From Botryllus schlosseri (taxonomy: Eukaryota), in contig CM119372.1 in the NCBI GenBank assembly GCA_051294905.1, positions 38,442,001 to 38,506,000 on the forward strand: a DNA stretch of 64,000 bases. The letters run 5' to 3'. The notes under the pieces are model-generated. The model ran no database searches. It was not told the DNA's origin and was given only the letters and a program-made list of their open reading frames with translations. Below, piece after piece: positions 1 through 64,000 of this stretch. A program made the position numbers and the translations under genes. How positions within the stretch are numbered: position 1 is the first letter of the stretch; every line of letters starts with the position of its first letter.

Positions 1-2
1 AG

Positions 3-2074
3 TCTGGAAAATCTACTGCCTGTCAAAAAGCAAGCTCTGTCAAATTCAGGGAAGCTTGCTTGAAGTTCAACTTATCTATGCTGGAGAAATTTTCGCTGTC
101 TAGATCTGCCGCCAGGGATATTATGCGTTCCATTGTAAATATATTGGAAGATTATACAGATATCTCTCCAAATGACTTGGGTCAAGTAGTCGATCAGTCA
201 CAGAGCGCATACATGTTTAAAAAATCATTGCTACGTATTGGCTTGATTGAGCCGATTGAAAAGTTTCCGTTACAAGGCGATAATTGCAGCTACCATTACA
301 TTCCGATATTGAGTGTTCTTGAAAATTATATTTCTCACAAAGATGTTATTGAAAGTATGAACAGGAACCTCACTGCAAACTCGAACTGGTTTTTGAATGA
401 TTTCTGTGATGGAACCCTATTCATGAACAATTCCTTTTTCAAATCCGACCGCAGCTTATTGCGTATTCACCTGTACGTTGATGATGTTGAAATATGCAAT
501 CCTATTGGAAGTGCGAAAAATTTGCATAAATTAACGTGTTTCTATTTTTGTCTTGGTAATGTTGAATCGAAATATCTTTCGAACCTCCGGAACATTCATC
601 CTGTACTTATTGCTAAAAGCTCACTTGTGAAGAAGGCAGGCTACGCGAGTATACTTGAACCCCTGTACAATGATTTGAAAATATTAGAATCCAATGGCAT
701 CACTGTGACTCTTTTCAATGGCCAAACTAAAACGTTCAGGGGCGGCTTAGCGACTGTTTCTGCTGATAATTTGGGTAGTCATGACATAGGTGGATTTCGA
801 AGATGCTTCAGTAGTGGTAGGATATGTCGATTTTGTTATTGTGAATATGACGATTTGAGTCATAAATATTCCGAGCACATGTTTGAGATGAGAAATTTAT
901 CCGCTCATGAACGCCATGTGCGAGATGTTTTCAATGATCCAACACTAGAAAGTGTTTATGGTGTTCGGAGGGGTAGCCCATTTGCTGGACTTCAGTCTTT
1001 CGATGTCATAAACGGGTTATGTTGTGATATAATGCATGACATCTGGCTTGGCATGGCGAAATATTTGTTGAACTTTTTAATTGAGAAAGTTGTCATGTGT
1101 ACAATGACAAAATCTGATCTGATTGAGTTGATACATAGCTTCCCCTTTGGCAAATACGAACGGCGTAATCGGCCTAATTATAATGGGTCTGCCTCCTCAC
1201 TGACTGCTTCACAAACATGGTGCTTGTTCAATCATTTCGGTCTAATAGTGGGTGGTTATGTTGAAGACGGCAATGAAATTTGGGAATTATATTTGATGCT
1301 ATGCTGGATTTCGGATATAATTTTTGCGAAACGCGTATCAATGGATATGGTGAGTGAATTGAATGTGTTGGTGCCCGATTTTTACAGTGCAGTCATAGAA
1401 TGCGCTCCAGATATCATAAAGCCAAAGCTACACATGATGTTACACTATGCATCTCTGGTTCGAAGTACGGTCCTCTGTACCATGGGTCAATCTGCTGCTT
1501 TCGCTTTGAATCTTATCATCAAATTGTAAAGAAAATCTGTCGAAGTTCTAAAAATTTCAAAAATATCAGCTTAACAGTCTCTAGTCGTTTGATGCAACGA
1601 AAATGTTGGGAAATGATGGCTACAAACTGCTTGTGTAACTTTCCACTAAATGTTAACATTGAGAAAGTTTTGGTGTCGACGCTACCAAATTTTTATCGCA
1701 CCTTATTGGGCTTTGAAATTTTGCAAAATGACACAATGGAAATTGGTAAATCTAAAATATTTGATGATGGTTTTAACAGGTACGAATGCAGTGCCATATA
1801 TATTGTAAGCGAAAACGACGATGGTCCTATATTTTGTAAAGTCGAATACATTATACTTATTGCCAACCAATGGAAAATATTGGGAAAATTGATTGAATCA
1901 TTATATTTCTCTCGTCATCTGCATTGTTATTCTGTTCACGAAACTGATCGTTACCATGCTTTTTTGCCGAATGAATTGATCTACCAAAGACCTTTTGATG
2001 TTTACTCAATCAATGACACCAAGTACATACGACTTCATCATTGCGTGTGCCTGTCACCTGACAGCGATGTATGA
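3..2074 (+). pseudogene. CACTA/EnSpm-type DNA transposase, 5' end beyond window, single frameshift near 1455-1465
   Basis: The frame is open from the window start. Motifs LYVDDVEICNPIGS, HKLTCFYFCLGN, ADNLGSHDIGGF..CRFC, CDIMHD and KPKLHMMLHY continue in the 1400-2074 frame as KYGPL..FRFESYH..NFKNISLTVSSR, as in animal CACTA transposases. One missing base at gtt cga agt joins the two frames. Confidence 0.85.
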
Positions 2075-2102
2075 ACATTTGTTATTCAATTTGTCTCTTC
2101 AG

Positions 2103-5100
2103 ATGGCGATGAAATTGGTAGTTAAACTACACAGATATTCCAAGGTGATAAAAGTCGACACTGTGTCCGAGATAAGAAGTGCAGTTTATGAAGTCTATCA
2201 AGATAAACTGCGTGGTCGTGAATTCTTGGTCCTGTATCATGACAACTCAGTTGACGATTTTATTGAGCTGGATGCAGAGGCAGAAGACAAACATCAAATA
2301 AAAGTGGAAATTCTAGAACAACACGAGATAATCAAAGGTAAGCCCATAGTGCATTCGCATTGTTTATGCTTCAAATTTACACAGTACCTGCAGGCATAGG
2401 CGCCAACTTTTATTTTTTCACGAGCTGGCGAAGTCTTGTGACGTCATAATTGTTCCATATCGATGACGTCATCGTCGCTCTAAAACGCACTTTACTACAT
2501 GCCGCTGGTTTACGTGCAGTGTTAAACTATTTAAACCATTCGTGTGGCGTTTTAATACCGGCCCAGTGATCATTCATATCAAACCATGCAGTCGAGTTAT
2601 TAAATGGAATCTTAAAACGATACGAGTACGATCGTACGAAAATATAACTGCGCTACTAGTCTGTCCGACGGAATGCACCTAACAGAAATCATAATTTACG
2701 TCACTGAGAATTTGGAGTTGTATCAATGTTATTCACGCGCAATGCGCTGTAATGTGAGTAACTAAATACGCTACGCACTGGCCTGGCAAGTTCGCAATTA
2801 ACACATGACAACTCTCGAACACGAGGTTTCAAGCAGACAATTATGATGATTACAAACGCGAAATCGCGCAGCCAATCAGCAATTGTCTCTTGCGATTTCT
2901 GGCTTCGCGTTGATTACAGGGATATCTAAAACTTTTTAGATATCCCTGGTTGATTAGCTTTCATCGCGGCAATTGTTTGTCGATTAAAACAGCGATTTTG
3001 GCGGCATTGGTACATTTCCGATTTACGTTCGCGAAGCATTTTGGGAGTACATCGGTCAATTCGTAAATTCAATTTGCATGTCGATGGCCGCCAACACATA
3101 CTAATTGAATTACGTGTTGACGGCTGCACAAATTTCCTTCTACGGCCGCTGGTTGGATACCCCTGGGCTAGAACTAATTCCACTTCCGTGCGCACTGCGC
3201 ATGCCGCGATCTTATCAATAGAAATTCACCGGCTACCAAATGCCCAATAGTTTAATATTCGATATTGTTTTTCTCGATACGAGTACATCCAGCAATCAGG
3301 TTGATCGGAATATAGAAGGTTCCCTGTTCAAACGAATCGAATAAAATCAGAATTTGTGCCACCCAGAATCTCGTTATGCATCAATATTTGACAATGGCAT
3401 GGCATCGCCTACTGCACGTTAATAACGAAAGGAACACTGAAAAATGACTTCAAGCCACAATTTCGGAGTACGAATGTATCAAGTAGAAAACAAAAAATAT
3501 GGATGGTTGCAAACGAGAAAGCGTGTATTCTAATCAGTATCGCTACGAATGGGTTTTGAGTTTGACATATTATTGAGTAGCTTTCGTCGCGTCAATTGTT
3601 TTCTCATTATATCGGTGTTTAAGCTGCATTGCTGCATTTCCAGATTAATCTCACTGGCAAAGCCTTCTTAGAGAAACGAATATGCGCAGAAATGAATTCC
3701 AATTTGGAGGCACACACCAACCCACCCTCCAATTTCGCGCTGCGATTACGAAGACTATCGCACGAAGCTAGCTAGCTTAAGAATGGTTTTGTAAACGAAT
3801 GCGGGCTAGGGCTGTTCAAAAATAACCTTTTTTCTTTAATCTTGCTGATTACTTGATTAAATCGTTAGGTTGCCTTAAAAAACGACGCACACCAAATTTG
3901 AATTCATTCCGACCAATATTTGCGGATTTCGTAGAGTTTTAAAATTTTGAATTTGCCTAAAAATGCAAAAATAATTTTTTTTCAAATTTTTCTGCCAACC
4001 CCATGAAATTGTTGCGCTGTGTTCAAAAACGATGCAAAACAAATTTGACTCAATTCGAAGCCGTAGAAGTGGAGTTACTTAAGTTTTTCTTTGATAATTC
4101 TGGGATTATCCGTGATTGGTGGATCATCCCAGAATTATCATCAAAAAACTTGAATAACTCTGCTTCTGCAGCTTGGAATTGAGTTAAATTTGTTTTCCAT
4201 CGTTTTTAAAGACAGCGCAACAATTTCATAAGGTTATGGAAGGACAATTTGAAAAAAAAAATTTTTGCCTTTATAGGCAAATTCAAAATTTTCAAACTCT
4301 ACGAAATCCGCAAATATTGGTCGGAATGAATTCAAATTTGATGTGCGTCGTTTTTTAAGGCAACCTAACGATTTAATCAAGTAATCAGCAAGATTCAGGA
4401 AAAATGGTTATTTTTGAACAGCCCTAATGCGGGCGCACATCATTTAGATTTTAGAAAAGCAGATCGTCTATTTGGGCGAATGGTCGGGAGAGGAGATCTA
4501 GGATGGTGTTCATGTTGACGATTTTACGCGTATGATAAGCTTGCCAAAGAGTCCGGAAGTGCTGTCAATTAGAGAGTCCCTGATCTCTGTCGAACAATTA
4601 AATACGCGGGCGTATTACGCAGCCTCAATGACAGTTTTGGCAAATCAAAATGTTCGAACTTGACGGCACTGATTTCAGGTAGTTCAGACCTGTGTAGTCT
4701 TTTAGAACTCAAGCCATGATACACATCTTCTGATCGTTACGTTCAAGTATTAGCGGGAATCAATTACGCACGTTAAAGTCTCTTTGCAGCGATTCGATGT
4801 TATTCAGTTTTGCGATGTCGCTCTTTAATCAATGTAACATAAAACAATCACCAATTAGCGTAAACTCGACCGCATTGTCTCCAAACCAGCGAGAGATAGA
4901 ATCCAAAGCATGCTAGGTCCGAGACGCGATAGGTAAGCCAGCAATGGTATCTTTCGCACCAGGCCTATCGCAGATGCTCAAGCTCATTGCTCATGTATAA
5001 TGTATATACCAGCGATGATATCGTGTACGCCAGGCCGAAGCCGCCAATACAGATGCGATTGCGCAGGCAAGCGATGGTGAAGTGTGAACAGAACTGGGCC

Positions 5101-8100
5101 TATTGCAGATGCAGGCTTGTTAGAGACGCGATAAATCGGCTAGCGACGATTGCCAAGCGCACGGGAATGAATGACCTAATTTCGCGACCATCTCAGCGGG
5201 AGATCATCACAGAATCTTCTCCCTAATTGACAACATGCTTCTCGTAAATCGACCCGTGAAACAATGATAATACAATTATTGGATTGCAACTGAATATTAG
5301 AGTTAGAATGGTCGTTTCAAAATGACGTGGTTTCGCGTTTCAAAAGGTTTCGGTCCCCGAAAGCCCCCTGGCTTCGCGCCTGGCACATGCGCGTATCGAA
5401 CTCGACGACGTCTCTAACCAGGTCGCGTGATTATTAGTTATTGGTCACAAATCACTTGGACGTTTGGGCATTTTGTACGAGGTGGCCGCCACCTCGTAAA
5501 TATGGTCACGAGGTGGCTGCGCCACCTCGTAACCTCGTAAGTCGGCGCCTATGCCTGCAGGGTAATTTAATCTTCCAATACTGGTAGCTCCAGCTCTAGT
5601 TGGGGAGTTTGAAAATTCAGTAGTTCTAGTTCTTAGCCCTGTTCTATTGAAAAGTCGATTCAATGTCCGATCGGGCCCTACGACATTCGTCATGAGTAAA
5701 CAGCAGTGAAATTGCCGCGAAGCCAGCTGAGCACTCTCATAACGCAGCCACTCATTTGTTTCTGAGCTACGCTATCTTTTCGTCAGACATCATTGTTGCG
5801 TCTCTATGCCATTGAAAAACTTGTGGGTGATTCTGAGGGTTCCAAGACCATGAGCGGAATAAAATTTATATTTTGGCATCAGTACAGCGGCAGCTCGCTA
5901 TTGATACCTGTTTTATCCAATTTATTGCCCGGCAAGGCCAGTCAAACATTACCGTGAATTTGCCTTAAGCCAAATTGAAAGTTGGACGTAGACTAAATAA
6001 TCTATGCCACTTTATTAATTACAGAACACATTCCACAACTTCATGTTGAGACCCCTTTGATAATGCTGCCGCCCCTCGGTGACTATGCTGACAAGAAAAA
6101 AACAGATTCCCATCGCATCAGTTCATCGGATAGTGGTTTGTATAATCAACCAATATTCTCCTTGGGATATTAGCAACACGCATCTTTTAAGATCGTCGAT
6201 GCTCAAGGGAAAGCGCAGATTCTGATTTCGATCGTTTCAGTGCGGCGCAAACGAACAGCGGTTTGTATATTTGGCCAAGATTGTAGGTTCTTATGTTATA
6301 CTACCAACACGCATCTTTTAAGATCGTCGATGCTCAAGGGAAAGCGCAGATTCTGATTTCGATCGTTTCAGTGCGGCGCAAACGAACAGCGGTTTGTATA
6401 TTTGGCCAATATTGTAGGTTCTTATGTTATACTGGCAACACGCATCTTTTAAGATCGTCGATGCTCAAGGGAAAACGCAGATTCTGATTTCGATCGTTTC
6501 AGTGCGGCGCAAACGAACAGCGGTTTGTATATTTGACCAATATTGTAGGTTCTTATGTTATACTAGCAACACACATATTTTAAGATCGTCGATGCTCAAG
6601 GGAAAACGCAGATTCTGATTTCGATCGTTTCAGTGCGGCGCAATCGAACAGCGGTTTGTATATTTGGCCAATATTTTAGGTTCTTATGTTATACTATCAA
6701 CACACATCTTTTAAGATCGTCGATGCTCAAGGGAAAACGCAGATTCTGATTTCGATCGTTTCAGTGCGGCGCAATCGAACAGCGGTTTGTATATTTGGCC
6801 AATATTGTAGGTTCTTATGTTATACTAGCAACACACATCTTTTAAGATCGTCGATGCTCAAGGGAAAACGCAGATTCTGATTTCGATCGTTTCAGTGTGG
6901 CGCAATCGAACAGCGGTTTGTATATTTGGCCAATATTGTAGGTTCTTATGTTATACTATCAACACACATCTTTTAAGATCGTCGATGCTCAAGGGAAAAC
7001 GCAGATTCTGATTTCGATCGTTTCAGTGCGGCGCAATCGAACAGCGGTTTGTATATTTGGCCAATATTGTAGGTTCTTATGTTATACTATCAACACACAT
7101 CTTTTAAGATCGTCGATGCTCAAGGGAAAACGCAGATTCTGATTTCGATCGTTTCAGTGCGGCGCAATCGAACAGCGGTTTGTATATTTGGCCAATATTG
7201 TAGGTTCTTATGTTATACTAGCAACACACATCTTTTAAGATCGTCGATGCTCAAGGGAAAACGCAGATTCTGATTTCGATCGTTTCAGTGCGGCGCAATC
7301 GAACAGCGGTTTGTATATTTGGCCAATATTGTAGGTTCTTATGTTATACTAGCAACACACATCTTTTAAGATCGTCGATGCTCAAGGGAAAGCGCAGATT
7401 CTGATTTCGATCGTTTCAGTGCGGCGCAATCGAACAGCGGTTTGTATATTTGGCCAATATTGTAGGTTCTTATGTTATACTAGCAATACGCATCTTTTAA
7501 GATCGTCGATGCTCAAGGGAAAACGCAGATTCTGATTCCGATCGTTTCAGTGCGGTGCAATCGGATAGCGGTGTTGGCGCCAATCTTTCATCCAGTGACA
7601 TTGGAAACAATAGTTGTGGTGTGTATAGTAATGTATGGGTGTATCTATTTTGTCAATGCCGCCTATGTCAACTACTCGAGTAGTATTATAATTGTAATAT
7701 AGCTCCACAATTTGTCCCAGTAACTGTCGCACACAAAAATACATGCGACTACAGTAGCCTGAGGGGTCGAAAACCCTCCCTTTTTTGTATTGAGTCCTGC
7801 CAATTTAGGAAATCTGTAATCTGTGGATTCCCCGCTTGTCGCTCGGCATTTACGGGATAGCATGGGGGGAATAGCGAAGGGGGCGGTGACGCGTCAAAAC
7901 GGCTGACCTTTTTTTAGTCAACCCGCCGGTGATTACAGTTTGTATGCCCAATTGGTACACAAAATTAGGGGGGCGATGATTGGTGTTGACCTTGAAAAGA
8001 GGGCGATGGGTTGAAAAAGGTTGGGAACCACTGATCCATAGCATAGCTCTCACTTGCTCGATATATATATGCACTATATCGCACTTCAGCGTGTATAGTA

Positions 8101-10200
8101 AAGCTGTTTGATTCTTTTATTAAGATGTAATGAAGCCACCAGCTACCAACACACCGCTCATCAAACCTACCGTAAGTGACGGGGAGGCAAAACTGAAGTG
8201 GCCGACTGAATACACATTTTCGTTACCCAAAAAGCTTGAACATGCTTTGGAATCGTATCAACAGCTGACGGAGTTTCATATTGATAGAAAACTTCGTAGA
8301 GATATTCTCACCTGTCTTTTCAAAGACTTGCGGAGATATGGCAGGTATTGCTCAAAGCATTTTACGAAAAGAATTTTCCTTCTAGCAATATATTACCCAT
8401 TTATTTCAAGCAGGTATCTATCTGCATTCCAATATAACAAAGCTCTTTCAGCCATGGTCAGTAAGTATCCTGTGTTGCAAGACAGGATATTATTCAAGGA
8501 TGGATGCCGTTATGTGAGTTATTGCTGTATGGATGAGATTTTTGTGACTTTATTCTCGAAACGATGCACTTCAGGCATCGTGGAAAAATCCGCTAAAATC
8601 AAAATTTAAAGAATGGCGTCGCGATTCCAAAGAAGCAGATGTTGTGCGAATGAGAATTAAACATGGTGCCAAAAAGAGGAAGGCCTGCGTTGTGGATGAC
8701 GACAAAGCAACTGTCACTAGATGTAAAGTACCACGCGTTGATTTTGAGGTAATTATTAGCGAGATTTTTGACTCAATGCATATTTCTTTAATTGAATTCT
8801 TTGCAGTTTCTTTCGCCTTATTCATTTGAAGACAACGGCACCAACCTTGCTCATAAAAATTTTATGAAAGAGCAATTTACTAAAAAGAATCCTGATGCTA
8901 CAAAAATGATTGATCGAATGAAGCGTACGTTTAAATCCCGAAGAAAAGACCTCAAGTCTGGCATGTTGACAAGACAGGTGCTAGAAGAATATCCGATCTT
9001 TCAGGATGCGCGCTGGGTATAACACATTGCATCATAATCTCAAACGTTCAATTATCTAATATCCATTGGCTGATTTTTTCAGGTCCATGAAGAATTGAAA
9101 TTGATTTGCCACAAGGAGGGATGCGATGATTGTTGCAGAGTTGATCTGAGGAGAAAGATTTTGAACATGTCGAACAGCACCCGTTTCATTTTCGATATCC
9201 GTCCAGAGAAAGTCCCACAAAACATCAAAATCTTGACGAGTACGTCTTTTCTTTCTACTGTCAGACATAATTTGTTGCAATGTAACCTGCGTAATATTTT
9301 TGTACCAGCCGTGAATTGCTATAGTAAGTCACGTGAACGAGTGTGACAATATGTCTTTCTGCAAAGTCCCGTCACGTAGGCCTATACTTAGTAATACATT
9401 TATAACGGCTTTATTCGTATAAGGATAGTAAATTGAACCGCGAGCCAATTTCGAAGTTGCCACGAGGTATATATATATACCTATTCCGCCTTACAGCACT
9501 CGTAAATTAGTGAAGCTGTTCACCTTGAAACATATATTAATGAGTTTGTGGTCAGTGACCTCTTCACTTGATTTTGTACAGAATCTCAAGATTTTGGCTG
9601 GATGGCTGCTTTACCTACCATATTCAATGAAGAATTTCCCAGTTTTTTACTGGTTGATGAGAAGGTATGAATATTCGTCAATGTTACTAATGCGGACAAT
9701 TTCAACAACTAATCTAGTCGAATAGGGTCACACAATGTTTGCCAAATTTGATTCGGAAAAGAACTTGAAGCAGAATTATATTTGAAAAAATTTCAGCAAT
9801 GAGATTATAATTTTATTACCGGAGTCTCTGCCAAATCGGCATTGCTATACACTAAATATAGATATGGTGACTGAAAACTGATCGAGAAAGTGTGTGAGTA
9901 TTGACCTGTTTCTTTTTCGCTTACTAACAGACACCCAAGTCTGGATATCCCGTCATGTGCTTCAATACTGCGAAGGAGGAGTGGAAAGTCTGTTTTGATG
10001 GGGCGCAGGTGATGAACATCCATAGCTTTCATGAGGCATTGGCAGTAATGATGTCAATTCACTGGATCTTTGATATGGAATTTTCCTCCAAAATTAAAAA
10101 TACTCTGACTTTCTTGTCAGTTATTCTGGAATGTTTGCCTGGTGTACTCATTACAGATACTGTGAAAAACAAACTCCGTGAAATGCAGTACCAAATATGA
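2103..10200 (+). CDS. SAMD3-like CACTA accessory protein (about 482 aa), 8 coding exons
   Basis: Manual model with exons 2103-2337, 8125-8344, 8414-8513, 8575-8748, 8807-9016, 9083-9239, 9582-9664, 9931-10200. All introns are GT-AG and phase-compatible; total 1449 nt with no internal stop. Motifs VSKYPVLQD, WKNPLKSKFKEWRR, MKRTFKSRR..EEYPIF, LPTIFNE, HWIFDMEF..KNTLTFL. The exon 6/7 junction is least certain. Confidence 0.75.
2395..5553. mobile_element. Non-autonomous TIR element (hAT-Tip100 or P-like) in intron 1 of the SAMD3-like gene
   Basis: TIR CATAGGCGCCAACTT / AAGTCGGCGCCTATG, perfect 8-bp TSD CCTGCAGG (2387-2394, 5554-5561), subterminal CGAGGTGG..CCACCTCG palindromes. Confidence 0.85.
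3807..4426. mobile_element. Nearly fully palindromic 620-bp MITE (TAGGG termini, hATm-like)
   Basis: TAGGGCTGTTCAAAAATAACC ... GGTTATTTTTGAACAGCCCTA; arms of about 300 bp fold back on a centre near 4115; 8-bp TSD ATGCGGGC. Confidence 0.9.
6170..7572. repeat. 131-bp tandem satellite, about 10.7 copies
   Basis: The CATCTTTTAAGATCGTCG motif recurs at 6181, 6312, 6443 ... 7491 with exact 131-bp period and few substitutions between copies. Confidence 0.97.
7880..8033. mobile_element. Orphan terminus of a hAT-Charlie/Buster MITE
   Basis: Ends AAAAAGGTTGGGAACCACTG, like the 46623 and 62428 ends, with GGGGCG subterminal repeats. No partner end found. Confidence 0.65.
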
Positions 10201-12068
10201 GATCTTTTGGTGCATGCATTTCTCTGGGTTGGGTGTGTTGATTTCATTGAAATCATTTCAAAGACTTGTCTCCACACCTTCACCTTCAATCTTTTCGTTC
10301 CATCTCGTTGTGTACAATCTGTACATCTTTTCGTTCTGTCTCTCCTGGTGTATTGGCATAATTGAATTGTTGCTAATAAATCGAATGTCATGTTAACATG
10401 TGAGGCATTATATAAGGCTGTTCTGCGTATTTCATGAGGATAGGAATAGGATGGGTTGGTATCGGATATCCGGTATCCGGATAGAGGTGTGAAATCACCC
10501 ACCTCAAGTGGAGGTGGGAAAATAACCACCAGGTAAAAAAGGTCGAAAATTTCCCCCCTCTTTTTAAGGTTTTTTTTGAAACACCTTAAAAGGTGGGCCC
10601 AGTTTTTAGAGTGCGGTTATTCATCGCGTTACTTCCCGCAGCCATTTTCCGATTTCGAAAGTTTGACGGTACTTCCCATGGTTTCATTATAATATGTCTG
10701 CCACTCACGTCTTTACCAATAGTTCTGAAATGCTGCATCGGCGTTTCGTCCAGGATCGAAATTTGAATTCGATTAAATATGTTCCGCTGAAGTTTCATTT
10801 CAGTCAGCAGGCAGCTTCATATCGCAGTAGATTGAAATACTTATGATATTGAATGAAATTGGATATACCTGATTCGATTAGAATCATAGCTCGCATATGG
10901 AATCAGCTGCGATTTGAATTTAATCATTGCTTAAATAATAAAGTGGTCGGTGACGAAAGGGTCGAGTTTGTTACCTGGTTCGTTGCTCATGGTGTCGTAC
11001 TGAAAAAACAGTTAGGGATAATTGATTTATATGAATTGGATGTTGTCGATACAATGAAAGACTAATGGTTTGTTTAATGTTTGTGAAACAGGCAAGTCAT
11101 CGACCTATTGTGCGACGGTAAGCCAGTCGCGTTTCAAGCTGGTCAAGATATCGCTCCGAAGGTAGCTGAGGAGGTTTATGAAAAGATTAAAAGTTACGTT
11201 GCTTCATCTACAGCACAACCGGGGTCACAATAGAGTCATAACGAATACTGTGAAGTTGATCATATCAGTGTGCTACGTGGCCTTTCATTTTTCTGATGCA
11301 GCTCTGGGATGTAAGACTTTGAATTTTGATCTTCCTTGTTGTGCACCAATCAGACAAGGAAGGGAATGTTTAATTCCACAGATGTTGAATTATTGTTAAG
11401 TTTATGATCAGTAACGAAGTGCTACTTCTAATTCGCAGTATGTTCATGCTCACGCAGTATGTTGTCTGCCTATACCTGTACTAATTTATAAAAGGGGATG
11501 CTTTAGGCGATATCTCTACTGCTTTTTCGATACTTTGAGATCAAGTACTTTGTACATACCATTTTGCATGAAAGGCAGTATTTGGCTGGAATTGTATCAA
11601 TTTTAGGGGTGACATTGGCAAAAAGCGGTTGATGTATCGTCTTTGTCTCTGGAAACAGACTATAATTTTGAAAATTAGAGTCATTTATGGCGCCAGTCGT
11701 GATTCGTCGTCAAATGCAGAGATGCATCTTGCAATTTTCGAAATTATCGCTTGCGATTGACTAACAAAAGTTTCCCACTCCTTTCCCCTGTGTGAACGTA
11801 TTTCTTAAATGTATTTACTTAGACAAAATCGAAGTGCTTTTGATGTAGTTGTGGCATTGCTTGGTTATTCCCTTCCTCTTCTTGTAATGTTGTAGAAATT
11901 TATGGCATTATCATCAATATACTATAATATGTCTACATATGACATGAGATCACAGTCATGAAGGCGCATTCGCTGGTAGATTTTACGCTGATATCAATAG
12001 ATCATAAACGCTAGCTCACGACTTAAGATGCTCGGAACATAAATATCTACCTACATATACCTAAATAC

Positions 12069-12243
12069 CAGGGCTGTGGAGTCGGAGTCGGTGGAGTCGG
12101 AGTCGAAGTTTGGCTAATTTTCGCTTGATGGAGTCGGAGTCGGGAAAACCATAATGGCTTAATTCGGAGTAGGAGTCGGGGGAAAAATACTGACTGGAGT
12201 CGGAGTTTGTGAAAATGACCCTGACTTTGACTCCGACTCCAAC
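12069..12243. mobile_element. Truncated hAT MITE with GGAGTC repeats
   Basis: Starts CAGGGCTGTGGAGTCGGAGTC, followed by many GGAGTC and inverted GACTCC motifs. The second TIR is absent. Confidence 0.7.
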
Positions 12244-13501
12244 TTCTCAATCATGAAAACAATTGCTTTCGAAAGATTTTCAATAGAATTTTTATGCACC
12301 ACCAATCACTGTTATTAATAATCATACAGATCAGATGCGGCCAACCCGTGTCACGCAGGCCAAATGTGGCCCGTGAGAAGGTTTTCTGTGGTCTGCGAGG
12401 TAATTCTCGAAATTATTTATATATCAGGTAAAATTGCAAGGCCAACCAAATCTTGATTCGCCTGACCGCGAAATATGATGATGACTAACACATCAGCTCT
12501 GATGCATTGGCGTATCTGGGAACCAGCCACATTTATCGCACATCTTCGTATATGACCATAAAGTAGAATATTTCGTATCAGATTTATTTGACTAGAAATT
12601 TTTCTCGGCACTTTGCATGATTTATTGTCACTCGATTTCTTGCATTCAGTATTGTAGCCCCGTTCTGAAATTTATAAATACATGTTATTTACAGAAGTGA
12701 GTCTAACCATATTCGCAATTAGTAGATAACCTGTCGTCCAACATGCGGTTTAGCTTGTGCAATCGCAGCGAGATCGTCGACGACGAAATATTTGCACAAA
12801 ATGATAGAGGGATATCCACCGAAATTGTCGATATTGCTATGTCTAACGTTGAATAATTCTGTCCTTGCCAAATGAGCCCAGTGGTATACATATAGATGCG
12901 ACCCACAATATATGTTAGTAACAAATTTAATAATAGAATTCAGTCATTACTTTGGAAAAAATTTCGCGCTTCCCTGTTCTACCAGGGCATGTCTACACAT
13001 TGCACAGTTTCATGACATAATTGTTATCAATTTTAGAGCGTAGTTATATAAGTCTTGTTTGCAATGTTACCTAATTCGGTTAACTCCTATGGATGGCTAA
13101 GAAAAGGTTATTAACATTCCAGATGCCCGCGCAATGATTCGTAAATCTCATGTGACTCTTCGGCCGAAAAATCGGCCATCCCTGATATCGATAAAATAAT
13201 ACATTACTTGCAAATTACAATTCAGTTGCATAGAGGAAGAAAATCGCAATATGCACTTTCGCGATGCAGTCAAAATTGATGCATCTTTTGGATTTATACC
13301 ATGATACTGTGGCAGAGCGCATGCATCGGCTGGTTTTGTAAAATTATAAAATTGATGTAAATGTAACCAAACGATGCTTCCCACTTGACAAAATTGAAAA
13401 TATTTGTAGTGTAGCTTATAGCAGTTTGGGTCGAACAAATGATTAAGAACGACTGCAAGTCTTAGTCCTTGAATACTTGACTAAATACATGTAGACTAGA
13501 C

Positions 13502-14756
13502 CAGTGCTCTTCAACCGGGGTGGTCGTACACCCTAGGGTGTACCAGAATTTGCAAAGGGTGTACCACTCGGATGGGGTGTACAGGGGTGTACCAGATCCG
13601 AATTACTATGAGCTGATGGCTAGCTATCACAAAGGCAGGTTTATGGGCCAGTACAGGTTGACGCACAGGTTAATGAGCAATATGGTACGATGTTATCTCA
13701 AGTGTATTACTGTACACCGCTTGATTGTGATGTCATAAGCCAATATTTCTCCTATTCATTTAGCCGTCGGCAATAGACCAATGGCTCCGTTTGGTGTTGG
13801 AAAGCATGCAGTTAACAAACATGTGTTCAGCTAGTCATTTGTCTTTTAGTGATTTTTGAGGAAACCGCCGCGATAGCTCAGACTTCTTGAATCGGTACTT
13901 CCTACCCGACGTTAATAAATACCGCAATGCACATAAATGAAGTGACGTAGCCAGCCAGGGTTGAAACAGCTTCCATGTTGAAATCGAAAACCTTTTGTTT
14001 TAAAATGCCGATTTTATGTCCAATATTGCGCCATACATTTGCAATTTAGTATTTTGTTATTAGTGATGCAAATTAGCGACAATAGACTGTGTATAGCGGC
14101 ATACGATCTGAGGTTACTGATATCTCTTGCAGCCCAAGTGCTACTATCGACTGTGTGTGGTGTGGGGCAGGCCTGATACGCAGTAGGCTGGTGCGCCTGC
14201 TATCATCGCTGATCTGAATTACCGCTTCTGCAGCAGTAACTTTACCTACTCTCTCCCCAATACTGTTACATTTAGGTTGATTATCGTTCGTAATGTCATG
14301 CTGTTTTGGGGCTGACACGAAATAAATTCTAATTTGCGTGGCGGGCGGCTTAACTGGCTGCGAATAGACTCTGTGACCAAATACTATTTTATTCAAATCC
14401 AAATTTTTTGACGGCAATAACTCCGCTTCTACTGGTCGGAATTGAACCAAATTTGAAGAACATCGTTTTTATAGACAACCTAAAACTTTCATGGGTGAAC
14501 AGTAAAATTTCAAATTTTTCGGTATTTATTTTATATAAAAATAGAAACTTTCTTCTCCCGTAGCAATGCGGCTACCGGTTAGAATTGAACCAAATTTGGT
14601 GTGTAGGCTTAAGTTAGGTAACCTAACAATTTTATCAAGTAGCCAGTACGATTTGAGAAAAAAGTCATTTTTGAAGACCCCTAATGAACAGGGGTGTACG
14701 AGTTTTGAGCAAACGTTAAAAGGGTGTACCACGTCGAAAAAGGTTGAAGAGCACTG
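13502..14756. mobile_element. hAT-Charlie/Buster non-autonomous element
   Basis: TIR CAGTGCTCTTCAACC / GGTTGAAGAGCACTG, perfect TSD GACTAGAC, GGGTGTAC subterminal repeats. Confidence 0.92.
14370..14683. mobile_element. One arm of a TAGGG-terminal MITE related to 3807-4426, nested in the hAT element
   Basis: Ends ATTTTTGAAGACCCCTA and shares GAATTGA..AAATTTG and AACCTAAC.ATTT.ATCAAGTA motifs with the right arm of the 3807 MITE. Confidence 0.6.
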
Positions 14757-15996
14757 GACTAGACGTAGGCTATGGTATTTCACTGCTTACTAAATTTCAT
14801 TTATGACCAATGCCTATTAGTAGTAATAGTGTGTGTGCTTGTTATCAGAATAGTGTGAAATGAGAAAATTAGTAAGTTCAATCTCTGTGTTAGTTGCTGA
14901 CTCATACACATGAGCAAGAGCTAAAATGGGAATTTTTATCTACATTTTGAATATACAGGATTAGATATATGTCATATTTGAATGATTCATACATATTAGG
15001 ATATTAGAGAGTTCATGTTATAAAAACTTATAAAATTTGACAAAGGGTGGATAGTTAGCAAATCATTCTTTCATGTTAATTGCATAGTGAATAATTCGAC
15101 CCCGCCGACCGCGTGTTTGAGACCTCTGCCCTAGGGCCTCGTCGGCAGAGCGCTTGCGCTCCGCCTTGAACTGATATTGTCTATGCTCTCCCTACCTTTT
15201 ACCAACAGTAATACTAACTGCACGAAGGTAAGAATTGAGTCGGCTACACGCAGCAGCTCTCGATGCGAAGTATCTCGCTGAGGCTTGATTATTCCCGATG
15301 AACGATCCGCAATTACCGCACAACCTTCCTCGGCGACGTCTGTACCAGCCAACTCCATATAGGATGCTGCGGCCGCTATAAGATATGTTGTACACAAACC
15401 ACTCACAAAGCAAGTTGATGAAAGACATTTAACATAAAAACGTCAGAAAAGAGAGAAGTAATTCATTTTGCGCACCACATGCATTCCATTGGCAGCATTT
15501 AAACGATTTCCTAATAAAATCATGAAAACAAATATCATACCAAGTTCATTTCATGGAATAATTTTCATAGCTCTTGGAAACAACGTTTTGACTGCTGTTG
15601 ACATTCAATGCAATATCCCGACACTGCGCATGTGTTTAAATTACCAATAAAAAATTTAGACAACAAAGCTTTAGCTGGGTCTTAAATATAGCATTGTGGA
15701 GATCTAGTTTCATCTTTGGCATTGGTTATTGTAGACGTTTGAGTTTGTAGATATTAGCTGACTATGCCAACATACCATTCTGCAACACTCTGGCAGGATT
15801 ACGTGGACTGAATTAATTTTCAATCCAACACTAGTCGGACTGGTAAATTTAGTTTGTTCAAATAGCAGAGCTAATAATGATGTCTCTAAAATGTTTGTTG
15901 GCATCATGATGTCTCACAATATCAGACAAAATGTGGATTGTAAGAAATTAATTATTAGTATGTATATTTGATCTGACATTAGAATCTCGTAATGTG

Positions 15997-18900
15997 AGTA
16001 GTTATTATGATCGGTCGTGAGCGGCTATGGGGTTCTTATGGGTGCGGCGGTGACTCGTATTGAAAACCCGGGGTGGTGACTCGTACTTTCAGACCCCCCC
16101 TCTCGGCCGTGATTCGTAATGGGTTCTTATGGACGCGGTCGTGATTCGTACTTTCGGGTATAGACTGCGGCGGTGACTCGTATTGAAAACTCGTGGTCGT
16201 GATTCGTACTTTCAGACCCCTCATGTGGTGGTGAATCGTATTGAAATACTCGTGTTGGTGAGTCGTAATTTTAGGTATAGGCTGCGTTGGTGAGTCGTAT
16301 TTTCGGGTATAGACTGCGGCAGCGCGGTGTTGAATATGTATCAAGTAAATAGTCACATGATTGATTCTTAGTTAATGTATATATTACAAATTATTATATA
16401 TGACCAATTTGAAGTAATCCCAACGTTTACGGTGAGCGCGACTTCGATATATCGTTATTCAAATGGATGCGGCGATGATTCGTACTTTCGGTTATAGACT
16501 GCGGGTGGTATGTCGTACTTTCAGCAAAAAGGGTGTGAAATAGTTTGCTAAATCTAGGAATCAGTCGCGTGGTGATGTTTTGGTATTTAGTTTACCACAG
16601 AGCCGGCTTAGACGGTGATTCGAATACCAACAATAGCCGCGTTCACATACTAACACTCCAAAAAGGTGTGAAATATTTGTAAAATCCTACGACCGCTCAC
16701 AAGATAACACATCAGAATAGCCATCTCTCGTGGTTTGATGTTACAAAGGTAGGAATGACGCACAAGTAATATTTTGGTAATTAGTTTGTCACAAGGCCGG
16801 CGTAGACGGCGCTTCCAATACCAACAATAGCCGCGTTCGCAAACTAACACTTCAAAAAGGTGTGAAATAGGTTGCAAATCCCGCGCTCGCTGACAAGATA
16901 ACAACTCAGACAGACACTCGCGATTTTTTGTTACATACATACCGATCGTTCACAATGTAATATTTTGGTAATCAGTATGTCACAGAACTGGATTTCGCCG
17001 GTAAGATTTAATAAGTAACGAATAACCGAACCGTCGCAGATGGTGATTCGAATACCGACAAATTCTCACTTATTTCTGATCCAACCCTAATCCTTTGCGA
17101 AGTTGGCGCTTTGTCAAAAAGGCGTGAAATAATTGTAAAACCCTACGTCGCTGACAGGATAATGCATCAGACATAGCGATCTAGTTATAGCACGGGTCGG
17201 AATCCATTCGCGAGATGTTCTATAGGTAAATTGAGGTAATCCGAAACGAAATATTTTGACTTGGTGTAGTGTGAATTGAAATAGGATTGACAAACATGAC
17301 TACCATCTTTCCAAGTACCATTTCGATATTATACGCACATTGATTTGAAACAAGTAATGAAAAACATTACAACTCTATTCACGACCCAGCTTTCCGTTTG
17401 TCAACGAGACATTTTAACATCTTACCATACTTAAAAGAATTATTCATAACATTAACCGGTGTTAAAAACATAGTTTTCACTTACTTGATTATATCACTAC
17501 AACTCGCAAACTTGAATTAATTCATCCTGGTTGTATTCATATGACCGATAATTTTTATTCAACTGTAAAGGTCGTTACTATTCTGTAAGACAAAGTATTT
17601 ACTCATCATTATATATACGACTTGACATAAACCTATTACATTTTGAGTATACGAGATTTGAATGTCCGAAAAATAACTGAGAATTAAATTATCACTAGTG
17701 AATCCGTATATTACAGCGTAAAAGATATTGGAATGTCAGCAACACTTTACGGTCATAGTTACAACCACAATAACTAATTTACCCGGCCAACACGTCATGA
17801 TCATTCCTGAAATCAACACAAACGCGGCCACTGACTTGAGTTAACCACAAAACGGCATCAAGTTTTTAATCCACTTGTAACTGACAGATTATTCGAATGC
17901 AGCGATGGAGAATATTATGGAGCTTGTCGATATTGTTACTTCAACAAATTATCGCTTACGCCGACTGCGAAAATTAATATCGAATGGTAATACTTGATCA
18001 CATATTTGTTGAACACAGACATGACGAAAAACATTACCGAGATTTTATAAACTAAACATATTACTTTTCCCATCTATCAATATCAGAATGCAAGTCAGCG
18101 AACTTTTTGTTAAATGTAAAATAGCACTTTTGGGAATCGGATTCGTTAGAGTCATACAAATTGTATTAAACCCAACACCAAAACAAAAGGACTTTTAAGT
18201 TCATTGAAATCAAATCATTCGTCTTCGACTTGCGCTTTATTAGATTGCACGCAACAATTCGTTACGAATGAGCTGTATCCAAAGTTAAGAAATCTTTGTG
18301 TCCACAGATATGGAAGATGAATATAGCTGACACAATCACGAATCGACGTTTCAGAGTATTTCACGGATGTAATAAACTTGTTAGTGTCGCCTATCTAAAA
18401 GTATGCATGCGTACGATTTCCATACCGACTGTTGCGATGTTTAGGATTCGCTTACAATGACCAAGAGTGAGGATTTAACATCAATGTCGTTACTGGCGGT
18501 ATTCACAACAGAGAATCGAAACATTACACAGTGTGAAAATATATCTTTGATATTAAAGCACTACCCCAAGTACACGATTAATACTCAACTCCGTTCACAC
18601 TTTCTATAGAACGCGCTAAATGTAAAATATCACGAGGTTACACTCTAAGACTTTGATCATTGCAAAAGTAAATTGGAATATGTTTGCCAGGTGCATTCAA
18701 TTCAGCTAGAAATGTCTAGTGCACAACAATCGTAATATCAAGGAAGTACTTGCTACACTGTAACTCAGTAAATGTGTTTTGCATTGTTGTTCATTTGTAG
18801 TATTGATTGAAATTGTTTTTTAACCTCAAAGAATAATTCCCGACATGAAACCAAGCCGCTGAAAGTCGTTACCAACACAAAGAAACAATTTGTACGATGT

Positions 18901-20607
18901 TTGCCAAATGTATCCTATAGTTAGGTTCACTAGAATTATTTGTGTAACTGTAACACATACAAATACACCGACAATGCAATCGAAAATTTTTCCGTTGTCA
19001 TCCGCTAAACTAAATGTCATCACAATACTCTGTCACTAAAAGACGTTACTTGTATGTGATTGAATTCCTAGCAACTCACTAAACCGAACTCCAAAGAAAT
19101 TTTACTCACTCGACGGATATGAAACAGCGTCCCTTAATCGGTCTATATCGTTTTTCTAAAGGCAAATCATATCCATCCAATAGAAAACAATTTTCACTAG
19201 CTTGGTAATGAAACCGAGGAGTGAGTCTTCATTCAATATTTTGTATGTGTCAAATACTTTGCAATAAACACACTGGAGTCGTCGAGCTTTACATCATCAG
19301 ACTGTAATCTGTAAATCAAGCTTACATCCGATTTGTAACTGTATTGTTTACCTAATCGAGTTGTATGCACAGTTTGATATTTTTGTCATTTAGTGATTGT
19401 TGAACATACCACATCGAAATACTACGTTGATCATAATTTCCATCATCGTGATAAGCGAAGTACATTTGTTTCGAATTCATAACAACCGACTTTTCTATGA
19501 CATGATAAATTATTGACAAGTTCTGCTTAGAAGATTGGTTGCATATCACGAAAAATAATATACCACTCATATTAATACTGTTACTCCATTCATCAGTATT
19601 TTTTTTCCGTTGTCGATTTTCAAACGAGTAAAATTTATTACTTGAGTTGTTCCGATTGCTATATTTAAATGTAAACTCACCCGTCTTTCAAAACCACAAC
19701 AAACAATGATAAAAAAAAGTATGCAATCAAACACAACAAGTTTTACTTTTGTAGGACACTAATTATTATTCCACGCATCTCATTTCATACCAAGTGTACA
19801 TGAAAGATATTCATGCCACACGAAAATATTCGATATATTCTCATGCTACGAACATACGCAATGATTAGTGACACTTTCAAACTGTTTCGATGTCACAAGA
19901 ACTTTATTGTCTGAACGGTTGTTCATGTATCTTAATATTCAAATAGTTCAACACAGAACTAGTACTAACAGAAACATCAGAGTTGTTTATACAAAAGTTT
20001 GTATGTGTGCAGTATGCGAATACCATGTGTAAGTCCAGCACAATTGCAGTATCCATCCGAGTTTAGTTAACACAAATTTATCACAACGGAGCCGCGTAAA
20101 CTTTCGTGAAAGAAAAGCATACTCACTTCCTGAGGGTTCTTTTAATGTCATAGCAATAAACCAGCTACTCCAACAAAAGAGTACATATGTTTTCTAGTAA
20201 CGACTCTCAAATCTTACACGCAGATCAATCTACTTTGCTAACGAAAAGTGCTGAGTCATCACATGATCATCCTCACAAATAACCAGTAGATGGAGCTGTA
20301 TTAAAATGTTCCTAACCCTTACCACGCCAGTGACAAATTTTACAATGGTTATGTTTAGTGAATCGAGTTGTTGTTCAGCGTCAAGTCTCCATGTTGAAGC
20401 ACACATTAAAACAGCGCAAATCCAAATAAAACCACGAATCTATTTTCATTTCCTCACAAACTACCACATACCGAAAAATAAATTTTCTTCCCCAGACACA
20501 TACTTATAACCAATCGCTTTCATTATACACACAGCCGCATAAAAGTATTTACTTTCTACAACAGAGACATTCCGATGTAGTCAAGAAATATTTTTATTAA
20601 TCAAAAT
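15997..20607 (+). repeat. Left arm of giant inverted repeat
   Basis: Collinear reverse complement of 22655-27258. Mirrored ORF-track entries: 16650-/26315+, 19352-/23689+, 20306+/22753-. Confidence 0.97.
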
Positions 20608-20667
20608 TATTAATCGGCTATGATAATGTCTGTGGATCGAAGGCTTACTCCCTCGATGTTTGTATAC

Positions 20668-21095
20668 CAGAGATGAGCGGATTTGAAATTTCTATGTCCT
20701 AATCCAATCCAAATCCGAACCTTCAAATCCAAATCCAATTCCTAATCCATAACTTTTTCATATTCAAGTCCATGTCCAATCCTAATCTGATTTCAACTGG
20801 AAATTCAGAAAAAATACTAATTTATGCAATGGAGGGATTCGGAAATTTTCTTTCACAACCAACGATTCACTTGATTCAAGATAACTTAGTAACCATAAGT
20901 ACATTAATAACTGATCTGAATAAAGTTTGTCGCCATTCGCCACACGACATTTCAATCTCCCAGAAAATAGGTAAATCCAATCCAAATCCTAATCCGTTCT
21001 GAAAAAAAATGTCTGATCCAAATCCAATCCAAATCCGTCAAAATTTCACAAATCCTGTTTTTTCAAAACCTAATCCTAATCCATGCTCATCTCTG
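20668..21095. mobile_element. hAT MITE with AATCC repeats inserted in the Polinton-like spacer
   Basis: TIR CAGAGATGAGC / GCTCATCTCTG, perfect TSD TTGTATAC. Confidence 0.92.
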
Positions 21096-21719
21096 TTGTA
21101 TACCAACACATTTCATGCAATGTCATACAACCCCCTCTATTTACGCGATCAATCGCGACGTATGTGTGGATGGTGCATTGGTATTTTTCGTGGAAACACA
21201 GGGTGTAACATGTTTACTTGAATATTGGTCGTTGGGTCATGATTGAATATCCGGATCCGGTTACATATACTTCCTCTCGGTTTCCGATTTCAAACTGAAT
21301 GTAGCGACATACATTGAGCAAAAAAGCCACAATATAGTAAACATGCGAGAGAAAACTCAACCCGGAATTGTTATCGCGATGGGTGACATAAATCCAACCG
21401 TTTTCCGAACACCGTTATCCACGTACCAACCAGGTGCCAAAATCGAGGGGGTGTTTAATTCAGACATTTTGACTCTGGACAATCCAAAGCACGAACCCGG
21501 ACATCACGTACATATCGAAACCTATTGTCCAATTTCCAAAACACACATTTCGTTGTACAAGAGCATATTGCATGTGGGTAACCGATGATTTTGATGGGAT
21601 GAACCAGCACAAGTAAATATGCGATTACACAAATGTATCGGAGTCGTTGTTGGTGTATATTTTGTCACTACCCGTTGTAACAATATACAAAAATATCAAA
21701 TTGTCGGGTGTGGTTGTCA

Positions 21720-22290
21720 GTACGAAAATGGTATTGTTTACCGTGGAAAAGATAGATTTCCAAGTGAAAACGGTATTGGTACTCAGGTAAATGATAGTTT
21801 TCCAAACGAAAAGGGTTTGTTACCCAGGGAGAAAATACAATTCCAAAAGAAAATGATTAGTTACTCTAGGTGAAAATAAATTTCCAAGTGAAAATGGTGT
21901 TCTGACTCGGGGTAAAAGTATATTTCCAAGTGAAAATGGTATTGTTACTATAGGAAAAGATGGACCGCCAAGTGAAAATGTATTGTTACTCTGGGTAAAC
22001 GGCAGATCTCCAAAGGAAAATGATATTTTTAATCAGGTAAACGATGGACCGCTAAGTGAAAATGTCTTGTTGCTCAAGGAAAATATAGATTGCCAAGTGA
22101 AAATGGTTTGCTACTCAGGGAAAAATATATTTCCAAACGAAAAGGTTATTGCTACTATAGGAAAAGGTAGATCGCCAAGTGAAATGTATTGGCACTCTAG
22201 GTAAACCAGAGATGTCCAAAGGACAATGATATTTTTACTCAGGTAACGGTGGACCTCCAAGTGAAAGTGGTAATTTTACATACGTAAACG
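21720..22290. repeat. Degenerate tandem array of about 42 bp, about 13 copies
   Basis: A CCAAGTGAAAATGGTATTGTTACTC-like core recurs every 41-43 bp. Confidence 0.85.
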
Positions 22291-22654
22291 TCGTGAGTTC
22301 AGTGTCATTGGTCTTGTTAAACGTAGTTGTCGAGTTTTACAATATACTTGTCGTGAGTATACAATTACGAAGGGAGAGAATGAAATTGCTATAATGAGTG
22401 TCAGAAGGTTGTTGTATGTAGATTTGACAGTAACCCTATCATTCACATATGACAATCACAATCATGACCGTGAATACATGTAACTAACTTGATCGGGCTC
22501 GATCAATGCAAAAGAGATGATTCGTTTTAAAACCGTAACCACATGTAGGTTGATGCGATTTCTATCTCCTTGCATTCAGTCGTGTCGTGTCCATTTTAAT
22601 ACGAGACCCACAGGTATGACATACACACACTAACACCGTGAACAGAAGTTGATG

Positions 22655-25600
22655 ATTTTGATTAATAAAAATATTTCTTGACTACATCGGAATGTCTATG
22701 TTGTAGAAAGTAAATACTTTTATGCGGCTGTGTGTATAATGAAAGCGATTGGTTACAAGTATGTGTCTGGGAAAGAAAATTTATTTTTCGGTATGTGGTA
22801 GTTTGTGAGGAAATGAAAATAGATTCGTGGTTTTAATTGGATTTGCGCTGTTTTAATGTGTGCGTCAACATGGAGACTTGACGCTGAACAACAACTCGAT
22901 TCACCAAACATAACCATTGTAAAATTTGTCACTGGCGTGCAAAGGGTTAGGAACATTTTAATACAGCTCCATCTACTGGTTATTTGTGAGGATGATCATG
23001 TGATGACTCAGCACTTTTCGTTAGCAAAGTAGATTGATCTGCGTGTAAGATTTGAGAGTCGTTACTAGAAAACATATGTACTCTTTTGTTGGAGTAGCTG
23101 GTTTATTGCTATGACATTGACAGAACCCTCAGGAAGTGAGTATGCTTTTCTTTCACGAAAGTATACGCGGCTCCGTTGTCATAAATTTGTGTTAACTAAA
23201 CTAGGATTGATACTGCAATTGTGCTGGACTTACACATGGTATTCGCATACTGCACACATACAAACTTTTGTATAAACAACTCTGATGTTTCTGTTAGTAC
23301 TAGTTCTGTGTTGAACTATTTGAATATTAAGATACATGAACAACCGTTCAGACAATAAAGTTCTTGTGACATCGAAACAGTTTGAAAGTGTCACTAATCA
23401 TTGCGTATGTTCGTAGCATGAGAATATATCGAATATTTTCGTGTGGTATGAATATCTTTCATATACACTTGGTATGAAATGAGATGCGTGGAATAATAAT
23501 TAGTGTCCTACAAAAGTAAAACTTGTTGTGTTTGATTGCATACTTTTTTATCATTGTTTGTTGTGGTTTTGAAAGACGGGTGAGTTTACATTTAAATATA
23601 GTAAGCAGAACAACTCAAGTAATAAATTTTACTCGTTTGAAAATCGACAACGGAAAAAAAATACTGATGAATGGAGTAACAGTATTATATGAGTGGTATA
23701 TTATTTTTCGTGATATGCAACCAATCTTCTAAGCAGAACTTGTCAATAATTTATCATGTCATAGAAAAGTCGGTTGTTATGAATTCGAAACAAATGTACT
23801 TCGCTTATCACGATGATGGAAATTATGATCAACGTAGTATATCGAAGTGGTATGTTCAACAATCACCAAATGACAAAAATATCAAACTGTGCATACAACT
23901 CGATTAGGTAAACAATACAGTTACAAATCGGATGTAAGCTTGATTTACAGATTACAGTCTGATGATGTAAAGCTCGACCACGCCAGTGTGTTTATTGCAA
24001 AGTGTTTGACACATACAAAATATTGAATGAAGACTCACTCCTCGGTTTCATTACCAAGCTAGTAAAAATTGTTTTCTATTGGATGGATATGATTTGCCTT
24101 TAGAAAAACGATATAGACCGATTAAGCGACGCTGTTTCATATCCGTCGAGTGAGCAAAATTTCTTTGGAGTTCGGTTTAGTGAGTTGCTAGGAATTCAAT
24201 CACATACAAGTAACGTCTTTTAGTGACAGAGTATTGTGATGACATTTACTTAAGCGAATGACAACGGAAAAATGTTCGATTGCATTGTCGGTGTATGTGT
24301 TACAGTTACACAAATAATTCTAGTACACCTAACTATAGGATACATTTGGCAAACATCGTACAAATTGTTTCTTTGTGCTGGTAACGACTTTCAGCGGCTT
24401 GGTTTCATGTCGGGAATTATTATTTGAGGGTTAAAAAAACAATTTCAATCAATACTACAAATGAACAACATTGCAAAACACGTTTAGTGAGTTACAGTGT
24501 GGCAAGTACTTCCTTGATATTACGATTGTTGTGCACTAGACATTTCTAGCTGAATTGAATGCACCTGGCAAACATATTCCAATTTACTTTTGTAATGATC
24601 AAAGTCTTAGAGTGCAACCTCGTGATATTTTACATTTAGCGCGTTCTATAGAAAGCGTGAACGGAGTTGAGTATTAATCGTGTACTTGGGGTAGGGCTTT
24701 GATATCAAAGATATATTTTCACACTGTGTAATGTTTCGATTCTCTGTTGTGAATACCGCCAGTAACGACATTGATGTTAAATCCTCACTCTTGGTCATTG
24801 TAAGCGAATCCAAAACATCGCAACAGTCGGTATGGAAATCGTACGCATGCATACTTTTAGATAGGCGACACTAACAAGTTTATTACAACCGTGAAATACT
24901 CTGAAACGTCGATTCGTGATTGTGTTAGCTATATTCATCTTCCATATCTGTGGACACAAAGATTTCTTAACTTTGGTTACAGCTCATTCGTAACGGAATG
25001 TTGCGTGCAATCTAATAAAGCCCAAGTCGAAGACGAATGATTTGATTTCAATGAACTTAAAAGTCCTTTTGTTTTGGTGTTGGGCTTAATACAATTTGTA
25101 TGACTCTAACGAATCCGATTCCCAAAAGTGCTATGTTACATTTAACAAAAAGTTTCCTGACTTGCATTCTGATATTGATAGATGTGAAAAGTAATATGAC
25201 TAGTTTATAAAATCTCGGTAATGTTTTTCGTCATGTCTGTGTTCAACAAATATGTGATCAAGTATTACCATTCGATATTAATTTTCGCAGTCGGCGTAAG
25301 CGATAATTTGTTGAAGTAACAATATCGACGAGTTCAATAATATTCTCCATCGATGCATTCGAATAATCTGTCAGTTACAAGTGGATTAAAAACTTGATGC
25401 CGTTTTGTGGTTAACTCAAGTCAGTGGCCGCGTTTGTGTTGATTTCAGGAATGATCATGACGTGTTGGCCGGGTAAATTAGTTAATGTTGTTATAACTAT
25501 GACCGTAAAGAGTTGCTGACATTCCAATATCTTTTACGCTGTAATATACGGATTCACTTGTGATAATTTAATTCTCAGTTATTGTTCAGACATTCAAATC

Positions 25601-27258
25601 TCGTATACTCAAAATGTAATAGGTTTATGTCAAGTCGTATATGTACTGATTAGTAAATACTTTGTCTTACAGAATAGTAACGACCTTTACAGTTGAATAA
25701 AAATTATCGGTCATATGAATACAACCAGGATGAATTAATTCAAGTTTGCGAGTTGTAGTGATATAATCAAGTAAGTGAAAACTATATTTTTAACACCGGT
25801 TAATGTTATGAATAATTCTTTTGAGTATGGTAATATGTTAAAATGTCTCTTTGACAAACGGAAAGCTGGGTCGTGAATCGAGTTGTAATGTTTTTCATTA
25901 CTTGTTTCAAATCAATTTGCGTATAATATCGAAATGGTACTTGGAAAGATGGTAGTCATGTTTGTCAATCCTATTTCAATTCACACTACACCAAGTCAAA
26001 ATATTTCGTTTCGCATTACCTCAATTTACGTATAGAACATCTCGCGAATGGATTCCGACCCGTGCTATAACTAGATCGCTATGTCTGATGCATTATCCTG
26101 TCAGCGACGTAGGGTTTTACAATTATTTCACGCCATTTTGAAGAAGCGCCAACTTCGCAAAGGATTAGGGTTGGATCAGAAATAAGTGAGAATTTGTCGG
26201 TATTCGAATCACCATCTGCGACGGTTCGGTTATTCGTTACTTATTAAATCTTACCGGCGAAATCCAGTTCTGTGACATACTGATTACCAAAATATTACAT
26301 TGTGAACGATCGGTATGTATGTAACAGAAAATCGCAAGTGTCTGTCTGAGGTGTTATCTTGTCAGCGAGCGCGGGATTTGCAACCTATTTCACACCTTTT
26401 TGAAGTGTTAGTTTGCGAACGCGGCTATTGTTGGTATTGGAAGCGCCGTCTACGCCGGCCTTGTGACAAACTAATTACCAAAATATTACTTGTGCGTCAT
26501 TCCTACCTTTGTAACATCAAACCACGAGAGATGGCTATTCTGATGTTTTATCTTGTGAGCGGTCGTAGGATTTTACAAATATTTCACACCTTTTTGGAGT
26601 GTTAGTATGTGAACGCGGCTATTGTTGGTATTCGAATCACCGTCTACGCCGGCTCTGTGGTAAACTAATTACCAAAACATCACCACGCGACTGATTCCTA
26701 GATTTAGCAAACTATTTCAAACCCTTTTTGCTGAAAGTACGACATACCACCCACAGTCTATAACCGAAAGTACGAATCATCGCCGCATCCATAAGAATAA
26801 CGATATATCGAAGTCGCACTCACCGTAAACGTTGGGATTACTTCAAATTGGTCATATATATTAATTTGTAATATACACATTAACTAAGAATCAATCACGT
26901 GAATATTTACTTGATACATATTCAGCACCGCGCCGCCGCAGTCTATACCCGAAAATACGACTCACCAACGCAGCCTATACCTGAAATTACGACTCACCAA
27001 CACGAGTATTTCAATACGATTCACCACCACATGAGGGGTCTGGAAGTACGAATCACCAGTACGAGTTTTCAATACGAGTCACCGCCGCAGTCTATACCCG
27101 AAAGTACGAATCACGACCGCGTCCATAAGAACCCATTATGAATCACGGCCGAGAGGGGGGGTCTGAAAGTACGAGTCACCACCCCGGGTTTTCAATACGA
27201 GTCACCGCCGCACCCATAAGAACCCCATAGCCGCTCACGACAGATCATAATAACTACT
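22655..27258 (-). repeat. Right arm of giant inverted repeat
   Basis: Reverse complement of the left arm; the match ends internally at ATTTTGATTAATAAAAATATTTCTTGACTAC. Confidence 0.97.
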
Positions 27259-27489
27259 AATGTGCAATCTGTTGATCTCAAGTCATATCCAACGAGCAAC
27301 AATTGAATCAATATCGACACCTTTTTCAGTCGCATACCGAAAACACAAGTCGTTTTAATATGAATGCAACAGAGTTCAATGTACTATATCATAACGCCGA
27401 GGCGGGAAGTCTATTCTTGTGGACTTACGCCGTGGATCAGTCATCCAAAAATCGAGTAGCGGTATGTTTACTATCGCCGCCAATTACAC

Positions 27490-28656
27490 TGGTCAACACA
27501 AAGTAAGAGACAGACACAGACAGAGCAAGAGTGGGTTTCGGGTTTCTGAAGGGCAGTGACTCCGAATATGACCTTAGTTTTTTCAAATTGACTCTGTTTT
27601 TGGAGATAATCCATGGGGCTATTTGCGACCTCGAGAACGCTACACGTTTGAGTTGGGGACCCCTGTTGTTGACAGTCATATGCATTGTTTGAATTATTGA
27701 AAAATGCTTCCACTTCATGCTCAAGATATTCAAATCCGCAGCAAAAGATCCCAACCTCCACATTTGGTTGTCACAAAGCACGAGAATGGCAAGATCCAGG
27801 GCTGGATTCTGGCAGATGACCACACAAATTCGTTCCGTACGGGCTTTGAAATGTTGATTGATATCATGGCTTGCTTTTATGCTTGGAACCTATCGTATCC
27901 GAAAGATTTTCAGATTTTGTCTTTCGTCCAACATGTCGTAATAGGCGACAAAAATGCTCAATATGTATCCACCAAATTGGCCGATTTCTTTCTCAGATTT
28001 CAACAGTCTGCTCCGGCAGATGACTTTTCCTCAGCACGGGTTTGTCACTGATTCGTTTGAGTAGAGTGCTCAATATGTGTCCACAAATTTGGCTGATATT
28101 ATTCTCAGATTTGAACAGTCTGTTCCGGCAGAAGATTTTATGAGCATAAGTTTCCCACTATTCGTTTATCGCGTAGTATACTTTACTAGTACGTTACATG
28201 GTACAAATTATGTAATTAGTTAAAGTAATTTTGTTTACTTGGACTTCGCATGTGGTTTATTTCGATGAGAATAGGACTGCCGTTACCATATTGAAAAATT
28301 AGAAAATCCGGCAAGGTATCCGGCTCAGATTTTTGCTGCAAGTCATATTCCTTAGCATGCATGTTGATGTTTCCGTTTATAATAAAATGTTCCTTATAAT
28401 GGGGGATTCAAAAATTTTTTTTGTCGTCGAGTAGACACCAGGTGGATTTTGTATCATTTCTAGGACAGAATGGAGCTCGACATGTACGCCAGATTATTTA
28501 GTATTCGATAGCCATTCGCAGCGAGGCAGCGCCTAGATCGGAAGCACCTTAATAAAAAACACAATCGACAGCATCTAGGACATTTTATGTGAGATATTTT
28601 TTAACGAAAAAAGTGCTGTCTTTTCTGCTTGCAACGTCATGAAAAAATTTACAGTG
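27490..28656 (+). mobile_element. Right-end fragment of a second CACTA element with a SAMD3-like C-terminal remnant
   Basis: ORF 27704-28051 contains IMACFYAWNLSYPKDFQILSFVQH. The fragment ends AAATTTACAGTG then TA (reverse complement CACTGTAAA, as at 34050). Internal duplication 27958-28030 / 28069-28140. Confidence 0.7.
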
Positions 28657-29439
28657 TATCATGGCGCCGAGGCGCGAAGTTTATTCTTGTGGACTTACGC
28701 CGTGGATCAGTCACCCAAACATCGAGTAGCCGTATGTTCGCTATCATCATCAATTACACGACGAGTCCAACCTAGGATAATATAGTTCTTGAGCTCGACG
28801 AATTTTCTGTGACTGTATACGACAGGCACACAGTAAATAATTAGAATTGAACGGATCCCAGATTTAGAACTCAATCTTTACGTACTTGATTCGCAAATAA
28901 AACATGCTACTTTAATTTTCTGTTTACGGTATTATTAAAAATTATCATTAAACTTACTTTTTGAATAAATAGCATCTTTGGCAAATTGTTTTCTCTCGAG
29001 GACCCCCGGTGATCCTACTAGTTTTTGTTGAAATATAGCTCAGTTATCATGCAACCGCCATTTGTGTTTTGCGAATATTAATTGTAGGTTAGTGACAAAA
29101 ATCAACAATATGGCTATTCTTGAATAAAACATCGCACTATTGATGTGGAATTTGGGTCGATAGTAGCAATTTCTGCAGTTATCCAAGTTCAGGGATTATA
29201 CACTCGGAGTATTTGCTATAAAAAATCAGAATTTTTTATCGAAACGAGATAGTTATTAGCAGCATTTTCACACTTCTTCAGCAGTGTTTCACTCGTAAGA
29301 TCCGGACTCTATGGCAAGCTATTGGAACGTGTGCCCACCGGGTGTGGTGGAAGAAGACAAACAAGGTTGGTGGCCTTGAGTTGAAAATCCTCGAGTCCTT
29401 TTTATAAAGAATGTTCTAGTACGGCGTCGGGATGAATTC

Positions 29440-29615
29440 AAATTGAGACAACGCCAAATGTAATATTCTGACTTTTTCGTAGTGTGAATTGAGGTAGGAT
29501 TGACAAGCATGGCTACCAACTTTCACCCAGTCAAATTTCGAGATTATTCGCATATTGATTTGAAACAAGGAATTAAACATTAAACTCTATTAGCGATCTG
29601 GTTTATCCTTTGTCA
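29440..29615 (+). repeat. Diverged copy of Polinton-like arm segment 17228-17404
   Basis: Collinear blocks GTAGTGTGAATTGA..TAGGATTGACAA.CATG.CTACCA and ATTGATTTGAAACAAG..AACTCTATT..TTTGTCAA. Confidence 0.8.
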
Positions 29616-29801
29616 AAATTCGATTTTCGTAAATACTATCACCTTGGCGTCGCGATATTTCAGTGTGTGGCTACACACCATATAGTCAATGAATTAAACA
29701 TCACCCGATGTTGTAACTACTTTCAACTTTATAATCACGACCACCGGATACTTGAATCAATCACTGAGATATTATACCCGATGTTCTAATCACTTGCAAC
29801 C

Positions 29802-30692
29802 AATCCCTTCATACAATCCCGACCTAATCCCCCGTGGGATGATATTAATATATGTGTGGACGACAGTTTGTATTTGAAAATTGTCAATCTACGCCACCCT
29901 GTTGCTATTGAACTAACTTAACCAGTACATTAATTAAAAATATGGGAACCACACAAGGATCTACAGTGACGGCTCTAAAAACGACCAAGGATCTGGCACA
30001 GGATTTTTTGTCGGGAGTAATAAGTAGGCCTACTCATTAATGTCGCCCTCCCACAACAAGTATCCGTATTTACTGGAGTGGGTCAAAACGAGCAGGCTGA
30101 TCAGCTAGCCAGAAGTGCAGCGGGCCAAACCCCAGCTTCTGAGGTAGAACAAATCTCGCTGTCAATCAAGGAAGTATGATTGCAAATCGCCAAACACTGT
30201 GAGGAAAGATGGAATGCTGAATTCAGGGAATCATATGAATATACGCAATATCGCGAGATGTTCGCTTCGCAAACAATCATGCCAAGCTGCAGCATACCCT
30301 CACGAACAATCTAATCAATTCTGATAATATGGCAAACGGGCCACTGTAGACTCCATTGGCACCTTCGCAGAATCGAATGTCACGAGACGGGTTTATGCGA
30401 CACGTGCGATATCGACGAGACGGTCGAACACTTTGTAATTGATTGCGAACGCTATTCGACCCACCGCGATCTATTGAAGACGAGAGCGGCGAATCCAGGC
30501 ATACCGTTTCAGCTCACAAAACTGTTATCAGATCCACGGATTTTACTTCCAGTGGCTAAATTCGCTATCCTCACCGGCAGACAGTTGTGACGCTAATGGA
30601 TTTGTCCGACTCTGAAGACCTGGTGTAAAAAGCCGTAGTAGCCGAACACCATATGTACCATACTAACCACAACAACAACAACAACAACAACA
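29802..30692 (+). mobile_element. 5'-truncated I-group (I/Nimb/Ingi-like) non-LTR retrotransposon
   Basis: Decayed RNase H (PPW; IYSDGSK; QNEQADQLAR) and CCHC knuckle (TGHCRL..CDTCDIDETVEHFVIDCERY), (CAA)n tail, TSD ACTTGCAACC (29792-29801, 30693-30702). Confidence 0.88.
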
Positions 30693-30813
30693 ACTTGCAA
30701 CCCACCCGACGTAATCAAATAGTCGATTTTGCAGGATCTTAAGATTTTCACAAACCATTTTGTCCTCACGAAAACAATTAGTTGTTGTTGTTGTTGTTGA
30801 TTATTATTTGATT

Positions 30814-30910
30814 GGCGATACGGCCCGCGGGCCGGATTCGGCCCGCGAAGGGAATTTGTCCGGCCCGCGGAGAGTTTTCCGTCTTACATGGTAATGTGGC
30901 CCGCGGCCCC
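30814..30910. mobile_element. hAT-Charlie MITE end region with GGCCCG repeats (probable partner end at 33200-33266)
   Basis: Clustered CGGCCCGCG motifs; 33266 ends AAGTTGCCCTCCCCTG. Left TIR and TSD not seen. Confidence 0.5.
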
Positions 30911-31117
30911 AGTCTGCCGAGATTACCCACTACTTGCTTACTAAGTCAAATTTTAGTGACTGTATATGTTATTATATACGTGTATGCGCAGCGGCCAAAG
31001 AGTGGAGCTTACGCGTAAGTTCGTCGAAGCAAGAAGACTTGCATTATCGGCATCTACGATGTAGGCTACTCAACCCTAATGTCGTTTGTGGTAATCATGG
31101 TGTTTGTCGGCTACAAT

Positions 31118-32415
31118 CAGCACCGTAACTGCCGCACCCCAAACCCCCGAATTAGGGGGGGGGGCCGAGCTCGAAGGGGGCCCAAAATTATTTCGTGAAT
31201 TAGCATAAATCATAGAGTATTCTTTGAAAATTTATGCAATTTTTTAAAAAAAATTTCGCGCTCAACGCGAATTCAAGTAGCCATTCATCTTTATTATTGG
31301 GTATCGCGCCCTTACCGCGCCACGACCCACCAAGACATAGCATCAAGTTTTAGGCCATATAACATGCAACTCCAAGAAATGTGCTGGAACGATCGGCAGC
31401 GAGAAAACCTTGGCCGAAAAGGTCTATGACCTTATGCTGACCGAAGACTTCGTTATATATACAAAATACATAAAGGTTTAATTGTCCATAGGCGCCTAAA
31501 TGACTGGCGCCGAATGTTCCTGCCTTTGCAATCTGAACCTCACAAGACAAATGCAATCCAGCTGGGAAAAATTTTATACCTGTGAAGAAATACCAATTTG
31601 AAATCGTGTGCGTCTCTTAGTTTAGAAGCTTACGTTTGGGCGATTCTACATTTTTTGATATAGCAGACTGGAAGTCACGAAATAACATTATGTAACGAAG
31701 TCATATCGACGGGTCCGCCCGCCCTAAGATGTTTAATTATTATTTACGAGCCCTCCCGTTTTCAAGACACTTCACTCAGCTCTACCGGTATATCTAATTA
31801 TACGTGAGTATAGAGAGGACAATAAATTGATAGCATAATATATATGCAATCGCCGATCTGATTGACCGATTTTATCATAAATTATCCAAAATTTTCGCGC
31901 CTCGCGCTGGCTCACAATACAGTACAGATGATTTCGTGACAAACGCGAACAACGTGATGGAGGGGTCGTTTCATCACCCTATTGGAGCACAAGACCCACG
32001 TTTTTTTGGGCCTGATGAGGTGCTGTTTCGTTCCTGCCAACGGGTATATACGCCCGAAGATGTTTAATTATTATTGAGTGGTCCTACCTTTTCAAACACA
32101 CCTCACTCAGCTCTACCGGCAAATCTGATTACGTGAGCAGAGAGTAGATAAAAATTGATAACAATATATATGCAATTCCCGATCATATTGACCGATTTAG
32201 TCATGAATTCTAGAAATTTCCCGCGCTCGGCGCGCTTAGGCGACAAAAGCTGATTCACTAAACAAACTCCCAGCGAGTATGATAAATAGCGGGAAACAGG
32301 CTATCGCCGGAGGGGGGTCTGGGTGGCGAAGTCCCCAGAAGTTCGGTCTATAACCCTATGGGGGGTTCAAGACCAAAGTTTTGGGGAGGCCTGACGAAGT
32401 GCTGTTACGGCCCTG
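31118..32415. mobile_element. hAT-Tip100-like non-autonomous element
   Basis: CAGCACCGTAAC / GTTACGGCCCTG, perfect TSD GCTACAAT, internal duplication (about 31725-31900 vs 32055-32230). Related copies at 44258 and 52830. Confidence 0.88.
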
Positions 32416-32511
32416 GCTACAATGGTAATTTACACCAGGCTGATACTTCTTATTGTTCATTCCGTAACCGCCGATTTTTAGCACGGCACATTCCTAGGCT
32501 TTTGTAAGACG

Positions 32512-32775
32512 TAGGGTTACCATATTTTTGAAATCTGGAAAGAAGACACTTTTTAAAAATTTTCAGACTCGTCTTCCGAAATAGCCGCTGGAGCGTTACT
32601 TCAGTGCTAATTTACTGTATCTCAGTCGATTTCGCCAAATATTTCACCAAAATTCTCAAAAAAGAGGACAAAATCTCCAAACAAAAAGACGACATTTGGG
32701 CGTCCTCCGAGCACACTTTCAAAAAAGTCAAAAAAGAGGAGAAATCCTCGTAAAAGAGGACTTATGGTTACCCTA
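32512..32775. mobile_element. hAT-Blackjack-like MITE
   Basis: TAGGGTTACCATA / TATGGTTACCCTA, TSD GTAAGACG / GTAAGATA, AGAGGAC subterminal repeats. Confidence 0.8.
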
Positions 32776-34049
32776 GTAAGATATCGCTTATACAAGGGGT
32801 CGCCAACTCAAAACGGGTTGCGGGCCACTTTTCAAATTTCGTAGAGGTGCGGACCGCATGAATTCAATATCGAGATTAATCAGGCCACACAGTTGAACAA
32901 CGACGCTATCTCGTCAATTACTCAACCCTAATGAATTGATATCTTGGTAAATTAGGGGCACCGGGGTTATGGAACGCCTTGAAATCTTAATTAAGGATTG
33001 CAACGTGTGTTTATTGATCAGCTAAAAGCGGACATGGCGGCGCCCGTATGACAATGCTATTCTCAAATCCACATTGTCTTCGTCATTATCGGCGAGAAAT
33101 GGCTTCGAAGTGACATTGCGGTCGTTAAAATACATTCATTAAATAGGATTTAGTCCTTGTATATGTGGATAAATGGGCGAATTTTGTATCGATTCAGCAA
33201 TACGGCCCGCCAAGTACTTCATTTTCCTATATCCGGCCCGCCGACTGGAGAAGTTGCCCTCCCCTGAATTAGACCATAGAAATATTTTAAAAATGAGATT
33301 AGAATTAAATTTCCGGCAATTCGATCCAATTAGTCTAAGAGTTGAGTAGAATACTACAATTATCTATTCTGGCAAAATGCAATCATCAAATGGAGAGCGT
33401 TGGAAATATAGTACCTCCCTATTACCTAAATGATCATGCTTCATAGAGAACGCTTCATCCATAACATGCATCACCAACATGAACACTGTCAAATGTAGTA
33501 ATCCCTTCATTGCTCATGGATGAATCCTGTTAATCTATGGTGAAGAAAACCCGACGTCATATTTTGCATGAGCATTAAAAATATATGTAAGCCTATGCAT
33601 ATTTTATTCCTTTCAATGATCGCAGATATTAGTCTGTCTACTGCAGAAACTTTGAAAACTCCAGCTACTCGGTGAATGTATATTCCATGGAAAATTCCAT
33701 TGATTTTGCACGTCCCACTAACTTACTGACAAACAGATAGCGACATTTTCTCCAGCTTAAGATACCACTGGATGAATATAAAGCTCTCTTCCATAGTAAT
33801 TATGGCTCTCGGCATTGCTTTTTATATCTCATGCGATGTTTTCCTGTTAGAGCTGTCAGCGTAATTCTGCCAAGTGTTGCGATATTCTCTGAATTTATTA
33901 TGCAATAAACAAATTCATTGTCCCGTAGTTTGAGAATGGTGGGAAACCTACATGACATGCAGTTAATTGCAATCGGTTCTGAATAAGTGTACCTGGAAAA
34001 AGGTGCTCGGTTACTGCCATATTCATAACCAGTGTCTTGACTATATATA

Positions 34050-37000
34050 CACTGTAAAAAATATGGTAGATTTACTGGGAAATCTCTGTAAATTTTACCA
34101 CGAATTACCGGTCGCAGCCAATTACTGCGCGTAGCTTGACATTTTACATTTTGATATGTAATATTACCTTAATATAGCTGTAAAGTAAGTTACCAGAATT
34201 TCTTCGCAAAATTACTGACAGTTACCCGTTACTGCAGTTTACCGGGCTATTGGCAAAATTGATTAGCATCAAAATCGCTGCAGCCAGTGTATACGTAGAA
34301 CTGAATGTTACTGATATATCATTCTAGAGGTGATTTGACCTGATTGAACCTCGTTTGCGAGACTGGGGTCTGTCACACCGAAATTGTTGGCCCTAGTATC
34401 AATTTAAGCTTAGTAGGGTACAAGAAATAACTGACAATCGTAGCTAATGTGGTATACCGTAGCCATATTATATTATAAGGCAATGGCTGTACGGCCACTA
34501 CGGCCAGTCTCGCTGGTTACATTCGTTGTCACGGATAAGGCTGATAAGTTAGAAAATTAGTTCAAAATGTATAATATTGCTCGGGGAAACTAGAAATATC
34601 AGCACCGCATGCTCAGCTGACCATTTGCTAATGGCGGACAAGGCGACCTGTAATAGGTTACATTAGGTGACTGCTTTTTCTGAGATTCGTAGTAAACAAC
34701 CAACGCACAACTGTGACATCACAAGCAGCGTCTGGTTAGGTAAGTACAGTAAGTAGTGAACAACACATAGAATATATATCAATTTATACGAAATTAGATG
34801 AAAAAAGGGACTATGTGCAATGCTAAATGTTTCTGTATGGAAAAAACGACCCTGATCAAACATTATAACGTGGCCAGTAAATATTATTGGTGTCATGTGT
34901 CAGCGGATGAATACCATTTATTTCGAAATCGTTCGAGTGTCGTCTGGCCAGTGGCCATTAGTGAGATTTGAGCAAAGGGTGGAGCCAAGCTTGTTGTGCT
35001 TGAAGAAAGTGGACGCGATCGTTGAAGATTCCTAGGAATGCTGAATGGAATACGCATCTAAAAAGGTAATACAGTACTACATAGTATTTGTTACCGTGAA
35101 TATCTGACTCTGCACACCAGCCCTCGATGACTTAGATTTCATGATTAATATATTTCATTCGCCGCATTCTCTGTTCTATTTTGGGATATTTGTCGACTTA
35201 TATAGTGACCACATACTCCGCTGCGGAGGAGTTGAAACTGTTGGCTTGGTAATGTCATTTTCGGGCCATAGCATAGATATGTTGGCACTTCTTCGTTATT
35301 ACCCACACATCCAGAAGTGATCACCATGAAACTAATAAATGATTCCCATGAACATGTGAAAATTTATAAACGTCAAAATAAATTGTTTTTCGCGTTGGGA
35401 TTAGGGCTAGGGGAATATTAGGGTCGTGGGAAGGGGGTATAACTCGTATAAGGGGGGGTTAGGGTCAAGGTTGGGATATCCTAAGATTAGGGTTGGGGAA
35501 GGGGTTATTAGGGTGGGTTAGGATATCCTAAGATTAGGGTTGCGGGACGCGGGTGCTAGGGTAGGTTAGGGTCAAGGTTGAGGTAGGATATCCCAAGATT
35601 AGGGTTAAATTTGGGGTCAGCATATCCCAAGATTATGGTTGGGAATATTGTCATCTTCACCCCCAACCCTAATCTTAGGATATCTTAACCCCATCCTTGA
35701 CCCTAACCCACCCTTATACGAGTTATATCCCCCATCCCTAATATCCCCAACCCTTATCTTAGGATATCCTAACCTAACCCTAATATCCCCAACCCTAATC
35801 CTAGGATATCCTAACCTAACCCACCCTAATATCCCCCGGCCCCCATCCCTAATATCTCCCGACCCTAATCTTAGTATATCCTAACCCCAACCTTGACCCT
35901 AACCCACGCTAATATCTCTCTCCCCCATCCCTAATCTTAGGATGTCTTAACCCTAACCTACCCTACCCTAATATCCCTCTCCGTCATCCCTAATATCCCC
36001 GAGCCTAATCTTAGGATATCTTAACCCTAACCTACCCTACCCTAATATCCCCCTCCCCATCCCTAATATCTCCCGACCCTAATCTTAGGATATCCTAACC
36101 CACCCTAATATCCCCCTCCCCCATCCCTAATATCCGTCTACCCCACCCCAACGCGAAATACAATTCATTTTGACGTTTATAAATTTTTTTGTTATTGTTC
36201 ATGGTAAGCATTTATTGGTGTCATGGGGATCATTTTTTCGATGTGTGGGGAATAACGAAGAAGTGCCGATATGTTTTCATCCACTGCTGGATTTGTTTGC
36301 CACACAAGCCACCTTAAGGATCGCCACTGATGCGTGTCGTTCTACATCCTCCTATCTGTTCATGAAATCGCATTGTGTCTTATCGCATTGTACATTGTGT
36401 GTGACTTGTTCAGATAAAAATATAACCCAACCATGTTATGTTATGTTATGTTAAATTAGGAACCTTTTGCTTCAATACAGAGATAAAGTCATGAATCTCT
36501 GCTATGTCATGTAAAAGGCGGAGCCGTCATCACACAATGTGCCAGTACCGGTACTTCAAAACATGTTATATTTTTGTTAGCCCATTTGTCTTAGTCTTTA
36601 TAATGTCATGTCCACTGTCCAGGTTAGGAACTTTGCTTTATATAGCGACTTACGCATGAATTCTTTTTAGTGGAACTGCAAGATACTACTTACACAGAAG
36701 GAATGAGAACGAGAAAAAGAAACAATTGGAAGTTTGGCCGGTGGTGGAATTAATTCACGTTTTCTTGAGACCACTCGTGTTACTGCATGTCTTCTAAAGA
36801 AGAATTAGACCTCCAGCAGCAATATTTTTCCATCGATAACCACTTCATCGTGATATCATGAATGAATATACAGTTTGTTCCAATGTCGTTTTGGGGATGT
36901 GAAGAAAATGTTGCGATATTTTTGCATCGGGTTGCTTTGCGATAGGTATGGATGTACGTGAATTTACAAGCTGGTATGTAATCCTGATTTACAGGGACAG

Positions 37001-37242
37001 CATGTAGGTAGGTAAGGTAGGCGGTAAAATGACAGTCTCGATCGCAAATGTACAGGAGAACATGTAGATTAGATATACCGGAGGTGACTGTAACATTACA
37101 GTCTGGCGTGTAAAGTGAGATTACCGGACGAGTGTAAGTTAAATTTACATTGACTAACGGTAATGTTAGATTACCAGGAAATGTCTGGCTACCGTGCTTC
37201 CAAACATTTCGCGGTAAATCGAGGTTTTTATTTTTTACAGTG
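34050..37242. mobile_element. Non-autonomous CACTA/EnSpm element
   Basis: TIR CACTGTAAAAAATA / TATTTTTTACAGTG, 2-bp TSD TA, TTAC/GTAA-rich subterminal regions at both ends. Confidence 0.85.
35284..36267. mobile_element. GG-terminal MITE (Merlin-like, tentative) with internal telomere-like arrays
   Basis: Imperfect TIRs of about 115 bp, GGCACTTCTTCGTTATT / AATAACGAAGAAGTGCC; perfect 8-bp TSD GATATGTT; TTAGGG-like tract 35398-35645 followed by CCCTAA-like tract 35660-36150. Confidence 0.85.
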
Positions 37243-38429
37243 TACAAACGGGCGTGGCCGTTTCCGAGCTTACTTTCGAAATGTAGTTAAGTTGCAAAAG
37301 TGATTGAATGCACGGCACCTGGCAGACTTCAACAAATGGATGAGTACATTTTTTATTAAGACAAATTAGAGCGAAATGACTTCAAGCATATGAATGAGGG
37401 CGCGACATTTTTTACTATCATAAAGGGGGCGTCTCTAAAAATCCCAGTGCAATTACGGAAGCAAGCAATTATCATTGTGGGACAACAAATGTATATTATT
37501 AAAAAACAAAATAGTTGGATATTTCTAGCAAAAATACCGGGAATCCAAAACGTGTACGACCACACCAAATTTATCATTGTGATCTTGTTCATATCCCACC
37601 GCAATGTAGAGAGATAGGAATTTTAGATTCAAAAGTTTATGTTATTTCAAAAAATGTTCAACGTGTGGAACAGTGGTTCCAACGCTTTTTGCCTGTGTGT
37701 CGGGGCCATATTTTAAACTGCAGAGTACGAATGGAGTCGCATTAATATACTCAAGTAATTACAGCGAAAACTTTAACGTATTAAACATGTATATCAGGTT
37801 AACTCCATTTAGGGGTTTCAAACGCTTACACATAAATTTCTATATAGACACTATATCGGTTATTTAAGCTTTAAAGGTCAACTGCATCTTCATGACAACT
37901 TTGCGGAATCATGTTCAGAATTTTTTTTCATAACGAAATTACAGACTTTCCGTGTTTCAACTCAATCGGAAATTGCCGTAATTTTGACTGAAAGTTCCAA
38001 TATTGGCATGTTTACAGAAAAAGCAGAATGTGCATTGTGACGTCAAGTGAGTGACACATATTTTATCAACACCGGTCCCAGCGGCTGTTTGTGTTCTCGC
38101 TGTTTTTATTCTAGTTAGTTATAGCCGAGGTTTCCATTGTAACGGATTTGCCAAGTGATATTGAAACTGAGCCCGAGTCTCGGATGTCGAATGTAAATAT
38201 CATTTTTGCACGTACTTTCAAAATTACCGTTCAAATGCGGGATTGGTTCAGGTGTTGATGCGATCGATCCCACGTCAGTGGAACCCCTTGCAGTTGCAGC
38301 TTCATATGATGGTGATGGGTCATCAGCCTAGCTTGCTCAGCGCAAGCCACTCGTCGAGACTACATGAAATGTAGTTGTATATGTAGTCTGTAGTGTAATA
38401 GCTCGTTTCAGTCATGTATCTTGATAAGT

Positions 38430-38826
38430 TTGTGCTGTAAGGAGGTTCCGAGAGTTACTGACAGAACAAAAGTGTATCACAGAATTGCCAGGATTCAATT
38501 CAGTGTGTCTGGACGTTGACGTATTGGAGATGTCCTACTATGGATATCAACAGGAATATGGCCACAGAATAATAACATCGAGTTCGATGCATGAATCGGA
38601 TGAGTCTCTGATTCGGTTGCCAAATACTTATCTCGCACTAATACACTTATTTTCACTTTTCAGGAAGTTGAAACATACTGCCTACAGAAATTGTGTTCGC
38701 TGGGTATGGGAATTCTGTCGCAAAAACCAGCGGAAAATCCTGCCTGCATCCGTTGTTACTGCTGTCCGAACAAAATTTACGTCAAATTCTTACAAAGGAT
38801 TCCAGTTCAGTAACGCCACATTGTGA
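38430..38826 (+). pseudogene. KolX accessory protein (P2X7 cytoplasmic-tail-like), frameshifted
   Basis: LCCKE, then (frameshift) CITELPGFNSVCLDVDVL and HTAYRNCVRWVW..RKILPASVVTAVRTKF..YKGF. Splice acceptor at 38662-38663. Confidence 0.8.
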
Positions 38827-38884
38827 ATGTACAGTTGTATTACAAATAATAAACGCATACAATTAATCAACCAAAATAACTACT

Positions 38885-40453
38885 GTGTCAGGCAGAAAAG
38901 CATATCGGGTTTTATGTCAGGCAATAGCTTCCTCTCTGCTAATTTTGATTATGCTGCTAGTCAGAGGAGGTGGAACGGTCTCAGCACAATTGCTGAACTC
39001 AACAGTTTCTGGTCCAGTTCTGATGAGAGCTTGTCGACAAGCTCATTGCAGTAATCCAGAACAATATGACGAAATCTTATGATGCAGTCAGATCAACGGC
39101 AGTTACCAAATGTTGAATTTAAAAGTATCTTGTGAACCGTACATTCCCATTTTTGTACTTCGGGTATTTGACACAGTACCGCGGTGCTCCTTCTTTCGAC
39201 ATTTTCCGAATTTTCGAGCAATTTTCATTGAAATGCAGAATTGCCAACTGCATCCTACAAAAAATGCAAAATTGATGAGGCTAGTAATTATGCCAAAATC
39301 TGATATAGGTTGTTTTGAATAGCCGAGACACTGCAAGGTACCTACCTCACTTTTTGACTGTTATGGTTGTAGTGATATAACTTTGGGCAGAAATGATTGA
39401 GGAGGGCATTGAATGGTTCACTTCCAGCAGTGTTTCCATTCGGTGATAGATAACGTATGTCATTTTCCATTCACGTGGAGTAGAGAACATCGAAAATCCT
39501 TTCACATGCCAATGAATCTGAAAATGGATTGTCATAATGGTAAACAACACAATCAAAGATGCTATTCATTCAACTTAAATTTAGGCCTATATGTATCATG
39601 TATATATGCTGAATGGAGCAGTTTGTTTCTTTTTGATACAGTCAAGTAGGCAATTTCATCTTTATAGGATGTAACGGCATCTACACTACCCGTAAATCAC
39701 CTTAACTGCTGGTTGCTGATGAACATTTACAATATGATTAGCAACTGCTTGCCAGATTTCCAATGACAAATCTGGGTCTCCATCACCACGGCGTGCGCAA
39801 AAATAAACTTGACTCGTAATAGCTTTGATCCAGTGCCGAATTATTCTGCAGTCAGCTCGATTTGATAGTGCCAACAGCTTCTTGCGGAAACCTGGTGGAT
39901 TGTATCATGCGTGAATGGAAAAGAGTGACTGTTTAGAATAGATAGCCAGTCTCACCTTTTGCAAGAAGATCCCAGGTGTCAAATGTATGTTTTATTTCTG
40001 GATGCGTTTCTCTGATATGCTTTGATGCCACAACTTTCAGCTGTTCTTCTTGTAGAACAGCCATGCACCAAACCAGACTCTTGCACGTCCAACTCTGATT
40101 GACACATTGGACAATGTTGAGAAATGCTCATCAGTTTATTTCTGCCCACAATCACAAATTGGGTCTTGCTATTCTCCAGACATTCCTCTGAATCTGAATG
40201 CCTGCAAATCAATATCTTGGTGAAGACATGGTATAAATATGATTACACTGTTCAAGTACTCACTCTGACTCGCCATATAATTCTGCTGGGTGAAAGCTAT
40301 CATCTCTTGACAGGGATTGGATATCACTTTCACACAGTCTTCATAATCCTCTCCAGCCATAGGGTTCGGACAGCGATGAAAAGACACTTTGGGTACCGAA
40401 TATCGCGTATTGGAGCAACCATACGCGACACAAGATGTACCTCCGTGCCGCAT
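38885..40453 (-). pseudogene. Kolobok transposase with N-terminal THAP finger, spliced, deleted and frameshifted
   Basis: SCVAYGCSN..VSFHRCP (THAP); HCPMC; CRIIRHWIKAITSQVYF..WQAVANHIVNVH; GSEPFNALLNHFCPK; LAILHFNEN..RYCVKYPKYKNG. Confidence 0.8.
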
Positions 40454-41408
40454 CTTCTTCATACCTTCCATATTCACGATCAAATCCAGTATCAAAATCA
40501 ATCCCAACAGGAATAGCTATCTGTTTACCTTACCAGGACTTCTGCTGTGTAACTCACATGACGTCATTTCATAGCTGAATGATTTCATATCCGTTTTTCA
40601 GCTTTTCGATTTATAATTTAAATTACTTGATAACTATCAGGTAATTTCAATTTTCATTATTTTATTCATATTCCTAACCACATAACGTACGAAATAAGGC
40701 AAAGTCATTTTTAAGATGCAGTTGACCTTTAATAGACGGAGATTGGTGATATCCATGTATTTCCTGGGGCATACTACGAAAGCATGCCATTACTACAACT
40801 TTACTACCGATATGTTGTTTTGTGATAGATCTCTTGCCTATATAGATATTGCGGTGGAATGTACGAAGAAAAGTATTGGACTTTTACTTGGATATTAGCA
40901 GATACAGTGAGGCTAGTAACACTGCATGGGCATGTGCTCTTCACAGAAGCATCGTATGAAGGTCTATCACCACTAAAATCCTAGATATATCCAATTTCGT
41001 GACGGCTATTTCTCCTCTGAACCAGACTTGGAAAACTGGAAAATTTGCAACTTTTCCAAATTAGATTAGAAGTAGAATTAGAGCTACACAGTCTTTTTCA
41101 AAATTAGATTAGAATTAGAATTAGAGCTACACATTTTTTTCCAAATTAGATTAGAATTAGAATTAGAATTTCTGAATTCGCAAAAACTTGGAAATTGAAT
41201 GAAATTGTGAATGAAAAATAAATACAGCAAAAACCAAGCTCAGTTCATATCAAATCACAGTGCATTCCTACAAGCATGAAAATAGTTAACGTCTGTACAT
41301 CAAGCTTTTATCGTTTTGCACTATACCAGGGATCCCCAACATGCAGTCACATGCGACCGACGATCTGGTTTGTGATTTTGGAAGAATGAGGTAAAGCATT
41401 TTGAAATC

Positions 41409-41965
41409 CAGGGTTGTAACCAAGTGCTCCGAGTCACAAGTCAATCTCACTTTTAAAGTTTTGACTCGAGTCAAGTCGAGTCATTTCAATTGGCCAGCGA
41501 GTCAAGTCCGAGTTCAAGTCATAGAGCAGAGGTTCGAGTCCGAGTCATGGGATAATGACTCGAGTCCGAGTCCAAGTCCTTGTGTTGACTGCTCAGTTTC
41601 CAGTTGGAGTCTTGTTAAAGCCACTGTTTTAACTCTGTTTGATGATATCGAATGGTTCGCATTTATAATATACTAGTTTTCCTCACTTTTAATAGTTTTT
41701 GGTCGCATTTTCAAGTACCAGTACCAATGGACGAAATCCCAATAGAGTGGTTACTCTATTATTCTTCGAAATTACAATGAAATGTCGGTCCTGGCTGTCT
41801 GAGTCTCGAGTCATATGACTTGGTTCTAGTAATGCGCAATGACTCGAGTCCAAGTCGAGTCATTTCCGTATTTTGAGAAAATGACTCGAGTCAAGTCGAG
41901 TCATCAGAAAATCGTGACTCGAGTCTGACCCGATTCGAGTCATGACTCGAGTCATTACAACCCTG
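41409..41965. mobile_element. hAT MITE with GACTCGAGTC repeats
   Basis: CAGGGTTGTAA / TTACAACCCTG, perfect TSD TTGAAATC. Confidence 0.92.
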
Positions 41966-42564
41966 TTGAAATCTGAAATCGATTTCAGTAGGAAATTAGT
42001 GTAATTGTTTCAAAATAAGCTATTCGCCTGTACCCAACAACACTATTCCTCGCCAACTGACAAGACGTCGGCCATGGAAACATCGATGAACAGAAAGTTG
42101 ATATGAGCATATTGCCTTGACCTACAATGGCCCAGACACTATACCAAGACCGAGGCGTTTAGAAAACGGCCTAGGGATTTCCTACAAGATCAATCTTTAG
42201 GATGAGATAGTCTTTCATATATGGTAACATGTCTGCCTATCCCTAATATCGATTCCTTAGTCACTGAAAAGTCTGACCAGGTATCGTGCGCAGCTCATAG
42301 TTCAAAATTTAAATGATGTTTACAATCATGATATTTCGTGTTTTATATGTAGGCCTACTTCCTTAATAGAATATTACTCCTTTTAGGGTAACCAGGCCAA
42401 TCGCCCATGTTACCGAGAACGGCGTTGTACTAACGTAAAGTTTTAATAGCATGGTTGCTCAACTGTGTTGGCTATTTTGTCTCAATATTGCATGATTGCG
42501 ACCCGAGGCCTCTACGAAATGTCAATTGTGGCCCGCGACCCGTTTTGAGTTGGCGACCCCTGCA

Positions 42565-42700
42565 GTTCTCCTGCATGGCTGAAATTTCGTTCCGGTGGAG
42601 CTAATGTTGCAGTGATGCCTACGAGTTCTTGAGCAGATGCCTTAACATGAGGAAAACGGTTTTCTCTTTTCCAGTTACTCAAAACATCGCAGTCCATGCT
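42565..42700 (-). pseudogene. hAT transposase C-terminal dimerisation-domain remnant
   Basis: DVLSNWKRENRFPHVKASAQELVGITATLAPPERNFSHAG fits the W..FP..A..ATS..ERxFS.AG pattern. Confidence 0.8.
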
Positions 42701-42864
42701 CTCACGCTCTGCTTCGATCTCTTTTCACTGAATTCTCTAATATATTTCATTGGTTGGATCTAAAGCAATCATCCTCTTTTTTCTTGATGTAGTTAAGGGC
42801 ATGTAAGTGAACAAGCCTGTGTTAACGATCTCTTTTTCTTCGCTGCTGTTCTGTTTGTGATCGA

Positions 42865-43415
42865 AACTAGAAAGTTATTCGCAGACCACACGCTACTCGT
42901 TTGGTAACTCGGTCAAGGAAGCGTGACCACGTAACGCCGATTCTTAGATCCCTTCATTGGTTACCCGTGAAATTTAGGTCTGAATACAAGCTTCTTCTGT
43001 ACGTCTTCAAATGCATGGAGGGAAGTGCACCAACGTATCTTCGTGAGCTAGTGACAATGTATAATCCCGGAAGAGCGCTACGTTCTCAGTCCCAAATGCT
43101 CTTGTCAGTTCCAAGAGTTAGAACATCGACCTACAGTGTGAGAACCTTTTCTTCCTCGGCCGCCATTCTGTGGAACAATCTTCCAATTTCTATCAGACTA
43201 TGTGACTCGCTATATGTTTTCAAACGCAAAATCAAGACCGCTTTATTCACACGAGCGTCCGGACTAGAGTAGTGTTCTTTCCGCCCTACAACTATGCACT
43301 TCGTCTTTTATACATATCGTTTACTTTTATATTTTATTGCCTTTTATGTACAGCGCCCTAGTGTAGTAATGACATATTGTTATATTCGGCGCTCTATAAA
43401 TTAATATATTATATT
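42865..43415 (+). mobile_element. L2-clade (CR1 group) LINE 3' end
   Basis: ORF 42901-43272 RDHVTPILRSLHWLPV..APTYL..LRS..LWNNLP..FKRKIKT; 3' UTR AGCGCC..GGCGCT stem and AT-rich tail. Confidence 0.9.
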
Positions 43416-43831
43416 CTTTATTCACAGTAAAACTGGTAGATACTCACATAATCCGGGGAGCAACCTGCCCCCAAAGGAAAATGGCGAGATTGGAGTAAAT
43501 TTTTAAAATTTCAGTAATACATTCAAATTGTTATTCCTATGCAATACACGGAGAAGTCAGATTACAGAATTGCAGCAGATGAAGAATTGTCAAGGGTTAC
43601 AGAGCAGAGGTAGAGATGATTGAAGATGAAGAATCGAAATTACAGAAATTATGCTGTGATTCACAAGTGTAATTTTAGTCCAGTGGTGCATTCAAGGCCT
43701 TCCGAAGAATATGCACAGTGCCCAATAATGTGATTTTCTGGATCATGTCGAATCGAACGTTACCCGGAATTTGTTGGATGTGCCTATGCCAGCATGGATA
43801 TTATTCGTCACAATAACTACTAGGACTATAC

Positions 43832-44257
43832 CAGTGGTTACCAAACGGTGGGGAATTCCCCACTGGTGGGAATTCAATGGTTTCTGGTGGGGAATAGACG
43901 CATTTGTTCAAAATTATATATAGGACAGTCTAAATATTCACGGAGACACATGTGCAATTACCGTTACCAGTTGATTGCTCTGAAATGTATGTAACGAAAA
44001 TTATATTGCGTGTTGTTTACAAAACCTCATTTTAACTCTGGATGGACAATCATGGCGTCACAAACGCATCCAGCACGACTAGGTTGACGTGAAATAACGC
44101 TTTCGCGAAATTTTCAGCGTTACTGGTATCGGTTCACAATACGTTATATGTTTCAGGTATAGACGATTGTCTTGCGTACTGGTGTAGTTGTGTGTCTTGT
44201 GTAGTCAAACCAGCAAATAGCTGCTCTGTGATGACAAAAATGCTGGGTAGTGGGGAA
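43832..44257. mobile_element. Left portion of a hAT-Charlie MITE (GGGAAT repeats)
   Basis: CAGTGGTTACCAAAC..GGGGAATTCCCC, similar to the 45107 end. Other end not found. Confidence 0.6.
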
Positions 44258-45080
44258 CAGGACCGTAACTGCCGCACCCCAAACCCCCCAATGGGGGGGG
44301 GGGGGGGGGGCTCGAGGAGCCCAAATTTATTTCGTGAATTAACATAAATTAAAGTATCTTTTAAAATTTATGCCACTTTTTCAAACAAATTTCGCGCTGG
44401 GTGCGCGATGTTTTATTGCCAATTATCTAATTATTGGGTACCATTTCCCCACGAAAATACGTAGAATTTATAGAAATGTAGACTTTGGCTTCGGCTATTA
44501 CTGCGCCCCGACGCACCAAGGCAAATGAAATGATAGGCCATGCAACATGCAATTTCGAGAAGTGTGCCAGAACGATCAGCAGCGAGAAGACCTCAGCCGA
44601 ATGTTGTCGTGACCCACAACTTCGATATATATACAATATACAATACATATATGTTTAATTAGCTAAATGGCTGGCGCCGAATGTTCCCTACAGGACAAAT
44701 GCCATCCCGCAGGGAAAAATTATTTGCCAATAAAGCAATACCAATTTGAAATCGTGTGTGCCTTTTAGTTTTGGCGATTTCCTTATCTTTTGACATAGCA
44801 GACATAGGAGGTCACGGAGTAGCATAATATAACGAAGTCAATATAGCCAACCAACGGGTCTGCCCGAAGATGTTCAATTCTTATTTAGGGGTCCTACCTT
44901 TTCCAACACACCTCACTCAGCTGTACCGGTAAATCTGATTGCGTGAGCAGAGAGGGGATAAAAAATTGAAAGCAAAATATATGCAATTCCCGATGATATT
45001 GGCCGATTCAAACACGAATTATATAAATTTTTCGCGCTTCGCGCGTTTAGTCGAAATAGGGCGACGCACTAAACAGTAGA
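44258..45080. mobile_element. Truncated copy of the 31118 Tip100-like family
   Basis: Starts CAGGACCGTAACTGCCGCACCCAAACCCCC with long collinear similarity to 31118-32260. Confidence 0.85.
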
Positions 45081-45106
45081 ACCATTGTAGCTGATAAGTG
45101 GTAGGG

Positions 45107-46623
45107 CAGTGGTTCCCAACCAGGGAGGAATTCCCCCCTTGGGGGGAATTTTGCAATTTTTAGGGGGGAATTCGACTTTAGAATTGTAACGGATTTCCCA
45201 AATTGTTCATATTCGAACAGTCATTTAGTCAACCAGGTATATCCGAACGTATACTCCTTATGGCTCTTTTTTGTTTGCTGAAAGTATGTTCAAATGCTAT
45301 TGAAATTTCTTTTCCACATACAAATCCCCCCAGCCCTTTTTCAATTAGTTCAGATGTGCTGCAGTTCGCAAGACAATTTTGTGGGCCAGCGGCAGCCTCT
45401 CAATCAAATATATCCTACTCGTGCCGAATCTATCACAACAAGGCCTCTAGTGAAAGTATTTATCTTATATTTTCAAGTCAACATTTTCAGACTGTGACTA
45501 AATATTCCAACGTCATCGATTCAAGTCAGAGAGATCGCTAGCCTTGCTTTATTTTTAGTGAACAGCTACCCGACCGAAAAAAGACATGGTAAACTTGGTG
45601 CAATGTTGCCGAAACGTAATGGGCGTCCTAAATTTCAATGAGCTCCAGCAGGGAATCTGATCACGTGTATGTTATATATCAGGGCTGTAACCCAGTCAAG
45701 AGGCTCCGAGTCACAAGTCAATCTCCCTTTCATAGTTTTGACTCGAGTCAAGTCGAGTCATTTTCAATTCACCATTGAGTCAAGTCCAAGTCACCGAGCA
45801 GACGGTCGAGTCCGAGTCATGGTATTATGACTCGAGTACGAGTCCAAGTCACACTCAAGTCAACACTGTTTGGTGATATTTAATGATTTGGATTTATGAT
45901 ATACTAATTTTCCTCACTTTGAGCAGTTTCTTGTCGCATTGTCAAGTACCAGGATCATTAGACGAACTTCCAACAGGGTGGTAACTTTACTGTTCTTCGA
46001 AACTACAATGACCAGTCGGTCTTGGCCGTTTTATAGTCTTGAGTCATATGACTTGGTTCGAGTCATGCACAATGACTAGAGTCCAAGTCGAGTCAATACC
46101 CAGATTGTCTCGAGTGTAGTCGTTTCGTTTCCGTATGTTGAGAAAATGACTCGAGTCAAGTCGAGTTATCAGAAAATGGGACCCGAGTCAAACTCGAGTC
46201 TGGTCAACCCTGCTATATATCAACATACCACTATTGTTGGCCAAATGCATGCGCAAACTTGAGAAAAAAAATCGCGAGACCAGTAAATTTATGGATACTG
46301 AATTTTCACAGTAGTTATATTAGCGATTTGTGCATGGTAAGCCGAAAACACAAATGGAAGTGATGTGGGGGTCTGTTGAGTCAAGCCTTCCGGAATTTGT
46401 GTGATTGGGACCAAGACCATGGTTTTTGGAGGTCTACAAAGTGTTATTACAGCACTGCTAGAAACAAACACCCGGTACCGCCCGTCTTATTCTCTTAGTC
46501 AACAGATGTTTGCGCGGTAAAAATGACCATTTTTAATCATCGGGCAGATTTATCCTAAGGGAGGAATTTTGGCTAAAATTTCGGCCAAGGGAGTCACGAG
46601 ATGAAAAAGGTTGGGAACCACTG
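45107..46623. mobile_element. hAT-Charlie/Buster non-autonomous element
   Basis: CAGTGGTTCCCAACC / GGTTGGGAACCACTG, perfect TSD TGGTAGGG. Confidence 0.92.
45680..46212. mobile_element. Second GACTCGAGTC hAT MITE (same family as 41409)
   Basis: CAGGGCTGTAAC .. TCAACCCTG, TSD TTATATAT / CTATATAT, collinear with 41409-41965. Confidence 0.88.
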
Positions 46624-47218
46624 TGGTAGGGGATAACGTACAGGCTACAGACGGATATTCTTGTTAACTCGCTGCAAAATGCCGCGGAAAAAGAGGGATT
46701 TTCAGGAAAACAACAAATTAGATTAGAACTAAATTTAGATCATAGGAACATTTGACAAATTAGATTAGAATTAGAATTAGAGCATAGGAACATTTCACAA
46801 ATGAGATTAGAATTAGATTACTGGCATTTCGCTCCAATTTAGTGAAATTCGACAACTAGAATTTTCTAGTTGTCCAAGTCTGCTCTGAACGCTGTAGTAC
46901 GGAGAAACCAAGCATGTCCACTTGCGCCTGTCGCTCACGCAATGTTACAACGTCTAAAGATTGCGTCGTTTCATTAATACAGGGGTGGCCAACCTTTTCA
47001 GCCAAAGGACCACATTGAATTGACCAACCAATGCGCGGGTCACTAGCCGCGAGGAACGAGATTTTGATCAAAGTTTATGGGTCAATAATATTGTTACGTG
47101 CGTACATTGCGGGTCTGCCGTATATCGCTGTGATCAGTTTGCAAGGAGAGGACTATTCGGCGCCCGGACATATAGATATCGAAATCTGCGGCCAACATGC
47201 GTCAGTCATTATGTGCCT

Positions 47219-50200
47219 TAGGGTTGTTCAAAATTTGGAAAATGTTTGGAATTCTGCGTGTCCATCGCTTATTCTGTAGATTATTGTTAAAAAACAATAA
47301 TGGGCTTGAAAGAAGCTCGCAGGAAAGCCGCTAACATTTGTCTAAATGCGTTTGAAAGTCGTTGTTGAAGAGTGGGCGGGCAATCACGAAACCACGGTTC
47401 TTGATTGGGTAATCGGCTAAGCTTCACTGATTACTGCAACAGCTGACTCGGATTCGGGAGCTTGGCTTTACTAAATTGAAAGTCTGTTTTGCTGAGGTAG
47501 AGTCTGTTAGTAGCGGTTGTGGTTCTGTACAAGCGCGTTGTGGGTTGATGAGTCATTAGTAGTACTGTAACACGTGTTCTTTGAATGCTTCAGAGTCGAT
47601 AGCAGTAGTTTATGATTTGGAGCAACAATAGTGCAGTCATGGCAGAGGCAAAACGGCGAAAGATTGCACACATGCCGCAGCGAAGAACAAGATCCAAATC
47701 TGAGCAGTACTTGGTCGGATATACTTGCGATTACATCTGTGGCTCGAGATTACCTACTATACGAGAAGTATAATGAGTTACTTGCTGCATCTGAAAGAGC
47801 ATTGTCCTCAGTCAACCCCTACTCATGAACTATATGTACTGTGGTGGTGGATGATGTAATGACAGTGTGGAAAATGGCGAGAATTGCGACAATGCAGAAA
47901 TCACATGTGCTGCGATCACTTCAAAACCTGCACGAAAGATGGCGTGATCTGAAAAAGAATCCGAAACAGGAAAGTGATCCCAAGGGTATGAGGAGAAAAT
48001 TCACTGATAATTTGGACAAGCTGTGGGATATTGGAAGTAGAGATGCCATAACAACAATAGAAAATGACATTTATCTATCACATGAAAGAAAGCTTGAAGA
48101 CATTGCATTTTATGAAGATCAACGGAAATCTTGCCAGTCAATAATGTTGGGAAGAGACAAAATTCTGGCTAAAGACCTCAAAAAGAAAACAGCAGCCATT
48201 GCAGATCAAACTGTTGAAAACGTTTCACACGACTCAAGTTCTGACTATGTTGTTTTAGCATCTTCGTCATCTTCAAAAGAGGGTGACAGTTTGAGTTCAA
48301 GTTCTGACTATGATGCTGATGTTGGACTTGGCACCTCGACCCAATCCATTAAACTGATGGCACCTAAAAATATTATGAAAAATACGCATGTGTCCCAAGC
48401 TCTGGATCGATTGCAAGTAACTGACAACGATGCCGATGGGAGCATTTATTAAGGCTTGTGGAGGAGATATAGCCATGTTCTCCCTGTCAAGATCTTCAAC
48501 GAAGAGAGTCAGGGAAACAAATCGCCTGAAAATATCTCGGGACATTTTGGAAAAATTTGCCGAAAATAGACCACAGCATGTTGCCATTCATTGGGATGGA
48601 AAGCTCACAGAGGATAGATTAGGAAATCGATATGAAGCTTTGTCAATTGTTCTATCTTGTCAACCTCAATACTCGGAAGGAAAACTATTTGGAATTCAGA
48701 AGATACAAAATGCGGCAGGTCAGACACAAGCTGAAACTACTTTCGACATAATTAAAAAGTGGGATACAAGATGCTGTAACAGCTTTGGTTTTTGACACCA
48801 CAGCAAGCAACAGCGGCTGGAAGAAGGGTGCAGCGAAGATCCTTGAGGACCTTCTAGGAAAGAAGGTTTTTTACCATGTGTATGAGCTAATAGTCAAAGA
48901 CGTCTGGAAATGTTTATTTGGAAAAGCAACAACCGGACCAGAGAACACATGGTTTGCCCACCTTAAGAAGAGCTGGAGCAGTCTTGACAGAAAACAGCAA
49001 TTCAAGACTCTGACTATTCCTATATGCTTTAAAGAACGAGCAGCAATGACAATTGAGAACTTCAAGCTACTACTCGCCAGAAAAGATTTCTTTACACGGG
49101 ATGACTACAAACAATGTGTGACTAATGCTCTTGCTCTTCTCGGTGCAGATGGAGATATACATCATCACAAAACTGGTGCAACACACCATGCAAGGTGGAT
49201 GGGCACAATTCTGTATGCTCAGGAGATGTTCATGTGGGCTGGTCAGTTACATTACAAATCTGAAGAAGTGGAACTGCTGCATTGCTTCAATTTATTTTTA
49301 GTTCTCTTTTATATCTCTGCCTGGGTTGCTTCCAGCATCGGTCGTGATGCAGCCGGTAATGACTTGAGATTCATCCAGGACATGTTGAGTTACAAGGAAC
49401 ATGATGAACAAGTTTCCAAAGCTGCTTCACAGAAGCTTTTAAAGCACGACTGGTATATCGTGGAGGACACTACAAGGACACTACTTTGTCTGATTTTATT
49501 GGGCCACAGTCGTGGTACATATTTGATGTTTTTGAATGCTCTGGGGCGTGGCTAGCTCAACCGGTTGATGTTTGGCACTTATCAGATTCCTACACCAGAA
49601 TGAGCTCCTACATCAGTTCTGTCAAAGTCGTTAATGATGCCGCAGAACGAGGTGTAAAGCTAAGCACAGACTATGCTGCAATCTTGTCTGACAATGAACA
49701 ACAAAGAGACAGTCTGCTTCAAGCTGTGGAACAGCATAGGAAGACAGTTGGAGACAGCAGGAAGTCAACTCTAATCAAAAGTCTGTAATCTGCAACTTGT
49801 GCCTAACAATGCAACACTGATCTGCAACGTACTTTTTTAATGTCTTTTCACTCTTTTGTAAATAGTGCTTTTCGCCTTCATTCAATTGTGAATAAAAAGT
49901 GTAATATGCGTTCGTTTATGGGTGAGACGTCGACTAGTCATAACAAGTACTGCTGAGATGTTGAATCCTGGTGGTAAATTTTTGAGTTTCACTCACTGTC
50001 AGTAACTTTTGAAAAGGTTGAAGGTAGCAAGATGCATGCATCTAGTTTATTCGTATCTCAACTAGCGAGAGCACCTGTGCAATACATAGCACTTATACAC
50101 ATTCTGCAGGTAGATATTAACTTAGGCGGTTGCATGTTGTACTATGGACTCTTGATGACAACATTAACAAAGGCAATATATCATGTCTGTAATGACACCA

Positions 50201-50507
50201 ACAGAAACGACTGCAGAACAGCACGCAAAAATCGTTACCAGCAGTGTTCACAAAGTCGGTCTTTCAGCCAATCATTAGCTTATTATTACCGGCTTCAACC
50301 AATCAGGATTAATGGCTTCTCTTTGCCCGCCCACTTCATCGATTCCCCGCCCACTCGCCGACGGCTACTTTCAAACGCATTTAGACAAATATTACCGGCT
50401 TTCCTGCGAGCTTCTTTCTAGCCCATTATTGTTTTTTAACAATAATCTACAGAATAAGCGATGGACACGCAGAATTCCAAACATTTTCCAAATTTTGAAC
50501 AACCCTA
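47219..50507 (+). mobile_element. hATm-like autonomous-type transposon with TIRs of about 140-160 bp
   Basis: TAGGGTTGTTCAAAATTTGG.. near-perfect long TIRs, flanking direct repeat TGTGCCT, decayed transposase inside. Confidence 0.85.
47639..49788 (+). pseudogene. hATm-like transposase with several frameshifts and deletions
   Basis: Motifs across successive frames: GSRLPTIREV, HWDGKL, VFDTTASNSG..GA, RDDYK, GATHHARWM, VVNDAAERGVKL, VEQHRK. The expected CxHH motif appears deleted at KVFYHVYEL. Confidence 0.8.
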
Positions 50508-51479
50508 TGTGCCTAGGTTTCTTCGTCGACGGTTTTGCGAGAGCAAACGCTAGGTCCCATGTTGGACGGCGCTTTCTCTCGTAATTGCGAATATAGTATG
50601 ACTCAGCCTGGTGCATTGGCCTTTTATCATTTTCAGGAGGGGCTAACACTGTTGAAAGCAAGAAATAGAGTGACAACATATTGCGCGAAATGTGAAAAAA
50701 ATATTTACTTCAGACAAATCTACCGCAAATTTTTTTACTTTATTGTAATTTACGAAGATCTGCCAAAAATGTGACTGCCAATGGATCTGCCAATGCGTCG
50801 GAACTGATATTTTAGTCTCGCGGTCTACCGGTTGGCAGCCCTGCATTAATGAGTACATTGCAGTTTCCCTATCTTTTAGGCGCCCAAAGCTCTACTTATC
50901 CGTCGATCCGACCCGCATCGACTGACGTGGATCAGCGTGGCGTGGAATATCGAACGGCGAAAATAGATTAAGCGAGCTATATAACGAGTTTAACTGTCAT
51001 TTAGTCATGAGCGCATGTATTTTAATATGTAAGTAGCAGATCAAATTTCGAATATTACATAACAATTGTAACGGGATCCTCCATCACGTCTCACCTTCAT
51101 TTTCAAGTGTTATTTCTTTCGATAATGTCGCAACTGCACACATCCGCATGCCTATGTGCTATGTCTGACTCGATGTAAATCGAATTGCCATACGTAATAG
51201 GCGTTATGATTTTGCTCGGTGACGGCTAGCTTTTCGTGGTGTCGCAATCGCATTATTTCGGAAATAAATCACTTCGAAAGCTGATTATGGTAATGATGGT
51301 AAATTTAGATGGTAAATAAATATATTTCGAAGTCCTGCGTTTCACATTCTCGCTAGTGCCGGCAGTCTGGTGCAGTTATCGACAATAGTGCCTATTAATA
51401 GTGTTCCAAACAATCGTTTCCACAATGGATTACAAAAACAAAGCTCGAAAGTTGAAAGGACGGAATTAGTATTCCAGGG

Positions 51480-51790
51480 TTTCCGCTGCTAGAATGGTTG
51501 GCCAATACGAAATGATTCAATTCAAAAGATTCATATACACGTTAGATATCGGGAAAAAAACGACAACACTCCTTAGTTTTTGGTCCTACGAAAGATGCGT
51601 CATATCCAGAGAACTATATTCGTACGTGGTACGTAGTGCGGCATCAATACGAGCAACCAGCCGCCGTCATCATCAACCACATGCCCACAGAGCCATGGCG
51701 CTGAGGCGACTGATTTAGCACAACGTGCGCTGTCGTTTGAAGACGCCCACGACCGCCTACGCTGGAGGAGCATAACATGAGCGTAAAACT
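51480..51790 (+). mobile_element. Possible decayed RTE-type LINE 3' end
   Basis: One frame ends ..EDAHDRLRWRSIT*, resembling the A.DR..WR C-terminus of RTE ORF2. Upstream motifs are weak. Confidence 0.3.
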
Positions 51791-51909
51791 GAATAGTTTG
51801 ATGTTCTTTTGTTCCCTGTTTTTATTTGCCCTCTTCATTTAATTAAAAATCCGATATATATATATTGCCAAGACATTATTACAATGATGGTCATACATTT
51901 TGTCTAGAT

Positions 51910-53148
51910 CAGGGGTTCTCAAAGGGTGGGCCACAGGAGCATTTGAGGTGGGCCAAAAAGCTATTTGGAATATTGTAGAACTAGTGAAAATTTGGGTATA
52001 TTTGTAATATTATTCGCTGAAAAATATATTCATATTATAAAATTATGCGTAGGCTACCTTAAGTTTTTCATCCGACTCTGATGGGACGTAATGGCACGTA
52101 TGGAGTCACAATCTACAAGTCTAAAATGGAAGGGGAAACGGAGGCTTTTATCCCCGGGCTACGACAACCTACGGCTAACGGCAACGAAAATAATTTCGAT
52201 TATGTATTAACATGAAGTTAGTGCTAAAGTGACCAAGTATTCCAGCAGGGTCGTATGCCGTTGAAGGGGGTGTGCATTAAACTCGGAAAGAAGTGTCTTT
52301 GATGTAGATTTACTGTATATAGTATATAGTATATAGAAAGAAGTGTATTTGATGTAGATTTACAGTACCTTGGCTGGTCGTATTATTGTAATATAAAAAT
52401 AGCCATCATCGCCATTTATTATCAATTCAACTTCCTATCGAAGTATACGGCACCACCGCGACGAATCGTAATGTATTGACGATTTAGAGCAGTGCGTGCA
52501 TTAATGTTTGGAGTCGGTTTAAAATTTCCACCTCGAAATCTTTGCACATAATGTAAGAGTCACATGAAATTATTGTACCATTGGATTGAATGCTCTGACA
52601 TCGCAACTTCAGTAGATACAGGACATACTATATGTACATTGTACAGCTTGAACATTGAAATATTCTTTCTCCACATCTGTGCAGTGTTTGAAGCTGGCTC
52701 AACCCCAATCCGCACCATTGTGGAAGTAAAACCGCAATCACACAGTGGATGCGGGGATTAGATTATTGGGTTTCGCGACGTGAGTGGAACAGCGGCCATA
52801 TTAATGTACACAAGAGTTATACGATCTGCCAGGACCGTAACTGACTCACCTAAAACTCCCAATTGGGGGGAGCTCAAAGGGGCCCAAATTTATTTGGTCG
52901 TTTGTTTGTTGGATAGATTTATTCAACTTGAAAGTTTTCGTGGCGCTTCGCGCGATTTGATTACTTTGAAGGTCTACATTTGTTATGATCATTAAGAGAA
53001 AAATGCGCAGATTTTAGAGAAATATGCATATCGGCACCAGTGATGACTACGCCTTGGACGGGACTATGACTCTAGGATAAAAGGTGGGCCACAGAACAGT
53101 TTCAAACCGGAAAATAGGCCACGGGCAAAGAACGGCTGAGAACCCCTG
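51910..53148. mobile_element. hAT-Charlie non-autonomous element
   Basis: CAGGGGTTCTCA / TGAGAACCCCTG, TSD GTCTAGAT / GTCCAGAT, GTGGGCCA subterminal repeats. Confidence 0.88.
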
Positions 53149-53349
53149 GTCCAGATGTAGGCCTATTATTTTATTATGTTATTACCTGTCTCCAGAAAGG
53201 TACTTATTTGTTGCTATGCGTATTCTTCCTTGATTGGCCGGGCTGCAAGAGAGTGTACACCTGGTAACTCGACCTGCCACGATGGTTACGCAAAGTCTCA
53301 AATCCACACTTGGAATATATTCTAACAAAATGGAGTTATTACGGCGCTG

Positions 53350-53490
53350 CAGTGTTGGGATCAAGTCACTACCTTCGAGTCACGAGTCATTTCAAGTCAT
53401 TGCACCTTTTGACTCGAGTCAATTCAAGTCACTCGATTTTTGGAGGAGACTCGGGTCAAGTAGAATCAAGTCACTAGTCGAGTCTAGTTG
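53350..53490. mobile_element. Left end of a hAT MITE with AGTC repeats
   Basis: CAGTGTTGGG start and clustered TCAAGTCA / GACTCGAGTC motifs. Confidence 0.55.
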
Positions 53491-54306
53491 AATTTTTAAA
53501 GTACGAGACATCATTCAAAGCCGCTGCATTATTGTAACTAGATGGACTCCCCATTTATTCTGAATCGAGGTACGAATAAGGAGTTGATTATACACACAAA
53601 AAGGCCCTCGCGCATACGTAGAACTGGCAAACTAAGCAAGTAACGGTAGAACCAATTTATAATTATCGACATAATTACAGGGAAAAATACGAAACCTCGG
53701 AAAGTTTAAAAAACGGTATGGTGAAATACTCTACCCATTTACATATCCATGATATACAATTACAAACGTATAAACGATATTAGTTCGATTTAAATCGTAC
53801 AAGAGGGTTGGCTAAGGTGATCACTGTATGGGCACTGTGAGCATTTTATAGAACAAAAATACATTGCCAGTATATTATTTCATTACTAGTTTACGATAAC
53901 GTAAGCTGTAAGCTCCGATCACTGTATTTGCGATAGATTCATTTGTAATATAATAATGGAGGCTCGGTAAAAACGCACAATCATTGAGTGATTGGTTGCT
54001 CTCAGAGGTCACACCAGCGTATATTGTTCCTGGGAGTAGAAGTATAGCTACCAAAGTATTATAGATTTAGCTGACTGACTACTTAACCTGGAATCCTGTA
54101 TCGTGGTGAGATCTTCTTAAGACCCAGATATACGCAAGACATACGAATATATTTCAGACGTTGTTACAAGTAGGTTAGCAAATGAGTCTACTGATTCGAG
54201 AGAATCAGTAGTTTTATACTAGAGGCAAATTACTCTAGAACAGGATGTCTCTCGGTTATGAGATATACACATTTCATGGTTGGACGATAACAGGGATCTC
54301 CTATAC

Positions 54307-55482
54307 CAGGGGTGGGCAAACTACGGCCCGCAGCACCGTTCTGTGCGGCCCGCGAGAGTCTAAATTAACTTATTAAAAATATTGCAGAGATAGTGCAGGA
54401 AATATTGATAATATGCGTGCTAAAATCGAATTAATGCAGGGACTTGATTAAACTTTTTTTAGTATATTTCACCATGATAATTCTAAGGCAGTGGTTCTTA
54501 AACTGGGGTGCGCGTCCTACTTGGGGGCGTGAAAGCATCTGAAGGGGGCGCAAAGCTGAGATCAACTGAAAATTGTTTCGCGCTCCTCGCGACAACATCG
54601 AATTCACAATTATTACTCTGTATTTAGTCTGAACTTCATATTTAAAAATATTTCATCCACAGTCGTAACCTTCCATGCCGTCAAACTATGCGTTAGGTTT
54701 GCTAGCAACCTGGTTCCGTTTTGCGATGTGACGATGGAGGGGAGCGAAATCCTTCACCATCATAAGGGAGGGGGTGTGTCTTGAAAAGTTTGAGAACCGC
54801 TGTTCTTAGATAAATACTTTCTCTATTATTTTTTATGTTTAATTTCTGGCGCGACAGCCCGAAATCAAGACCCATGCAGTTTGAAAGGTTTCAACTGCTA
54901 AACATCACAGAAATCCTAAACGAGATCGCCATAATTCGGATCACGAGTGTGATTTTAGAATGGTCAATCCAGTTTTAATTATTTCAGTGATATGCTTATA
55001 AAAAACGATTTGCGCGTGTCTTAGGTAGAATCGTTCTCTGCGTGCGCAGAATTGTGGTATTTAATTTTATCTACACATGGTAGAAGCGTGTTTGAAGCTA
55101 ACATGGTTATGATGCTGTCAACATTGTGTGTCCTGGAACTAGTCCAAAAGTGGAATTAGTAAATCTATGAACAGATCGCTGCTCAGAGATTCAAATTTCA
55201 ATCCTGTTCTAAGAACTTTCATCTCTATAGTTTTGACTAATTGGATATTGAGGTAGACCACCCTATGAAATATCGCCACTATGTTTCTGGCGCGATGTAC
55301 GATATCATCAAATCAACGTTTGGTTTGTTTTTAAACAAGCACATATACTATCTCCATGTCCTCACTATAATCAAATACCAATATTGCGTTTTGGTTTATA
55401 ATCCCAATTTTATATAGTGCGGCCCGCGAATGGATTCAGATGTGGAATGCGGCCCGCGAGCTCAAAAGTTTGCCCATCCCTG
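54307..55482. mobile_element. hAT-Charlie non-autonomous element (GGCCCGC repeats)
   Basis: CAGGGGTGGGCAAACT / AGTTTGCCCATCCCTG, TSD TCCTATAC / TCCTCTAC. Confidence 0.88.
54489..54802. mobile_element. Nested hAT-Charlie MITE
   Basis: CAGTGGTTCTTAAACT / AGTTTGAGAACCGCTG, degenerate TSD TTCTAAGG / TTCTTAGA. Confidence 0.7.
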
Positions 55483-55924
55483 TCCTCTACAGTGTTGAAG
55501 GTTACAACGAAAAATATATGCGTCGATCGAAATTTAGTTTACACCCCCCAAAACAGAAAACATCTGTCAGTGACCCCACAGCCCGCGCATGTCGAACTTT
55601 TTTGTATGTGAGGAAAGATTTTGCCAGCATCCAATTGTAGACAAGTTCACGGGGTGTAATCATGGAATTATCATAGAGAATTTTCAAAGTATTTTCGGTC
55701 CCAGTGATCCATCGGTACCACATCTCCCCTACATTTGGACTAAAAATATAGGTATATTTTCATCCCAATACATATAGCGACAGTATAGTAAAATTTTAAA
55801 ATTATTTGTTGGTACCCCGAGGTGGTACGTGGTCAGAAAAAGATTGGAGAACCATTGCTTCAGTTTGATCTTCGAAAACCGGACATAGCTAAGATTGGTT
55901 CCTCGAACACTAGTTGTAGTTAAG

Positions 55925-56345
55925 TAGGGCTACAATATTTTAGATCCTAAAAAACGTACACTTTTCAAGAATTCTGAAAGCTCCGGCACCGGAAAAGAAA
56001 ACTGGGGATTTTGAAAACTTTTCGACCGATAGTACTCAATTGATCAAAAAATTGGTCGTCACTTCAGTTCTACTCCTGAATTACTCGCTTTTTTGTAATA
56101 TTGTGTGGTGTTGATTAAAAAATATAAGATCGTCACTTTGACGCGACTACCATTTTAACCGATTTCATATGAAAATCTGACTTTCGCAGCGTCGGGGTCG
56201 AGTTTTTGATCACAGTTTATTACTTTTTCAATAAAAAGAGTACAAATTCTCAAATAAGAGGACCTTTTGGCGGCCACCGACGACAGTATCAATTTATTGA
56301 AAAAAATAGGACAAATCCTCCTAAAAGAGGACGTATGGTGCCTTG
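55925..56345. mobile_element. Degenerate Blackjack-like MITE related to 32512
   Basis: TAGGGCTACAATATTTT start; AAATCCTC.TAAAAGAGGAC.TATGGT end shared with 32740-32770. Confidence 0.6.
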
Positions 56346-58004
56346 TCCTCTTTTTTCAGGAGATTGAAAATGCCCCTATTTTGGCATAAAAGAAAGAAGT
56401 GGGTAATACTGACGTTCTATGGGGCATTCGGTAGTCGAATGAAAGGTATGACCTTTTTTTTAGTCAACACCAAAAGATTTCCAATAAATATTACAAAATC
56501 AGCTATTTTCAGTTTCGGTCAAAATTGATTCCAAAATAAGGTAACCCTAAAGTAAATCGGTAAATTCAGCTGTGTGAGGGGATTGCGATCATTTGGTACC
56601 CATAAACTGCATCACAAATAGTTTCGAAACCGACAACGGATCACATTTTGACAAAGAAGCCTTCGTGACCACTTTCATTTTCTTAAATGCTTCCAAAGGC
56701 TACGTTACCGTCCTTCATTTGATAAATTTGATACGACGGACTTGCTTGGATCTAGCAACGAAAAGCCGCCATACTGCACGCGAACGGATATCCTCTTGGC
56801 CATAAAGGGTGGTACATTGAACACAGAGCCAGGATCAGAATCCTACGAGCCGACGTCCATACTTGCTATGTTCCTCTAGGCATGCATAATTATGATTAAA
56901 ATGTTATGCTCGATTTATACCGCGCCATAATTTTAGGGTAGGTTGAGTTTTCGTGCACACGGGTGGGAAAACACACTCTTATTGCTACGAGTGTATGGTG
57001 TCCTCGAGTAGGGAACGTGCGGCAGCTCCCTGCGACTGTTATAGTAGCGATGTATCGCGTTGTATCTGTCTCCTTGGTCTCTGACAGCCTCGGTAAAAGA
57101 AGTGTTTCGCTTGGTATCAGGTACCCCGTGAGTTACTATCGTGTATTTCGCCGATTACCATACCCTAGCGTAGGGTGTAGCACAGGTAAACGGCTTTTTC
57201 ACACTAATCCAGTGGGTGAATATCAGTCAAACATAGCAAATAATATGTAGATATATTCCCGGGGCGTATAGTCGATTCTGCTTGAGCTCATGACTTCAGA
57301 ACTCCCAAAAAAGAGAATTCATTGCAGCCCACTCGTATATATCCCCATAAAAATTGGTATATATTGTATATGCCTCCGTTCCAACCACGGGAATGGGTTG
57401 GAAAGTACAGTTTGGTGACCACGAGTGCAATTTATTCGATTTACACCACATGTCAAGGTGATGATCTGACAAATGCTCCTATCTATCAACTATCAATATC
57501 AACTATCAATATCAGCTATCTATGTTGATATGCCTTGACGTTGAAATGTCGGGCACCTAGTAGTCCAGTGCACGCAGCCTGCGCTGCACGGTTCAAATGA
57601 GAAACACAGAAGAAAATGATGAGCTCCGTGACGAAATGAGAATTTGGAATCGTGTTCGTCTCACGAAAGAAGAATTTTTATTTTACTTTGATGTGTTACA
57701 TGCAAGCGATTTTCACATGTCAGAAGCAACGACGACCTTTTACCGCGATCGTATGAGCTCTGCAAACATAGTCATTGTCATACCAACCTTAGAATGAGCT
57801 CACTCCTACTTGTATGATACAGGGGTGAACACATTTTTCTTGATTAGGCCATATCGTTATAAGAACTTTCATTGCCTTTAACACATTGGCTATGCTACCG
57901 AACACGGTGAACCCAACCACAGAAGTTTGATCTTAGCGACTAAAATTAATCGAGGAAAATGTTTCGTATATTAAGCGATAGATTTGGTGCGCTAAAGTCT
58001 GAAC

Positions 58005-59186
58005 CAGTGGTCGGGAACCTTATTTGTCCGAAGAGCCATATTGGCCCTATTTTTCCATCCCAACTCCGAAAGAGCCATACATTCCAATCAACTGTTACGT
58101 CGCAATTGAAAATTCGTGACGTCATGGTAGCACTAATTCGAACTGCCTACATGGGATTCCTCGTGTGCGCCAGTAAAAACTGATATTTATTGTTCGAAAA
58201 TAAAGCTCGAAAAGAGAGGTAAGACGCAGATGGGCCAAGCCTCACCAATGATAACGCAATTCATCGTAAATAGCTTAGAATTTATTATAACTGAACTGAT
58301 GTTAATGGGACTGTCACACTGATCCGAAAATCTAAATACTCATCGACTTCTCAATTCTCAAAGTATTCGGCGGTAACATATCGTTGCGCTACACGCATAT
58401 ATTTTTATCGCCGATACTACGCAGAACGTGGAACATGGATAGCTATGGCTTTGTTTGTAATTCGAGTTTGTAATTGTTATTGTCACATCCACAACAGTTC
58501 AGTTCGCGCCGTAGATCAGGAAGACAATGTGAATTTGAAAATAGCGTTTTGAAATGAGCGTCGCCATGTGTGCTATGTTCTTTGTTTCAACGTATCGCAC
58601 AATTCAAGATTTCGATTCGGATACATCGCCAGGAGGTAGTCACCAGTCATTTTGATGGCGTGGGTTCGAGCCCGTCGCTGCCATCACGCCAGGATACAGA
58701 GCCTGTACTCTCTGTTAACGACGAAACGATGTCGACACACGATAAACGTTTAGTACTGAAAAGACATCCTAACAGCACGAGTAGTCGTTGTATAAGGCAA
58801 CTAAATAAACGGCGCAATCAGAGAACTAATCAATAGCCTTTCAATTAACAGGAGCCGAGATTCGGCTCCAGTATAACACAAACAATACTGGCGCAAAGAA
58901 TTCGCGAGTGATATTGGCCGCCGATGGGACAGTAACTTAAATTTGATTATTTTGAAGAGAGGGGGTCCGAGCCCCTGAACCGGAAGAAGGCATTGTCTTT
59001 ACTTCTCAAAGACATGTTAATAGTAATACTGCCACGAGAATAATTATTTTGGCCGTGATGAAAATTTACCAACAAGTCGCTGCAATATTGATCAATTCAG
59101 TGTAAAAATAAATATTTGGCAAAGAGCCATATCTTATACCCAAAAGAGCCATATATGGCTCGCGAGCCATAGGTTCCCGACCACTG
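58005..59186. mobile_element. hAT-Charlie non-autonomous element (AAGAGCCAT repeats)
   Basis: CAGTGGTCGGGAACCT / AGGTTCCCGACCACTG, TSD GTCTGAAC / GTCTAAAC. Confidence 0.9.
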
Positions 59187-59706
59187 GTCTAAACCCTTCG
59201 AGACCCATACTTTGACAAGCACTGGTGTAACCGACGGAATGTCCAGCTTCAAATAGGCGATTGTTGAGATTTCATGCTCAACACAATAAATATGACTAAG
59301 CTGAAAATGTTCGGGACACCAATTAGTATTATTTTGACATTACCAAATTTTGGCACCCTGTATACCAGAGGTCAGGAACCTAGGGCTCGCGAGACAGGGC
59401 TCTTTTGGTTATAAGGTATTTAGATGTGGCTCTTCGGCATATTTTTTAATTTTCTACTCACTATATCAATATTGCAAGCAACTTGTTATCAAATTTCCAT
59501 AACGGCTAGAATAAATATTATCAACGCAGCATAAACATGTCCTTGAGAGGTCAAGACATCGGGGTATAAAGGGTTAGGGCAGCGGTTCCCAACCTGTGGG
59601 TCGCGACCCCAACTGGGGTAGCCTGACAATTTGCCTGGGGTCACCTGAGGCCTTCTGAAAAGTTTAGAATTTCATTAGGTTAGAAATTTAGAAAGTTAAC
59701 TCTTAA

Positions 59707-60308
59707 AGGTCAACTGCATCTTCATGACAACTTTGCGGAATCATGTTCAGAATTTTTTTTCATGACGAAATTACCGACTTTCCGTGTTTCAACTCAATCG
59801 GAAATTGCCGTAATTTTGACTGAAAGTTCCAATATTGGCATGTTTACAGAAAAGGCAGAATGTGCATTGTGACGTCAAGTGAATGACACATATTATCAAC
59901 ACCGGTCACAGCGGCTGTTTGTGTTCTCGCAGTTTTTATTCTAGTCAGTAATGGCCGAGGTTTCCATTGTAACGGATTTGCCAAGTGATATTGAGACTGA
60001 GTCTGAGTACTTCGATGTCGAATGTGAGTATCGTTTTTGCACGTACTTACAAAATTACCGTTAAAATGCCGGATTGGTTCAGGTGTTGATGCGCTCGATC
60101 CCACGTCAGTGGAAGCCCTTGCAGCTTCATAATAATGATTGGTCATGAACAGCCTAGCTTGCTCAGCGCAAGCCGCTCGTCGAGACTACATGAAATACAG
60201 TTGTATATATGGTATGTAGTGTAATAGCTCGTTTCAGTCATGCATCTTGATAAGTTTGTGCTGTAAGTGGGTTCCGAGAGTTACTGACAGAAATAAAGTG
60301 TATCACAG
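59707..60308 (+). mobile_element. Left-end fragment of the same Kolobok family inside the SPIN-like element
   Basis: TTAA plus AGGTCAACTGCATCTT and about 600 bp collinear with 37875-38481, ending abruptly at GTGTATCACAG. Confidence 0.92.
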
Positions 60309-60414
60309 TTGATAGCCTAGGCAAGCCAGTGTAGGCTTACTATTGAATTCCCGGCATCAACCATAGGTAGCCTACGATAGCTAGCTAGCTATTTTGTAAA
60401 ATTTCAGATTTCCC

Positions 60415-62223
60415 ATGATGAATCGAGAGACAAGTATTAGGCCTAGGAAAAGAAAATATTGTGAGGAATTTTTGAAGTATGGATTTACTTTCATAGTTGA
60501 CGCAGGAGTTGAACAGCCACAATGTGTCATTTGCAACACAATTATGTCAGCCGAATCGATGAAGCCCAACAAAATGAAACGCCATTTTGACGCTAAGCAT
60601 CCAAACTTTGCGGGCAAGGATGTCCAGTATTTTAAGAACAAAGCTGATTGTGTCAAAGAAAACAGGCTGGATTCTGGCGGCAAGTACCAACAGCAAAATG
60701 TGGCAGCCATTGAAGCTTCATATTTGGTGGCTCTCAGAATCGCCAAAGCCAAGAAACCTTACACCATTGCCGAGGAGTTGCTGCTGCCAGCAACCAAAGA
60801 CGTTGTTCGAGTTATGCTTGGAGCTGAATATGTTAACAAACTGAATACAATATCCTTGTCTAATAACACCGTCAGTAGAAGAATAGACGACATGTCTGCT
60901 GATATTATGGAGCAAGTTATCCAGGAAATGAAATCAGCTCCACTTGGAATATTTAGTATCCAGCTTGATGAATCAACAGATGTGGCAAACTGTTCTCAGT
61001 TACTGGTTTACGTGAGGTACATTTATGAAGGTGATTTCAAAGATGAGTTTCTTTTTTGCAAACCACTTGAAACGACAACTACTGCACGCGATGTCTTTGA
61101 CACAGTTGGATCATTTCTGCAAAATCATGGCATTCCTTGGGAAAATGTTTGTGGTGTTTGCACAGACGGTGCTCCAGCAATGCTGGGATGTAGGTCTGGA
61201 TTTCAACGTTTGGTAATCAATGCATCACCGAAAGCCATCGGAACTCACTGTATGATTCATCGACAAGTGTTAGCAACGAAGACTTTGCCACAAGAATTCC
61301 AAGATACAATGAAAAGCGTTGTAAGTGTCGTGAATTTTGTAAAAGCTAGTGCTTTAAACAGCCGCCTATTTTCAAAAGTTTGCAGTGAGTTGGATGCATC
61401 CAATAATGTTCTGTTATTTCACACTAGTGTGAGATGGTTGTCCAGAGGCAAAGTTTTGAAACGTGTTTTTGATCTTCGTGATGAATTGAAAACATTTTTT
61501 AATCAAAAATCTAAACCACAGTTTGAAGCACTTTTCGGCGACAAAAACCAAGTTCACAAAATTGCTTACTTGGTTGACATCTTTGCAATCTTAAATGAGT
61601 TAAATTTGTCTCTCCAAGGACCAAATGCAACATGCCTAGATTTGTCAGAAAAGATCCGAGCATTCAAGTTGAAACTTCAACTTTGGCAAAAAAAATTGGA
61701 TGAAAATAGAATTTACATGTTGCCGAACTTATCTGCTTTCTTTGAGGAAAATGATATTGAACAGGAAACAATGAATAGAACAATACTTTCTGTCAAAGAA
61801 CACTTCAAAATTCTTGAAGAAGAAATTTCAAGATATTTTCCTAATTTACCTGACACACCGTTTGCACTTGCTAGAAGCCCATTCACCATCAGAGTTGAAG
61901 ATGTTCCTGAGAATGCACAAGAGGAGTTCATTGAACTCATTACCAGTGATGCAGCAAAAACTGATTTTTCTTCATTGTCAGTTACCAAATTTTGGATCAA
62001 GAGTTTGCAGTCATATCCCGTTCTGTCTGAGATCGCATTGCGCCTGATTCTTCCTTTTCCAACAACATACCTTTGTGAAACAGGCTTTTCAAGCTTGTTG
62101 GTTATCAAATCTAAATACAGGAGCAGACTTGATGCAGAAGATGATCTGCGTTGTGCTCTTGCAAAGACTGCTCCAAGGATTTCAGATCTGGCTAAAAAGA
62201 AGCAAGCACAGCCTTCTCACTGA
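60415..62223 (+). CDS. Intact hAT Buster-group transposase, SPIN-like, 602 aa
   Basis: BED finger (PQCVIC..RHFDAKH), QLDESTD, CTDGAPAM, HCMIHR, VRWLSRG, YLCETGFS, terminal QPSH; no stops. Confidence 0.95.
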   Translation: MMNRETSIRPRKRKYCEEFLKYGFTFIVDAGVEQPQCVICNTIMSAESMKPNKMKRHFDAKHPNFAGKDVQYFKNKADCVKENRLDSGGKYQQQNVAAIEASYLVALRIAKAKKPYTIAEELLLPATKDVVRVMLGAEYVNKLNTISLSNNTVSRRIDDMSADIMEQVIQEMKSAPLGIFSIQLDESTDVANCSQLLVYVRYIYEGDFKDEFLFCKPLETTTTARDVFDTVGSFLQNHGIPWENVCGVCTDGAPAMLGCRSGFQRLVINASPKAIGTHCMIHRQVLATKTLPQEFQDTMKSVVSVVNFVKASALNSRLFSKVCSELDASNNVLLFHTSVRWLSRGKVLKRVFDLRDELKTFFNQKSKPQFEALFGDKNQVHKIAYLVDIFAILNELNLSLQGPNATCLDLSEKIRAFKLKLQLWQKKLDENRIYMLPNLSAFFEENDIEQETMNRTILSVKEHFKILEEEISRYFPNLPDTPFALARSPFTIRVEDVPENAQEEFIELITSDAAKTDFSSLSVTKFWIKSLQSYPVLSEIALRLILPFPTTYLCETGFSSLLVIKSKYRSRLDAEDDLRCALAKTAPRISDLAKKKQAQPSH

Positions 62224-63591
62224 ACAAATTGTTGTGTTGATAAGTTGATTTGTTATGTTGTTTATTTATTTAGAAGTCAAATTTAATATATAGCCTACTA
62301 GTTGCCTACTAGTTAGCTCCAAAAGTGCAGTGAAGAAGGATCAACTCAACTAATTTTATCCTTGGGGTCACCGCAACTTGGCAAATGTTATAAAAGGGTC
62401 ACGGCACCAAAAAGGTTGGGAACCGCTGGGTTAGGGGCTCATACCCACCTTTTCCAACATCGCCAGATTTCAGTTGTTATCGCGCCGGCGACCACTGCCA
62501 CTCGCGAATTCGATCTTGACGCCACCGATCTGCTGGAAATATTTGATTGCACGATACCTCAATTGATCAAAGAGAATGGCAGACATGGCGACACTTGTAG
62601 GACAATGCATTTTCAAATACACATTGTCATCCTGAAAACGGAGAAATAAACTACTGTGGAAGTGACATTCACAATTACAAATTCAAAATTAAAACGACGT
62701 CATCTCATAGTTATCCACGTTCTTGATTGGTAAGTAGCTTTCTAGCCCCCCGTAAAAGTGTAGGTGTGTAGCGCAACGTTAAGTTAGGCCGAATACTTTA
62801 GAAGTCGTTCAATATTTAGATTTTCGAAATCAACGCGACTATCACATTGGATTAATATCTAATTCTAAGCTATTTACGATGAGCTGTACTATCACAAGGG
62901 AGGCTTTGCCCATCTGTGGTTCATATGTGCTTTACATCTCATTTTGCGCTTCATTTTCGAACAACCAATATGAAAATCCCTTTATTTTAGTAATAAAAGT
63001 GTTCAAAATCTAGTCAGTCATAAACACCGACTAAAAATACCAATAATCATTGAAGGCTTCACGATTTTCCTTCACTCATCCCTGAGGACACGAGAGGAAC
63101 TGCCTCACTTGCCTCCCCTAACCCCACGTCAGTGACGTATCATACCCTGCAGTGGGTATGTACTGCTGTCGTGACCATTGACCATGTTTGGCTCTACATA
63201 CGCATGTGAGGAATGAAATATGGCGCACACTGCGAATTGTGACGTAATATCTGATTGACATGTATGGCTCTTTGGGAGTTATAATTGAAAATATTGGACT
63301 AATATGTCTCTTCGGTCCAAGAAGGTTCCAGAACACTGCTGTACACGTAAGGTTGCCAACTCCGGGTTTAAGAGGCTATCGTTTTGTTGTTAGATTGGGT
63401 TAGTGATCAGCTAATGTGATAAGGTAGCGGCAACCACACTTTGATTCCAGATAGAGGCCAATAAATACTAAACCATCCTGTTGACGGGTAAAGGTCAAAG
63501 CTTTTATTGTGATAGTCACTAAGGATGGTGTGAATCCCTGAAAGGTTCTGGTTCGCATGAATGCAAACCTTTTACTTACCAAGGTTTTGTG

Positions 63592-63953
63592 GGGAAGCGA
63601 GTGGCGCAGTGTGCTAAGAGACACCGTCACGACACCAATGGTTGCTGGTTCGAGTCTCTGCTCTGCCATGTTTCTATGTGTTGGAGGTTTATCTGGTCTC
63701 CGCATCGCCGACCTCGCTGTTGACGCAGTGTCTTGAAAAGCCCAGAAGAAGAGTGAGCCAAGATCGAAAGTCGGCAGCACAGACCTGAAAGTGGACGCAC
63801 GAAACCGAGAGAGAATGAAGTGTGGGAGTGCGTGTGGAAGTGAAAAGTCGTCCTAATTACCAAAGCAAAGACATAAAATGTATTGTTGTGGCGCACAAAG
63901 CCTAAACAGGCGGTACGCGCCACTGTGAAAGTGTATTAATAATAATAATAACA
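63592..63953 (+). mobile_element. tRNA-derived SINE
   Basis: A box TGGCGCAGTGTG, B box GGTTCGAGTC, 3' hairpin, (TAA)n tail, TSD AAGGTTTTGTG / AAGGTTCTGTG. Confidence 0.85.
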
Positions 63954-64000
63954 AAGGTTCTGTGCGAACGCGAGCGTGGAACTATGACGTAACGTGACGT

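Follow-up and report, generated by a model that had tools for sequence, protein, structure and literature searches.

A gene-less palindromic element with Polinton/Maverick ends, and its relatives, in the Botryllus schlosseri genome

The window analysed here, a 64,000-nucleotide stretch of the Botryllus schlosseri genome (GCA_051294905.1, contig CM119372.1, positions 38,442,001 to 38,506,000), carries an 11,262-bp palindrome that very probably belongs, as a decayed member, to an abundant palindromic (fold-back) family dependent on Polinton/Maverick elements of the same genome. Comparison with coding copies supports its placement as a gene-less, non-autonomous relative of Polintons/Mavericks.

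Ends, arms and target duplication of the element

The element and its outer landmarks are located in the window as follows.

15997..27258, no strand: whole palindromic non-autonomous element, 11,262 bp, with ends AGTAGT..ACTACT
15991..15996, no strand: target-site duplication AATGTG (6 bp), left-hand copy, identical to 27259-27264
27259..27264, no strand: target-site duplication AATGTG, right-hand copy
15997..20613, plus strand: left arm of the inverted pair, 4,617 nt; it is complementary to the right arm at 97.4% and aligns collinearly with the outer part of the left arm in full-length relatives
22649..27258, minus strand: still-paired part of the right inverted arm, 4,610 nt
15997..16320, plus strand: terminal region also present in coding Polinton/Maverick copies and mirrored at 26935-27258
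16050..16299, plus strand: array of nine subterminal GTGAYTCGTA-like motifs at 26-33 bp spacing, mirror image at 27015-27205

On the left, the duplication AATGTG (15991-15996) is followed from 15997 by AGTAGTTATTATGATC, and on the right the element ends at 27258 with GATCATAATAACTACT, followed by AATGTG (27259-27264), which bears out the unit length, the ends and the exact 6-bp duplication described in an earlier, sequence-only reading of this DNA. The same reading had put the inverted arms at about 4.6 kb and about 80% of the unit, in agreement with the 9,227 of 11,262 bp (82%) that are paired; the arm-versus-arm alignment extends over 4,619 positions at 97.38% identity and contains 112 mismatched and 11 gapped columns. 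Motifs resembling GTGAYTCGTA occur 32 times in the window against 7.2 expected, with 24 of the 32 lying within the outer 1.1 kb of the element, and the subterminal ones may be regarded as candidate protein-binding sites.

Among unitigs of the probable source sample, those of three runs cross the left junction (15300-16035, 0 differences) and those of one run cross the right junction (27212-27586), in both cases at single-copy depth. The left flank is itself single-copy, with one full match and two short weak ones in a genome search. An empty site was looked for in contigs of this presumed source sample (three runs) and of one other sample; the corresponding joint of 15996 to 27259 was absent among the 12 joints listed of 46 from contigs on 15300-27900, the second sample covering only 15387-15552 of the left flank.

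Kinship with coding Polinton/Maverick copies

The terminal 312 nt of the element are 92.9% identical to the terminal inverted repeat (TIR) of a 17.7-kb coding copy on contig 9 (TIR of 309 bp), and its terminal 305 nt are 86% identical to the TIR of a 21.8-kb coding copy on contig 2 (TIR of 782 bp). Similarity to both copies stops ~0.3-0.5 kb from the tip at the nucleotide and protein levels alike. A 324-bp terminal query raised 1,945 candidates in the 495-Mb genome, and the 40 that were scored gave 89 matches. The two coding copies are flanked by 6-bp duplications of their own, CACATA and CCTATA. The Maverick end signature (AGT)2//(ACT)2, the ~310 bp held in common with coding copies and the 6-bp duplication therefore point to insertion as a single unit by the coding elements' kind of integration, which supports the earlier proposal that the mirrored molecule integrated as one piece.

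The coding copies encode an integrase with rve and chromo domains (rve match of the contig-2 copy, E 5e-16) and a P-loop ATPase, the latter recognised by a weak match (PF00910, E 1e-4), while the N-terminal part of their polymerase matches proteins of 1,100-1,450 aa that bear PF03175, with E values down to 2e-102. The read-through polymerase frame gave nothing significant in Pfam or PDB sequence searches, and its homology is therefore shown via these database relatives; PF03175 found no match in the whole genome, nor in control genomes. The sequence-only reading had anticipated a coding element with the same termini, and such elements were found to carry a protein-primed polymerase, an rve integrase and an ATPase, but not the anticipated capsid: none of 70 frames in the coding copies had a Pfam match to a capsid or protease. 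Neither copy represents an intact helper, as the contig-2 polymerase frame holds two in-frame stops and the contig-9 copy is fragmented.

The element itself contains no recognisable gene, as had been stated earlier, although its longest stop-to-stop frame (21857-22204, overlapping the unit) spans 115 codons and so slightly exceeds the limit of about 106 codons then given. None of 58 frames of at least 45 codons in the left arm and spacer reached the Pfam cut-off, Rfam had no matches in the element, and a phage collection gave no match, as expected. The interior ORFs of the two coding copies, polymerase frames included, had no tblastn matches inside the element, and neither these searches nor the 58 Pfam frames revealed in it an rve integrase, a capsid, a protease, a packaging ATPase or a transposase of another class. 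Short Polinton ORF fragments are present in some other family members; Bcl-2 cargo, present genome-wide, is absent from the window and from two full-length relatives.

The palindromic family and the lost centre of the window copy

The family comprises at least 150 scored copies and more than 1,000 candidates, and its arm sequence yields thousands of first-look candidates in the genome. A typical full-length relative measures ~13.3 kb, with arms of 6.2-6.8 kb that are 99.9% alike and a loop of 0.2-1 kb. In a full comparison of seven gene-poor and two coding copies, giant arms were found in all seven gene-poor copies with both ends (arm identities of 97.4%, 99.75%, 99.7%, 99.1%, 99.0%, 99.91%, and 99.87%), and this, together with the thousands of arm candidates, identifies the palindromic form as an inherited family trait. 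Exact 6-bp duplications flank 8 of 12 end pairs, with agreement at 5/6 positions in two and no match in the other two. Family copies are dispersed by the dozen with target duplications that differ, as the sequence-only reading had foreseen for further giant-armed copies. The contig-15 relative, second closest by arm identity, has a left arm broken by ~6 kb of other sequence, and the 15 kb examined there contain no right arm. Literature searches, which did not extend to supplements, found no description of palindromic non-autonomous Polintons.

Some relatives carry a conserved 92-codon gene in the loop (dN/dS = 0.22) that is lost from the window copy. It has only three close database relatives, no Pfam match and nothing in the ESM Atlas, and the AlphaFold model of its product is unusable (pLDDT 35).

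The central features of the window copy are the following.

20613..20614, no strand: private deletion or template-switch junction, left arm joined straight to the innermost right arm
20614..20667, plus strand: innermost surviving right-arm piece, unpaired, upstream of the MITE; in other copies it runs directly into the sequence from 21096
20668..21095, no strand: nested MITE, 428 bp, with 11-bp inverted ends CAGAGATGAGC and an 8-bp duplication TTGTATAC at 20660-20667 and 21096-21103
21096..22648, plus strand: inner right arm without partner; relative to the full-length copies on contigs 8 and 4 it is collinear with the right arm and the reverse complement of the left arm
21724..22279, plus strand: tandem repeat of 41-42 bp, 13.4 copies, with homologous arrays in relatives

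The 2,035 bp between the paired arms (20614-22648) agree in length with the 2-kb spacer reported earlier, but they are not a separate segment, consisting instead of unpaired inner right arm and the nested MITE. Contigs of other family copies skip this MITE (joint of 20640 to 21096), which we take to be hAT-like from the length of its duplication, and the 41-42-bp tandem repeat is standard in the family's inner arms. Compared with full-length relatives, ~2.7 kb is missing, namely the inner left arm and the entire loop with its gene. The 20613/20614 junction was found in this copy alone among 40 scored of 1,177 candidates and sits at a microhomology, ATCAAAAyTA, as judged against a relative; a mirrored 71-bp marker pair lies 2.1 kb apart here, and 4.2-10.2 kb apart in the other pairs (13 listed). 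Because typical relatives combine 6.2-6.8-kb arms with 0.2-1-kb loops, the geometry of 4.6-kb arms around a 2-kb spacer is secondary. Judged by its relatives, the window copy is an old, decayed and loop-less member with a private loss of ~2.7 kb and a later MITE insertion. The loss at a short microhomology could reflect either an in-place deletion or a template switch during the final round of replication, and may have preceded or followed insertion.

Proposed arm renewal, rival origins and known systems

Divergence between elements amounts to 6-30%, while within any one element the two arms hardly differ. A comparison of the contig-8 and contig-4 copies in 4,136 ungapped columns shows 219 differences mirrored in both arms versus 4 and 3 private to single arms, and the lineage of the window copy shows 105 substitutions common to both arms versus 49 and 34 private ones. 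The mirrored substitutions (219 versus 7) therefore indicate that the arms are renewed at each propagation. The 112 mismatches between the arms of the window copy are evenly spread (4-16 per 500 bp), with 57 left-derived and 45 right-derived, in keeping with decay after insertion. Renewal probably passes through a hairpin or copy-back replication intermediate; a hairpin that regenerates one arm from the other in each cycle would explain 219 mirrored against 7 private differences. Gene conversion between the arms of master copies would produce this pattern too.

In the propagation proposed here, the Polinton rve integrase would act in trans for integration, as the common ends and the duplication length suggest, and the arms would be made identical in every round. 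By one route, a displaced single strand would fold into a long hairpin in which mismatches are repaired; by the other, copy-back during protein-primed replication would re-synthesise one arm from the other. After insertion the arms would decay independently in the manner of LTRs, by which reading the window copy, with 2.4% arm divergence, would be much older than relatives at 0.1-0.3%. A further proposal, which we hold to be possible but rather doubtful, is that the family constitutes a true Polinton-virus satellite akin to a heritable snap-back defective-interfering genome, having only its helper's ends for replication and integration, a hairpin form on which the protein-primed polymerase of the helper acts, a selected 92-codon gene and perhaps packaging in the helper's capsid; the window copy would then be a fossil whose loop was lost by template switch.

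The sequence-only reading had favoured a one-off event, in which protein-primed replication mirrored a parental Polinton's end and the resulting de novo copy-back defective genome was integrated once. This origin has become improbable, since the palindromic state is common to all seven gene-poor relatives and larger in them, and since the arms match none of the interior ORFs of the two coding copies, the tip alone being common. The palindrome of these relatives means that the mirror structure predates the window copy, and a private switch would at most have shortened it. What speaks for copy-back is the form itself, with complementary ends and a unique stretch contiguous with one arm, a structure by which an excerpt of PMC13506859 defines copy-back and snap-back genomes; the arm boundary also falls at a short microhomology, as a template switch predicts, and the 20613/20614 junction is private to the window copy. 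A plain deletion across the palindrome centre, however, yields an identical final structure. It is possible that a copy-back or snap-back event gave rise to the whole family, or that a template switch underlies the shortening of the window copy.

A fold-back transposon that belongs to an unrelated cut-and-paste superfamily (Foldback/Galileo-like, MULE-like or similar) would have very long TIRs, internal tandem repeats and no coding sequence as its hallmark, and two TIRs make up most of a non-autonomous Galileo copy (PMC3573991, in part). Likeness to Polinton ends would then have to be coincidental or to come from a captured fragment, yet it begins at the first base and continues for ~310 bp at 86-93% identity to elements that encode pPolB and rve. 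With a 6-bp duplication here against the 7 bp of Galileo, Galileo TIRs that reach only 1.25 kb (both from the portion of PMC3573991 available), and no other-class transposase seen in the element, such an origin is very unlikely. An artefact of assembly, or an inverted duplication of host DNA arising in situ, can hardly account for an element that has defined ends flanked by a 6-bp duplication, that is dispersed in dozens of copies with differing duplications, and whose arms are unlike at 2.4% of sites. Fold-back artefacts in long-read libraries and breakage-fusion events are both known to generate long palindromes; the source-sample unitigs over both junctions, at single-copy depth, and the arm difference led to rejection of the assembly artefact.

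For the preferred reading, that of a Polinton-dependent palindromic family, the large number of copies with arms of up to 6.8 kb, identical at birth and then decaying like LTRs, would be the footprint expected of a hairpin or panhandle intermediate. To our knowledge, the replication of Polintons/Mavericks has only been modelled, never observed; Kapitonov and Jurka reportedly modelled, in 2006, a 'racket' intermediate of single-stranded DNA that the polymerase of the element itself copies. The satellite reading, if true, would provide direct genomic evidence on this replication mode. The divergence of the arms offers a built-in clock to date insertions, and Polinton ends alone appear to suffice for massive amplification, with a bearing on the influence of such virus-like elements, and of their parasites, on animal genomes. 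In repeat annotation such palindromes are likely to be mis-assembled or misclassified, and the window copy illustrates how they can lose their centre and the family gene and so mimic independent copy-back events.

Among known systems, Mavericks/Polintons resemble the window element in their 5'-(AGT)2//(ACT)2-3' ends, 6-bp duplication and subterminal repeats; for Mavericks, the available text of PMC8097293 gives an (AGT)2//(ACT)2 or (AG)3//(CT)3 end motif with a 6-bp duplication, and TIRs of 46-1,447 bp in vertebrates. TIRs of 100-1,500 bp are given for Polintons in general (PMC10748475, excerpt) and of ~2 kb for some butterfly polintons (bioRxiv 10.1101/2025.02.07.637071, excerpt), all shorter than the 4.6-kb arms here and the 6.2-6.8 kb of intact relatives. 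Mavericks/Polintons differ further in their pPolB, integrase, ATPase and capsid genes, of which the window element has none, and compared with a deletion-derived non-autonomous Polinton, the interior of the window element matches neither of the two coding copies beyond the ~0.3-0.5-kb tip.

Foldback/Galileo elements are similar in their long, internally repetitive inverted arms and in non-autonomous copies that are nearly all TIR, and the subterminal repeats of Galileo are thought to be secondary binding sites (PMC3573991, in the part available). They differ in their 7-bp duplication and membership of the P superfamily, whereas the window element has a 6-bp duplication, arms 4-5 times longer and the ends of the self-synthesising, integrase-based element class. 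Copy-back and snap-back defective viral genomes are likewise mirror-image molecules with little or no coding sequence and only their helper's ends, according to an excerpt of PMC13506859, in which adenovirus defective DNA is cited from Daniell and Mullenbach 1978. These, however, are transient by-products of infection, mostly of RNA viruses, unlike the palindromic family, which is heritable and chromosomal, numbers at least 150 scored copies, evolves as a lineage and, in many members, has its own conserved gene.

The mirrored element and its ends

The sequence-only reading had described an 11,262-bp unit with Polinton-like terminal sequences, an exact 6-bp duplication of AATGTG and inverted arms of about 4.6 kb, all of which were reproduced. 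At the left boundary AATGTG is followed by AGTAGTTATTATGATC, and at the right boundary GATCATAATAACTACT is followed by AATGTG; with all 11,262 bp lying between exact copies of the duplication, the suggestion that the mirrored molecule integrated as one unit holds. The arms make up 82% of the element and enclose a segment of 2,035 bp.

15997-27258, palindromic element, 11,262 bp, exact AATGTG on each side
15997-20613 and 22649-27258, inverted arms, 4,619 aligned positions, 97.38% identity
20668-21095, nested MITE, 428 bp, 11-bp inverted ends CAGAGATGAGC, 8-bp duplication TTGTATAC

There are 112 sites at which the arms disagree, and unitigs from the probable source sample span the left junction (three runs) and the right junction (one run) at single-copy depth, which together make an assembly artefact an unlikely origin of the palindrome. 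The longest stop-to-stop frame runs to 115 codons, somewhat above the limit of about 106 first given, and none of 58 frames of at least 45 codons in the left arm and spacer reached the Pfam cut-off; an Rfam search of the element gave no match. The description "gene-less" thus fits this copy but not its family, in which a 92-codon loop ORF is present. Nine GTGAYTCGTA-like motifs, 26-33 bp apart, occupy the element tip and are mirrored at the opposite end; the window holds 32 against 7.2 expected, with 24 in the outer parts of the element.

Coding Polintons and a family of palindromes

The terminal 324 bp were searched against the 495-Mb assembly, yielding at least 89 matches (40 scored of 1,945 first-look candidates); inverted pairs 8-22 kb apart account for many of these. 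Six such pairs were retrieved for comparison, two of which are coding and four gene-poor.

Contig 9, 3035033-3052709, coding copy, 17.7 kb, TIR 309 bp
Contig 2, 32706338-32728126, coding copy, 21.8 kb, TIR 782 bp

These copies, with TIRs of ordinary length and target duplications CACATA and CCTATA, encode an rve integrase core (E 5e-16), a chromo domain and a P-loop ATPase, together with a long frame whose relatives (down to E 2e-102) are animal proteins of 1,100-1,450 aa carrying PF03175, a protein-primed polymerase family. Pfam did not call the domain itself on this frame, which in the contig-2 copy is interrupted by two in-frame stops. The joint presence of polymerase and integrase is the Polinton/Maverick criterion given in PMC5499653, and by it both copies are Polintons/Mavericks, neither being demonstrably intact. 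Autonomous elements with the same termini had been anticipated; polymerase, rve integrase and ATPase were found, but no capsid or protease gene was identified in either copy.

The likeness between the element and these copies is confined to the tip, where 312 nt are 92.9% identical to the contig-9 copy and 305 nt are 86% identical to the contig-2 copy, and weakens out to about 480 nt. Beyond the tip, neither of the two coding copies has an interior ORF that matches the arms: tblastn with those ORFs gave no match inside the element, and its sole match, a weak one, lies in the right flank (27336-27461; 44% over 43 aa, E 8e-7). That flank also holds a family-arm fragment (29440-29617, 79% identical), and segments at 34050-35283, 36451-37243 and also 31440-32177 share 96-98% identity with the interior of the contig-9 coding Polinton and 84-86% with that of contig 2. 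These three fragments are the remnant of a broken Polinton that is distinct from the element and lies downstream of it.

The gene-poor set comprises the four pairs of the first retrieval, two added later and the window's copy. The six other pairs lack a long ORF, and giant arms are present in each, so that, the window's copy counted, giant arms occur in all seven gene-poor copies with both ends.

Arms of the six other gene-poor copies
6,483 + 1,124 nt, 99.75/98.5% identity
3,434 + 3,081 nt, 99.7/99.5% identity
2,934 + 1,482 nt, 99.1/97.6% identity
2,191 nt, 99.0% identity
6,804 nt, 99.91% identity, 182-bp spacer
6,184 nt, 99.87% identity, 977-bp loop

A 2-kb inner-arm probe found at least 43 matches at 89-97% identity (40 scored of 2,948 candidates), including at least 11 further inverted pairs. 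In the contig-15 relative, some 6 kb interrupts the left arm, and the 15 kb examined includes no right arm. Target duplications are exact in eight of 12 end pairs (AATGTG, CCTGTG, CACATA, CCTATA, GACACT, ATCGTT, TACGGT and GCTGTC), agree at 5/6 positions in two and lack a match in two. The predicted further giant-arm copies with different 6-bp duplications exist. The palindromic form is an inherited trait of the family.

Several further observations concern these families. Half of ten family duplications have CAC at the start or GTG at the end (AATGTG, CCTGTG, GGCGTG, CACATA, CACGAG; about 3% expected by chance), which may be a target-site preference. The right terminus of the contig-8 copy has a single ACT, not two, with its 6-bp duplication TACGGT intact. 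The contig-8 and contig-4 copies are 94% identical in their arm cores, about 65% alike over the outer 1.1 kb or so and mostly unrelated over the central 1.3 kb or so, which gives the family a modular look, as if lineages had swapped ends and centres. Frames with a Bcl-2 domain (PF00452), of which the window has none, number at least 150 genome-wide (scored of 290 candidates; 149 stop-free), mostly as inverted pairs 3-13 kb apart (e.g., contig 4, 13120613-13126176; contig 1, 28028912-28032308), and one pair on contig 7 is flanked by arms resembling those of the window's element. The pairing suggests that there is another palindromic family, whose arms carry Bcl-2.

Proposed arm renewal, the loop gene and the lost centre

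Both arms of the window's, contig-8 and contig-4 copies and one contig-15 arm were aligned over 4,136 ungapped columns. At 219 positions the contig-8 and contig-4 copies differ while the arms of each copy agree, compared with only four and three sites, respectively, that differ between arms within one element, and the window lineage carries 105 derived substitutions common to both arms against 49 and 34 that are arm-private. Since mirrored differences far exceed private ones, the arms evolve in concert along propagating lineages. The 112 differences within the window's copy are evenly spread (4-16 per 500 bp) and split 57 versus 45 between arms, the pattern expected from independent decay of initially identical arms, which argues against efficient in-place arm-to-arm conversion within this copy. 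The arms would become identical when an element propagates, either through a displaced single strand that folds into a hairpin whose mismatches are repaired, or through re-synthesis of one arm from the other; hairpin repair fits the single-strand "racket" model reportedly proposed for Polintons. If arms are renewed at propagation, a divergence of 2.4% between its arms makes the window's copy many times older than those at 0.1-0.3%, an age that agrees with its nested MITE and lost centre.

The loop of the contig-8 copy carries the following ORF:

Positions 374-652 of the loop sequence, minus strand, 92-codon ORF

It occurs once per element, centrally, with at least 150 matches genome-wide (scored of 1,205 candidates) at 89-100% amino acid identity, 147 of 150 being stop-free. 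Three of the seven gene-poor copies have it in their loops: the first version is identical, the second (60% identity) is intact, and the third (62%) contains two stops. The ORF is in neither the window nor either coding Polinton. Between the two intact divergent versions (60% identical) dN/dS is 0.22, and differences at codon positions 1, 2 and 3 number 27, 16 and 43. The ORF belongs to no Pfam family, has only three close database relatives and no Atlas neighbour, and has no known fold. The loop gene is conserved in the family and lost from the window's copy. Mirrored inner-arm markers lie 1,063-1,122 bp apart in five copies of one subfamily, and this constant spacing, with the conserved gene, indicates that the loop is inherited, not re-drawn each cycle.

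The supposed 2-kb spacer does measure 2,035 bp between the arms but is mostly inner right arm sequence plus the MITE: the stretches 20614-20667 and 21096-22648 run collinear with the inner right arm in the full-length contig-8 and contig-4 copies and match their inner left arm in reverse complement. The MITE is missing from other family copies and is a high-copy repeat itself, because k-mer depth across the stretch peaks there. About 2.7 kb present in the contig-8 copy is gone from the element: 1.6 kb at the inner end of the left arm, the entire loop and roughly 0.1 kb from the right arm. Its mirrored 71-bp markers lie 2.1 kb apart, compared with 4.2-10.2 kb in 13 other pairs listed. The 20613/20614 junction, found in no other scored copy (40 scored of 1,177 candidates), falls at the microhomology ATCAAAAyTA, judged against a relative. 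Either a deletion across the palindrome centre or a copy-back template switch may account for the loss, since both yield an identical end product, and the loss may have come before or after insertion.

The wider proposal, a copy-back defective Polinton genome integrated in trans, is partly supported. Its Polinton ends and single-unit integration stand, and the element is a Polinton-dependent, non-autonomous palindrome inserted as one unit; a unique copy-back accident is not supported, given the palindromic form of all seven gene-poor copies compared, and the element belongs, in a decayed state, to a large family that is inherited.

Comparison with known elements

Full-text literature searches, supplements aside, found no description of palindromic non-autonomous Polinton derivatives. 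Published TIRs measure 46-1,447 bp in vertebrate Mavericks (PMC8097293), 100-1,500 bp (PMC10748475) or "hundreds of nucleotides" (PMC8969392) in Mavericks/Polintons, and about 2 kb in polintons of some butterflies (bioRxiv 10.1101/2025.02.07.637071). Both coding copies agree with the vertebrate Mavericks of PMC8097293 in end motif, in the 6-bp duplication and in TIR length. The Foldback-like Galileo has inverted repeats of up to 1.25 kb and 7-bp duplications (PMC3573991), whereas the window's element has arms of about 4.6 kb and a 6-bp duplication. The palindromic family bears on Polinton replication, and the window's copy adds an example of centre loss in such palindromes. Both candidate routes of arm renewal fit copy-back and snap-back defective viral genomes as presented in PMC13506859.

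Follow-up and report, generated by a model that had tools for sequence, protein, structure and literature searches.

Does a SPIN transposon of the kind that invaded tetrapods reside in an invertebrate genome, and does the copy at this locus stand close to the source of those invasions? The question arises from an earlier note on the window (the whole stretch of 64,000 nucleotides analysed here), in which an element with perfect ends and an uninterrupted transposase was read as a young, possibly active SPIN relative. The available text of PMC3157835, PMC5381603 and PMC11614815 counts anole, squamates, bats and opossum among the hosts of SPIN. SPIN-like hAT elements have already been noted in a snail (available text of PMC5440852) and in Rhodnius, and the active form of SPIN had to be rebuilt (PMC12637253, available text). 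No report of the element described below, or of a SPIN or Buster transfer in Botryllus or Clavelina, was found in the open literature; subscription papers lay outside this scope, and the survey of Buster transfer by Guan et al. 2022 may list tunicates. SPIN terms were absent from PMC4298943, PMC3899998 and bioRxiv 2020.05.07.082677, and the element is not mentioned in the available text of the Clavelina genome paper.

Results

Host organism

The genome holds a cellulose synthase (CesA) of the tunicate type. In a tree of 13 rows, with no named aplousobranch, it was placed with Styela at 100/100 and inside Stolidobranchia at 96/96. An intronless HSP70 was 97.5% identical to that of Botryllus schlosseri and 82.0% identical to that of Styela clava. 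On the CesA grouping and the HSP70 identity the host was assigned to a Botryllus-like styelid, and the invertebrate origin supposed earlier was borne out. A COX1 search for the mitochondrial genome gave no match.

Anatomy of the element and its insertion site

The features of the element are listed in Table 1. The two TIRs are 100% complementary over 16 nt, and the TSD was judged to be real because paralogs of the target repeat span the junction with a single 8-mer: all seven paralogs picked from 40 scored align over the junction with one copy, exact in four and with one mismatch in three. Short TIRs and an 8-bp TSD are hAT traits, and the TSD is exact in seven of the eight two-ended copies found in the genome with the same TIR. 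The perfect ends described in the earlier note were recovered. TA stands at TSD positions 4-5 in 8/8 of these copies; a preference for nnnTAnnn targets is a feature of the Buster family. The size of the element and the lengths of its TIRs and ORF are within the range described for Busters (PMC12637253, available text). The subterminal GGGGTCAC and GGGTCAC repeats are putative transposase-binding repeats.

Table 1. Features of the ascidian element and of its target, in window positions.
Feature	Position	Strand	Evidence or remark
Whole hAT element, 2,849 bp	59580..62428		Sequence
Left TSD, GGTTAGGG, nnnTAnnn type	59572..59579	+	Same 8-mer on both sides; single copy in paralogous empty sites
Left TIR, 16 bp	59580..59595	+	Recurs in other genome copies and in organism D with a different flank
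Native left subterminal region	59596..59702	+	Common to organism D up to 59706
GGGGTCAC motif	59637; 62364		Left subterminal; again in right end
GGGTCAC motif	62396
Nested 606 bp, left part of an unrelated TTAA-flanked transposon	59703..60308	+	Matches, at 98.35%, bases 1-606 of the element at L060
Native 5' leader	60309..60414	+	Possible splice acceptor TTTCAG ending at 60407 (predicted from sequence)
602-aa Buster-type hAT transposase, SPIN sister lineage	60415..62223	+	ORF, protein search, tree, fold
3' UTR and right subterminal region	62224..62412	+	11 genome matches at 10 places
Right TIR, 16 bp	62413..62428	-	Inverted-repeat comparison
Right TSD, GGTTAGGG	62429..62436	+	Identical to left 8-mer
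Target: older host repeat of ~1.1 kb, split by the insertion, outside the element	59361..63345		73-80% to paralogs

A nested TTAA fragment

The nested piece corresponds to the beginning of an abundant element of 2.5-2.8 kb with 15-bp TIRs between TTAA sites, both ends of which were seen at two of three loci; no ORF of at least 150 aa was found inside its 2.5-2.8-kb copies. A TTAA TSD and short TIRs starting with purines are Kolobok traits. The TTAA TSD and the short TIRs are present at both ends in the same two of three loci, and this non-coding element is presumably Kolobok-like. Part of the nested piece was present in 10/10 host copies examined, two of which have a longer part and another breakpoint, a pattern that suggests a single insertion of the TTAA transposon followed by separate deletions.

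Reads were aligned from three runs and from one raw RNA run. In run X17, from organism D, 360 other bases replace 599 bases of the window copy (joint 59706-60306), and 113 extra bases lie near 60385. Since the 606 bp are a foreign fragment, the match in length to SPIN claimed in the earlier note is partly coincidence; the 2,849 bp were dropped as an argument for SPIN, being in part an accident of this genome at a place where organism D differs. The native 5' region, probably including the promoter, is partly replaced by the fragment. Neither this fragment nor the transfer between ascidians described below had figured in the earlier note.

The transposase

The ORF is free of stops over its 602 aa and carries the BED residues C37/C40/H57/H62, the triad D185/D251/E555, C279xxH282 and W341, all of them unchanged in 47/47 aligned proteins, in agreement with the earlier reading of an uninterrupted transposase with BED, DDE and CxxH residues. 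The hAT C-terminal dimerisation domain (PF05699) was scored by Pfam at 23.5 bits against a cut-off of 21.4; the BED-like zf-C2H2_12 match lies under its cut-off, and two Pfam families in all are below theirs. The protein matches belong to FAM200/ZBED5 Pfam families. An AlphaFold model was obtained with a pLDDT of 87, and its 10 best fold matches in the PDB were all to Hermes (4d1q, 2bw3 and others; E 2e-9 to 7e-8), the predicted Hermes-like fold being a further hAT trait. A sequence search of the PDB with the transposase gave no match; Hermes, although the best fold match to the modelled protein, shares 15-18% identity with it and is of the Ac family.

Relation to SPIN

Statements on protein matches refer to the best 120 of 1,571 matches of one protein search. 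Among these 120, Clavelina lepadiformis was 98% identical to the window transposase, ENA/JGI/Logan proteins were 80-91% and frogs 81-82% identical, and squamates, toads, slow loris, bats and rodents gave 69-78%. The next lineage beyond the SPIN-like group reached at most 57% within the same 120, and no fish or bird was found there among named matches at 70% or more. A rodent CHCH-domain fusion among the matches is one that we take to be a domesticated SPIN gene.

A tree was built from 51 rows (the window protein and 50 chosen proteins, TcBuster being left out). The window protein, Clavelina and nine further proteins formed a clade of 12 rows (100/97), the sister of which was a tetrapod clade of 24 rows (99/99); the two together made 36 rows at 100/100. 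The tetrapod clade is made up of 20 proteins in a star-like group (100/99), three frog proteins and one more. The star-like group, chosen by the species names of SPIN hosts, served as the proxy for classical SPIN. The frog transposases (Rana temporaria, Aquarana catesbeiana and Rhinophrynus dorsalis) resemble that of the window in having full-length frames and 80.6-82.4% identity to it, but within the clade they fall with the tetrapod proteins, branching basally to the SPIN star.

Could the element then be SPIN in the classical sense, or have seeded the tetrapod invasions directly? It shares with SPIN the 100/100 clade and the three long peptides quoted in the earlier note, which occur both in the ORF and in the majority sequence drawn from the 20 SPIN-host proteins; the length of 602 aa and the resemblance of the ends were also counted there as SPIN features. 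Against that majority, however, the window protein is 80.6% identical where members of the group are 84.8-96.3%, and it is surpassed by an ENA protein (P0007, 93.2%) and by the three frog proteins (87-88%). An AU test on 22 rows, with the group defined after the tree, rejected a clade of the window protein, Clavelina and 10 star rows (p=1.9e-5), and therefore the element is not the direct donor of tetrapod SPIN. Thus neither near identity to SPIN, as measured on the proxy majority, nor nesting in the star clade was found, while the element is closer to SPIN than to any other Buster lineage among the best 120 matches. Identity with classical SPIN or its donor is already largely refuted and is given very little credence here; the kinship claimed in the earlier note is real, but the strict membership and the role as source of the tetrapod transfers failed. 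With SPIN anchored by proxy, the protein comparisons place the element as a sister family of SPIN that would work in the same way and, within the best 120 of 1,571 matches, as the nearest known invertebrate-side lineage to it.

Further likenesses to SPIN, by the available text of PMC3157835, PMC4350176, PMC5381603, PMC11614815 and PMC5440852, are a hAT transposase of ~600 aa and repeated horizontal transfer. The ascidian element differs in its protein (~80% identity), its position as sister to the tetrapod clade, its marine ascidian host, its unbroken frames and the TTAA fragment nested in its 5' region. By description, TcBuster, AeBuster, AnBT and SPINon are similar in build (2.5-3.0 kb, 14-16-bp TIRs, 8-bp TSD, transposase of 597-677 aa; PMC12637253, available text); their activity has been measured, whereas the ascidian element is known from sequence alone.

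The sister relation might also have come by vertical descent from the tunicate-vertebrate ancestor, the link between the ascidians alone being horizontal. The deep node has the topology of the host phylogeny, in which tunicates are sister to tetrapods. An identity of 80-82% over that depth would, however, equal the conservation of HSP70 (78.6% between the host and crocodile), and the want of named fish and birds among the best 120 matches also speaks against descent, which we consider unlikely. When set against the host tree, as the earlier note had proposed, the element thus departs from it in the link between botryllids and Clavelina and agrees with it at the deep SPIN-sister node.

Probable transfer between Botryllus and Clavelina lineages

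Clavelina belongs to Aplousobranchia and Botryllus to Stolidobranchia. The split of these ascidian orders is put at 389 +/- 32 My, and protein similarity between Ciona and Botryllus at 79.5%, in the available text of PMC5899321. No Clavelina orthologue was present among 35 CesA matches or the best 120 HSP70 matches listed. Between the window transposase and P0121 of Clavelina lepadiformis the identity is 98.3%, with 10/602 residues different. Five Clavelina records fall in the cluster, on contigs of 14-26 Mb. The Clavelina 'ZBED5-like' proteins (XP_076814258.1 / CAK8676887.1 and others; 98.1-98.3%) are of the same element family, but they are annotated as host genes and not as a SPIN-like transposon, and they come from another ascidian order.

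In 19 runs of four organisms, 0.78-0.88 of the sampled words of the element were present; two runs of organism A, guessed to be RNA, held 0.87-0.88. In run X17 an identical left TIR adjoins a different flank, the 5' interior also differs, and the reads cover neither the immediate flanks (59268-59535 and 62484-63000) nor most of the nested piece. At 10/10 of the differing sites its letters give the P0121 residue. The pieces of this run imply differences from the window at 12-13 of 1,806 coding bases (one run; eleven itemised, one of these synonymous) and at no more than 3 of 386 synonymous sites; set against the host majority, the run shows six replacements and no more than one synonymous change. 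One further X17 difference is probably a synonymous change private to the window, at 61860. Organisms B and C share the host repeats and carry the ORF, in which 11 and 8 letters differ, respectively; B has two residues in common with D. With P0134 as outgroup, both the botryllid and the Clavelina lineages have derived residues of their own.

As 12-13 differences in 1,806 coding bases are set across a host split of ~390 My, the coding sequences imply a very recent horizontal transfer between two ascidian orders, the best-supported transfer in this study and one that would be far younger than the SPIN transfers, put at 15-46 My (PMC3157835, available text). Such identity would also arise if samples had been contaminated or if ascidians living side by side had been mixed. 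Botryllus and Clavelina are both colonial fouling species, and the identities of the runs are coded. Nonetheless, in each of the two species the copies sit on contigs of chromosome scale, the nested piece is specific to the host and found in all ten of its copies examined while the organism D contig is without it and has its own flank and interior, and each lineage has its own derived residues; contamination is accordingly rated as scarcely credible.

None of nine candidate viral contigs was confirmed, and so no viral vector was seen. Of 125 candidates in JGI metagenomes, two held up, both partial, and a search of the Atlas turned up nothing beyond generic FAM200/ZBED5 clusters. A fish metagenome run (X20) held 0.17 of the words and was not counted as evidence.

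Copies in the Botryllus genome

The genome was searched over 495.5 Mb in 219 contigs. Six copies of the transposase region were found at 96% protein identity or more, and among these the 602-aa frame is unbroken only in the window copy and in one copy on contig C5. The right end matches at only the places given in Table 1, with every candidate scored, and the family is therefore small. From start codon to right end the six copies carry 8-20 private substitutions each against their majority (9 in 2,014 bases for the window copy), differ pairwise at 17-35 sites and share only four variants, with no identical pair. From this star pattern, a short past burst and not ongoing copying is drawn: ~10 copies probably arose in a small burst and are now gathering private mutations. 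Past mobility in this genome, including that of copies with the chimeric left end, is evident. Joints skipping the element in runs X13 and X16 were rejected as insertion polymorphism, as they could stem from paralogs of the target repeat.

The earlier note had called the element young and possibly active. The low count of private substitutions upholds its youth, and present transposition would be in keeping with the intact frame, TIRs and TSD, with the retention of all invariant columns, with the second intact frame on C5 and with the guessed-RNA runs of organism A. On the other side, no copies are identical. Four replacements (I32V, K82E, H116Y and L380V) are private to the window frame, and position 116, Y in the window, is H in 106/120 homologs and Y in 10/120. 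Among raw single-cell RNA reads from organism A, sampled from ~3% of the run, depth over the ORF was 0-2.3 on both strands, with zero depth in 6/13 ORF bins. The partial replacement of the native 5' region, probably with its promoter, weighs in the same direction. We therefore regard transposition in this genome at present as doubtful, although the window copy may, by its sequence, still be mobilisable.

Discussion

The locus is explained best, and with high confidence, as an autonomous-type Buster hAT transposon of a marine sister lineage of SPIN, recently exchanged horizontally between botryllids and Clavelina, carrying a nested TTAA piece and multiplied in a small burst. By analogy with hAT biology, e.g. 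Hermes, the BED and DNA-binding domains of the transposase would recognise the TIRs and the subterminal repeats; as an oligomeric DDE enzyme with D185/D251/E555 in its RNase-H centre, the transposase would excise the element through hairpins on the flanks, and insertion at nnnTAnnn sites would leave the 8-bp duplications. Botryllids and the Clavelina lineage probably acquired one and the same element very recently, whether straight from one to the other, in either direction, or by way of a third host. A founder would have received the TTAA transposon at a point 123 bp inside its left end and then lost most of that transposon to deletions, and this chimeric founder would still have yielded the ~10 copies of the burst before decay set in.

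The significance is tempered by the available text of PMC12637253, which describes the transfer of Busters between phyla as common and cites several naturally active ones that already serve as tools. More speculatively, a living pool of SPIN-lineage transposons may exist in sea squirts and aquatic invertebrates, still crossing species and orders, from which the ancestor of tetrapod SPIN would have come via amphibians, where basal relatives are found; this is put forward as a tentative proposal, less likely than its absence. If it is true, the Botryllus/Clavelina element would be a naturally active SPIN-type transposase, and a jump between species could be studied in two culturable animals.

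SPIN is a textbook case of horizontal transfer in vertebrates and is known mostly from old copies. The unbroken natural frames of a marine sister family extend its lineage to tunicates, and such a family in ascidians points to an aquatic reservoir. With a synonymous distance near zero over ~390 My and both hosts open to sampling and culture, the route of the transfer and the early dynamics of the element become testable.

Other repeats in the window

The coordinates of the other repeats are listed in the table below. The arms of the foldback-like element, each of about 4.35 kb, were 97-98% alike, aligned in three pieces, and enclosed a 2 kb spacer containing a tandem array of 41-42-bp units. 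The hAT-type MITE belongs to a family with many copies (83-97%).

Other repeats of the window
Feature	Window coordinates	Remarks
Foldback-like element	15997-27258	11.3 kb
Direct repeat AATGTG	15991-15996 and 27259-27264	6 bp, flanking the foldback-like element
Inverted arms around two broken frames	47219-50507	167-nt arms
Broken transposase-like frames	47829-48452 and 48752-49555	between the 167-nt arms
hAT-type MITE	58005-59191	near the SPIN-sister element's target repeat, on its left side

Sequence captured in host copies

Two host derivatives of the SPIN-sister element, L016 and L005, carried extra inserted sequence (element coordinates 621-1711 and 570-990, respectively). The two inserts partially match each other; the family thus often captures other repeats. 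The Kolobok-like TTAA element was also found on host contig C18 (G000:C18:582841-637022) as a tandem array of five copies with a regular spacing of 13,395 bp.

Relatives in other organisms

Several full-length SPIN-lineage frames, annotated as ZBED5-like, were present in the frogs Rana, Aquarana, Rhinophrynus and Ranitomeya (proteins P0010, P0141, P0143, P0006 and P0023); in the tree, the ranid and Rhinophrynus proteins were basal to the tetrapod SPIN star. A JGI metagenome contig (L069:90-957) held a SPIN-lineage element with an internal deletion, in which both ends were present and the remaining transposase tail was 80% identical to the window transposase.

The Buster transposases of the skate Rhinoraja longicauda (P0211) and the shrimp Palaemon carinicauda (P0101) grouped together in the tree on short branches (0.033 and 0.065), within a cluster of 102 members. 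This pair likely represents another marine transfer.

A second Buster family in the host genome

A second Buster family, matching the window transposase at 43% and with an open frame of 618 aa, was found in the host genome at L046-L050 and ten more places. These 15 matches had an identical score and were spread over 9 contigs; L046 shared 99.94-100% identity with four of these across some 3.3 kb. If any Buster element is moving in the host genome today, the second family is a far stronger candidate than the SPIN-sister element of the window.
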